NCBI GenBank assembly: GCA_009103225.1 | Contig: RHPI01000671.1 | Location: 260,838-324,837, forward strand | DNA: 64,000 nucleotides | Source of the DNA: Chlorokybus atmophyticus | Lineage: Eukaryota > Plantae > Mesostigma and Chlorokybus algae | Reading direction: 5' to 3' | Shown here: positions 1 through 64,000 of the stretch, piece by piece | Layout of the letters: each line of letters starts with the position of its first letter | Numbering within the stretch: position 1 is the stretch's first letter | Program-made: the position numbers and the translations under genes | The notes under the pieces: model-generated | Seen by the model: only the letters and a program-made list of their open reading frames with translations | Database searches by the model: none | Told to the model about the DNA's origin: nothing

Positions 1-1150
1 GCCATCCCCACCACCTCCATCTCCACCGCCACCAGGGCCTCCACCATCCCCTCCACCCCCATCTCCACCTGCACCGCCCCCACCTTCTCCATCACCGCCA
101 CCAAGGCCGCCACCACCAGGGCCTCCACCATCCCCACCACCACCATCTCCACCATCACCGCCCCCGCCACAGCCGCCACCATCCCCTCCTCCACCATCTC
201 CACCTGCAGCATCCCCACCAGGACCTCCACCTTCTCCGCCACCACCATCTCCGCCTTCACCACCACCACCAAGGCCGTCACCGCCACCCCCATCGCCACC
301 ATCACCACCGCCACCAACGCCTCCTCCTTCACCACAACCACCGTCTCCACCTTCACCACCCACACTGTCACCACCGCCGCCATTGCCACCCCCACCCGCT
401 CCAAGACCACCATCACCGCCACCTCCTCCTTCTCCATCCCCGCCAGGTCCGCCACCTTCTCCACCACCTCCAGCTCCACCGCCACCATCATCACCCTCAC
501 CACCTCCTCCATCTCCTCCATCTCCACCCCCTCCGAAGCCATCTCCACCACCGCCACCCCCCACGCCTTCACCGCCGCCGCCTTCTCCCCCACCTCCTTC
601 TCCACCTGCACCGCCCCCGCCAACGCTGTCGCCGCCACCTCCCTCGCCACCACCGCCGAAGCCGTCACCACCGCCGCCATCTCCACCCCCATCACCACCT
701 CCACCAGGTCCTCCACCTTCTCCACCACCTCCAACTCCACCTTCTCCACCGCCACCATCATCACCACCGCCTCCATCTCCACCCCCATCGCCACCTCCAC
801 CAGGTCCTCCACCGCCTCCAGGACCTCCACCTTCTCTACCACCTCCAGCTCCTCCTTCTCCACCCCCACCAACTCCACCGTCACCACCTCCGCCAGGACC
901 GCCATCACCTCCTCCACCTTCTCCACCTTCTCCACCGCCACCGGGGCCTCCACCCACCCCACCCCCATCGCCACCTCCGCCATCCCCTCCATCACCATCG
1001 CCACCTGCATCACCACCACCTTCTCCACCCCCACTCCCTCCTTCTCCACCTCCACCACCTCCACCAGGGCCTCCACCATTTCCACCACCCCCATCTCCAC
1101 CTTCACCACCGCCACCACGGCCCCCGCCCCCGCATTATAGCAGTCCGCCT
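1..1150 (+). repeat. Coding low-complexity (CCN)n/TCN proline-serine repeat
   Basis: Degenerate tandem cca/ccg/cct/tct codons encoding SP3-5 blocks. Confidence 0.95.
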
Positions 1151-1954
1151 CCACCAGGGCGTTTCTGCTGGCGTTGCGAGCACAGAGAGTTTGACGACGT
1201 GCAGTCGTGCTCGCCGGACACCTGGAGCTCAGCCAGGAAGGCGTGCCGGTGGCCCTCGCCTTACAAGTACGGGTCGGCGCGGTATGGAGGCACACTGCTC
1301 GTGGACGCGTTCAAGTGCTCGCGCGGCGATGCGTGCTACAGGTACAGTCTGTTGATATGCTGCCGTCTATTGGCTACAGGTGTCGAGTTCCGGTGCAATA
1401 CCAATAGCACACGCGCGCAAACACGCGTGAACACACGCCCAATCACACATAAATGCACACACATGCCAATGCTTATGAGCTCATGTACGCATGTGTTCGC
1501 GTGCATCTGCATGTAGACGCGCACGCACCTGCATACAGGCATGCACATGTGCTGCTTGAACACTCATAAACATGCCCTACCCTCTATTCCAGGCGCTGTG
1601 GTTTAGCAACACTCAGTGATGCTGCCTCCTACAACCGCGATGGGTTCCTTCAGTCTGCAGCCACAGCGCTGCTGAACGCTGCGCTGCCGTATCAGCGTCA
1701 GCGCCGCGTAGATCCATACCCATACTCAGTCACCGACATCATCAACCAGTTTCACGCATCACTCTACACGTCGGATGAAGACGATGCACAGGCGTTCTGG
1801 AGCTTGTCTTACGAGGTAAGCTTGGCTGCTTTGCAAGGCTGCTGTGCCATGATGCTTTGAGTGGAATGTCTGCTAACTGAGCGTTTGTGAGCAGAGGTAC
1901 GACGAGAACTGCGTTGTTGGAAACTGTTCCAACGGCAATGATGGCTGGCATTAA
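2..1954 (+). CDS. 5'-partial extensin-like (Ser-Pro3-5) hydroxyproline-rich cell-wall protein with a C-terminal PROTODERMAL FACTOR1-like domain
   Basis: The frame is open from position 2 and reads SPPPP/GPPP repeats to ~1150. Exons are ..1341 (donor AG|gtacag), 1593-1815 and 1894-1954 (TAA). The spliced C-terminus reads SCSPDTWSSARKACRWP...GFLQSAATALLNAALPYQRQRRVDPYPYSVTDIINQFHASLYTSDEDDAQAFWSLSYERYDENCVVGNCSNGNDGWH*. This resembles the PDF1 pattern LYREGTASLLNS..FP.T..QV...F..AL....A..QA..F..ANE as I recall it. Confidence 0.8.
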
Positions 1955-3367
1955 CGATGACCCATAGTAAAACTGCTAAGCTACAAATAAATATTGTAGC
2001 ATATACCCAGCGCATGTGTGCATAGTGTAGAGCTAGCAAGCGGCAGCAATAGTGATTGAGTATGCGGCTATAAAGAGAGACGGTATGCGGCTACGCTGCT
2101 TTCAAGGTAAAGACAAGAGTTGCATGAGCAATGTCTGCCTTGCTCTCACAGCTGGAAAGGCTCCACTGCCATGTAACTCGTGTCCTTACATCTCGATATA
2201 GCGCTTGCTCGGGTTCTGATGGCAGATGTTGCCACGAAGTTGAGTCCTTGTTCACTCACGGAGCATGGCCCACCCTGTGCCTCATCAGTTACAAGATTGA
2301 GTGTCTGGGATTGCGCTTACTTTATACCGCACGCCATGATGCATTGCACATGCGCAGTACGTGGTTTTATTGCAAACAGCTATGGAACCCTGCAAACAGT
2401 ACCACTAATCTGCAGCCCTTGATCTGCACCAAGTCCTGTCCAGGATGCTGATGCTAAGGACACAGCATCATGCGCAACTGGTGCTGACCAGTGTTAATCA
2501 ATGCATGGTATACTAACAGGTGCGCATGCCGGTTTAGTGCAAGTGACACTAGACACGGCAGTCACTGCCATATTCCGTGTTTTCTGTTACTTGTCATGTT
2601 CCGCCTTCTCTGGTAGCCACCACAGCACACGTTGAAGATTAATTTGGTTAAACAGCTACCTGGTTGCTGTTGTGTACGCGAGTAACAACACCGGCTCACA
2701 GAACCTACCTATCAAGCTCTGCAGCAGGCATTGGACGCTGTTGGCCTAACAAGCACCATTACGGTTTGCCTATAGTAAAGTGCACAACCAGTTGTAGACC
2801 CATTGCACTGCACCGCAACCGCAAGCAACAGCTGTTTGCCTTCTGCTCAACATGCAATGCTGTCACAGCGACTGCCTGGCGTTCAGCAGCACAGAAAAGC
2901 GCAGGGATATTGTGCGTTCCCAGTGTCAACCCAGACAATGCGCAACTCACCACCGCAGCAGTTTACAAGAATCTCAGGCCACTCCTGTCGGGAGGCTGGC
3001 AGGAATTTATCATCACATCAGACAACGCACACGCGGGGGCCATGCGTGCCGACCAAGTCTGTCTTTAGTATTGAACCTCGTGTGATCATCAGCCTTCTCT
3101 ACGACACCTTACCAGCAGCTGGTAAGGTCACCAGCAGCTGCTCCTCTGTCGCGGCCTGGGTGGTTTTTGAAATACATGCTCCCGAGAGCAAGAGGTGAGG
3201 AGCTAGGAACATCCTCCAACAAACTGACTTTTATGAACAACAGCAACCAGCCTCCAAACAAGCCAGCAAGCAGATGCTTAGGGTGACATACTTGCAACCA
3301 TGCACTCCAACCATTGCAAATGCATAATTTGCGGCTATTCGCATACGCAAGTCATACCAACACACTA

Positions 3368-6300
3368 TCAGGCACCATTCGCATAAACACGCATTCTCTG
3401 CAATTCCGTCTGCGCTTGTCTGTTGTTGGGCTCCAACGCCAAAACGCCCTGGAAATCTGTTACCAAACACAGTCAATGTAACACAACTTCCTGATCACTC
3501 CATGTGGACTTGCAGAGTGCAACACATAGCATTCCTAATGTAAGGGAACACTGGCTGACTGGCTGACTGCAAATTGATGCACGGTATTGCACAGTTATGT
3601 TCGCATGACATGTATGCAACATGCAGTCCACAAGTTAATCGCTGTCAGCATAGCCATAACATGCGCCCACAGCTCTGTTCACATACCCTTTGCGGCCTGA
3701 TCCACCAGTCCAAGCATACTCCGGGCAGTCCCACGTCGTAACAACACCTTCACGTTCTGTACAACACAATAACCCAGAGCATACGGGTGATCAGTGTAAT
3801 GTACTTACGAGCAGCACCAATGCCGCAGTCCGTGACATGTCCAAAGATACACATACTCTGGGGTCGATCTTCATAGCTTTACTGCAATCCTCCTCTGCTT
3901 GTGCATATCTGCCAAATCGCAGTGGTGCAGACTGCTTATACTTCTGCATGAATGTACTGCCCTTGCCCATGATAACACTCCACAAAGGTGTGCTCACCTG
4001 TGCAGCTTAATATACGCCATAGCGCGATTGCCGTAGTAGACAGCATTTTTCGCATCCCTGCTGATGGCAACGGTGTAGTGCTCTATGGCCTCTTCGTACC
4101 TTCCACCGCTGAAGGCTGCATTGCCCTGCACATCAAGCATCAACAGGTTGAGCCACAACCTGAAGCACACATGAACAACATCACAGTACAAAGCATAGAC
4201 TGACCGCATCTTTTGCTTCATCAGCGCTGGATTTTGAGGTGGAGGCTTCCCCAACTATCATGGCTTCTACTTTCCGTGCTGTGGTTGCGGTGGCCGTGGC
4301 TGGGGCAAGCACTGACACTGCATCCAGCAGCAATGCGTCTGCTCCATGCCTTGCCATCAACGATACTGCAAGTGGTGCCCCGGCTCTACTGGAACCCGCT
4401 GGGAAGGAGACCTGTTGGGGGAACAAGCATGCGTTAATGAACATGGCAGCAGCTTCCTCAGCCCTACGACACGTGTTGTGTTGAAGCTGGAGTTCATGGG
4501 CTTGTACCTGGGGTAGACCGCCCATCCCTGCAACGCTGATCAAGACCATTGTCTTTGCTCTGTACGCCTCCAACTTCTTGCTTGGAAGCTTCAGCTTTGG
4601 AGCCGTTCCAGGAGTTGTGGGCAAGCAAAGCACGGTGTCACCCTGCAAGCAACAGTTTGTCAACCTTTCAATACCACGCACTGGTCAGCCACATTCTAGG
4701 GCAATTGGCCAACCTTTAGGAGGTCTGCGAAGAATGCACGGACATCCTGCATTAAGATTTTGACTGCAGCTGCCTCTTCAACTGTGATGGTTTTGCCGAC
4801 TTCAAACCGAGCACGGATGCTTTCTTCCAGGGACGGCCTTGTCTCCTCCAGCCAAGCACCATGAGCAGCCCAAGCCTCAAACCTAGGTGACAGCGTACTA
4901 TTTATCAATATATGTCGAGCAGCTAAGCATATAACAGCAGTAACAGTGCATTACTAAATTAACACACCTTTGCAGTTTACCCATAGCATCCCGTAATGCC
5001 TCCAGTGAACTCTTTCCACTTTCTTGATATGGTTTCAGAGTGGGGATTTTTGCAAGCAACTGCTCCAAGTTAATAGCGACTACAGCCCTGGCTGCAGAAC
5101 AGCAGTATGTCAGAGCGCGCCCAGCACTGAAACTTGCTGACTGACACAGTGGTGCACATAGACCTGCAGCCTCCACATATACACAGGCCACCCTGCATGC
5201 ACAGAGACAATACTGCACCACCATGCCAAAATCGAGCCAGCCACAACTGAACCCCATGGACAGTGATACAGGTATGCCCATCTGCAAACCAACGATGTAA
5301 ACGATCATCACGATGTTTACAAGCTAGTTGCCACCTGAGAGCTCCTTGGTCGCTGCCGCCAGCAAAGCATTGCGCGCGGCTTTGACATCATCATCAACTA
5401 GACCCCACAAATCTTCAGCAATAAGGACTTTTTGCGGCTTACGACCACCTGGCGGCAGACGCAACAGCACGCCTGCCACCTTGCGAAGCACAGCCATGTC
5501 TCTTGCAAACAAGCCTGCAAGCAAGCTGTGTTGACAATATCCACCAACTAACAATGCCAGCCTGACTTACCCATGGCATCAAAACTAGCCGCAAGTGGTA
5601 TGACATTCTCAAGCGGGACCGCATTGTGTGAAGGCCGGAAACCGTATATGCCCGTATATGAGGCAGGTATTCTGACACTGCCCGCAGTGTCAGTGCCTGC
5701 CATGGCAAGGATGAGCTCATTGTTGCATCAAATGCACAGGCAATGCAGTAGCAGCAGAGCGCGCACCTAGTGCAAAATCGCAAAGGCCGGCAGACACAGC
5801 TACAGCAGAGCCACTAGACGATCCGCCAGGTACACAGCCAGGTGCTTTGGGATTGACAGGAGTGCCATAGTGCATGTTTTCCCCGTTGATGCTGTAGGAA
5901 ACAAAGCATGAGGATGCTGCACCAATTGATGAAGAGACACTCCAAGTTCCACGAGGCAATGCAGTACCTTACCTGAACGCCATCTCATCCATGTGAGTGA
6001 TGCCAATGCCCCGGGCACCCGCGGCTCGCAGCGTTTCCACAGCTGGAGCTGTTGTTGACGCCGGTTCATGAGTTTGTCGCCAGTCTGGGTTACCAAAACC
6101 AGTGACCCGTCCCTCAACGTCAAAACTAAGCAGCGAGAGAGGAGTGAGGTCCAGCCCAGCAGCAATCAGTTCAGCAGTTGTTGGGAGCTACTGCTTGCAG
6201 CATGATGCAAACGCTGCAAGCTCACACTACGGTGCTCGCTACAGGCATGATAGCAGCAGCACACTGCGAGATCATGACCTGATGACGGAACGCTCGACAT

Positions 6301-6855
6301 GCATGACTGCAAAGCATTCAGGTCCTTCCAAGACGGAATGTAGAGGATGCCTTTTTTTCATGAAACCACGCTACGCTAAGCAAGCCGTTCAACTGCTTGC
6401 TTCCACGGTATATGGCAAGGCGCACAGCTTGGAGATCTGCATGACACGCAGCACTGCATGCCTGCCATTGGCCGGTATGCATGTTGGGAATGATGTGAAC
6501 TGGACAACTCAGCGAAAGAACGCAGCGTAATACCACCTGCATGCAGCACATGTGATGTTCGACCTTGCATGCAAGCAGCTTACATGTCCTTGATGGCAAA
6601 AGTAAGTCCGGTTAAGGGGGAAGGTGCCATGGGAGGGTTAGGAGGCGGTGGCGGTTCAACGGTCAATCTCTCAATGAAAGCTCCGTAGTCACCATCAGCG
6701 CCAGGAGCTTTCCGCTTAGCTCGCCTGAAAAACAGCGACCAGACGGCCACAGCCACGGCCACCACTCCAGCTGCTGCGAGGGGCAGCTTTGAGCCCCCAC
6801 TGTTCCCTGAACCCCTCCTGATAGGCATCCTGGACCGCGCTGCAGCGGGCGCCAT
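3368..6855 (-). CDS. TOC64: TOC64/OM64-family protein (N-terminal TM anchor, amidase-signature domain, C-terminal TPR)
   Basis: Spliced exons give the TM segment [20 protein letters not shown]. The amidase domain reads [10 protein letters not shown]|[25 protein letters not shown]|[30 protein letters not shown]|[12 protein letters not shown]. TPRs read [48 protein letters not shown] and [15 protein letters not shown], ending RMRVYANGA* (TGA 3370-3368). The start could be the ATG at 6855 or 6828. Confidence 0.93.
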
Positions 6856-7365
6856 CCCCGCCGCCGCCGCCGCCCAGGCAAACCTCGCGCCAGCCCAATG
6901 GCAGAACTCATGCTTACAAAACCCTAATTTGTGCAACCGGTTCTCCCAATCCAGACTTCAACAGTCATTGTCGATCCGGCTCCTGCCTCGGCGACTCGCT
7001 CCCGGCACGTGCGGCAGTGAACTAACCTGAACCGATGGAGTAGCAAGTGATTCACTTTGCAGTGAACTCACAGCTGCTCAGTGAACTGCGCCGCGTGAGT
7101 CGGATGAAACCAAGCGTTTTGATTGGCACTAAGGGACATGGCAGGGACTGTCATTAACCGTTGCTGTCGTGGCTGTGGCTGTGGTGGTGGCCGTTGTCCT
7201 CGTCGTGGGCGTCGGCGGCAGGGTTGTTGAAGGCTCAGGGGTGGTTGAAAACTTTTTCCGAGTCAGAGAGCCTTTTGGTTGGGAGTGGGGTTTTGTGGTG
7301 GAGGATTGGCAGCGTTGAGGGTTTGAGTGGTGCTGCTGCCGCCGCTCAGCTGCTGGCCCCAAGCC

Positions 7366-8371
7366 ATGGCGGAGCAGCAGGAGGAGCACGCCAGGGAGGT
7401 TGGGAGGGGGGAAGAGGATGAGCGCCACGACGAGGGCAATGGCACTATTCGCGAGCAGGACGAGGAAGAGCAGGACGACGGCGAGGACCAGCATGAGGGC
7501 CACGAGGAGGAGCTGGACGGCGAGGCTGCAGGGGATGTGCATGACGATGAGGAGGAGGCCGCCGCCCCGTCCCGCCCCGCCCGGCCCAACGCTGCCGCAC
7601 AGGAGCCTCTGCCGCGGAGCCGCCTCGGCGGCGGAGCAGGCGGATTGCGCCCGCGGGTAAGCAGCAGTCAATAGCAGCAATCAGCCCGACTGCACACCAC
7701 TGGTTACTGCACAGTGAATGCTGCAGTGGTGTGCATTATTACCAGCACACAGTTGGTTGGATCGCAGCTCGCTGTCTGGCAGAAGGTCGTTGAATGCGTG
7801 TTGTGGACGAATTGCAGTTATGTTGTTTAGATAGATATTGAGGTTGTGCTAATGACAGAAGCATTACGCAGGGTGGCATGTCGCTTCAACAGCAGATGGT
7901 GCTCAACAAGTATGGTGGGATGCAGCCAAAGAAGGTTGCTACCAAGGTACAATTGTCAACCGCAACAGAGTGCGTGGTAGCACTGCTATCACGAATGGGA
8001 GGCCAAGTGCGACTTATTGCACACAGGCACAGGAGCGAACGTACTTTGACTCTGCTGACTGGGCGATAGCGAAGGAGAAGGGTGAGAAGGAAACAACCAG
8101 CGAGGTTGAGCATCTAAGCCCCAAGCTTCAGGTGTGTGGCAGCTACACTGTTTGCTGCATGTGACTGGCTTTTTGACTGAACGGATACTCCTTGGCGTCC
8201 GCAGCCATCACCACCCAAGCGGCCAGGAAGGCGCCCTTCTTTTACTGAAGGTATGAGCCAGCACACCAGCATTTACTGCCAGTGCTGCATGTGTGTGCAC
8301 TCTTCTGCGGCAGCGTCTGAATTACATTGGTGTGCGCAGCTGATCAGTCACGCCCAGCCGTGCAGGAGTAA
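7366..8371 (+). CDS. ENSA: Endosulfine / ARPP-19 family (Igo1/2-like) PP2A-B55 inhibitor
   Basis: An acidic exon 1 (7366-~7657) is followed by GGMSLQQQMVLNKYGGMQPKKVATK|AQERTYFDSADWAIAKEKG..LSPKLQ|PSPPKRPGRRPSFTE|AVQE*. It contains the KYGG and FDSADW (Greatwall phosphosite) hallmarks, with GT-AG introns. Confidence 0.92.
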
Positions 8372-9856
8372 GTCCTGTAATGCTGACCCGGTCCAGATGA
8401 GTTTTGTTCAGAATATCAGTCTTGAAATCTGTCTTGGTCCCGCAGCTGCGGGTTGTATATTAGGCCACAGCTTATGTGTAGGCGTTGTCTATAAGCGTGT
8501 TGACGGCTAGTAAGTGCATGCTCCAGTCCTGTGCAGGCACACTGCACTCAGTCTCCAAGAAGCTTGTTTCTCATGCATCTACACAACTGCGTGAGTGCCA
8601 TTGGTTCCTTGCAGCTGCATATCCTCGTACTTGATCATGATAAGGAGCAGGTGTGGCAACGTGTGAAGTGGGGAGAAGGGTGCACATGTTACTGTACACG
8701 CACACAGGGTTGAACCCTTGCGCAAACTCGTGCAAGCCTGTTGTGATACATCATACGCGTGTTGCATGCATGCAAATGTGGGCATGCATTGCACGCAGTC
8801 AATCCCCTCCCGATTATTTGTACAGTAGCTTTGATTGTGATAGTACACACATGTTCGTGCTTGGTTCTAATGACCATGTCGGTTGTTGCGCATCTGCAAT
8901 CTTGATGCTGGCTAAAGAATGCCTCTCCTTTTACCTGTGCTTGACCGTAGGTGAGGTGGAGCAGTATTGTTTTAAACACGATTCGTACGGTGCATGCGGT
9001 CTTCGCATTGTGCAATATGCAACAGCATAACATACATCATGTATACAATTCTTGCCGGTGAGTTCGCAACATCACAACAGAACATTGCATTTTAGCAAAG
9101 CATATTTATATTGTCTTTATATGATAATGAGCCCACTAGCATATTCCTCAATACTATACATCGCATACATGCACATAAAGTTTTGCGCACATGTTTGTAC
9201 GGATATAGATTCCATGTTACGCTTCAACAAACACATTCAAAGGTTAAACACTGCTATCTTGTAATCAAGTAACTAATAAAATCGTTTGATATTAAATATG
9301 GTTGTGTAAATACAGATCAGTTTGCACGCGTTTTGATGCCTAAAACGTTTTGACTTTTTAATTACGCTTATCAATATGATGCATAACAATGCAGCAATTG
9401 CTTGAAACTTAAGTTTAGGGCTTGAGGTTATTAATCGTAAATATGTCAAAAACTTTACGTTACAGCATGGTAGTGTAGATGTACAGCTTTCGCAAATTGG
9501 TGCATGTGGCTCTCTTCAAGAAGAATGTCACTGCATGGTATACATTGCATGCGAGTTAACTTACTTTTAATGTGGCAGCTTATAAGGCTTGATACGACTC
9601 ATGTGTTGCCATGGAGATTAGCATGCAAATGGGTGTAACTTATAGCTTATACCCATACCGCATAAGCATGCGGCTTACGGTCTTACAGATGCTGACGTCC
9701 GCGCAGCCGGCTTGTAGGCAGCGGCGGCCGGCTTTTGACTTGCAGCAAAACAGCCTTCGCTGTGGCAGGCAATTCCTCACTGTCGTAGACCGGGCAACAT
9801 CGCCTGCATATGCAAACGCCTGCGTACGACCGCCTGCTGGCCGCCGGCGTTAGACA

Positions 9857-9865
9857 AAACCCTAG
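9857..9865 (+). promoter_or_regulatory. Telo-box (AAACCCTAG) in the RPL41 promoter/5' region
   Basis: Exact AAACCCTA motif ~100 bp upstream of a ribosomal protein ATG, a known plant translation-machinery promoter element. Confidence 0.7.
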
Positions 9866-9959
9866 CGCGCACACATTGGCAGCCTCTCTCTACACATCGG
9901 GGTCGTCAGCCGCCGCTGCCGCCGACAGAGCCGCAGCCCCCCCTTTCGGGCGCGTCACC

Positions 9960-10302
9960 ATGCGCGCCAAGGTGCGTTGGTTGCGTTGACATGTGTGCGT
10001 TGTTCTATTCATGTGAGAGCTTGAAGCATGGATGGGCAGCTATGTTTCCATTCGTGCGTTGAGTGCTGGACTGCTACCATGTACGAATGTGAGGGCTGAT
10101 TGCGTTTCTGCATGGCTTCTCCTGTGTTACGCTTCTCCTGAGAGCAATCGGCTTGTGCTGTGTGCAGTTGGCGTGCTGTTATGAGGTCGTAGCGTTAGCT
10201 GTGTACATGATCTGATCGATTGCGCGCAATTTGCAGTGGAAGAAGAAGCGCATGCGCCGTCTCAAGCGCAAGCGCAGAAAGATGAGACAGAGATCCAAGT
10301 AG
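9960..10302 (+). CDS. RPL41: Ribosomal protein eL41 (25 aa)
   Basis: Exon 9960-9971 (ATG CGC GCC AAG|gt) plus exon 10237-10302 gives [25 protein letters not shown], the canonical eL41 sequence. It is absent from the ORF track. Confidence 0.98.
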
Positions 10303-10940
10303 ACGGGTCCTGTCGACCGCTACGCCGGCACCTCCGCTGCAAGAGAAGACTCGCCTCTGCCTTTTTCTGGCCTCGACATTTGAGCAAAGCTTCACAAGTC
10401 TCTTGATCAGACTTGGGTTTGGTACATTGCTAGTGGTCAACAGCCGGTAGCTGGCAGCTGCTGTTATCGATGATGCTGGGTCGTGGAACAGATGCTTTGC
10501 ACAATACAATGTCCACCAGTGCAATGGCGAAACGCTGTACACTGCTGTCACCGTATGTTTTGCCCTTGTCGGCTGGGACTAATGATTTCGCCCAAGTTAG
10601 AGAGGCATCATACCTTTTGTGTACAATGCGTGGTAATATCTTGGTAGCTGCTACAAGTACAACAGCTATCATGTGTGATATTCGTTCAAATCTTACAGCA
10701 AGTTGTGTAAATGGTGTCTACTTGACAGAAAGCAACAGCTCAAGTCTGCCCTCGCCACGTTTTTCATACACCTCATCTGCTTTTGATCTTGTATGTTACC
10801 TGTAATAGTCCTGTTCTTAAAATTCAGCTCGCATGGTGTACAAAAGAACGGTGAGGGAACTGTGTGCGCATTGTCTTAGTGCATACCTCATTCTATTGAA
10901 TGCACGAAGAATCTTGCTTTGGCCATGTGCAATGCACGTT

Positions 10941-11395
10941 TCACTCAGCGTTGTCTACTGAGTGAGCCAGGTTGTACGCAAGTCTTGACAAACAATTGTA
11001 GCACACTGACAGGGTTGGGCAGTAGAGTAGTGAAGTAGGTAGTGGTAGGTAGTGTGTACCTAGCCCGGTGGTTGTGATAGAGGTGAGTGTGGTTGTCGTT
11101 AAGTGTCCATGCATGTGTCGTGCATGTTGCATACATCATGTGCATATTCTGTACACCATTGCATGCATAGCGGGCCTCCTGGTGGCATTGCAGGGAGATT
11201 AAGATATGCTCGTTGCAAGTATTAATGTTATAGCGTTGCAAGCTATCACTCAACGTTGTCCACTCAGCGAGTCAGGTTGCACGAAGTCTTGACAAACATT
11301 TGTAGCACACCATTGCACACATAGCGGATCTGCCGGTGGGATTGAGACCAATCATGCTCGTTGCAAGTATTGACGTAATAGCCATTGCAAGCCAT
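10941..11395. repeat. Diverged interleaved direct repeats (A-x-B-A-B, units ~65 and ~88 bp)
   Basis: tcactcagcgttgtc..gtcttgacaaacaattgtagcacac occurs at 10941 and ~11246. accattgca..atagcgg..atgctcgttgcaagtatt..tagc..ttgcaagc occurs at ~11155 and ~11310. Confidence 0.85.
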
Positions 11396-11614
11396 TTTGC
11401 CATAGACAAAGCCATTTCAAAGAATGGTAAAAACAAAGATTAAGCATTACCACAATCAGCACTGCATACAGGTAGTTGCCAATGTGCGCATATAGTACTC
11501 GTGATTGCCACTGCCCGTGCTTGAATGAAGGCTTTCTTACGCATGCGTGCGTGCGTGTACAAAAGGTATATGCTATCATGTTGCCTATACTATCACATGC
11601 ATCAATGCGACAGT

Positions 11615-11836
11615 TGCATGCATGGTGTACAAATGCCACAAGCTGCACACCTTACACACACGCACCTTTTCACACACCTTTAACACGACTATTGGGCCAA
11701 ACTACGATAACCTACTCTGCCACTGCTGCATGCATGGTGTACAAATGCCACAAGCTGCACACCTCACACACACGCACCTTTTCACACACCTTTAACACGA
11801 CTATTGGGCCAAACTACGATAACCTACTCTGCCACT
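11615..11836. repeat. Near-perfect tandem duplication, 112-bp unit x2
   Basis: tgcatgcatggtgtacaaatgccacaagctgcacacc..ttgggccaaactacgataacctactctgccact starts at 11615 and 11727. I saw one mismatch. Confidence 0.95.
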
Positions 11837-14590
11837 ACAACTACCCCATCATGGTGTTCATGCATGCATTGCCAATGGCAAACGCAACCACCTGCACAAC
11901 AGCCTTTGGTTAGCAGACGACCCAAAAGGACTCCCTCCTCCTCCGCCCACATCACCGCCTCCCCCCACAACTTTGTCGCACACCCTGCTGCGAATGCGTC
12001 GTTAGGGTTTGCGCCCATTTGCGCGCAGCATGCATGCGCGTACCACGTCGCATCCCCTTTCGCACTCGGTGCGTCGTGTGTGCTGCTTATCGCTAACATG
12101 GGCAGATTGTGGTGCTCCCCATGCATGAACATATCCACGTTCGTCTCGTGCTCGTCGTGTGTCGTCATCTTTAGTACAGCATGCACGACCCACATGGCGG
12201 GTACTAGTCTATCCATCACACTGCCTATGCATGTATATCAAGAAGCGGTTGTTGCGAAGGTTGCGTGGGAAGCTGTGGAGTATGCAAGGCTTGGCATATG
12301 ACACGAGCTAGAAGCAGCTGTACAACATGGTGGTGCATAGGTTGAAGACGACAGCAATCCCGACCAGCACAAGGTGGCAGACGTGAGCCAACATTTCCAA
12401 AAGCAGCACACGACAACGACAACAGGTAGTACGGCTAAGTGATGGGTAAGTGAGTGTGGGGAACAGATTCACTGCCCGCATATATGTCGAGTCAATGCAC
12501 AGCTCGCAGAACTTCCTTGTGCATTGCGAAAATGCCTTGCTGTGCGCGTCCCCGCTGAATTTGCAACGTGCAATGTAACTACTAACCCTAATTACTGCAG
12601 TTTGTGAGTGACTGACGCGTAGGGGATAAGAGCGCGGGCAACCGCTCAAACCCTTGGGGGCATTAGCAGTCGTAGACTCGTCGTCGTCGTGGGTGGCGGC
12701 GGCGGTGGATGGCTAATTTCTCCCTTCTGCTTCCCCGCGGCGCTCTGCAGGTGCTTCCTTTGCAGCTTGCTGCTGCCCCCCTTCCCCCTTCCCTCTGCCC
12801 ACACTCCTCCCCCAGTCTATAGCTAGTGCACTTAGCTATAGTTGAATGGAGCCCCCCACCCCGTTGTTTTTGCCTAGCTTGTACTGTATTATCGAGCTTT
12901 GCCGTGTTGTCCTTGCTTGCTTGACTAATTGTCCCCAATCCATCTATATACTAGGCAAAATGCCCAGTTCAGCACCTGCTACCAATCACGCAGACTACCA
13001 TACATATATTAAATCTCATGCATCCGACACATACACGATCACAATCTGCAATCCAATAATGCGCAACATATTCTGTAGCATAGGGTAGCTTGCTGCTTAT
13101 TCGGCATAAGTAAGTCTGGCTTGCCTCCAATCTTGACCACCAGTGCGTGGTGTGTACAAAAGGTATCAGCTATTGTGCCTATACTATCATATGCATCCAT
13201 GCGTGCGTGCGTGCGTGCTGAGTTGACCAAGTTGATTGAGTTGACGGCGCTGCTGCTGGCCTGGGATAACCCGTTGTTGTTGCTGCTTGCCTTAAGGAGT
13301 ACCTTATTGCTGATGTAATATGATACGTGCTGCTGCTCCATTGGTTTGCTATTTGCGCATATTCATCAACATACAAGCGCCAATACCAGTGAAAACAAAA
13401 GACGTAAATATAATGTGTACGAGAGCATTATGTTGTTGCGTAATCCGACGCACCTTGATAGGTGCTGACTGTGCATTGGTCTCATTTTATCTTACATATA
13501 TACATACATAACATTGCGCATAATGTCAATTGAAAGCCTGCGTATGTTGCGGTCAGTTACTGCATCTGAAATATTGAAATAATTCATTCGCACACCGCAA
13601 ATGCCTTTTCTGATTGTTAACGAACTACAATAACCACTAGAATTGCAGATCTGCGACTCTAGTGATCGATCAGTGTAAAATATCAACACTACATGTGTAA
13701 TGTAGTTTGCAACCAAATGCTAAACACACTAGTTAGTACAACCATCTTCGCAAATTTCTTGCAATGCATTCACCTTTTCAAGATTTTCTTGTATTCATAT
13801 CTACTCCCTGTATTGAAGGGTATTACATTAAAATGTTGTAAACATACTTGTATACCATAATAATTTACATATCACATTTGTAAATATCTACGTGTTGTTA
13901 TTTACCATTCAAAAGATCATTTGGCAAGGCACACATCATAATGGAACAATGTTTCAGCTTTCATAACCATGCCAGATTCAAGCGTATGCTTGTAGTATTA
14001 TTGAACTCTCAGCAAATGCTGCTGTTGGCAGCAGCGCATTAGGTGCGTGGCACATTTCATGACTCAGCAAATTGCTGAACAAATGATAATCAATGTCATA
14101 AACTCCAATGAACTCCGAAGCAATTGCAATTGCACACTGTCAATCTGACATTTGAAGCACAGGCAGCGTCCAATGGACTGCATCGTACTCGTGCAACGCT
14201 GCCGGAGCTGCGCTAGGCTCGCTGGATGCTGGCGGCATTGTCGGCCTGCAGGCTCTGCGGCTTGCTTCTCGGAAGAAAAAGCGGCGCGAAAGAGGGGCCT
14301 ATCGGCTGCACTTGCACGTTGGTACTTATTGGGGTGTGGTTAGAGACTGTGCGTGGGAGTGTATGCCCATCCTTGCTGCTGGTTAGCGCCGACCGTGCAG
14401 CAGCACGGCGCCTTACCGCCTTCTCCTCAGGCTGCTAAGGCTGCCGCATTGCGACACCTCGTGTGTATGGCAGCTTTGTCTCGCTCAGTTGAGCTGAACT
14501 AAATGGTGGGAGCCAAGTGTTGAAAAGCATAGGCCACGCTAGGCTATGATAGGGTAACCACTGCCAGGCCATTCAGCGGCGCCGCCCGGG

Positions 14591-17015
14591 ATGGCGTCCG
14601 TGTCCAACGACATGGACACGGGCGAGGACGGCAGCAATTGCGAGGTCTTCCCGCTTGAGGGCTTTGGAATGCCGGTGTTTCAAATGCAGTGCGACATGTG
14701 GAAAGCCGGTAACTTGTTTACAAAACTGCAGGCACATCGCAAAATCAGCTGTCAGCTGTACTGTTTGCGCCTTGTTTGACCTGCACTGAAGCTTGCCTAG
14801 TTGACAAATTGTATTCGCAACGGTTGACGAACCTCGCAGTCTCACCAATCTGATGCTTTGGCTATGTGGCTTGCTGCAGGCAAGCTTTGCGATGTTACGG
14901 TTGTGGTTGGCAAGCGACAGATCCGCGCAAACCGGTTCATGCTTGCTTCAGAGTCAAGGTGCATGCACACCTGATCGCAGAGCATGCTTGTTCAGTGCAT
15001 GCAGCATGCAATGGCGGATTACATTCTGTTTGATTGCTGTCTACCAAAAGTTTTACTTCTGGCCAGATACTTTCAGACCCTTTTTACCAGCGAGGAGTAT
15101 AGGGATAGCACATCGCCATATATCGAGTTGAAAGAAGTTGATCCGGACGCTGTGGCCAGCATAATTGAGGCGATGTACAAGCGTCAGGTGAGTATATAGC
15201 AATGCGTTTATGTGACTTGCTCTTACATGGAATGCAGCATCTTGCATATGACGCTTCAGTCGCAATGTGGTGTTGCATGCGCGTGTCTTGCACTCGTAAA
15301 TGCTGCTGTGATTTGCTTTGCCAGCAGACGTACGGTGCTTAACGACTATACTGGGTGCAGGTTCGCATCAGCAGCGGCCGCTGCGTAGATGAACTCTTGG
15401 GCGCAAGCGATCGTCTTCAGGTACGCCATGCAGCAGAGTTAGAATTTTAGCTTGCTGTCCCCCCCAGGTCTTTTTCATCAATGTTGCTCAGACTGACATT
15501 CTGTGCAGGTGGACTCAGTGCGCACAGCATGTTGCACCTTTTTGCAACATCAGCTTGATGTCACCAATTGTCTTTACACCCTCAGGGTGGCAGGTACGGC
15601 ATGCATGTTGAAATGTTGAACTTGTTTCCAGGGAGTTGCTTCGCAGTGCAATGACAGTGGTTGGCACCAGATATGTACAACGCACCAGCGCTCAAAGCAG
15701 ATGCCGAGAAGTTCATCCGGCAAAAGCTCTTTGCTGACGAGGGTGCAAGCGCAATCCAGAACAAGTGGTTCATGTTGCTGTCTTCAGAAGCATTATTGGT
15801 AACTCCCTCATTTCAGTCAAGCGTGTCTACTCCAAGCATGCAATTACTCTTCAAGCATTCGTTGCAGTAACTGTATCGGCTTGCTGCCAATCAGTACAAT
15901 TACGGTTAACAATGATGAGTGCTGTTTTCTCAACATCCCATTGCACACATTGCAGGACTTGTTGGTGAAGGACGATCTTGTTGTCTCAAATGAGGAAGTG
16001 CTACTTGATGCAGTGCTTGAATGGGCCAAGAGCGAGCCCTCAGAAAGGCAACATGCACTGCCTCGGTTGCTGGCCGCTGTGCGCCTGGCTCATGTACCTG
16101 CGGGTACGTGTACCCACACAATTACCTATTCAGCAAACCTCTGATTGTGTGCAAACCTCGTGTGACTTTTCTATACAGATGTACTCCGTCAAAAGCTAGC
16201 AGAGCCGTTGATTCATGACAGCAAAGAGTGCTTGCGACTAATGGTTGACGCCCTATTCTACATGCAACTGCCCAACTGTCGAGCCGAGCTCGAACAAATG
16301 CACCACTGGCCGCCGCGTCTCTCCGCAAAGCGCCTCGTCCGGAAGCACTACTGTGTCAAGAACTTCCCGGGGCTGGCAAAGAGGTTCCACACCGATCCGT
16401 TTGATGATGGCCGATGGTATGTCGCGTGCTTGTGTGGTATGCCTGCAGGAAAAGGCGATGCATTTGTAACTGGTTCACATGCGTATTGTGTGTGCTTGCA
16501 GGCGGCTGCTGATTTGCCCAAAAGGCAATGGTCGGGACTCGCAGCATTTGTCAGTCTATCTTGATGCCGCCAACAGCAGCAGCATGAAGCATGGTTGGTC
16601 GCGGAAGGTGGACAAGTGCGTGTTTACGGTTGTCAACCACAAGGATGAGCGGCTACATGTTGTCAAAGGTGAGACATGTCACACTATCTCACTGAAGCTT
16701 TAATGCCGCGAGTTGGTAGCAACTACATTGTACTGTTCGCGTTGGTTGTGCATTGCCATGGGTAATGTTTGTGTGGGCTCTCAGTTGAAGCAATTCTCAG
16801 GTCATGCTAGCTCCTTGACATTATAGGTTCTGCTAACTTTGTGTTGTGTGCTTCCTGCAGAAACCAAACACACATTTGACAGTCGAGAAAGCGACTGGGG
16901 TTTCACCGAGTTTGTGCCGCTCGCGGATATCCTGGACTCGAGCAAAGGATATCTTGTTAACGACACGCTGGAGATCAAGGTCGACATATGGGAGCCCCAC
17001 TATAACCAGCCTTGA
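14591..17015 (+). CDS. BTB/POZ-BACK-MATH(TRAF) domain protein, putative Cullin3 substrate adaptor
   Basis: The BTB domain reads GKLCDVTVVVGKRQIRANRFMLASESR|YFQTLFT..IELKEVDPDAVASIIEAMY. BACK reads LVKDDLVVSNEEVLLDAVLEWAK..LLAAVRL. MATH reads DGRW|RLLICPKGNG..HLSVYLDA..FTVVNH..|HTFDSRESDWGFTEFVPL..KGYLVNDTLEIKVDI, with TGA at 17013-17015. Confidence 0.9.
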
Positions 17016-18193
17016 CGTCACTTATTGTGCAGCAGGTGGTGCGTCACTGCGTCTCCCTCCATTTCTCTCGTTCTTTTCAGTTCAAGACTGTGTGAGTGGT
17101 GGTGGAAAATGCAGCCAATGTGGACACATGGGCGTGGTGTGTCTTGCGTGGTTGACCTCTCGGGAGTGTTGTTATCGGCATGAGTACATGTACATAGCGG
17201 TTTCAAGTGGGAGACTTGCCGGGCGTGCTGGTTTGAAGGCTCAGCCACTAACACAGGATGGTTGCGAGCTCGGCACGCTCAGCCTGTAAGTTGACCAGGT
17301 TGCGCCAGACGCCGCTGAAATGCTTGCTGGGCTTTTCTGCACTGGGGACCCTTCCCAAACACTTCACTTGTTGGGCTTGGCTTTGATTTGATTGTATGTT
17401 GCGTGTCTGGGCACATTGACCACCTCCCAACTTGGCATAGTTTGCACTGTTGCGCGTATTTGGGCCTTGCCTTCCTTGTGTTGCCTTTCTCATGTTACAA
17501 CAGCCACGTCAAGGCAGAAGCTTGACATGTTGCTCGCCCATATCAAAAGAAGCAAAAGCCACAAGACAGCACATGCATGTCCTGCATTTGATGTACACAG
17601 TGATGGTGTACAACTTGATAAACTGAGTTGGTAGTGTGCATGTGAGTGTTGGTGTGCATGTGGCATATGTATGCGTGTGTCTCACACAGCACTTTACATA
17701 CCCTATACACTCTCAACATCAACAAGCGTGCGCATAATGCCCTCTGCAGCATTTGTATACCTGAACAGCCCATGCAACCCGCGCACACGTCTGCACAGAT
17801 CATGGGTTATACCTTGTCTGAGCCCAACCTGCAACCTGCTTGATCAGTGCGGTTGAACCAAGACTCGTCACACTGTCCGCGTGGAATGTCCAATGTGCAT
17901 AATTGAACATCGCCATCATTATATGCAATTGGCATGGACAGAACCCGGACTCTCATGTATGTTGCGTGTAATCGATATGAGTTGATATGGATTGGCGCAT
18001 GTGCAAGCAGTTAAAGCTATGGCTTAGTGGGTATAGTGGATACGCGCGCAATTGCGACTCAGTCCATCACATCGTGTACATAACATGGTGCCCATGACAT
18101 CGTGCCCATGAGAACACTGCTCGTTGAAGTCCTGCTCAAAGGGATGACCCAGCTTTTCCGGTGTTGCAAGGTGAACCTGATGGCTGTGCACTG

Positions 18194-18857
18194 TCACTGC
18201 TCAGGCCACAACGAAGTGGCCTTCCCAGTCTTTGCCACCTTGGCGACCACGTCCTCTGGCTTGACATTGCCTCTCACCACCACCTTCTGCTCCTGCAGGT
18301 TCACGTCAAAGGACTCCACGCCTGGAGGGATGCAGCACACCAATACGCACTTTAGCAAACGGACACTTGTACCAGAACACATTCCCCAAGATATTCAGCA
18401 TGTGTGGCAACGGCAAGAGATGAGATAAGCAACCCAGCAGGCATACTGGCTACGACGCAGCCATGATGTGTGCGCTGGGCTTGCATTGCACGTTGAGCAG
18501 TGAGAGCAATGAGAAATGTGACCCTGTTGCTCTCAGCTCATACGCAAGCACACACCAAGAAGACAGACACCCATAGCTTCTGTTAGGCTCGTTTTGCCGC
18601 AACGCACCTTCCATCTTGCCGAGTACTCTCTGGACGGCGCTGACGCAGCCGCCGCAAGTCATAGCAACCTTCAGCGTCACAGTCTGCCCGCACAGGTAAG
18701 ACCAGCTCAACAACCATCAACATCAACCAACCGTCGTCAGATCAAACTGTCATCACTGCTGCTCGCTGCTATGCAGGCAACGAACTGCAACCAAGCAACA
18801 GCCATGCAAGGGAACGAAGAGGGACTTAACCAATAACAGCAACCTTACCTCTGCCAT
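18194..18857 (-). CDS. ATX1: Copper chaperone ATX1/CCH (single HMA domain)
   Basis: Three exons give MAE|[26 protein letters not shown]|[41 protein letters not shown]. It carries the MxCxxC motif and the conserved KTGK. Confidence 0.95.
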
Positions 18858-18984
18858 GTTGACCCAGCCCTGGCTCCCCCAGCCGCAGCGCCTGTCTTCT
18901 CAGCTGTGAGAGCTCAGCTGCGAGTTGCCAACAACTAATTCACCCCCAAGTTGCACTGTGCAAGCCGACGAAGGGAACCCTAAT

Positions 18985-19073
18985 TTCGTACACTTCGTAC
19001 AAGCCGCACAAGCATGCGAGTCCGTACACGCCGCATAAAGCCGCACAAGCGTGCTGACTGGGATGTTACGTAC
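18985..19073. promoter_or_regulatory. Cluster of four CGTAC (GTAC-core, SBP-box/CuRE-like) sites upstream of ATX1
   Basis: TTCGTACAC at 18985, TTCGTACAA at 18994, TCCGTACAC at 19021 and TACGTAC at 19067, lying 130-215 bp upstream of the ATX1 ATG. Confidence 0.65.
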
Positions 19074-19267
19074 TGTGCTGACTGACGAGCATTCTGATGG
19101 GTGCGTGGCGTAGCGTTCCTGCAGTGGCGGTGGCGGTGGCGGTGGCGACGGCCGTAGAGGAGAAGGACGTGTGACGTGGGGTGGACTTGGAGTTTGTGTG
19201 TGTGGGTGTGTTACGGGGGCGAGAGTGGCCTGGTGGGGGATCAGTTGTCGTTGGGAGTGATGTCTTG

Positions 19268-21731
19268 ATGGCGTTGAGGCTGCTGGCGCCGAAGCTGCAC
19301 ACCGTACTCCCGCAGGTGTGAACTGCTTGCCCTCTTTTACGTATGTGCTCGGCCTTGCGCGCGATTGATGCTTCCAATGTGAGGATCAATTGATAAAGCT
19401 CGCAGCTGGTGTGTTTTGTGCTGCGATAGCCAAGGTTGTTTTGCACCTGTGTGCTAGTCAGCTTCAACATCACAATTCCCCAAGCTGAGAAATCTAGCGT
19501 TGCCTTGTAGTTGTTAGGACAAGCATTTTTATCAGTGCGTACACAAGCATTGGCGCTTGAAGGCCACTCAGATGCTTGCGCTGCTGAGTTTACTGTTTCC
19601 AAAGGTAGAATCAGTCTTGGGAATGTCTTGCTGTGGCATCGTCGTGATGAGCAGTTTTTCTGTTTGTCACTTGAGAAGCAGCGTTGCAGGCCTATTAGCC
19701 CAAGACCATACACATCACAGCGAAGAATGACTGCGGTCGCAACATGCTTGTACACTTTGTGGAGTTGCTACTGCTGCTCTTTAGGTGTTTGTGGCAAAGT
19801 CGATAGGCGCTAGCTGTGGTCACGCCATGCTTGAGCTGTATTGTCAGTCATCGCAATGTCTGTGGCACAAGTTGTGCAATGGAGTAATTGAACCTTTGTG
19901 TATAGAGGTGTCGTGCGGGTGGCTTGCTGCTGGCACGTTCAATGTCTGGCACAGAGGCCAGTAGCAGCAGCACCAATCACAGCGGTGACGCAGGCAGCAG
20001 TGCGAGCACAGCTAGCAATGCAGACAGCAGCACAAGTCCGGACAGCCCGTCCGCAGCAGGGCACGCACTCAGGAGGCCAATCTCACCAGTCACCCCATTG
20101 GTAAATAAGCTGGTTTGTGTTGTCAAGCTTGCTATGCGGCACGGAGTAGTTGCGTTCGCTTAAACAACATCTGCAGAGGGTCCCATCAGCGTCACGCCTT
20201 CCGGACTCAGTGCGCATAGTTGAAGTCGGTCCTAGGGACGGTCTCCAAAATGAGCCCATGTTGGTACCTACAGAAGTGAAGGTGTGTATGGGACACTTGT
20301 AATGACTTGCAGTATCCTGATTGCGTGCTCACCACTTGTGTCAAGAACAAAACGCAGTAAGCTGGTGTCTTGTCTGACTGCAGGTGCAGTTCATTCACAA
20401 GCTTGCAAGTGCCGGACTCCCCCTTGTTGAGGCCACAAGCTTTGTCCACCCAAAGTGGGTTCCCCAGGTACAGTAATGTACTGTCAACATGAGATCTCAC
20501 TGATACGCTGTCATGCAGCATGTAACGACATTGCCTGCGCTGCTGGCTTGTTGTTTCGTGCACTTGCTGGCATGAACAGTGCGTACAGCTTACACCGCTT
20601 GCGGCAGATGGCGGACAATGCACAAGTGATGTCCCATCTAAAACGCATAGGCAAAGTGCGGTATTCTGCTCTCACACCGAATCTGAAGGTGGCAACACAG
20701 TGCTGGCTTGTGCGCATGCAATGACCCATATGATTATTGTTCTCCTTACACGGCTCTCATGCAGGGCTTTGACGGTGCACTGAAGTCTGGAGTTGACGAA
20801 GTGGCCGTGTTTGCGTCCGCATCGGAAGGCTTCAGCAAAGCCAATATCAACTGCACCATTGCGGAGAGTCTCGAGCGCCATCGAGCTGTATGTGACAGGG
20901 CCAGCGAGCAGAAGATCCCTGTGCGCGGGTGAGCGGCCAGAACTGCAATTTTGTTAACAGTATCAACTTGGTGTTGCAGTCAGTGTCTAACCACCCTTGA
21001 GCTGTATCAGTTACGTATCGTGCGTCATCGCCTGCCCGTATGATGGGGCAACCCCGCCGGCAGACGTTGCTCGCGTGGCAGCGGCTCTGTACCAAATGGG
21101 TTGCTACGAGATATCACTAGGAGACACAATTGGTGTTGCCACACCTGGTAAGCGTCAATAGTGCCATAACCTCTAGAGATTTGAGTTAGTATGCACATGT
21201 AGCTGAGACTGTACATCGTTTGTGGAGCTGTCACAGCTATTGCCAGGTTGCTCACACGACACGTTGTGTCTGCAGGCACAATCGCTGCCATGATTGAGGC
21301 GGTCTCCGCTGTTGTGCCTATGTCAAAGTTGGCGGTCCATCTGCATGACACCTATGGACAGGCTCTCGCAAACATCCTGACTGCACTACAGGTGGCGTGT
21401 TGTCCGACTCACACACAATACAGCCGTTGATGTGCAATGCAGCGTTTGATCAGCATGTATTGGTAGTGTTTGCTGTCTTGCTAAGTTCTCTCCCGTTCAG
21501 ATGGGCATCTCTGTGGTGGACTCCTCAGTGTCAGGGTTGGGAGGCTGCCCTTACGCAAAGGGTGCAAGCGGTAATGTTGCCACCGAGGACGTTGTCTACA
21601 TGCTTAATGGCATGGGCATCCATACTGGTGTGGATTTGCATGCATTGCTAGACGCTGCAGACTTCATCAATAAGCACCTTAGAAGGACACCATCATCCAA
21701 AGTTGCAAATGCTTTGCGCAGCAACTTGTAA
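19268..21731 (+). CDS. HMGCL: Hydroxymethylglutaryl-CoA lyase, probably mitochondrial
   Basis: Contains [24 protein letters not shown](W)VPQ|[65 protein letters not shown] and [25 protein letters not shown]. The putative presequence exon [16 protein letters not shown] at 19268 is less certain. Confidence 0.95.
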
Positions 21732-22529
21732 ATCATCACCTTACCATACTGCGCTATAGCATAGGGCTAGCTTGTTCACGACTCAACGACAGAGTAGCTT
21801 ACCATTGTGGATGGTGCAAGTGTTGCTGTTGCTTGACCTGTATTCCCACGAACACATTGCCAGCATAAGCACAAGATATGCGTGTGTGTGGTGGGTTCTA
21901 CCATGTCATCATTCAAATCTGCAACTGGTGTCTTGTACAGTTCCATCATAGCATGGCAGAATATGTGTGCAGGTCGTCACAGCTGCCATGACCAACACCA
22001 ATGACCAAGTGCATCACGGTGCACGCGTATCACCCCGAGCGACACAGCGAATCCGCCGCGGCCCACGCCAATCATCTGGTCTTACCTCGCTGCATCGTGT
22101 GGCTCCCCTCATCCCGCGCGCTGTTGCGCGCCTCCTCGATGACCCAGAAGCAACCGTCGGTGCACAGGCCGCGGGGACGATGACATGCACCGACGCTGCA
22201 CTGCCGACAGTTGCCCCTTGCACAGAAGTGACTAGCTCCTTGCATGCTGTGTGAAGGTGCAAGGGCGGCGGCGTGGGCGGCGTGGCGGAGGAGGGCGGCT
22301 GTTGGCGAGGCATTGGCTTGTTGTTGTCAACGCTCAGCTGATAGGAGAAATTCTTCTACAGTTGCAATCGCTGCAAGATTGAGGAGAGTTGGTTCTTGCT
22401 GCTACCGCCCCCCGCTCTACCTCAATTGCACAGCCGCCTACCGGCCTGGCCCAGCTCAGCCTGCCCTTCCTAGCTGCTTGGCAATTGTGGTTGTGGGTGG
22501 GCGTATACACCGACAGGCACCGGCATTGA

Positions 22530-24456
22530 ATGGCTGCAGGCTGCAGGCGCTGGGTCTCTTCCTCCCTGCGTGTCGCCTTGCTCAGCTTGCTGCTGGCTGT
22601 TGTTGGCTCGGCGCTTCTGCTCGGACCGATCGCCGCATTGCTGCTTCAGCATGTCTCACGGTACATATTGGTGGTGGTTGAATGTTATTGCTCAGTCAGC
22701 ATGCGCTGCTTGGCCTCATGCATGCATGCATTCTGTGCTGGTCAGCTTAAGCTACTTCGCACATGAGCTCAAATCATCATGCCCATGCTTGCAGGCATTA
22801 CCCTTACACAACTACACCTGAGAGAGAGGGTCTTTTCCGCTACAATGAAGTAGTCGTTCCTAGCTCTGATTACAGCCGCAACCGCAACATCTCTCTGGCC
22901 GGTCTGTTCTTCCCTCAGCAGCAGGTATGCCTTGCAAAGATCTGTTCTTCCCTCAACCAGCATGCAGTAAGTGCAACATTGTATGGCACATTGCACTTAT
23001 CAAAAAGTTACCACGGAGCAAGCTGGCAAACTAGATTCTGGTGTTTCCCAGCTAAATGGCCCGTGCGTGCTATGCGTTCATGGCCACGGGGCAAACATGC
23101 TGCGAGTCTACGGCTCCCCAGAGGATCCGGAGGAGTCCATCCTCACAAAGGCGGTTGCACCACTGTATGCTGCAGGCTTCACGGTACGGCATTACTTTGC
23201 TTATTGTTCACATGCAGTTCCGGCCTATATGCTCATCCCTTGGGCCGCATTGGCCCCTTTGTTTCTACTTTATGACTGGTGCATTGTGACATCAACAGCT
23301 GCCGTAGCATGCTTGCCTATTACATGAAAACATTTGTGCATGTCTTCTCGTGTCTTCAATTCGCAGATAGGTGAGTTTGCGTGCAGGTGTTGGCAATCGA
23401 TCTGCGCAACCACGGCAACAGCGATGATGCGAAGCCCGTGACGCTCGGCGTGAAGGAATCTCACGATGTGGCGGCCGGCGTGCGCTGGCTGGCAAACCAG
23501 AGCGTCTGCGATCCCAACCGCCTCGGCCTCTGGTATGTGCTCGACGCGAGTGTCACGCTTTCTCAATCACGTCTCCAGCGGTACCACTATTGGCGTCATG
23601 CAGATCAACACTCTCAGGGGTGAGAGCATGGGCGGCGCCACGGTGCTGGTGGCGGCGGCCGGACCCGCGCGAGGACAGGTGCGTGCCGTCGCTTCGGAGG
23701 CCGCATTTGTCAGCTTCAGAAGCGTCATCGGCTCGTGGCTGCGCGACAAGCTGCCCGTGCCGGACTTCCTCGTCAACTACCTTATCTGGTGGTGCGAGGT
23801 CAGTTTTGCTAGTCGCATACACAACTCAGCAGCAGGTAGTATGTGTTCTCTGTTGTTGCCTCATACGTCTTGTGTGTACTTGTGAGCAGGCGCTGGCTGC
23901 TCCGGGAGTGGTACAGCTGAACGTTGCTGATGTGGCGCGCACCATCCCACCTTCCACTGCTCTGTTCATTGCGCACGGGGAAGCAGACAGCTTGGTAAGC
24001 ACAGGTTTAAGTGGAAGTTTGGTCATCAGTTGCACAGCAACGTCGCAAGTGGTGCCACTCTGGAGAAATCATACATGCATGCAAGCATGCCAATGTCCAA
24101 TCGTATCCACTGCAGCATGCAGTCATTTGCAGCTCATATGGCATTCTCTCAAACAAGAAGTCTGAGCAGCTCCTAGTGACTTGGTGTCATCAGTTGTTGA
24201 CAGAGGCTGATTGTGTCACAAGTCCTCATGCATTTTGTCATGTGCGCAGGTGGAGTATCAACATGGCGTCACAATCTATGATGCCGCAAAACGCCGCAGC
24301 AATGCTTGCTGGTCCGAGAGCGGCGAGCCTCTCAGCGCCAACATCTGTGCTGCCGCAGAAGCGGAGTTTTTCTCCCACAGCGGCGGCCACGTGCGCGCAT
24401 ATCAACACCCTCAGTACCATGCGCGGCTCGTTGCGTTCTTCAAGAGTCACTTGTGA
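22530..24456 (+). CDS. Membrane-anchored alpha/beta hydrolase (YqkD/ABHD-like serine hydrolase)
   Basis: An N-terminal hydrophobic anchor is followed by VLCVHGHG, VLAIDLRNHGNSD, the nucleophile GLW|GESMGGA, the acid in FIAHGEADSL|V and His in SGGHVRAY. Introns are GT-AG. Confidence 0.88.
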
Positions 24457-25760
24457 AGACCAAGCAGCTGTGTCGAACATGGGTAGGTACTTGGTAAGTA
24501 AGAGTCTTTGCTTATACAGTGTATGAGTTACATAGTATGCACATGGGCACACCAATTGGGCATGTGACATCATCGTGGCATTGTATTGTGCTTGGTGAAG
24601 TGGCACGCTCTAATGTGGCTGATCGCCAATCACATGAGAATTGAGTACATTGTCAGGCTGCGGTGGCTTTATACCTGCGTGATCTGTAGCAGCAGTTGAC
24701 GCGCAAGCACTAATTGTAGCGCAAGTGTAGTGCTGCCCATGCCTTTGTATGAAGTTGAAGAATATGTTCGTGATGGTGTGGGCGTGTATGCTGTGAATGA
24801 GGCGTTGCATTCACACCACCGTTCAGGATTAACTGCCTCTCACTGAACTTGGCCTCACTGCTGGAGTTTGCAGATTGTGTGCAGCTTGCCTGGGGTCAAT
24901 GATTTTTGCGGTTGATCCTGTGCGGTGTTTGGGGAGAAAAAATGCACAGGTGCTACACTCTTGGGATGAAGCTGCGACAAAATTGTTGCACCCTTTACGA
25001 AGCACAGCTGTACTGTCAGCAAGCATTCATGCATCAGTATTGTACATACGCGTGCACATGCACACAACAGACGCATTTCATGCGCACTAAGCGCCAGACA
25101 TTTCGCTTGCTTGGTGCCTGGTCGCATGCATAGCTGCACATTGCATTGTGTATGGTATCATAGTACATGCATATGTATACAACAGATAGTATGCAGGGAT
25201 TGTGGCATGCTTATGTATAACACTGTTTGGCCAGGCTTGGATGGATGAACTAATGGTAGGCTGTTGCACTTTGCAACTAGTACACACAATGCGCCACGTT
25301 ATTGCTCATGCATGATGTCATGCACTGCATGTAAGTCTAGCCGCAGCACGCTGCAGGCAATCCTCACATACACTCAACCACCGGGCTATACTACTACATG
25401 TAAGCTACCACCTATGCTGCGCGCTGTGACACTGCAGGTTGCCAGACCTAGTGGATGGTTGCAAGTACGCGAATCCGTGTGTCACCCAGCGTTGCTGGAA
25501 GCCACCACCTCACACTACACTAAGTGCTCCTATGTGCTGTGCAATGCAATGATGGGTGAAGCAGCAGCGGCAGTCACCAACCTGAGCACACACAGGTCGC
25601 CACGGTTAGCCTGAGAGCATGTACATGGGTGCAAGGCGTTGAACAGCTATGGCTGCACTGTATAGGGTATGTGAAGTGCTGTGTGAGACACACGCAGTGT
25701 GCGTGGGTGCTACCTGCATCTCTCTGTTTTGCTCTCTCCCTCCTTCTCGCTGTCGATCTT

Positions 25761-25836
25761 ACCAAACAGACTGCTACCACAGCTACCACTGCGTCAATGA
25801 CAGCTGATCACTGGCGCAGTGGTAGCAGTGTTTGGT
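25761..25836. other. Imperfect ~76-nt stem-loop (candidate structured RNA or foldback remnant)
   Basis: gctaccactgcgtca pairs with tggcgcagtggtagc (15 bp, one G:U), and an outer stem pairs accaaaca with tgtttggt. Confidence 0.5.
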
Positions 25837-26176
25837 GAGAATTCCCTACCTTGCGATCAGATATACTACAAAAGCAGAGCATCGAATGGAGTACTTGAAC
25901 AACTGCGCATGTCATTGCTTTTTGCTCTAAGCAAAGAGCAATGACATGCTGCTGAGTGCAACATATTGAGTAGTAGCTTAATTGCTCCTTGCAGACTACC
26001 AAGTAATGCGCTTCTGCCTGTATGTCAACACATTCAGCGCATACATGGAGGAAGTTGACACATTTAGTTGCCGAGTGACAAAACCGTATGCAAGGCATAC
26101 ACGATTAACAGCGCAAGAGCAGCGAATTCCCAACAACAAAAACCAAACCGCGAGCTTTCAGAGTTAACAAGAGTTT

Positions 26177-27740
<1,564 letters not shown>

Positions 27741-28769
27741 GGTGGCCTACTCCAGCGGCGGCAAGGAGTGTCAGCTTCCCTAAAAATGTATAGTCCTTTT
27801 CCGCCGACAAACACGCCGCCTCCTCCGCCTGCACCTCCGCCTCCTTCGCCGCCGCCGGGGTTTGCTGCCAGCCCTGTCTCCAACACCCGGCCTGTACGCC
27901 GCCGCCTACAAGTGGTGACTGAGGGGTAACCCGTGAGACATGGATTGATTACTTGCGGCTTGTTTTTGTGCCTCTACTGGGGATTACAGGTACTTTAGGA
28001 TGAAGCCATATTGTGATCAAAGTGTGGTGTCACAGGGAGTAGAGGTCGAGCGCCATTTCCTGCGGCACAGCTCAAGCCGTCAGATGGTGCGAGCGTCGCG
28101 CCGATGGACAGCAGCCTGTCATGGTGAGCGATGGGGGTCTCTCTATGCATTCCCACTTCCGACAGTGGGAATGCATAGAGCGATAAACATGGTTCAAGGG
28201 TATTTGGGCAAGAAAAGACTATTCACGTGTTCAATGCAATTACTGTTGCGGATCACACACCTTTCGGTCCTCAAGTGCACAGTGTATGCGTACGTCGCTT
28301 ATCAAATAACGATTGCACAACCAATAGATGGACAAAAGTGTTGAGAATGTAGTGTAAGACGAGAAATTATAATGCATTCCACACATAATATGCGTAAATG
28401 CTTCACGTTGGGGTGGCGCCATCATTACGGGCAATTGCGCAGCATTACAAGAAAGTCAAGTAAGATGTTTACATTGTTGTCCTAATACAATGCTTTAATC
28501 AATACCCTACATAACGGTCAGTTCGTATGTAACTATGCAACACAACATGCATGCCGTAAATCACATCATCTTGAAACATGTATCTTATTTACGAAACAAA
28601 GCGGGGGCTACTTGTCACGGTGATGACCTTCCGCACGCACCTCTCCCTCGCACCCCTTATGCACTCCCGCCAGCATCAGGATCGGTCAAACCGATTCACA
28701 ATGCGTTAGACAGCGTAACAAGACCCATGCACACCTCTTACAGTGTTAGAATTGAGACGCCGTAGTAGT

Positions 28770-29300
28770 GGCGGCGCCCAACATCGACAGTTTCCGTAAG
28801 CAAACTTCAAGGAATTAATTGGTAGTAAGCTGCAAGTAAGAGGACTGGCGCGCAAGCAACGGCGTTCATCCTAAAACTTTTGAAAGTCACAACTGGTCGC
28901 GGCGAAGCGCGGGCATGCACGCTGCCTTGTGTAAAAGTTGAACTTGCAAGAGCTGTGGCCCGAATCCTTGATGTATACCTTTTTCTTGATGTTGCCTTGC
29001 CATTTGGTCTATCGATGTGCTCTTGCATTTCTGTATATACCTCTTGGCGTGGCCACCATTCCGTTCCCTGCGGACAGCATCACCTCTTGCCTAACACGGT
29101 TGTTTGCATGCCTTGCACAGCCACAACCATGCTTGTTGGCATCCACTAGCTTGATGTTGAGTGAGTGCTTACCTTACGTAAACTCGCGTTACTTAGCAAA
29201 CTTGACCACACACAAAGACAATCGCATGACTGTTGTGCGCTTGTCCACATGCATCCTTAATTATGAAGCTTGTTGACTTGCAACTTACTCCACAGCACTT
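28770..29300. repeat. Direct repeat copy 1 (~500 bp; LTR-, split-repeat- or pseudo-LTR-like)
   Basis: Colinear with 35060-35585 at roughly 75-80% identity by eye, for example gtagtaag.tgcaagtaagaggactggcgc, aaaagttgaacttg.aagagctgtggcccgaat and ttgcatgccttgcacagccacaacca. Confidence 0.9.
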
Positions 29301-29639
29301 AGTCATCACTTAAGGTGTTTGTGTTTGTTTTGCCTTGTTCGTGTTCATTGCGTGCGTGTGCATGCGTCTTAGGAGTCACGTCCTCAGCTGGGGAACCCGG
29401 CAAGCAAGAACATCCAAAGGGTGGAGTCGAGCTGATCTTGCTACCACCAGTTAGCAGACTTCACTCCAATTGCCTTCTTTGCCAGACGAGGATGTGGGTG
29501 CAGTATCGGCGCCATAGCCTCTAGGCTATGGCAGCAAAGTTGCTGCCATAAGGGGAGCCTCATATACATATGTCCCATATTATATATGTTACACTGGGTG
29601 ACTACCACCCACCCACCACTGCAAGCGGCCTACCTTCTT

Positions 29640-32600
29640 CTCACAGCAACCTCAGCTTCAATGAAAAAGGCATTGCTGCCACCAGCGGCAATTAAGGTCG
29701 CAATGGAAGCAGTGGCATCAGAAGGAAGCTTGTCTTCACCGGCACCGCTGGCTCAATCTTGTTGAAGGACTGGCTTAGCCGTTCCAACTCCATCGTCCTT
29801 ACGATAAAGATACAATCAAGGGACAGCTGGGATGACAAGCAGAAGTTTACCCTTGCTGCTGATTATCTTGATGACGTCGCTATAGCCGTGTGGCACGAGG
29901 TAGCAGCAGCTGCGCACGACCTTCTCGAGGACGAGGTACTCCTTCGTTCTGGATCTGCTATGGTCCCTACAATATCAGCAGAGAGGTTGGGTGCCCCAAG
30001 CGCGCCACTTCGAGTCGCCTTGCGCATTGCAGAGGAATCCCCATCTGCCCGCACAGAGGTGATCGACATCAGCAGCAGTGTGTCGGGCACCACCGCCACC
30101 ACCACATCTTTTGTGCCGCCGGACATGCGGGAAGCCGAGACCGGTGAGGCATACAGCCGGCGATCCAATGAAGCCGTCACAGCCTACGCCCTCACCTTGG
30201 CCGCAGCCCCTCTTGCGGCAATTCCTCCCTCGGCTCGTTGGTTGCTAGCTGAGGAGTGCCCCGACCTCTAGCTTCATCAATTTAACAATGAGCAGACTTG
30301 GTTTCATAATTGAACCAACGCTTCCCGGCCTACACGGCTGAGCAGGCGCAGGAGCTCATCATGCTCAGAAGCTCAAGGGGGAACACATGTGCAATTCTAC
30401 GAGCGCGTTGTTGACCTGGTTGTGGACACCACTCTTAATAGATCCACCTGGTCAACCCATACCACCTCGCTCGAGATTACGTGGAGAACCTTTACCCATT
30501 GCTTCTTAAATACGTAAAGGCTTAGTTCAACGTGTTTCCAATTACACCATGTGGCGGGCATACACCATCGCGGTGTATGCCCGCAGAGATACCTTGTGCA
30601 GGAACATGCAGCTTTGGAAATCAGCGGCCTGGCACATCGCAGCAGTGGCCGTGCTTCAGCCTCGACCTCTGCACAGCCCAAGCACACACGCGCTGCTCAC
30701 GCGGTCGTGCGAGTGGAGGACAGTTCCCTCCAAACCTGCCACAGGTGCGGCACGGAGGGGCACTTCATATACATATATACACATATATATATGTATATGA
30801 GCATGCCCGATGCCACGCACTGATGCCCTTTTCAACCACTGCGTGCATGGAGGGGCATCTCGATATTGTGTGCTACACGCTGCATCCGGAGCTGAGGGAA
30901 GCTTTGAAGACACAAACCTCTCCAGGTGGTGCCGACAATAAACACAAATGAAAACAAATTAAAACAACAACAACAGTGACAAGTGGAAAGGCAAAGGCAA
31001 AGCTGGCCTTGCCAACAGCAGCAAAGCCGGGGGAAAGCATCAAGCCAAGGTTGCCTCCGTCATACGAGGCACTACTAGCCTTTAAGGCGAGCACGCGGAG
31101 CTGCTCGCAAAAATTGAGGATTTGCGCAGTCGAAGGGATGAGTCGGAAGAATTCCTCAACTGCGACCAGTACGCCACTTGCACTGCCACCACTTCACGCG
31201 AATTTTGGCTGCAAAACGCCTTTCCCCTCCTCGCTCCCCTCCTTGCTCACCACCTCACCCACCTCCAAGCCGGTCTCCTTCTCCACCTTCGCACCGGCCA
31301 CGCGTTAATCCACCAACAGCTGGAGCCGCACCAGTACCCACACCGGAACAAGTGCATGAGCAACGACAAAACTGTTTAGCGTGAAGCCATGCTCGCTATC
31401 CGTTCGCTACCGGCCCCTGCAGCCGCACCTCCAGACTTACAGGAGCTTTGTCAAGCCGCATGGCGCGACGCCATGCAAGCCATTCGGCATCAACCACGCA
31501 GGTTGCCTCCTGTGCCTCCCTTCAGCACGGACTTTCTGGACATCGTGGAAGGGCACCTACAACAGTGGGGCCAGTTGCAGACGCAATGGCGTAACTCGGT
31601 CAGGAGCTGCAACCCACATTGAGACTTGCCGGATGATAATGAGCAACTGTACAATTGGAGCCATGAGTTGCCAAAAAGTTGGGTTTTACTTACTGCCCTG
31701 CACCCCTTGCCCATGGTAATGAGGTGGCCATTGCCACCTAGATGAACAGAGTGTGAAAAATTTGCAGACGGTAATCAACAACCGGTATTACCGCACCAGG
31801 TTCAAGGACCCTTATAGATCTTGAAGACGACTTGGCTCGGGCACTGGAACACCTACCATCTTTCACTGTAGCCAATGCTTACGTCTGGGTGCTCAACCTC
31901 GCTGGTCACGCCTACTTCATTTCTCAAGACGCACAGCACAATTCTTGAGCATCAACTAAGTGCATATGGTCGTCTGCAGCTGATATTGGCGAACCACCTG
32001 GCTAGCATAGGCAATACAGCTCCATTGCAGCCCCTTCACCCGCCGCAGATGGCAGACCTCCTACTCACATCAGATGAGTCAGCCATGTATCAGCAAAGGA
32101 GTAACAAGATCGGTAAAGTTGAAGCTCTTCGTCATGTGCGTGAGGAAGATCAACACCAGGCAAACGCTGCTATGTGGGCGGGGGTGACCCCACCGGACGC
32201 TAAGGCATTAAACCGTGGGTTTGAAAAGCAATTGCACTATTGTATTTGCGACACTCTGTGACCCTTGGTTTGGCCAACCCTTAATAATGTTGAGCGCATG
32301 GCGCAGCAGGTGTTAGCCACGTTGCAAGCCGACCCAATCCTGAGCGTGTACAGGGATCACATCCTGCCAGAGGAAGAGATGCGCAGTTTTGAGCACGCCA
32401 CCACGGTACGCGTGTGCGAGCTGTCGAACGCAGTGCACCTCGTCACAGCTGGCCAAGCACTATCCGTGCAACAGATACATGTAAGTGTACACTTGAATAG
32501 CCCCTTGGACTTGAGCGATCGGGTCATCTATTAGGTGCTTGACGGCTTGTGGATGCGCTCAGATCGTGATTACGAGCTACTCAATGAGCTGTCGGCATTG

Positions 32601-34760
32601 ACGGAGCATTGGCTCATTGTATTGGGCACGCGGCCTCACAAGTACCATCCTTGCTCCCCCAACCCTCCGCAACTGGTGGTTGATTTCAAAGCGCCCGCTT
32701 TGCTGCACCACACCATAGCGTAGTTTGAGGAACATGCACGTGTTAGCATTCGCCATGGACTACATCAGCCGGCATCCAATGCCTTCACCTCCACCACCGC
32801 CAACTCCATTGGTCGACACCAGCAGGGGCCAATATCTTGCAACAACTACTCCTGATCGGCGATGCACCCGCCACCTTGTAACAGTTGCAAATGTATACGA
32901 GAAAGTCCGCGCAACATCAAGCTGCGCAAGATAACATTGGCGTTGACTTCCGCGGGCGCAATGCGCGAGTGCGCACGCTTGTGCACGTCACTACAGCTAC
33001 ATTGCCTCAGCCAGCTTCAAGCCGGTGCAAATGAGAGATTTGAAGGAGAAACAAAGTATCTGGCTCCAGCGGACCCCAATATTGCATCCTTCTTAAGGTC
33101 GCCACGCCGACCGTACGAGCAGCAGGTGCACCAAGACATGCCGCTGTCTATTGCCAGAGCTGCACAGACACGCCACACCACTGTGGGCTTCCTGCCACGT
33201 CGCCTTGCTTTTGGGGAATCGTGTACCCTTGAAGAAGAGGATTTGCACTCAGCCTTGGTGCTTGCCACCAATGCCGCGCTGAGCCAGCGAGTCACAAGAA
33301 TATAACACTTTATAGTTGGCGTCGCAGTTGCAAACCCTGTATCATGATGTGCGTAACTGGTTGCAGCTGCAAGAACCTCCTAACTCCAAAGGGTGTTGAG
33401 ATGCAAACTTCCTAGGCGTAGACACATAACACAACAACCTCAAACCGCCTGTGCAAGCAGAAAGGACCAGTTCAAACCACGCCCAGGCCAAGGCTTCCGC
33501 CGCCACCAGACTCAAGCACAAGCAAAGTGAACCATGTTTGACGTGTGTGGGCGTCCCCTTGTACTTAATAATGGTAAACGTTATAAGGACTTGTTATACA
33601 AGCTCAAAGTAGTATACAAGGCGGGTCTGATTAGCATAAGACTCAAAAACAACCATAAACGGTATAAACTGTTAGGACTAACAGTTCCCAACGACAGCTG
33701 GAGTCCAAGGACCAAGGACGAAAGTCATGAGTACTTAGCTAGACTAAGCTGCCTGAAGTTTAAACCAGGTCATAAGTTCTAATCGAGGGAGCTCTACATG
33801 CTTCCGACATGCCAATTGCTACAAGGTGCAGACGCACAAAATTCGGCTCTTGAAGAGCTGCTGGTTTACTGCAACGCTAATGGCTGCACGACACACTCCA
33901 TGCCCGAGTTGAGGGGAGTATGCCATACCCGGTATGGGGCTGCTTAACACGGGGCCCGCCAGGCAAAAGAATTTCCGCCTGATCCACTGCCTCGCCCGTA
34001 CAGAACACTCTGCCAGCGGCATTGCTGCATGACACTCCTCCTTCTCCTAGCCAACCAGGTGGCTCAGAGGGTGCTTACACCGAGGGCATGACACATCTTT
34101 GCAAATCACACGTCGCGAGGGACTATGGAATACCCTTCGAGTTCTTGGACGTGGCATGCCTGCCTCTCAGCTGCAGCTCCTCAATGTATGGCTCATCACA
34201 TCAGAGCCAGACAACACCCTTTATCCCGACCTCTTCATCAGACCGGCGGCGTGGTTGGACTTTGTCACAATTAAACTCCCTCATCTCATCAGCAGGGCAG
34301 TCGATTATTGGATTCAGTTCCCTTAAGCTCCTTTGATGTCAAATTTAACACGGTCGTTATCAAGTACACAGTAGCTCGGCTACAACGACGGCCTTCCACA
34401 CTAGCAGGATGAGCGTGACGCAGAGTATTTAACCGCGCTGCTGGCGATTACGAGAATGATTCAAAGACGCGCGAGCTACACCAACAATTAGCGCATCAAG
34501 TGCGGGAAGGCACTGAAATCCTGCTAGTCACCTTATAAATGGCGACCGTCAAGGCCAGCATTGGGAGCAAGCCATCATTGCTAAAGCTCTCCGCTTAGCT
34601 TTGGCCGCCGCCGCTGCGTACGCATCTCATAGTGGCCCACCTGCTGCCCCACTTGGCGACTCGCCAGCAAGTTGAATTTGCCTGCCCCATTCTTTGCTCC
34701 ATCCACGCCGGTACATTGGTCACCCTCACCGGGTGACAAACCCAAACCCGCTGCCGATCC
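29640..34760 (+). mobile_element. Decayed, intronless retroelement-like interior (gag-like region with CCHC knuckle followed by long unrecognised frames)
   Basis: Long plus-strand frames are broken by isolated stops or frameshifts (29759-30271, 31122-31622, 31875-32723, 32862-33305, 33534-33782, 34099-34326). CHRCGTEGHF lies at 30737. No introns were seen, and the region is bounded by the direct repeats. No RT, RNase H, integrase or YR motif was recognised. Confidence 0.55.
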
Positions 34761-35059
34761 ACCCACGCCTGCAAATCAATCCCCCTCAATGGGTGGCTCT
34801 TCGTCGGGTGGATCACCTCTCACTGTCATTATCTCTCTCGGAAGAGCAACCAGCATCACTCGGCACAGATTACGACCCAGATCCGCACAGGTTGTATACA
34901 ATAAAGCTCTGCCCAAGAACCGTACTCTTGTCGGAGCTCCAGCTTCACCCCGTTGGAATTTTTCCGGCCCACGCCATACGTTGGATCGGCTTGAGGTCCG
35001 TCCCAACATATGCAGGGTTAACAGCTGGCGGGGCCATGTCCAATTTGCGTACCACAACT

Positions 35060-35585
35060 GGCTTCCGCGCCACATCTGCGACAGCTTCCTTAAGCAAACC
35101 CCAAGGAAACGGTTAGTAGTAAGTTGCAAGTAAGAGGACTGGCGCAGAAGCGGCGGCATTCCTTCCAAAACTTTCAAAAGTCACCATCAGTTAAGGTAAA
35201 CCGCGTGCATGCACGCTGTCTTGTGCAAAAGTTGAACTTGTAAGAGCTGTGGCCCGAATTCCGTTGCAAAAAACCTTTTCCTGCTGTTGCCTTGCCCTTG
35301 GGTACTTTGGCTACTCTTGCATTTTCGTGTTAACCTCTTGGCGTGGCCACCGCCCCGTTGCCTGCAAACCGCATCACCTCCCGCCTAACACGGTACTTTG
35401 CATGCCTTGCACAGCCACAACCACTGTTGCTGTTGGCATCCACTAGCTTCCTGTTGAGTGAGTGCTTGCATTACGTAAACTCGCATTCCTTAGGAACCTT
35501 GAACCACACACAAACACACTTGCATGACTGCTGTGCACTTGTTCATGCATCCTTAGTTAAGGAGCTTGTTGAGTGACCACAGCCT
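35060..35585. repeat. Direct repeat copy 2
   Basis: See 28770-29300. Confidence 0.9.
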
Positions 35586-37049
35586 CATACCAAGCTTAGG
35601 GGAAAACTAGTACCAAGCTTAGGGGACTACTGTAGTACACAGTTTGTTTTTCCCGTACCACTCTCTCTCTGCACCTACCATCTTATTACCAGAAGTACCG
35701 CAGCCCTCAGGCTCTTTTCCTTACCACATCTCAAGTCGTACCGCAGCACTACTTGCTCTTCACACTTATACACCACACTACATGTGGTCCCTCTGACATA
35801 CATATTCCGCAGTTGAAGCTTACTTGCACATACTTACCATTAACATCCCTAATGTTAATCATCCACTACATTAGTTTTGTGAGCTCTAGTTCATGTGCAA
35901 GTTGCTAGTGTCAAATCAACTAGCCTTTATGATGTACTTAATTCTGTAGAAACATTTTTGTTATGTACATGTTCGTGATGGCGCATTTCGAACCGGCAAC
36001 TTACATAACCGCAAGCACCTTAAGTCTTTTTTTGTTCAATACATAGATGACATGCTCCTTATGCGCATGCATCATTTCAAGCATTTCATACATACAAATT
36101 TACATAGGCGCTCGCAATTGGCAATTATCCACGGCGTTTCAACCATCCATTTTAATTAGGATACAAAGAGATTGAAGTAACACATATGCGTACACTATAC
36201 ACGCCGTACACTGCACGGCACATGCACTTGCTCACGTGCGCAATTATGTATGAGTGACTTTAATAGCGTACTCTAATAGTATGGACTTATACGTGCAATA
36301 TCGTTTTGTACACACATGGCGTGCTACAATACCCGGCTACATGTAAGCATCAGCATTTGTCTCATTTGTTCACTTGTCACAAATCATTTTAGCAGCATGA
36401 AGGACTTTTATACGATCTATTGGCAACATTACACGCAACAAGATCTCGCCACTTGTTATTTCCTCAACAAGTGCCGTGCTTTGCGCGCGTATCATGAAGT
36501 GTTGTAATGTATGAATATCACATAAATTAAACAACATCTCATTACGCTATTCGTATAATCGTAGTATGTAATTGTGCAATATGTCACAAGTCGTGATAAA
36601 CGCAAAAAGTAAAACGCAAGTTGCCGTAATTGAATATAATGCCAATTTGTACCTTGTCATGAAGCCTTAGCAAATGAAGGCATATAACTCCTGTTGCCCT
36701 TACGTCTGCTGCTATTGTGGGTTGACATCAACTTACAATGGTTAACGGTAGCACTGGCTGAGGTGGTAAAGACAACAACCGTTGTAATAACAACAATGAC
36801 ATCGATCTTATGATAAAAAGTCTAATGACAACTAACGCACTTGCTAAAAGTGTATACGGAAGGTAACCCCGTACGGCGCGCATGCAGTATTCGTGTCATG
36901 TGAACATTCTGCAATTGCACTAAACTTGCACATGTCATTCACAATATAATGCATCTAGCCGAAGACAGTACATTGATAAGATAAGTAACGATTGAGTCGG
37001 GAGCGATTACGACGAGTTAACCAGCCACAATATCAATCCGTCATTGATT

Positions 37050-37545
37050 CAGGGTAGCGTAAAACCGCTCCGTGTTGAGCCGCATCTGTTGCAGTGGTAG
37101 CTACCAATACTCATCACATCTGAATGCCGCGGCAACACATGTACTTATCGTCAACACGGCATGCAAATCCGCCTTGTTGATCAGCACGACATTAGCCACA
37201 ACTGTGCTGTAGTTGCCCAAATGATCTTTCTCAATATGCGGACATACTAATAGTACACTCAAGACGGTTCCATGTGCAACTGCTTGATTCGTGGCAATAT
37301 GCATCCAAGGTTGCCTAGCGGCTACCGAAAGTACTCGATTGTGCACAACCGTAGCTTACGAGCCAGGCGTGCAAGACTTTGCATTCCACTTGTAATGGCA
37401 CGTTGTTCTTCAATTTCCAGCTCGACACCATTCAGTGTTTGTAGATTATTGCGCCCGCAATAAAGTACATGGCTGCGCACGGCAAAGCAAGCTCCTGCAC
37501 CACCAATATGTTTGTTGAGCATATCAGCAAAAGCCACAAACACGT
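37050..37545 (-). pseudogene. Decayed coding remnant, possibly a DNA-transposon (En/Spm-like) transposase C-terminus
   Basis: Stop-interrupted frames read LQTLNGVELEIEEQRAITSGMQ..RKLRLCTIEYFR* and ..VANVVLINKADLHAVL..AFRCDEYW*. The resemblance to CACTA C-terminal motifs is weak. Confidence 0.25.
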
Positions 37546-37656
37546 AACGTAAAAGGTTTACATAGTTTGCATTATATGTTCATTTTGCAGGGTTTATTTA
37601 CTTGCAATAGAAGTGCTTAAACTAATTACCAGTTGATGCGATAGGCATAAATGCAT

Positions 37657-38110
37657 TACATTGTCATGCACTTACTTGTGACCTCACATGCACATGTCCA
37701 AATGAATTATAAAATCGAGTCTGCATACACCGATTGTATTTACAGTAGGGTATTTACGTCAGTTTGCCTTTAATGCAACAGCCGTAATTGCATATAAATG
37801 CCGTTCACTACTAGTAGTACTTTTGCATATAATATGTATTTTGCAACAATTTTGGGCTTGCATGCAAGCCCATTATTGCAACAATTGCAATTAAGGCTGT
37901 AGGCAATACATTGTCATGCACTTGTGAGCTCACATGCACATGTCCAAATGAGTCATAAAAATGAGTCTGCATACACCAATTGAATTCAAAGTAGGGTCTT
38001 TACATGTTTTTGACCTTTATGCAACAGCCTTAATTGCATATAAATGCCGTTCACTACTATAGTATGTATTTTTCAACATTTTTGGGCTTGCATGCAAGCC
38101 CATTATTGCA
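37657..38110. repeat. Tandem ~250-bp unit x~2 with internal palindromes and inverted repeats
   Basis: Units start at 37657 and 37907. Each has the perfect 18-bp palindrome gggcttgcatgcaagccc (37854-37871, 38084-38101). acagcc(g/t)taattgca is inverted against tgcaattaaggctgt. Confidence 0.9.
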
Positions 38111-38149
38111 AAAAGTGCGATTTAAACTTGCCGCTCATTAATGCTCAAT

Positions 38150-38894
38150 ATGATCAAAGGCGTTGCCCCAAAATGTTAGCCCCTAACAGATAAGACTGAC
38201 CTATTGTGTCCCAACAAGATTGCCATCTCTTGCACGCTAATTCTTCATGGCCATATGTAGCTCTGACACCTTCCCTTAAGGCAAGTTGCCACCCCGCTTC
38301 TTCTCATCGATCCTGCCCTCTGACGTTATCAGGCCATTGATCTCGGTAGAATCGTTGTCCGACAAGCCAATGTGATCTGCCTCTCTGTTTGCAAGCATAC
38401 TATTGTTTCAGATAAGCAACATGCTACAACTCATTAAGCAATTACCTATAATGACCTTTGGACACGAAAAACATGAGCAACACTTTTGCTGCGCGAACAA
38501 TTGCTTCAGTCGTGACCTTCGTAGCATGACCATACTCTGCAAGGCACAAGTTGTCAACTTGTGCAACTTGTGTAGCTCGATATCAACTTGCACATCTTGC
38601 CTATAGAGCCCGCTCGACATTGCCCATACCAGCTAGATGCAAACAAAGGTGTTCTGAGTGAACCGCATTGGGGACAACCTCAAGTTTCATTGACGCCTCA
38701 ACCGCTGGGCGACCATCGTGAGTAGCGAGGTAGGGTGTTGCCGGCACCTTTACCACAGGAGGTGCAATTGATTGGTCCTGCATGAAAAGATAGACAACAA
38801 TTGGGAGAGAAAACAACATAGCGCTCAATGAAGAGGGAAAGCAAAGGTAGACCATGCTTTATCAAAGGTTAACAATTAACACTAAGCAAGGGCA

Positions 38895-38947
<53 letters not shown>

Positions 38948-39520
38948 AGGTGGTTATCCTTATGCAGCTTGATTTGAGCACAAACTTTAATAACATGGCT
39001 TACATAAACGTCAGGTATAAACCATTTGCAACAAACTGTGCTTTTAACATCAATGATCGAAAGGTGAGGTGATCCATGCTGAATGCGCCCGTGCATGCTG
39101 TTTTGCTATAACTACAAACGTTTCCATCCCTTTGAAGTCACTCAAATACAATTGTCGAGTCATTGACATTGACCCAATTGGCATGCTTAGGGTATGCATC
39201 GTAGTCATCCCACAAACATGCTCATGTGCCAGTTAGCACACAAGAATAAACCACCAACACCAACTCAACTATTACACCTGGGGCCTTGACTACCTATCCT
39301 ACACCACATCAAGTGCCTTATATGCAATGCAATGCAAGTGTCGAGCAGCAAGAGGCAGCATCAGCCAATCCACGACTTAACCAACCTGTGCAGCACATGC
39401 AGGTGAAGGTGAGAAGCGGTAGTGGCGCGCAGACATGATGAAACGAATGGCAAGACAAGTGTGATGATGTGCTGCGTGCTCTGCCGCCCGCCCCTAGCTA
39501 TATGCCGCCCACCGCAAGCT
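38150..39520 (-). pseudogene. Decayed intron-containing gene or transposon ORF of unknown family
   Basis: Exon-like blocks read WDDYDAYPKHANWVNVNDSTIVFE*, HGSPHLSIIDVKSTVCCKWFIPD, DQSIAPPVVKVPATPYLATHDGRPAVE and RSHWLVGQRFYRDQWPDNVRGQDR*EEAGWQLALREGVRATYGHEELACKRWQSCWDTI|gtcag. A telo-box lies at 39552-39559. Confidence 0.4.
38900..38945. repeat. (GA)n microsatellite, ~23 units
   Basis: Uninterrupted gagaga tract. Confidence 0.98.
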
Positions 39521-39766
39521 CCCAGCCTCATCGTGTTCTGACGGCGGTGGCTAGGGTTTAATTTCACGCGCTGAGCCAATCGCCTCACGGCAGTGGTGAC
39601 GCAGTCATGAAAAGTTAACATTAGTCACGAGCACGGAGTAGAGCACGCGACATGTTAGGTAAACACAGAACAAGTGATAACCTCAATAACACAGCATGCT
39701 TGTTGTCGTACACATGGAAGGCTGCTTTAACATGTGTACACGTGCACATGAACAACATATTGATGT

Positions 39767-40063
39767 GCACATGTCACTACAGGGTCCATCTATATTCCTT
39801 TCTCCATCCATTGTTACTTCTTGCGTACGTGACTATGCAGAACCAGACTTGTAACATCATTATACCTTATGTGAGCACTTGCCAAGCATTGCACTCTCTC
39901 ATTGTAGAGATTGAAGCGCACATGTCACTGCGGGGTCCATTTGTTGTCCTCTCTCCATCCATTTCTATTTCTTGCGCACGTAACTATCCAGAACCGGACT
40001 TGTAAGATCATTATATCTTATGTGAGCACTTGCCAAGCATTGCACTCTCTCATTATAGAGATT
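39767..40063. repeat. Diverged tandem duplication, ~151-bp unit x2
   Basis: gcacatgtcact..tccatcca..cttatgtgagcacttgccaagcattgcactctctcatt.tagagatt starts at 39767 and 39918. Confidence 0.9.
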
Positions 40064-40247
40064 AACATGCATGGCTTGTTGCAAACGGCAAACCTGAACA
40101 GCGTTGTCATAGTCATAAAACGATAAGGTAGTGTCATGAAGCAAAACACTGCTCAAGCAAACAAGACGCAGCTTTCAAGCATGCAACTGGCACACAACAC
40201 TCCACATTGAAGACCCGACCGCACTGAACCTGCTGCAACACCTGAGG

Positions 40248-42331
40248 TTATGATGCTATGCTAGTGGCCTTTGACCACAGCGGGTGCAGCACGTCGTACG
40301 GGCTCGTCTTGCTGAGCCATGAAGTGCCAGTAAGGACCAGCTTGGTGCTCATGGAGCCCGGCACCGCGTTGCGCAGTTGCACGGTGGCCGCGTTCAGGTA
40401 GGATGCCTTGGCTTCAGGCCTTTCCAAGCTTGCGACAGCCTCAAAAGGAATGGTCTGCAGGGGAAATGTTTGTCACAGGGTCATTGATGGTTAAGGGTCT
40501 ATTTGCACTTGATGTGCTGTGCAGTCACATACAGCACGCACTTGACGTACCAGTTGCTTGCTGCCGAGAGTGCCGTAAAAGCAGATGTGCTGTGCAGTAA
40601 CATACAGCTGGCCTGGTATGCTGGCTGGTCCTTCAGGAAGCTCTTCCTCAGTCAACATGCACGGCATATCTGCGCGGAACCAGCTGCAAGTTTTGGTACC
40701 AATGCTGAGGCTGTGTGAGACATGCATGAGAAAGTACACTACGATAGCTCCCAGTACGCCCTCACCATGCAAGAGGGGTTCGCGCGCAAGGGCAGGGAAG
40801 CGGGAGTGAAACATGTTGGCAGAGGGTGTGGGCACAGGAGGCCGCGGCGGCCCAGTGGGCACTCCCGTCCCAGGCATTGGCAGGTTGGTTGAATTGAGCG
40901 CAGCACTGAGTTGGCGGGTCATCAGCACCATCCAAACCAGGTTCGTAATCGCCGCAGCACCCGGGAAGCACAACCTCTCCAGCACGAAGCTTATCAAGGA
41001 TATCCCGAAAAACACCCGTTGCGAGCGGCTATCCCCACCAGGCGGCTTGAATATGGACCATGGGCTAGGAATTCCCGGTGGCTCATCCTGCTGAACAGAC
41101 GTTTGTACATGTTTGTTAGCAACCTGTGAACAACCCTAGATGAAGTGTGCCAACATCCGCAGCTGTGCGTCAACAACGTGCCTTGCCTGCTTGTTTAGTT
41201 GTCTCGGTGGACAATGGCTCCTGACCCTGCACCTGCCTCACGGCGTCCGTCCACGCGCGCTTCCCATCGGGAGTCAGTGCAAAAGCTGCGGTGATTGCCG
41301 CAGCTACTCCGCCTGCGAAGAGCGCTGCCCTACCCACCGAGGGCGTACCTGCGCGTGCGGCCCACATAAACAACATACGGTTTCAGGGCAGGCTGTCTAC
41401 AAGTGCACAACTTGAGCATAAGCGGGATCTACTTCCAATGGCCTCATTATTATGAACGGTTGTGCAAAGTGGTGAGCTGCATGCAAGCATGCTGGTTTGC
41501 AGGCCCCATCGTCTGCCATGCAACCAGACTACTCAACAGGTGATCAACTTGCGACACACGTACCGCACCTGCTGCCAAAACTGTGAGGTGTGCGCTGCGC
41601 CTGGCCGTGTGTGCTCCATATCGCCTGCGTGTTCTTGGTAACGCGAGCGGTGACCTGAGCCAATGATTGCCTGAAGACCTGCAGGGAGCAAGCACACAAG
41701 CGTCAATAAGTCAGAAGCAGCAGTTTAAAACAACCAATCACTATAAAGTAGCGACGAGTAGCAGGCACAGCAGGCCAGAGATAAAACAGCTGTAAGCTAG
41801 GTGCTTGCCATCAGCTGCATTGACCGCTGAATTGCAATGCGCAACATGCATTTTCTACAGAAGCAGCGCTGGTGACATCGGGCTGCGTTCACAAACTCTC
41901 AACGTGACAGGAAAAGGCAACAGCAGCCCCATGCAGCATGTATGCATGTGCCGCTGTGAGCGCCAACGCTCCTGCTTCTAAGCTGCCGGCATTTTCCTTA
42001 CTACCATGCTACAGAACTCAAGGACGTGAGGAATGGTCCAGGCTGGGCTAGACTGCAGATTAGCGTGCCAGCTAACGTAGGGGAGCAATGTCTAGCTTGT
42101 GCGGAGCCACAATTTGATGCATGTACCAGCGACTGTAGGCTACAGCTTGTAGCCATACGTCATGTCTACCTGTGCATGCACGCCATGCATGCCTACATGC
42201 CGGTGCCACACATACCAGCGTTTTCTACAAGCAGCAGCAGCCATGTCCCCAGAGCCCCGTCGCAGCGGCGCCTTCACCGTCCAAGCCACAACGGACATCT
42301 CACCCAAGCCCATCGACGACACGCCCGTCAT
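40248..42331 (-). CDS. Membrane protein with hydrophobic segments and a C-terminal GRAM (PH-like) domain
   Basis: The 3' exons give AALFAGGVAAAITAAFAL, VFFGISLISFVLERLCFPGAAAITNLVWMVLM, then GRAM DMPCMLTEEELPEGPASIPGQLYVTAQHICFYGTLGSKQL|TIPFEAVASLER..LHPLWSKATSIAS* (TAA 40250-40248). The 5' exons and start are uncertain. Confidence 0.7.
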
Positions 42332-42510
42332 CAACCCCACCGCCGCCGCCGCCGCCCAGCTCACCCTAACCCTACGCTGGCAATGCCACCTACACGTCGA
42401 CGGTGTTAATAATGCCGGTAGTTGTTGTGCGCCGACGTTAGGTCACAGGCACCAGCACTGACACAGAAAGCACACATAATGCATCTGATGGGTGTTGGCA
42501 GGCGCACGTG

Positions 42511-45340
42511 ATGGGTGGCGGGTGCAGCGTGGCGGCGGCGGCGGCGGGTGGCGACGACGACAACGCCGCTGCGTCAGGAGATGGGGTCGCAGCTTCCGTG
42601 AAGCCTCAGCCTGGTACGCGGCGTTGTCGTTCTGAACTCTTGTTATGCAATGTATGAGCGTTGCTGCTGCTGTATTGGAATCGCACAAGTCTGTTGGCGA
42701 GTTGGAGTTTGGTGGAGGATGTAGGAGGCGGAAACAGGACAACTATATTCGTGAATGATAGAGTGGAGAGGGATGCTGCTTGCTTGAGCTGCGTTGAGAG
42801 CGTTGTTTGTAAATATACGCCCTTGGTGAAGCAGAAACAACAACAACAACTACCCATCGACAACGTACCTTGTTGCCTACTCACTCACTCACCCACCTAC
42901 TCACTCAGGCACTTATGCTCTACTCCCCATTCTCACTGTCGCACTCTCTCAATCTTTCACTCACTCTCCCACTCCCACTCCCTCCCTCCCCCACTTCCTC
43001 TCTCGCCCTCACCCTTTGATGCCACCCAGGTCTTCCTGGCCACACAGGCCGCGTGCTGTGCATGGCCGCAGCCCCCGCAGCGCCAGCGACAGGAGGCGGT
43101 TCTACCAAACAGCAGCCTCAGAGGCTGTACACGGGCGGGGACGACGGACGCGTGTACGAGTGGGACGTGCAGGAATTCCTACCAACACGATGCTTCAAAG
43201 GTGGGCGTGGGCGTGTGTGGGTGGGGGTGGGTGGCATGCGTGCGTGTGTGCGTGTGGGTGATTGCGCGCACATGCGTGTACGTGTGCGTGCGCACACATG
43301 TGTGTCAATGCGGGTGCGTGCTTGCTGTATGGGCACGGGTGCGTGCAGGTGCGGGTGTGCGTGTGCGCACACATGCACTCACTCTCACACGCACGCGCCC
43401 GCACAAACACGTGCACACACGCGTGCATGCGCACGCACTGACACACAGGCGCGGGGGCGCATGTTTGTATCAGCACCAACCCTTAATGCATGCAAGTGAC
43501 ATACCTCTCCCCCTCCCCCTTATCAGGGCACAAGTCGCCAGTATTGTGTCTAGTCGTTGGTGGCGACGGCAGCGTGGACGCCGACCCGCACGTGTACTCC
43601 GGCTCTCACGACGGGGAGGTGCGCGCGTGGGTACCCAATAAGGCTGGCGGTGGTGGCGGGGCAAGCGCGCCAACCACACCGCGGGGCGGGAACGCTCAAC
43701 ATGTTGGGTTCCGAGACAACAACAACAACAACGGGAGCGTGCCTCCCACGCCAAGGGGAGGAGGAGGGTGGGGAGGAGGAGGGGAGGGGAGTGCGGCGAG
43801 CACACCGAGAGGGGGTGGGGGTGGGGAGGGTGGGATGTGGGGGGATGTGGTCCCGCCGTCGCCGAGGGGGAGAAAGGCGGTGTTCGCGGGGCATAAGGAC
43901 GCGGTGTATTGCATGTGCGTACACGGCCGGATGCTTTATACTGGTGAGTGTGTACAGAAAGTGCATGTTGTTGGCGCACAGTCCCAAAGCAGGTACTCTC
44001 TATGTAGGGTCTCAGGACAGGACTGTGAGGGAATGGGACCGAGCAAGCGCGCGCACACTGCGGGTGTTTCCAGCAACAGACTCCCTCGCCGCCAACGACC
44101 CCGTTATCGGGCTTGGTCTCAACCCCTCCATCCTCACCCTCTACTCGGCCACCATGCAGGCACTCTAGCCGTGCGCGCATGTGGGCGTGCACTCGTGTGC
44201 TTGTACAAGCATTTGCATGGGTGTGAGCGTGTGAGTGTGTTGATGCATACACATGCATGCATGCGTACTGGTGTGCGCGTGAGCGTACGCTTGCGCGTGC
44301 GTATGCGTGTGCCTGTGCCTGTGCCTGTGCCTGTTCGTGCGTGTATGAGACACGTTGGTTGTTGCATTATCACACTCCCTCTCTCGAGTTCACCGTCATC
44401 TCTGCACAGGGTTGCGTGCGTGGATGGGACTTATCGCCCCTCGACCCCACCAGCACCCCCAAGCCCTCGCCCAAGTCCTCTCAGCTGCATCCCTCCCTGT
44501 CGCCCGTGTCGGCCTTCGCGCTCGCGTTCGAGCGCGCGTTCCTCGCGGGCGGAGGGGCGCCGGGTCACCTCGGCGAGCTCAACACGCAACAACAACAACA
44601 GCAGAAAACGGGTCTATCCCACAACGGCAACACAAACCAACAGCAGCAGCAGCAACAACAACAACAACAGGGGAGTCTGCTAGCGATGATTGAAGCCCAC
44701 CCGCACAGCGTCACGAGCTTGTGCATCGGCCATGGCAGCATATTCATTGGTACGTTGGTTTGTGAAGGACATATCGAACCAATACAACAGGAAATGTCGT
44801 AGCAGCAAGAGTTATGAATCAATAAAAGTATACACCTGCGCCCACGTGCACGGCCATGCGCTCGCGCACACACACATGCACACGCGCATACGGAGATGCA
44901 CAGATAGGGGCATGTGTGCACACACATGCAAGCACACGCACGTATGCACTCCCTCTCACACACATGGACATTGACAGTCACACGCACAAACACACTATCA
45001 TTGACACGCAGGCGCAAGCAACGGTACGATAGTGGAGCATTCCCTCGCCACGCTGAAGCGCGTGCGTGAGCTTCATGGCCACATCGACGCTGTACGTTGC
45101 CTCGCCGTCGTCGGCGACATGCTCTACTCGGTATGCACTCTTACTCCTCCCCACACTCTCTTTCATCAACACATGTTGTCACAACGTGTTGACGTGCAGG
45201 GCGCGGGCGAGGGCGAGTTGCGCGAGTGGAGTCTGGCCTCACGCGCGCACACACGCAGCGAGCGCGTGTTCAGGCCGTACCTCGAGGGCGGGGACGGGGC
45301 GGACTTTGTGCAGCGCATCGTAGACAGATTGGGAGGGTAG
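42511..45340 (+). CDS. WD40-repeat protein with N-terminal MGGGCS acylation motif and low-complexity inserts
   Basis: WD repeats read GHTGRVLCM..LYTGGDDGRVYEWD, GHKSPVLCL..VYSGSHDGEVRAW, GHKDAVYCM..LYT|GSQDRTVREWD, LYSATMQ|GCVRGWD, AHPHSVTSLC and GHIDAVRCLAVVGDMLYS|GAGEGELREW. The stop TAG is at 45340. Confidence 0.9.
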
Positions 45341-45450
45341 AAAGTGGACCATGCTTACAACATGAACACATCTATTGACACAAGTTCGGCAACATGGCAA
45401 CAATGACTACAGCACCAACAGCTGGTGCCCAAGTTTTTCTGTCACAAGTG

Positions 45451-48429
45451 TCACAACTCTGTGTGGGTGTTTGAGCGTGGACCCGCCGCCGACCCCACAT
45501 TGGCTCCTTGACTCGCGAGGGCACTTATCACCTCCACGTAAACATCAATACCCTTGAGATACACATCCTCCGCAAGATACTGCACCCACAGAGAGATCAA
45601 GTCAGTGGGGTTGATGCTGATTCACAATTCACAATTCTCTCGGATAGCAGCGAGACGAAAGCTCTCCCACCTCGTTGTGGTCGTGTAGTAGTACGGGCGT
45701 ATCGTACATCGGCGAGAATCCGAGTACGGGCACCCCCTTCTCCCTCATGAACCTCCCGTCCGTGGCGGCGGGGAACACCTCCTCCGTGAGTTCGAACCCG
45801 CTGCGACGCACCGCGAGACGGAAGACGGACCACCAGGGGTTGGAGGCATCGCGCTTGAAGACCAGAGGCTCGTTGTTCGGACCACGCGGAGAGATCTGCG
45901 TAGAGTTTGTGTGTGCATGCGTCCGTGCATGTGCATGCACATATGCATGAGTGTGTCTACGTGTGCATGCGCGAGTGTGCGTGGCTCCGTGCGCGCGCGC
46001 GCGTGCACATGCGTGTGTGCGTATGTGTGCGTGTGCTTGTGCATGTGCGTATGCATACGCGTGCGCGTGTAGTCCATACTTACGCTGAAACAGAAACAAC
46101 ATACAAGATAGGGGTATCTACCTTCTGCTTGAAGTGGTATGACATGTTGCGCGAGGCCGGCGCCCAGTCCTCCGCGATCATCTTCTCCAGGGCGTCCACG
46201 TCGGCCTCGGGGGGCACGCGGATGTCGAGACCGAACTCGGCCTCGGACGGCTGCACGTTCATCACGAAACCCTTCTCTGTCTCCATGCCAGCCTAAACGG
46301 CCACACAAGTTCCGAATCACATCAGCGCCCGCGGAGACGCACGCACACATACACACGAGCACGTGCGCACGCACGCAGGCATGAACACACTCACAGGACT
46401 ACACATGCCTGTACGCACGCACAGACGCACATATCCACACCTTGAGATATGCCACATTGACGCTGATGACGTCCCCCTCAGCGACGAGTCCAGACTTCCA
46501 CAGCGCCATCTGCGCGGCGCGGAAGGACCGCACGGACCCGAGCGACCGCCCCAGCGCCTCCGCGGCGCAACCCTCGTCGTACATCCTGGACCCATGACCA
46601 GGCAACCCAACAGCCTGACAACAGATACCTCGATGTCACACACGCACACGCTTGCACACAGATCATGCACGTCTCGTGCCATCTCACCCTCTCCACCACC
46701 ATGAGAGAAGTGCATGTGGCTATGTCGTGTCGACACAACATCCCCACAACACACCCTCATCTTCCCCGACACAACATCCCCACCCACCTTGACAATCAAC
46801 CACCACGGCGCCCTCTCCGCATGAAACGCCCTCAATGTTGGCACCGAAGACGTCCCCGCCGGATTCGCCAGTCCCTCATCCAGCGCCATAGCAATGTCAA
46901 GTGACTTGAACATCTCCGACTCCACAAAGGCGCCCATCCCGTCGCGTCCCGACACCTCCTCGTCAGGGACGAACAGGACGCGGACGGTGCGGAGGGGGAC
47001 GAAGGGGGTGAGGAGGAGGCGGCGGATGGATTCGAGGTACTGCTGACCGACGCACTTCATGTCCTGAGAGAGGGGAGAGGGGCGAAGGGTTGGTGGAGTG
47101 TGGCATTGTTGGGTTGGGATTGGGATTGGGGAAGTGAAGGCATGACAGGTACAGGAACTATCTTGATGAGTGTCTTTTCGATCACTCACTTCAATCAGAC
47201 TGACACGGCTATGTGCACACACATGCACACGCATACGCACACATGTGCGCGCGTGAGCGTGCCCGTGTATCTGTGTGCAAATGCATGCGCACGCACGCAC
47301 GCGCGCACACACACCCACGCATTCCCTCACCTGCGCTCCCCTCGCGTATATCCTCCCTTCCCTCCGTACCGCCCCGAACGCCTCCCCCCCCTCCCACCGC
47401 GCCTCCTCCGCGGGCACCACGTCCATGTGCGAGTTCAGCAGCACGCACGGGAGGGAGGGGTCCGACCCCAACCAGGTGAGCAGGAGGACGGGCTTGCCGG
47501 GGACGAAGTCGCGACGTTCGGCGGAGAGACCCAACTCGGCGGCCTGTGTGTGCGTGTGTGTAAGTAGAGAAGTTGAGATTACGATGGCGTGCACAATAAG
47601 TATGCGACGTGATGGGTCACTCCTGGACACGATGCCGGCACCGAGCACAATAGACGAATTCATGCACAAACACAACTACCAACCATCGTTGTGCACATCA
47701 GCCAGCCTGGCCAATCCAAACACCCACAGCACGCATGCAAGACGCTGTTGGCAACAGCGCACCGCACTCTATGTATGTGCCCGTGTGCGCGCGCGCGTGT
47801 GTGTGTGTGTGCATGTATGCGCGTGTGTGTGCAAGCGCATGCGTATTTCCACAGTGGAATACATGGAGCGTACGCACAAGATGAAGATGATGATGATGAT
47901 GATGATGACCAGCACTTTATGCATGCAAGTATGCATGGACAGAGCCACACCAACTCACGCAAACTACAGCGCGCTGATGAGACAATCGCTGCCAGTGCAT
48001 GGCAAGACACCAACTGTGACTACTTCTCAGCAAGAAACCGCATTACCACCGTCCATGCACAGGCATACAAATGCTGACACCAGCAACACGCAAGCACAAG
48101 CCACAACACCAGTACTGTCCCTTTCAGCCCGGGTCAGCCAAGCAGCAATGGATGGTTGCTTGATCAATCAACCACACCTGCTTCAGTATGAAGTCGGCTG
48201 CCTTGTCGTAATCCGGCTTCGAGTGATCCGTCCGGATCCGCAGGTACTCCTGGAACCGCGCGATCACGGCCTCGGACGCCAGCGACGCCGCGGAGGCGGC
48301 GACGGAGGAGGAGGACGAGGGGTCGGTGACGACGCCCGCGTCAGCCGCCAACGACGACACCGCTGCTGTCGAGAGGAGCAGCGCCAGCCATAACGACGCC
48401 GTCGCCGACGCCGCCGCTGACGCCGCCAT
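45451..48429 (-). CDS. ACY1: Aminoacylase-1 (M20A metallopeptidase) with signal peptide and C-terminal HTEL
   Basis: Contains IARFQEYLRIRT, VLLNSHMDVVPA, IYARGAQ|DMKC, FVPDEEV, ALDEGLA, GHGSRMYD, NVQPSEAEFGLDIRVPP, FPAATDGRFMR and GFSPMYDTPVLLHDHNE|YLAEDVYLKGIDVY..RSNTHTEL*. Confidence 0.95.
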
Positions 48430-48513
48430 GCTGGCAACCCAACAAACTATCAGTCTGGCCTGGTGTGGTCTGGTCTGATTTTGGACAGAACAACCACCAG
48501 GCCCGGACTCAGC

Positions 48514-49843
48514 ATGGCGGCCAGCGTCAGTTGCCTGGCCCAGGTCAGCGGGCGCGGCCTTGTGACCAGCGGCCGCGGAAGCGGCAGCCTGGGCGGCCTG
48601 CGCTTCCCCTCCTCTCGTCGTTCAGCCCAGTCTGCAAGGCTAGTGCCAAGGCAGGCCCAGACCCAGGCCCTGTTCGGTTGGGGCCGCAAAGCTAAGGTTC
48701 AAGTCAATGACAAAGCGAAGGAGGCGAAGGACGAGCTGAGGAAGGCCGTGGAGGGAACCGAGCGGGGCGTGCTGACGCAGAACGACCGCGATGGGCGGAG
48801 AGACGCCATCGTGCAGTGCGTGGAAGCCCTGGAGGTGCGTGTGTATAGAGATTAACTGTGGGTATGCAGAGTAGTTGAGTTTGCACAGATATGGCGCAAT
48901 GCGCATGCTAGCATTCGTCAATCACGCACGCAGTGTCAAAAGTGTATGCGCGCGTGTGTGTGTAGTGCATGTGGACATGCGGCTGCGCATTGCAAAGTAC
49001 ATGATGTCTCTGTGTGTATGCGTGCGCGTGCGTCTGTAACTGTGCTGCGTGGATGTATTGTTGCATGCTGCTAAGTGCATTGCATGCATGCGGTGAAGCA
49101 CATCTGTGCATGCATCACATTGCCGCTTCTCCCATCGTCATGAGTGCAGGAGTTGGGTAAGGGGAGCGAGACGACAGGCGCGGATTCCCTGAGCGCGACG
49201 TGGCGTCTGCTTTGGACGACCGAGAAGGAGACGCTCTTCCTGCTGCAGCGCGCGGGACTGTTCGGCACAAACGCGGGCGAATCCTACCAGGCAAGTGGGT
49301 GCTGGGATTGGAGAGAAAGAGGAGGGAGAAGAAGTCATTTGTGTGTACGTGTGTGTGCAGGTGATTGATGTGAAGGCGGGGACGCTTAACAATGTGATAG
49401 AGTTCCCGCCCTCCGGCGCATTTGTCGTCGACGCCACCATCGAGGTGTCCGGACCCCAGCGCATCACGTTCAAGTACGCGTTGTGTGTGGGCCTTGTATC
49501 TGGACCCCAGAACCCTTACTTCTGTTGCTTGCCTCACCACTGCCATGCGCTGCTGTTCTCATAATTATGTGTTGGGTGGGTGTGTTGCCGTTACAGGTTT
49601 GACAAGGCGCGATTAAAGACGGACAAGTTGAACTGGGCATTGCCCCCTTTTGGCAAAGGCTGGTAAGCTTGAAAACCTTGTGTCCAGCATGCCAGTATAC
49701 TGCCCATTGAATTTCGACATCTGTGCCTGATGTGTTGCAGGTTTGATACAGTGTACTTGGACAATGACCTGCGCATTGCAAGAGACATACGCGGAGACAT
49801 ACTTGTCGTGGAGCGTTGTAAGACACCTTGGCAGGGCGTGTAA
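48514..49843 (+). CDS. FBN9: Plastid lipid-associated fibrillin, FBN9-like
   Basis: A transit peptide MAASVSCLAQ.. is followed by LSATWRLLWTTEKETLFLLQRAGLFG, VIDVKAGTLNNVIEFPP, LPPFGKG|WFDTVYLDNDLRIARDIRGDILVVER. The stop TAA is at 49841-49843. Confidence 0.92.
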
Positions 49844-50114
49844 CCCTTTGCCAGTGAACAGTTTGTAAGACTGCTAGCATGCTTGTCGACATTACTTCAA
49901 GCTCAATCGCTTATTGCAAAGGCAACTTGCCGCAGCACTTGCCGCAGTTATAGATATTATTAATGCGCGAGGTACAACAGACCATCTAGCAATAACCATA
50001 CACTGAGCTTTTGTTCAGTGTGGGATTACCAACAAGCCATGCGTCTACACTGTGTACAAGCTACGACGGCATGGCGACTCTCTATTTGCGAGGCTAGTAG
50101 TGCTGTGAAGTCAC

Positions 50115-53100
50115 TTACCAAAGAGCGTCCCAGAATGACTCCCAGAAGCTGTCAAAGTACCTGCTTTGGGTCAACCTGCCCCAGAGCTCCACCACTGTGC
50201 CCATCCGAACTGCACACAAGTAGACAATAAGCACCCGGCGCGCCGGGTGCATGCGCATACAAATTTCTATAGTGTCGAGAATATCTGCATCAGCTGACAC
50301 AGGGCACATGCAAGCCATACTGACATGGATGTCACAGAGCTCAAAGTGAACATACTTACCAACGGCGCGGCATGAAGTAAGGATGAACGCTTCAAGAAAG
50401 ACAGGCATCTTGACCAACTGCCGCAAAGCAGGGTCCTCCGAAATCCAACTTGAGAAATTTGCAGGGATACCCATGGCCTTCAGGTGCTCGTCGAGTGGAC
50501 TTTTCGGGAGCTCCAGCCCGTGCAGGTCCAGTTGCAGCAGCCTGAACACGACAACAAACTGACAGTCAGCGTCATCACTGTCAAACGCGGAGTGTTTGTC
50601 TAATTGCTTGCGTAATCAGTGGTATCATCACAATTGCGCAACCAGTGGCGAAGGAAGAGTGCAGTCATGACATAAAACAGAACCTGCGTTTGGTTGCGGC
50701 TATCCTTGGTGGGGGTTCCGCGGCGCACTCCGATACAACAGTGTAGATGGCGCCAAGCTGTTTGAGCACACAGGCAGCGTGCTGAGCGTCATCGCGTTCG
50801 CTTGGCGTCGAGGCGGCATCCGCAATGTATGACAGCACGGCGCCTTGCTGGCTGAGGGCTGCCGAGCTCACCATGACATTGCTATTGACAAACTCGGAGC
50901 TGTTCCTAAGCAACTTCTTCACCTGCACGGCATCTACAAGTTGGTCTCATGCACCATGCATGCGCGCGCAGTTGCGATCACGTATGCATAGCATCAGCAC
51001 CTGCTCGCTCTCAGGTTTCAATCCAGCAATCAGTTTGTTCAGCAGCTTCTGGACTGCTTGTTGCACGGCGGGATATTGAGGTAGCATGGACAAATTGCCG
51101 AGCTCGCCGGCGGCATCGAGGGCGGTTCGCACAGCGAACAGCACCTCCGCAAGCTCACACGTGCCGTCGGGACCAGTGGCAAGGTCCTTCACCGCGAGCC
51201 ACGCGAGCTCCTGGAATGAGCGCACCTGCTTCGGGGGCGGGCGCCCTGCGCTCACGAGCTTGCGATAGAGGTTTTGCGTCAGGTGGAAGTCCACGGCCGT
51301 GCGCAGCTCCGCCATCGTGTCGCACACGAGCCAGTAGCCGGGGATGTCCGCTCCGGCGGCCTTCGCGCGACGCAGCGCATTCTTCACCACAATCAGCTCG
51401 CCGGACTCAAGGATCTCTGACGCGTCCATGTTCCAAAACTGGCGAGGCGTCTGGAGGCCAACGGTGTCGAGCTTCTGCGCGACGACCTCTCTCATGGCGT
51501 CATCAATGGCCATGTGCAGCTGAGAAAACCAGAGGTTCTCAAAGTTGGGAGGCACGTTGGCTCCGACCTTCTCCAGTCGCAGCTTCAGACGCGGTCGCAC
51601 CTGTGGCAGTAACCATGTGATGTGTATGTTGTTGATGCAGATGATCAACTCTCGGTCAGCTCTGCAACGCACCTGCCCAAGCGCATAAGTCTGAACGATC
51701 CCGCTGGTTACTTCTGTTTGCGGATGCAGATGAAGGTTCTCTTTGACCTGAGACAGCAATGGGCGGTGTTCTGTTGAGTTGCACATGCACCACACACCTT
51801 GCTGTGTTTCAATAAACCAGGCTGGTACCTGTCGTTCGAGGGACTCAATGACAGTACTCAGCCCAATCACACACATCTCAATGCTCATCTTGGTCAGATA
51901 CACGAAGCGCGCATACTCAGAGTCTGGCGCGACATCGAACAAGTTGACGTTGGGCGTGAGCATGGGAGCGGCAGCGGCGATGTCGGCCTTGGTGAGGATA
52001 CCAAGATCCAGCTTGGCGGCCAGGTGCTCCAGCGTTGGCCAGCGCGTCTGCATCCAGTTGCTGAACTGCAGCAGCAGGCGGCGGTACATGCCCAGAGGCA
52101 GACCAAAAGCAACCTCTATATCTTGCAGGGTGGAAACCATCAAGGACACCTGTAACAAACAGATGTAAGCAGCAAAGACAAACACCAATGAACCGTTGTG
52201 CAATATGGCAATGCACTAGCTACCACACAACAATGTAGACACATGAAACAAGCATTTCATTTTCAGCAATCTTGACAGCAGATGTTTTTGCATGAATTTT
52301 GTGTCATTTAAGTGTATCAGCAAGGGTGTCTCAAACCACCTGGACATGCCTCGTGCTTACCGGTCGCCCGAAGAGAACCTCAAACCGCGCTTGCAAGTGG
52401 ACGAGTGCTCCCAATGTGGAAAACCCGTCAGCTTTGGTCAGCTTCTCCGCCTTGATGGCGATGCCACGTGTGGAGTTGTGCGACAAGAACCGCTGCAGGG
52501 CAGCCTTCTGTGAGCTGCCTGGAGGCACTGTGAAGGAGGACCGGCGTGCGTGGCTGCTCTTCGCCTGCTTTTTGACAAACGCCGCGAACTCGGTGTACAT
52601 GTCTTTGAAGGCCTGCATAGACTCAACAGGATCAACCTCAAGTTATGTAGTGCGTCTAATTCAAAGTGACACATGACCAAATGGATGCACACCTGCTTGA
52701 ATTGAGTCATTCTACCCGCAAGTCTGTACCAGGGCGACATATGTGTTAGCATCACAGAGCGGATGTGCTCAACACAAAACCGATAGCAATCAACAAACGT
52801 ACCGCATCATGGGGTTGAGACGCTGTCCAATAATGTCCATCAGCATGAGGACCATGCCGATCGCGATGAGAGCGACTAGCACAAGTGCGATGTATATGAA
52901 GGACGAGGCCAATTCGTGGTTTTTGTTAGAGATGTCGAATATGGACACCGTCTGGCAGTACTGCGCCGTCCCCAATATGCCAATGGACGGGATGATCTCG
53001 CATCGCTCATACCCAGACTCCGTGCGATTGTAGCTGTGCACAAAAAAAAAAAGGTGAATAACTCCTTGGAAAGATAGAGGGAGGTCTTACCCTCAAGTTG

Positions 53101-56100
53101 ACGCTTAAGTTGGATAAAGTCCTCACCCTGTGTACTTGAGCTCAGACCACTGCCTGCGCTGACGAATGCGGTCCTGGTTGATGAAGGAAGTGATGGGGTC
53201 TCCACCCAGCTTCAAGAATATTAGGCCGGATCCGGAAGTGAAGGCAGACTCATTTAGCAACACCTGTCATGTATGGATGCCATGAGCACAGGCGGACAGC
53301 AGCAACGACTCGTCCTGTGTTGGGGTAAGCATATGCACACTGATGCTGCGAGAGCAGTTGGCAAATGAACTATGCATGCCAGTTGACCACCCTGTGCGTC
53401 CATACAGCGAACTGCAAATGTCATGGAATTGTGCTGATACGGTCACGGCATGCATCAGCTTGTCTTTATCCGCAAATACCATGATTCAACTGCATGCTGC
53501 CTGACACAGCTATACACAACTATGATGTGTGATTGTCTGGTGCACACATTGGCAGCCATCAACATCTCAACAAGCCTAACAACACACGAGAAAAGACAGC
53601 ATGTGTGTGTACGCTAAGCACCGAGACACTGAAGCATCAATGCATGGGTAACACTTGGTGGACCTATAGCGTCACTCACTATGTCCACGGTAATGACAGA
53701 TTTGGTTTGACTACAGTGCAACAACATACACCAGGGCCTTGGGTAAGTTGCATATGCGGTGAAAACGACTGTCGGGTGTGAGACAAAAGCAGCTGCTGAT
53801 AGGTCATGCTTGGACTGCAATCACATACAATTAAGGCACGCAATCTGTTACTCTGGTGGTGATGACAACTGTACAATGTCATGTCCTGCAAGCGCTTAGG
53901 CAGGGACCAAGGCACATGCTTTGGGGTAGACTGTGCTGCCAACTCACCTGCTTTGGTGCCACTTGTGCATCGACAAAGCTGACAGCTGGTGCAGCGTACA
54001 CGCCAATTTGAGCAGACAGCAGTGACTCATTGGTGCTGGAGCTGTACGCTAGGTCAAGCACCAGGAGCCCGCGATCCGCGGAGTCGCTGGCTCTTGTTGT
54101 TAGAATGACGACTGCCAACACCACCAGCGTGATGATGCGGATGACCTGCGCCACAATGTTCTCCACCAGCTGCATAACAACCTAAACAGCACCAGATGTC
54201 AGCAACAAGGACCGCAAACAGTAAACTCAACAGGGCCCAGCTAAGGACAACATGTGTGTGTACATATGAACACTTGTAGCAATCTAACAGACCTTTGTTG
54301 GAGCTTCTAGGGACAGCAGCTCATCTATGTTATCCTCCTGAGAGAGAGGGTCTGTTTCCGGTTCGAGTGTGAGGTCTTCCTGGCTGAGGGAGAGCGGAAA
54401 ATTGGGCTTCCTCTGGAAAGTGGGGTTGGGCGACATCGGCATAGTGGTGGTGCTGACTAAGCGCTGAAGGGCAACCTGTGCATTGACAATGCGTCAAGGT
54501 TAAAGCAATTGGCTTATCGCACCATTAAATTGCACCAAGCGCTGTCCAACTTGCCTCCATGTTACGCTTGGTCTTTCGCTTGTGAAGCAGCAACCATTGG
54601 ACTAGTCTTATTGTCAGACCACTGAAGCGACCCAGCAGCAGCCCCAGCTTCATTGTCCTCGCAATCTGACCCCACGTCTGCGCACACAATGCCCACGTAA
54701 GGTACGCACAGGTGTTTCACACGTCAATCCTCTATGACATTGGGTAAACAGCGAAAACCGTTTGAGCCACTGTCATTACGCACTCAAGTTGTGGATCCAC
54801 ACTGTTACCTGCCGTCGTGTCTCCCAAAGGTACGACTCTTCTCCACTCAAAGTTCGGTTATCCCGAATTGGGTCCGCCACCCAATTCAACAGTGCAAGGA
54901 ACCCAAATATTGCTACGCTGTCCATGAAAAAGGTGCTCGTGAAGAGGTAGCCGAATGGCCACTGTGCATACGTATGGAAAAGGATGTCAACGACGAAGAA
55001 TGCGAAGAGCACCGTGTAAACCACCTGCACAAAAGTAAGCACATCAATGTGTCACACTAGTGTCAATGCAAAGTAGGACCAATCAGGCTTGTCACCAATG
55101 TCACCTATTCAAAAAGCGCAGGATCTGACCTGCAGTGCTGCATCGCCAGAAACAGGCACCCATAGCATCTGAAAAGGTGGCATCAGGATTCCAAACACCA
55201 TGGCGACGATAAGAAAGCTTTGATATGGCCAGCTGTCCATCAATCGCAACAATTAATCAGCTGGTACAATAATAGTACAGCCACTGTGTGCCAATTCTCG
55301 GCTATGTGTTAAACTCATGCACCTGAAGTAGACCAACTTTACTGCAGCAACCGACTGCGAGACACTGTCATGGACAATCACGGTGCAACTGTCATAGATG
55401 CACAGCCTCTCTTTCTTTGACATGCCGCTGTGGAGGCTTGTCAGCTTGACAGTAAAGGTTTCATGCGTTGTTGTCACGTCATCGGGCAAAATGTGAACGC
55501 TGAAGTTCTTTTGTTTCTGCAAACATGCTGCCAGTGAGCCAAGCATGTCTCAATGCTTGATGCTAAGCCCACATGACTTGCACTGTTCACAAGTGTTAAT
55601 TGCATGCTAGACATAGCACAAGACAAAGCACCTCGCCAGGTGCGAATGTGAGGATGCCTCTTGTCGATACATAGTTACGTCCATCTCTGCGCAAGACACT
55701 GTGACGCTGCGCAAACTTGGCAATTCAACAAGAACCTGTGTCCTGTGCAGAACTCACTTGGCAGTGCCTTCCTCTGTCTCATACTGCACACTGGAGGTGC
55801 CAGTGTCAGGCCCTTCCCGGTTGACACTGATTGCACAACACAGAAGGGTCAGCCAGCCTCAAAAAGTCAGATTAAGCAGTTGAACTCAAACATTTACAGT
55901 GGGATCACTTACCATATCTGCACTGTGCCAGCATCTTCCCTCACCTAGCAGCAACCAATACATCTGTTAAAAGACGACTGCAACAACTGCTGCGCAGCAA
56001 CCTGTGATGCTACTTCCCAATCACAGACTCACCCAATACGTGGGAGCCCCCAGACTATAGTAAGTCTCCTCACGCGGACAGAATTCCTCCTGCTGACTGC

Positions 56101-56450
56101 CACTGCACCAATTACAAAGATCAGTTGCACGCCATGCTAACATGCTGTGAGTTGACACCCTAAAGAGACAACAAAGAGCGATAAGCAAGAATGTAGGATG
56201 GCACTGAGACAAAGACATGAGAGAGAAGCGACTGTGGATCCTGAAACAAGAAACATTGCTCGACTCGCCAAAGCTGCAGATGCATGCAAGCAAATCACAA
56301 CAGGGCGTGACACTGACCTGGGCGCTGCTGTCTCCTCCTCCGCAATCATGTCTATGGTTGTGTCCAATAAGGGCTTCGCCATCTGCGACGGACTGCTGAA
56401 CATGAGAACTCAGTACTCCAGTGTCAAGTGCACATAGAGACTTGAAGGGA
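50115..56450 (-). CDS. Large multi-exon membrane protein: Calx-beta, S1-S4 voltage-sensor-like domain, TM, ectodomain, TM, then an unrecognised cytosolic helical region
   Basis: Calx-beta reads YYSLGAPTYW|VREDAGTVQI|CVNREGPDTGTSSVQYETEEGTA|KDGRNYVSTRGILTFAPGE|KQKNFSVHILPDDVTTTHETFTVKL. S1-S3 read WPYQSFLIVAMVFGILM..|VVYTVLFAFFVVDILF..GYLFTSTFFMDSVAIFGFL, and the S4-like segment reads IARTMKLGLLLGRFSGLTIRLV. The TMs read QVIRIITLVVLAVVILT and SIFDISNKNHELASSFIYIALVLVALIAIGMVLMLMDIIGQRLNPMMR. The stop is at 50115. The 5' end is unresolved (56.1-57.4 kb). Confidence 0.8.
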
Positions 56451-57625
56451 CTCCAAGTGAGCAACAACACAGTGCGTCATAGTGATATAGACAGCCAGCA
56501 TAGAGGTTTAAGGCCAGCATTGAACAAGACAACGCAAATGCATGTTCAAAACTAACAGACCTCAGCTACGAGGACAACCTGGTAGCTGAGATCTGTCAGT
56601 AAACTAAAATTTCTGGTGAGGTCAGCGAGCGTACCACACCCAAGGTGAAGCATCCACCTGCGGCTTGACCAGACCGCGCACAAAATGCACTATCCAGCAA
56701 GCCGCTCAGTTGCCCAATGCGCCTCCCGGAACCTCTCGCAGTTCAACCAATACTGCGAAAGACTAGTTGATGTCCAATCAAACAACGACCTCGGCTTGGC
56801 CCGACCAATTGGCGCCAGCTGGACCAGCTGCTCCACTGCCCAGTGGAGCAGTCGCAGCAAGCCGGTTTACCGTCGCGGTTGATGTCACTGACTTGTACGG
56901 GAGCGCATTGGCAATTCAGCGGCAGCATCAGCAACAACGCGGTGGAGTAACCAGCATGACCCTGACAGCATGCCGTCAGCAATGCCGTCACCGCCGCCTT
57001 CACCACCGCCGCTGCCACCGCCGCGCTACGCTTGCTGACGCCTGTTGCAGATATCGACGAGACCGTCGGCAACTTTTGCGTCCAATACCCGCTCCAACAA
57101 TCTGATATCGAGCCGCAATCCGACATCCTCGCCAATCGGCAGAAGTCCTGATTCCCTACACCTGAATCGGGACCAGCCATACCGCTTCACAGCGCCTGCA
57201 TTCAGGACTCTTCTTTTGCAGTGGAAGTCCGGTTCAGGGCCCCAAGGGTGGGTTCCGAACCCATCATTTGGGTCTGGAGCCTATGATTGTTGAAGGCTAT
57301 GACAGCTGGCAGCTCGGTGAAGCGGCGACGTCGGGGTCGGCGGTGATCACAGTGGATGGTTCTGGAGGCTATCAACGATGACTCTGTAGCTGCTTGCTGC
57401 TGCTGGCTGTGTCGCAGCTCTTACTGTGTGAACTGGTTTAGGGTTTGTTGAGGTTGCCCAGGCCAGTGCTTTACAGCAAAGCTTAGCCTGGTCAGGCCAG
57501 GCGAGGCGAAACTTTGCGCTGGGATGATGAGGAGAAGGAGGAGACAGATGTAGTGGTTCATTGTACTTCAGGATGCAGTCAATGGTTTGCGGGATCAGAT
57601 GATGTTCTGCCAAAGTGGGGCCCAG

Positions 57626-58619
57626 ATGGGGGGCACTTGGATTGGCCGACTTTGGGGTTTGGCCGGCCTTGGTGGCGCCAGCGAATTCAAGGCCATCATC
57701 TTGGGCCTGGACGGCGCCGGCAAGACCACTGCTCTCTACAAGCTGCACCTCGGAGAGACCGTTGTTACGCAACCCACCGTTGGATCAAATGTGGAGAGGA
57801 TAAGCGTACGCAATGGCGAAGTTGTCTTTGAGGTGATGTTACAGTGACTCGTAATCGCGGTTATTTCTGTCCTGTTCAACTGGTTGGTGCTGTTGTAGTC
57901 GACATGCTGAATTCACCAAGCAGCTCAACACATGCTAAGTAGCTCACATCTCATACTGAACACAACGCAATATGGGTAGTTTCCAGCAAGTACTGTACAT
58001 TATTTGCGACTGCATGATCCAGGCATCTGCGCACAATGGTGTTGCGTGTGATAGCCATCGTTGGTCGAGTGCATTGCTCATGACACCGGATCAGTACAGG
58101 TAAGGCTGTAACAACTGAAGTAACTGCTCCGCATGCCTGACAGGTTTGGGATGTAGGCGGGCAAGAGAAGCTGCGCGCATCATGGCCAACGTACTTCCAG
58201 GGCGCACATGCAGTTATGTTGGTCGTCGACAGCACCGATCGCACACGCATCGCTGTAGCACGAGTAAGTGAAGTGTTCTGAGTTGTGCAAATACCAGATG
58301 CTGAAGAAATGTAGTGAGTAATGGCTGCGACATGCACTAGTAATACTGACAGTGCCTTGCTGGTGAGCAGGATGAACTGTTGAAGTTGCTCAAGCATGAA
58401 GACTTGGTGAAGCCTGTGCTGCTAGTGTATGCCAACAAGCAGGACTTGCGCAATGCCATGACGGTGGCTGAGATAAGCGATGCCTTGTCACTGCATACTG
58501 TGACCAAGCACAGCTGGCACATACAGCCGTGCTGTGCGATCACTGGGGAGGGGTTAAAAGACGGTTTCCGATGGCTGGTGCAGCAAGTCCAGATACGAAG
58601 AATGGCCGATGGTAGATGA
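57626..58619 (+). CDS. ARL5: ARF-like small GTPase ARL5 (plant ARFC1 type)
   Basis: Begins [10 protein letters not shown] (myristoylation Gly) and contains [51 protein letters not shown] and [14 protein letters not shown], in three coding exons. Confidence 0.93.
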
Positions 58620-59379
58620 CAGGCTTGCAAGTGTGTGGTGTTGTAGGTTGCGGGATTGTCCAAGTAGTTACTTGTTATTGTGGTATGGGTCTGGTTATGG
58701 CGTCTGGCCTGCTAGTAGTACCTCTCCGTGCTGTGAATTGGATTGGCTGGCATGGGCTTATACCATAAAGTTGTATTAAGAGCATTGTTAGCCGAGTACT
58801 TGCTGGCCTGGTAAACACGGAGAGGTACAAAGCGTGCACTTTGCGAGTTGACAATGCCCATGTCGTATTGAGTGTGAGTAGTCATGTGATCCCCGGTCTC
58901 CCCATAATTCGCTAAGGCATCTGTTCAACTTAGTGTGGGTGAGCTTATTTGAATTTAGATCAACAATTCATAAAGGCACTCCCTCAGCGTAGACAGCTGG
59001 GCCCTCCTCATACTCGGCTACCACAATAGTGAAGTAACTTGACATCTTGATCACTCCATTGACTTTTTGAACACCTTACAGGCTCAACAGCATGACGTTA
59101 CGCTGTCATCACTCAAGTCACACATATCTCTCCAGTGATTTTTGGGCATTATTGTGCACATGAAACATGCCAACCTAGCGAAAGCTAATATAATAGAGTC
59201 GTAATTTCTGAGACCTTTTACGCTTTTCAGTATATTGTACCTCTATAATAGAGGCTCTATTCAAGCACATTTTCAAATACACTTCGCTAGGCTTGTCCAG
59301 CTTAGCTTTCCCTTGTATTCCTCGGAGGATTACAGGGGAAGACGGAAATCTCATTGCAGGTTTGGGTGCATGTTAGGCT

Positions 59380-59862
59380 TGAAGTAGCACCCAAACTTGG
59401 AGCATGAAGTACACGTCCCTGCCGCAGGCTGACGTCAATGGCCGTCGGCCATTGGTCACAGCAGCACGGACAGACAAAAATCCACAACGTGAAATCGTTG
59501 GGTTCAAGTCCGGTTTCCCGGGAATTATCAAGGCCATGCAGGCATGTTGCAGCACAAGTCCCCGATGTGACTCACCGGGCCTGGATCAGCGTCTCAGAAA
59601 TTGTTTCGGCGGATGACGATACCATTTCCTGTGCCGTCCGTTTTGCGCGCGCCTGCTTGCCCGCCAACGCCCATGCCTGTGCCTCTTTTGCCGCCGCCTC
59701 CGCCCCCTCCTCCGCTGCTGTTGGAGAGGGCTGCGGCCTGTTGGTGTGGGCGTCGGTGTTGAGCTGATTGTTGCCAGCCGCGAGTGCTGAAAGGAGCAGG
59801 CAGCCCCGTGGCATGGAGGAGCAGCGTTCAGATGTATAGTACACCGTGTATAGATGGCCCAT
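59380..59862 (-). CDS. Possible small orphan gene divergent from ATG13
   Basis: A GC-rich frame ..SPTAAEEGAEAAAKEAQAWALAGKQARAKRTAQEMVSSSAETISETLIQAR ends at a strong donor CG|gtgagt (~59575), with candidate acceptors near 59430. No family was recognised. Confidence 0.3.
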
Positions 59863-60101
59863 GGCAGGCGGGGCATGGGCGAGGCAGGGTGGTAGCTAGT
59901 TTGAGCAATTGAGCATTGTGTTGTGTTGTGTTGTGTTTGGAGCTGGTAGACATCTTGGTTGGACTGTGTAAGGGATTGACTGGTGTCGCGGACTGCTAGT
60001 TGGAGCTGGGCCAGCGGCTGAAGGGCGGGCTTTGGGCGTGCAAGGAGTTGGGCATCAGAGTTTGCTTACGGTTTTAGTCTTGCTGGTTGTGCTGTTGCGC
60101 G

Positions 60102-63100
60102 ATGGCAGCTACTGGGCCTGCCGTTGAACGGCAACGCTTCGATCAGATATGCGCAGAGTTTGTGTCAAAAAGCGCCCATGTGATTGTGCATTCCAGGTAA
60201 GAAGCACGGTCATGCCGTCTTTGGCTTCAACGCAACAAGCGCAGCATTGTTCAATCAAGCACGAGTGTAACCAGTATGCAAACAAGTGTCAATTATGATG
60301 TTTGGGCAATGTTTGCAACCCGTGTGCAAAGCTTCATAGCAGTTGGACAGCCATGTATGCATTGTATTTTTCATCAGGCTGATGTTCCAGCATTTGTTGC
60401 ACTTTGCGGTATTCAGAAACACCTTCCGCATGCACTCTAGTCAGCGTCCATTGCACAGTCGCACAAATTTTACACTACAACTTGCACACGCCAAGCTGAT
60501 ATACAACATCGTGTAGGTCATGTATCGCGGATGTGCTGCATGCTGCCTCCTATTCCAGGCATGACTTCCAATATGTGTTCGCACAGCTGCTGTCACGGTG
60601 GTGTGCATTTTCACCGTGTGCATCTTTATTAGTCTAGTTTTACAGCACAGCATTAGTACTGAGCATCAAGTACACCACTGCAGGGTCCCGTTCCTGCCAC
60701 CACCAATCTCCTCTTCACCGCGCAACAAGTCCAATCGCTGGTTCAACCTGGAGACAAGGGAGCTTGAGACACTCAAGCCCGAGGTTGAACCGTGGCGGCG
60801 GTTTGAAGAGAAAGGCCCGCTCGTTCTAGACATCCTGTTGCAGGACAACAGCGTCAGAGACAACAGCAAGCGAGACGGCGATGGAGACTGGGACGCGGAT
60901 GATGGGCAGTTCTTGCTGGAGAGATGGGTCATTCAACAGGTGCTTGGGCGAAAGGACTGCAATGCATTGCATGAAAACCGCTTGCATGGTCGTGTTTGCT
61001 GTCAGTCTGTGTGACAAACGGCAAGTGCAAGCAAGCCCTCACTGGCCTGGTTGTTGGCATGTATTGTGCCTCTTGATTAGTCCGATGTAGAGACCATACC
61101 ATCCAGGTACTTGTGGTGTGCTTTACACAGCATGGGTCGTGTACAGACGTTTACAGTACTTCATCTGCATTACAAAGCGGCTTATGTATACACATTTGCA
61201 AATACATGCATACAGTATATGCATACCTGTCGGGTACCAGTGTTTCTGCTGGAGGTTAGCAATTTGCGTCAACTGCCCAGGGGAGTGGCGCTGTGGTTTT
61301 GCTTGGTTATCTGGCTCGTTAAAGATATCATGGGAGTTGCAGGAGCGAACTCTCGGGTGCGTGGAGCAGATGGAGGTGCCAGTGGTCTACAAGCGGACCA
61401 TAATCATGCTGCGCACGCTCTACGCTCTAACACGCACACTGCCCGCTCATCGCTTGTTCCGCTGCTGCAAGCGAAGCCGATCCCCAACGTTTGGCCTTTT
61501 CTACCGGATCCACTCTGCCCCAAACCCTCTCACGCCCAACATGTGTGATGGCGACAAGGTACATGAGTGAACTTTGTGATGCTCTATGGTGGTGAGAAGT
61601 ACTTGAACAGGATGCGTACTATGACATGTGGCATGCATGCAATGTCATGCGGCTTTCAGTGGGTGTGTAGTCCAGGCTACATCTCGTGTGTGTACACAGG
61701 TGGGCTCTTTTGCATTCTCACCAGTGGACACCCCTGCGGGCCGCCTATGCCTGTCCGTCACGTACAGGCACACAACTGGCATTCTTGCTGTTGAGGTCAG
61801 AAAGCGGCTCGCCCTTCACATCTGTTGTGTAGTCTTGGCTGCTTAGGCTCGTGATGTGCACTCAGGCAAGTCCGGCCCCGCTTGCAGCTGTCATTACTGA
61901 CTACATCGGGAGCCCAAGCCCTGACCCGATGAGGTGAGAGCTTGCGACTGCTTTCATGCCTGATCCTTATTGAAGTGCCATGTCCATATGTGTTCTTTCT
62001 TGCAGATGGCTTCCAAGTGCAATGGAAGACCAGCAGCATGGCGGCAGCTATCGCGGCCTGCGAACACACACACCACCCGTCCCGCTTCGACCCGGACAAG
62101 CTCAGCGCCGACACAGTTGGACAGATGTGCCTGGCCAGCAGCAGCAACGGCGGCCGGCCAGTGGGCCCAACCCTGCGCTAGCGGGCACGTCTGCTCCATC
62201 CCATTCCAGCATCAGTTACAGGTTGGTGGTCTTGGCATGGCTGCGAAGCCTTCATGCACAACGAGGGGAGGTTGGGTGTTCAGGTTCATTGAAGGGAATG
62301 GGACATGGTGGTGCAGCTGATGCTCACAGTCATGGTCACCAGCAACTAACTTGATTCCTGACTTCCTGGTCTGACATGACAGCATGTCTCTCTCTTGCAG
62401 TGCTTCTCCATCTCCAAGGTCGGCCTCGCCAATGGGCAGGTTCCCCCCGCCGCTTCTGTCCTCCGGCCCCGCAGAGGCCGCTTGCATACAGCGCACAACT
62501 AGCGCTCCAGTCAGCATACCCAGGCCAATACCCGCACGCCAGATGTGGGGAGAGGGCCCGCATGCGCAGGATGGCACGTCTGGCATGACGCCCCCGCAAA
62601 ACGCATCCCTGCCTCCACGCACAGGTACTACTAGGTTGTCAGCGTGATGCATGGATTCGGGAAGCTAATGCTTTGGTTGCGAGCAGGTAGTTCTCTGAAG
62701 CGCACGAGCTGGTCACCTTCACCCCCCGGCGCACAGCCCTCAACTGTTCCAGTTGGTTATTACCACGGACCATCCCCTGGAACATCGCTTCAGGACATGC
62801 CGCACAACGCCAACACACTTGTCAGAACCAACAGCCGTGACGCTGGCCAGTCTACATCATCACAGGTGCTGTAACAGCACGGGTTGCTTCCTTGGCACTT
62901 GACTCGACTTGGTAGCAACGTCATGTGTGCAAGGTTGCTGTCGCCCGCGTGTGCAACAGTGAACGCACTTTTGATGTTGACATGTTGTTCCGCAGGGGTC
63001 TACCCCACGGCTGTCATACAGCCCGCCACTGCCATTCGCATTCACGCCACGCTCCTCGTCATCCTCCTTTCTCATTGAAGGCGGTGAGACAGTATCCGCA

Positions 63101-64000
63101 GTGTCTTCGTTGACAGCGCCACACAAGATATCTCCTCCCTTAGCGTCCACATTTCATGACCACATGCCCATCCGCCTGCCGGTCATGATGATGGCGGCAG
63201 CTGCGGATCCTGCATACGAGCCTCTGCGGCTCAGCAACCTGCCTCATCAGAGCCAAGAACAACAGCAGCAACAACCCCTCACCCCCTCACCCCATGCGAT
63301 TGTGCCTCCAGTGTCCAGTGGTGGCTCCGCGTTCAGTGAAACGCCCCGTATGCTGGTTGGTCCCTTAGACTACAAAGGTGCGTGGACGCGATACCCGGTT
63401 GACTGTGCTCCGTAATTGCATGTTGCTCAAAATTCTCAACAGTCTCTTGCACACCGGCAGAGCCCACAAGCGCGACAGAGGCTGATGATGACACGCATGA
63501 CTTCCCTTTTGTGGTGGACACTGACAGCCACGACGGCAGCCAGCCCGCGACTCCAGGACAGGTAAGTTACTTATGCACACCTACATTTTTGTCCAACCTT
63601 TATTTCTTACCAGTGCGAGTCCATCTGTAGTTGTTGTGTACGCATACAATGCTGCAGGTCAGAACTTTTGTTACATAACGCTTGTAAACAGGTAACTACA
63701 CAACAGCGAAAGCACTGATGTGGTACAGGCGTATCATCACGTTTGCATGGTTGCAGGAGGACTCGTGCACCGTTTCTGCAGACACGGCAATGGGCTCGCT
63801 GGTGCGTATGTTCAAGGCGGCCCCTCCACTACGCCCATCGCCAACAGAGTCTCACGACTCAACAGATGCTCAGCAGTCAATGCGGCAGCCATTGCAGCAT
63901 CAGCAGCTGCCACAACTATTGCTACAGCAACCAATGCAAGAGCCGCTCCGGCTCGGTGCCGTGCTGGACTCGTTGCATAAATTCAGAGCCATAAGCGCAT
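60102..64000 (+). CDS. ATG13: Autophagy protein ATG13 (HORMA domain plus disordered tail), 3'-partial
   Basis: Reads FDQICAEFVSKSAHVIVHSR|..SNRWFNL..LVLDILL..LLERWVIQ..VVYKRTIIMLRTLYALTRTLPAHRLFR..FAFSPVDTPAGRLCLSVTYR..VITDYIGSPSPDPMR, then DDDTHDFPFVVD and DTAMGSLVRMFKAAPPLR. These match plant ATG13 motifs. The frame is still open at the window end. Confidence 0.93.

Follow-up and report, generated by a model that had tools for sequence, protein, structure and literature searches.

Calx-beta domains are regulators inside sodium/calcium exchangers and modules of adhesion receptors, and many of them bind no calcium. In the exchangers they form a CBD1–CBD2 pair in the loop between TM5 and TM6. 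Voltage-sensor domains of the voltage-gated ion channel superfamily (Ion_trans, PF00520), including those that stand alone or are coupled to an effector (Hv1, the voltage-sensing phosphatase), have a cytosolic N terminus, a Phe-x-x-acidic motif in S2, an Asp in the inner part of S3 and basic S4 residues spaced i/i+3. We found no description of a voltage-sensor-like bundle whose first helix is directly joined to a Calx-beta domain. Here we analyse such a fusion, encoded on the minus strand of a 64,000-nucleotide stretch of Chlorokybus atmophyticus DNA (the window, to which all positions refer). The fusion is real, and is found only in Chlorokybus and Mesostigma, two lineages that parted very early from all others of the plant line.

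The gene is expressed, as shown by transcript contigs from two studies that we mapped on 50900-56600 (X1 to X4, of which X2 is from the second study). Contig X1 is 100% identical to the locus, and X3 and X4, from sister lineages, are 90–95% identical and have the same exon joints. These contigs revealed 18 exons separated by GT-AG introns, with one GC-AG exception, and joined the Calx-beta exons to those for all six helices and to the part further downstream in one open reading frame (ORF). The sequence-only reading, which had placed the Calx exons and the membrane region on the same transcript, was therefore right on this point, and all the peptide strings that it quoted are present in one spliced minus-strand ORF. 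The joined exons (3,004 nt) contain zero stops in one frame, with 32 and 45 in the other two. The coding sequence runs from the ATG at 56382 to the TAA that ends at 50115, in a transcript that extends to about 57217; it comprises at least 21 coding exons, exceeds the stretch first described (52800-56100), and its membrane-protein product has about 1,168 amino acids (aa; Table 1). This product matches a public, unnamed predicted protein of 1,164 aa (P0001; JGI Chlat1 3112/Chrsp21S08799), and our model is identical to it except for the start and 4 aa. Contigs support exon 54181-53948, including its VVMQ codons, and the exon joints of the C-terminal tail down to 50998; the last three tail exons are inferred, with a sequence identical to P0001. 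Of 40 substitutions listed for exon 51001-51600 among the Chlorokybus lineages, 34 affect third codon positions, the pattern of a coding gene under constraint rather than of an ORF open by chance; purifying selection acts on the gene.

Upstream of the probable start codon, contig X1 continues for about 401 nt beyond 56393, and its 30-nt loose end at 56393 matches 56636-56665 exactly. The next splice (56871|56689) was inferred from frame and GT-AG signals only. Homologues have 27–53 aa ahead of their Calx-beta domains.

Table 1. Features of the Calx-beta fusion gene, in positions of the window
Feature	Position	Strand	Basis or remark
Possible 5' exon	56871..57180	-	5'UTR or doubtful N-terminal extension; Ala/Val-rich hydrophobic stretch
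Upstream exon, 5'UTR or extension	56636..56689	-	Contig mapping; acceptor 56689 inferred
Exon with probable start codon	56318..56393	-	Contig joints; ATG 56382-56380 is Met1 of P0001
Calx-beta, CBD1-like	55367..56056	-	Pfam PF03160, PDB CBD1, NCBIfam TIGR00845
Calx-beta exons (five)	56102-56033, 55944-55913, 55826-55758, 55686-55632, 55516-55323	-	
S1-S4 four-helix voltage-sensor-like bundle	54582..55231	-	Hydropathy, invariant motifs
S1	55231-55157	-	Hydropathy
S2	55141-54965	-	Hydropathy
S3	54952-54872	-	Hydropathy
S4	54674-54582	-	Amphipathic, between S3 and S5
S4-S5 linker, acidic, Ser/Pro-rich, cytosolic, variable length	54296..54581	-	Alignment, charge
GC-AG intron	54476..54554	-	Joint 54474/54554 in X1, X3, X4; donor GGAG|gcaagt
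S5 helix	54092..54295	-	Hydropathy peak 2.84
S5-S6 extracellular loop/domain, about 130 aa	52928..54091	-	Contains 684-nt intron
S6 helix	52832..52927	-	Hydropathy peak 3.01
31-nt micro-exon inside post-S6 helix	52693..52723	-	Contig joints, nucleotide count
Cytosolic C-terminal region, about 590 aa, all-helical, orphan	50115..52612	-	TAA 50117-50115
Tail exons	52612-52361, 52149-51829, 51747-51673, 51600-51001, 50922-50684, 50541-50360, 50209-50115	-	

The identity of the N-terminal domain is clear. PF03160 matches residues 38–147 of P0001 (81.8 bits, E 5.2e-23, cut-off 27) over profile positions 9–117 of 119, and the two other family members, P0002 and P0003, likewise score above the profile cut-off. 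Its whole length aligns with CBD1 of the Na+/Ca2+ exchangers NCX1 and Drosophila CALX (PDB 3rb5, 3us9, 2dpk and 8sgi; E 1.6e-16 to 1.8e-11), the V-x-E, T-E-x-G-T-A and P-D-D motifs are kept, and the domain is probably cytosolic, like CBD1. In contrast to the exchangers, it is a single domain that lies N-terminally, just ahead of a helix, in a protein that lacks the Na_Ca_ex membrane repeats: PF01699 (exchanger alpha repeats) gave no match, and TIGR00845 aligned only at its CBD1 positions 399–490 (65.8 bits versus a cut-off of 679.85). The connector to S1 is 15 residues long, consistent with the earlier view of a Calx-beta domain directly ahead of the helices; the Pfam boundaries (56056-55367) differ by a few nucleotides from those proposed before (56063-55370).

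Calcium binding is less certain. The CBD1 calcium ligands in NCX1 (E385, D421, D446, D447, E451, E454 and D498-D500) correspond in part to kept residues (E48, E75, D109, D110 and E116), whereas Pro108 replaces D446/D515, Thr113 replaces E451/E520 and HDS replaces DDD. About 5–6 of the 10 ligands are kept here, in line with the partial retention noted from the sequence, and only E48, D109 and D147 are invariant across the family. Because retention is partial, calcium binding by this domain is only putative. We rejected assignment to a calcium-binding CBD1 subtype with a complete acidic ligand set, as about half of the ligands have given way to other residues (Pro for Asp, Thr for Glu, HDS for the final DDD).

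Downstream, the proposed order of four helices, a cytosolic linker, a transmembrane helix, an ectodomain and a final transmembrane helix was borne out. Hydropathy showed S1, S2, S3, S5 and S6 as clear helices, and the charge distribution and N-x-S/T sites fit a topology with the N terminus inside, as does the KRKTKR flanking the linker, consistent with the positive-inside rule. Across the family, F206-x-x-D209 (S2), D231 (S3), and R275 and K278 (S4; P0001 numbering) are invariant, giving a charge-transfer motif whose charged triad in S2, S3 and S4 sits at the expected depths. S4 is weakly basic, as had been read from the sequence, with two conserved charges only (Arg-x-x-Lys). The S1-S4 bundle is the best-conserved segment (46–51% identity, one gap), compared with 28–31% for S6 and the post-S6 helix and 21–29% for the S4-S5 linker. 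This linker spans 68 aa here and 68–180 aa in the family, the Mesostigma linker exceeding this one by more than 100 aa; its length and variability set the protein apart from both channels and channel-cyclases. The S5-S6 loop carries three N-x-S/T sites and the invariants C501, C516, DRGLL and GYN..SG. No pore loop is recognisable in the S5-S6 stretch; beta strands and no pore helix are predicted before S6 in a low-confidence structure model. A re-entrant pore helix, selectivity filter and short S4-S5 linker were looked for and not found: the loop is 130 aa long, with strands predicted at low confidence and a conserved Cys pair, and the linker has 68 aa. A long helix and then the helical tail come after S6. 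The HAMP-like start suggested with the last helix found no HAMP match.

Beyond Calx-beta, searches of Pfam, NCBIfam and solved structures returned no match. Of the two Pfam domains anticipated, PF03160 was recovered and PF00520 was not: neither Ion_trans, PKD_channel nor any other channel profile matched P0001, P0002 or P0003 up to E 10. The family profile found no PDB channel, and hhalign against E. coli Kch gave a probability of 0.2%. Structure models were unusable, with pLDDT values of 39 and 46, and fold searches gave generic or meaningless rows only. The tail, an orphan all-helical region of 560–600 aa, found no relative in Pfam, PDB or the Atlas either. A class III cyclase domain (Guanylate_cyc, PF00211) was sought after the membrane module and rejected, with no Pfam match in the C-terminal halves of the three family members.

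The full layout is shared by a Chlorokybus paralogue and a Mesostigma viride orthologue (P0002 and P0003); Chlorokybus has two genes of this small family and Mesostigma has one. With the S2-S3 exon as query, an exhaustive HMMER search recovered only Chlorokybus and Mesostigma proteins, and the searches made detected no other relatives. The expectation that the architecture was undescribed held in the literature, where we found no paper on a Calx-beta/voltage-sensor-like fusion; it did not hold for the protein, which is already in public predicted proteomes (EukProt/JGI), albeit unnamed. In our reading, the architecture is undescribed and lineage-restricted, and the protein is catalogued as sequence only.

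We tentatively favour, at somewhat short of an even chance, a membrane signalling protein specific to these lineages, in which Calx-beta would regulate a voltage-sensor-like bundle; it would be neither a channel-cyclase nor a sodium/calcium exchanger. We take S1-S4 as the putative functional core because it is the most conserved part, S6 being among the least. The N terminus and Calx-beta would be cytosolic and the S5-S6 loop outside. S1-S4 would resemble a voltage sensor, with its charge-transfer centre and two S4 charges retained, and the tightly attached Calx-beta might bias its conformation, acting either as a rigid beta-sandwich or through a reduced site that binds one calcium ion or a few. 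S5, the ectodomain and S6 could then work as a two-helix sensor or relay that signals to the helical tail in the cytosol, with no selective P-loop pore; a sensor-like bundle followed by no recognisable pore recalls the voltage-sensing phosphatase. Relative to known voltage-sensor domains, this one has no profile match and only two conserved S4 charges, carries an N-terminal Calx-beta, and is followed by a linker that is long and disordered and then by two helices enclosing a 130-aa ectodomain. Profile and solved-structure sequence matches give the voltage-sensor fold no support. A stronger version, in which this is a new class of voltage-sensor-domain protein of the earliest-diverging streptophyte algae only, with an exchanger-type calcium-binding domain on S1 and a bundle that acts on a two-helix/ectodomain relay and a novel helical effector in place of an ion pore, strikes us as improbable. 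If S1-S4 is a true voltage sensor, the protein would represent a new calcium-to-voltage-sensor coupling in a sensor without a classical pore, and about 560 aa of conserved cytosolic sequence without a known fold would gain a testable role. If the stronger version is true, voltage sensors would have a third use besides those in channels and in the voltage-sensing phosphatase, one that integrates an external cue with calcium and membrane potential.

Alternatively, the protein could be a true cation channel of the voltage-gated superfamily, tetrameric and with six helices, a very divergent S5-loop-S6 pore, an enlarged turret and gating made calcium-dependent by the cytosolic Calx-beta, in the manner of RCK or CNBD domains in other channels. 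Consistent with this idea, which we consider unlikely, the six helices have the canonical order and topology, the voltage-sensor-like motifs are present, the conserved pre-S6 motif C-x-(T/S)-(V/A)-S-I-(F/Y) could be a filter, and the nearest Atlas clusters include Ion_trans carriers, one of which, at 0.85, is a bacterial Ion transport cluster. By contrast, the lack of channel profile matches up to E 10 and of PDB channel matches with the family profile argues against it, as do S6 and pre-S6 regions less conserved than S1-S4 (the opposite of typical channels), the long, disordered, length-variable linker and, with low confidence, the strands that are predicted in place of the expected pore helix, with a conserved Cys on either side.

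A further possibility, less probable still, is a receptor- or adhesion-like protein without voltage-sensor homology, in which Calx-beta would serve, as it does in integrin beta4, as an Ig-like structural module, which might lie outside the cell if the upstream ATG and hydrophobic stretch are used, and the six helices would be a generic anchor or transporter-like bundle. The family-wide loss of most calcium ligands and the lack of profile support for a voltage sensor fit this reading, as does an ORF that is open upstream as far as the ATG at 57180, hydrophobic stretch included. However, the exon 56871..57180 has almost no coding signal (codon-usage log-likelihood 0.6, versus 29–54 in confirmed CDS blocks) and is missing from homologues and the JGI model; the invariant triad, the strong constraint on S1-S4 and the Ion_trans carried by Atlas neighbours also weigh against it. 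Were S1-S4 no voltage sensor, the protein would be a lineage-specific orphan membrane protein with a Calx-beta module.

The first proposal, a Paramecium/Plasmodium ACalpha-type receptor with a homologous membrane region and a replaced effector, is scarcely credible: it has in its favour the general layout, in which a large cytosolic region comes after six helices, but it was staked on channel or channel-cyclase profiles and no Pfam or NCBIfam profile, Ion_trans included, matches the membrane region, the tail has no cyclase domain (no PF00211 or other Pfam match), the potassium-channel signature is absent, and the HMMER search recovered no alveolate cyclase, leaving no detectable sequence relation.

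Language-model comparison in the ESM Atlas placed S5-loop-S6 near clusters carrying PF26726 (Helical_RasGEFs), some of them with Ion_trans, which we treat as a lead only. Residues 150–600 scored 0.92 (202/256 features) to a cluster carrying PF26726 and Ion_trans, and the best ten clusters for residues 360–600, which cover S5-loop-S6 and the post-S6 helix, all carry PF26726 (top score 0.94, 205/256), on a scale that is uncalibrated for protein parts. Neither RasGEF nor RasGEF_N matched P0001-P0003, so that a RasGEF association was rejected; no Calx-beta is reported in these clusters, and the protein shows no match to them at sequence level. The PF26726 clusters come from green algae, diatoms and ciliates (residues 360–600, scores 0.92–0.94, 196–205/256 features), and Ion_trans is present in 24% of the members of one of them.

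Six-frame translation of the minus strand gave numerous short open pieces, as in an intron-rich eukaryotic gene, and a search of sequencing runs found 30–43% of the words of window positions 50900–56600 in contigs from runs of one single organism. These transcript contigs omit stretches of 72–684 nt that are flanked by CT..AC on the plus strand and hence correspond to GT..AG introns on the minus strand. The contig from run X1 (4,521 nt) has 0 mismatches to the window, and its joints are identical in seven contigs of X2, a run from another study. Contigs from X3 and X4, which bear the same organism label, share these joints, diverge from the window by 2–10% depending on the exon and probably belong to the cryptic Chlorokybus species that PMC8611356 describes. 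With each joint set on canonical dinucleotides before joining, the exons form 3,004 nt; one frame has 0 stops, and the other two have 32 and 45. Because the joints are shared and the joined frame is free of stops, we conclude that the Calx-beta and membrane exons make up one transcript. A separate Calx-beta transcript, named beforehand by the sequence-only reading as the outcome that would undo the fusion, is not what the contigs contain. A 422-aa stop-free ORF at 50950–52215 (minus strand) was rejected as a single exon: it holds two in-frame, stop-free introns (about 72 and 81 nt) and intronic ends.

Reading frame and splice consensus guided our extension of the gene model in both directions. 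An exhaustive HMMER search of 1.84 billion representatives, with the 72-aa S2–S3 exon as the query, recovered the public predicted protein of this gene at 99% identity (P0001, 1,164 aa; EukProt EP00898 Chlorokybus atmophyticus P002347; JGI Chlat1 3112; Chrsp21S08799). Between Met126 and the stop, P0001 and the gene model differ only in VVMQ, four residues that open S5 and that P0001 lacks. Their 12 nt (54169–54181, minus strand) are covered by transcript contigs, and both homologues carry residues at this position; the public JGI model therefore either uses an acceptor lying 12 nt further downstream or contains a small error. The 125-aa extension that precedes Met126 has a codon-usage signal of 0.6, versus 29–54 in equal blocks of confirmed coding sequence, and is missing from the homologues. 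For these two reasons ATG 57180 was rejected as the likely start and ATG 56382 was taken instead; codon statistics and homologues suggest that 56871–57180 is 5′ untranslated sequence. A signal-anchor isoform may nevertheless begin at ATG 57180.

Features of the Calx-beta gene and its protein
Feature	Position	Strand	Details
Open frame upstream	56871–57180	−	Runs to ATG 57180; Ala/Val-rich hydrophobic stretch from GCG-rich DNA
Very short coding exon, 32 nt	55913–55944	−	Transcript joints
GC-AG intron	54476–54554	−	Donor GGAG/gcaagt (slash, exon end); joint in contigs of three runs; other introns GT-AG
Very short coding exon, 31 nt	52693–52723	−	Transcript joints
Calx-beta domain	P0001 residues 38–147		Pfam E 5.2e-23

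Meaningful matches to the S2–S3 exon fell into three clusters only. Besides P0001, our reference for identities, they comprise a Chlorokybus paralogue (P0002, Chrsp35S05192; 1,157 aa), which is 36% identical over the whole-protein alignment, and the Mesostigma viride protein Mv17598 (P0003 and P0005; 1,785 and 1,860 aa), 28% identical as P0003 over the same kind of alignment. A fourth match, the SRCR/CUB/ZP protein P0004, aligned in seven short stretches and was discarded as an artefact of repeats. P0001, P0002 and P0003 all have an N-terminal Calx-beta domain and can be aligned along the entire membrane module and tail. Homologue searches with the 422-aa read-through ORF, with P0001 residues 150–600 and with a family profile returned only P0001 itself, within the scope set by their length window and word index. 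Degenerate-pattern scans found no relative in metagenome contigs (membrane and tail profiles) or in prokaryotic genomes (membrane profile). Within the reach of the 72-aa-probe exhaustive search and the word-limited profile searches, the family thus looks confined to the Chlorokybus–Mesostigma clade. The tail, too, is under purifying selection, because 34 of the 40 differences listed between Chlorokybus lineages in exon 51001–51600 lie on third codon positions. Taken together, these data show one expressed, constrained protein with its parts in this order, an architecture that is conserved across two genera.

Within its family, the Calx-beta domain is unexceptional. Its closest solved relatives are the calcium-binding CBD1 domains of the exchangers CALX and NCX1 (PDB search, E 1.6e-16), and the NCBIfam full-length exchanger model matches at CBD1 positions only, so the exchanger membrane repeats are absent. 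Pfam searches with single exons gave only weak Calx-beta pieces, the exons being too short for an informative test. Measured against the CBD1 calcium ligands of NCX1 and CALX, the PDB alignment retains E48, E75, D109, D110 and E116, in keeping with the initial observation that the acidic ligands are partly kept; Pro108 stands in for D446/D515, Thr113 for E451/E520 and His-Asp-Ser for the terminal DDD. Only E48, D109 and D147 are invariant across the family at ligand positions. The four-ion CBD1 site cannot exist here, and a reduced calcium site is possible.

Fifteen residues past Calx-beta, hydropathy places four helices with short loops between them (S1–S4), the most conserved segment of the protein (51% and 46% identity, one gap). 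In P0001 numbering, the family alignment has an invariant F206-x-x-D209 in S2, an invariant D231 in the inner third of S3 and an invariant W270-G-Q-x-A-R275-T-M-K278 at the start of S4, the later basic residues of which are not conserved. These S2, S3 and S4 residues match the gating charge-transfer centre of voltage sensors in their pattern, as established for Kv channels. An acidic, Ser/Pro-rich S4–S5 linker follows; it measures 68 aa here, and its Mesostigma counterpart exceeds that by more than 100 aa. The 130-aa S5–S6 loop carries three N-x-S/T sites, two invariant cysteines (Cys501 and Cys516) and two motifs, DRGLL and GYN..SG. S6 runs on into a long helix, and together they are only 28–31% identical. 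With KRKTKR behind S4 and a net charge of +4 behind S6, the distribution of charges is consistent with an N terminus inside and an S5–S6 loop outside. The tail of about 560 aa is predicted to be all-helical in a low-confidence AlphaFold2 model.

At E values up to 10, neither the membrane module nor the tail matched anything in Pfam, NCBIfam or the PDB sequences. Both NCBIfam and the PDB sequence and profile searches returned Calx-beta only, and no cyclase, RasGEF, HAMP, Ion_trans or PKD_channel was reported by these profile searches. The assignment to the channel-adenylyl-cyclase type, proposed from the sequence alone, thus finds no cyclase, Ion_trans or HAMP match, and we regard it as very improbable. 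An hhalign comparison of the membrane profile with Escherichia coli Kch gave a probability of 0.2%, a weak test given a profile Neff of 1.7. AlphaFold2 models of the membrane module and tail (mean pLDDT 39 and 46) were unusable because the alignments held only four sequences, and the generic helical rows that they returned in fold searches (Z ≤8.1, TM-scores <0.3) were given no weight. A positive signal came solely from a feature search of the ESM Atlas. There, the nearest neighbour of residues 150–600 was a green-algal cluster (0.92; 202 of 256 features shared), which carries PF26726 (Helical_RasGEFs) in 86% of members and Ion_trans in 24%. For residues 360–600, the nearest were ten PF26726 clusters from green algae and ciliates (0.92–0.94; 196–205 shared features). 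The shared-feature count favours a true family relation, by a tool calibration that was not made for protein parts. The tail had no look-alike in this feature search.

We tentatively prefer, at a little under an even chance, a non-pore signalling protein built on a voltage-sensor-like bundle. This reading is favoured because the order of conservation is the inverse of that in P-loop channels, with the sensor-like part highest and S6 among the lowest, because the S4–S5 linker is long and disordered, and because the low-confidence model has beta strands and the Cys pair at the expected place of the pore helix. The same features weigh on a very divergent, calcium-modulated six-helix channel, which we consider unlikely, even with Ion_trans among members of the nearest cluster. 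A membrane protein without voltage-sensor homology would accord with the empty profile searches and sits uneasily with the invariant S2, S3 and S4 residues; we hold it to be rather improbable. In a signalling protein of the preferred kind, a cytosolic Calx-beta domain would be kept near S1 of the bundle, S1–S4 would be the working core that it modulates, and S5, the ectodomain and S6 could relay to or from the helical tail.

Searches of the literature on Calx-beta with channels or algae, on PF26726 and on RasGEF with a voltage sensor returned nothing relevant. The suggestion that the fusion is undescribed therefore holds in that no paper was found to describe it, although its sequences are already present, unnamed, in public proteomes. 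By combining Calx-beta with a voltage-sensor-like module of six helices and an orphan tail, the protein would be a new arrangement of known kinds of parts, and it would gain in interest only with proof that it has a voltage-sensor fold and responds to calcium or voltage.

A small GTPase gene of the Arf family lies at 57587–58616 on the plus strand (two exons match Pfam Arf, at E 3e-20 and 1e-13), divergent from the Calx-beta gene and about 400 bases from the 5′ end of its transcript; because so little separates the divergent transcripts, a common bidirectional promoter is likely. Long CA/TG-rich low-complexity tracts at about 43000–49500 yield His/Thr/Ala/Cys-rich pseudo-ORFs in all frames. 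Downstream of the Calx-beta gene, on the same strand, is a gene for an M20-family (aminoacylase-like) peptidase at about 45400–48600. An X3 contig of 6,942 nt runs 3,540 nt past 50998 and may span both the Calx-beta and peptidase genes.
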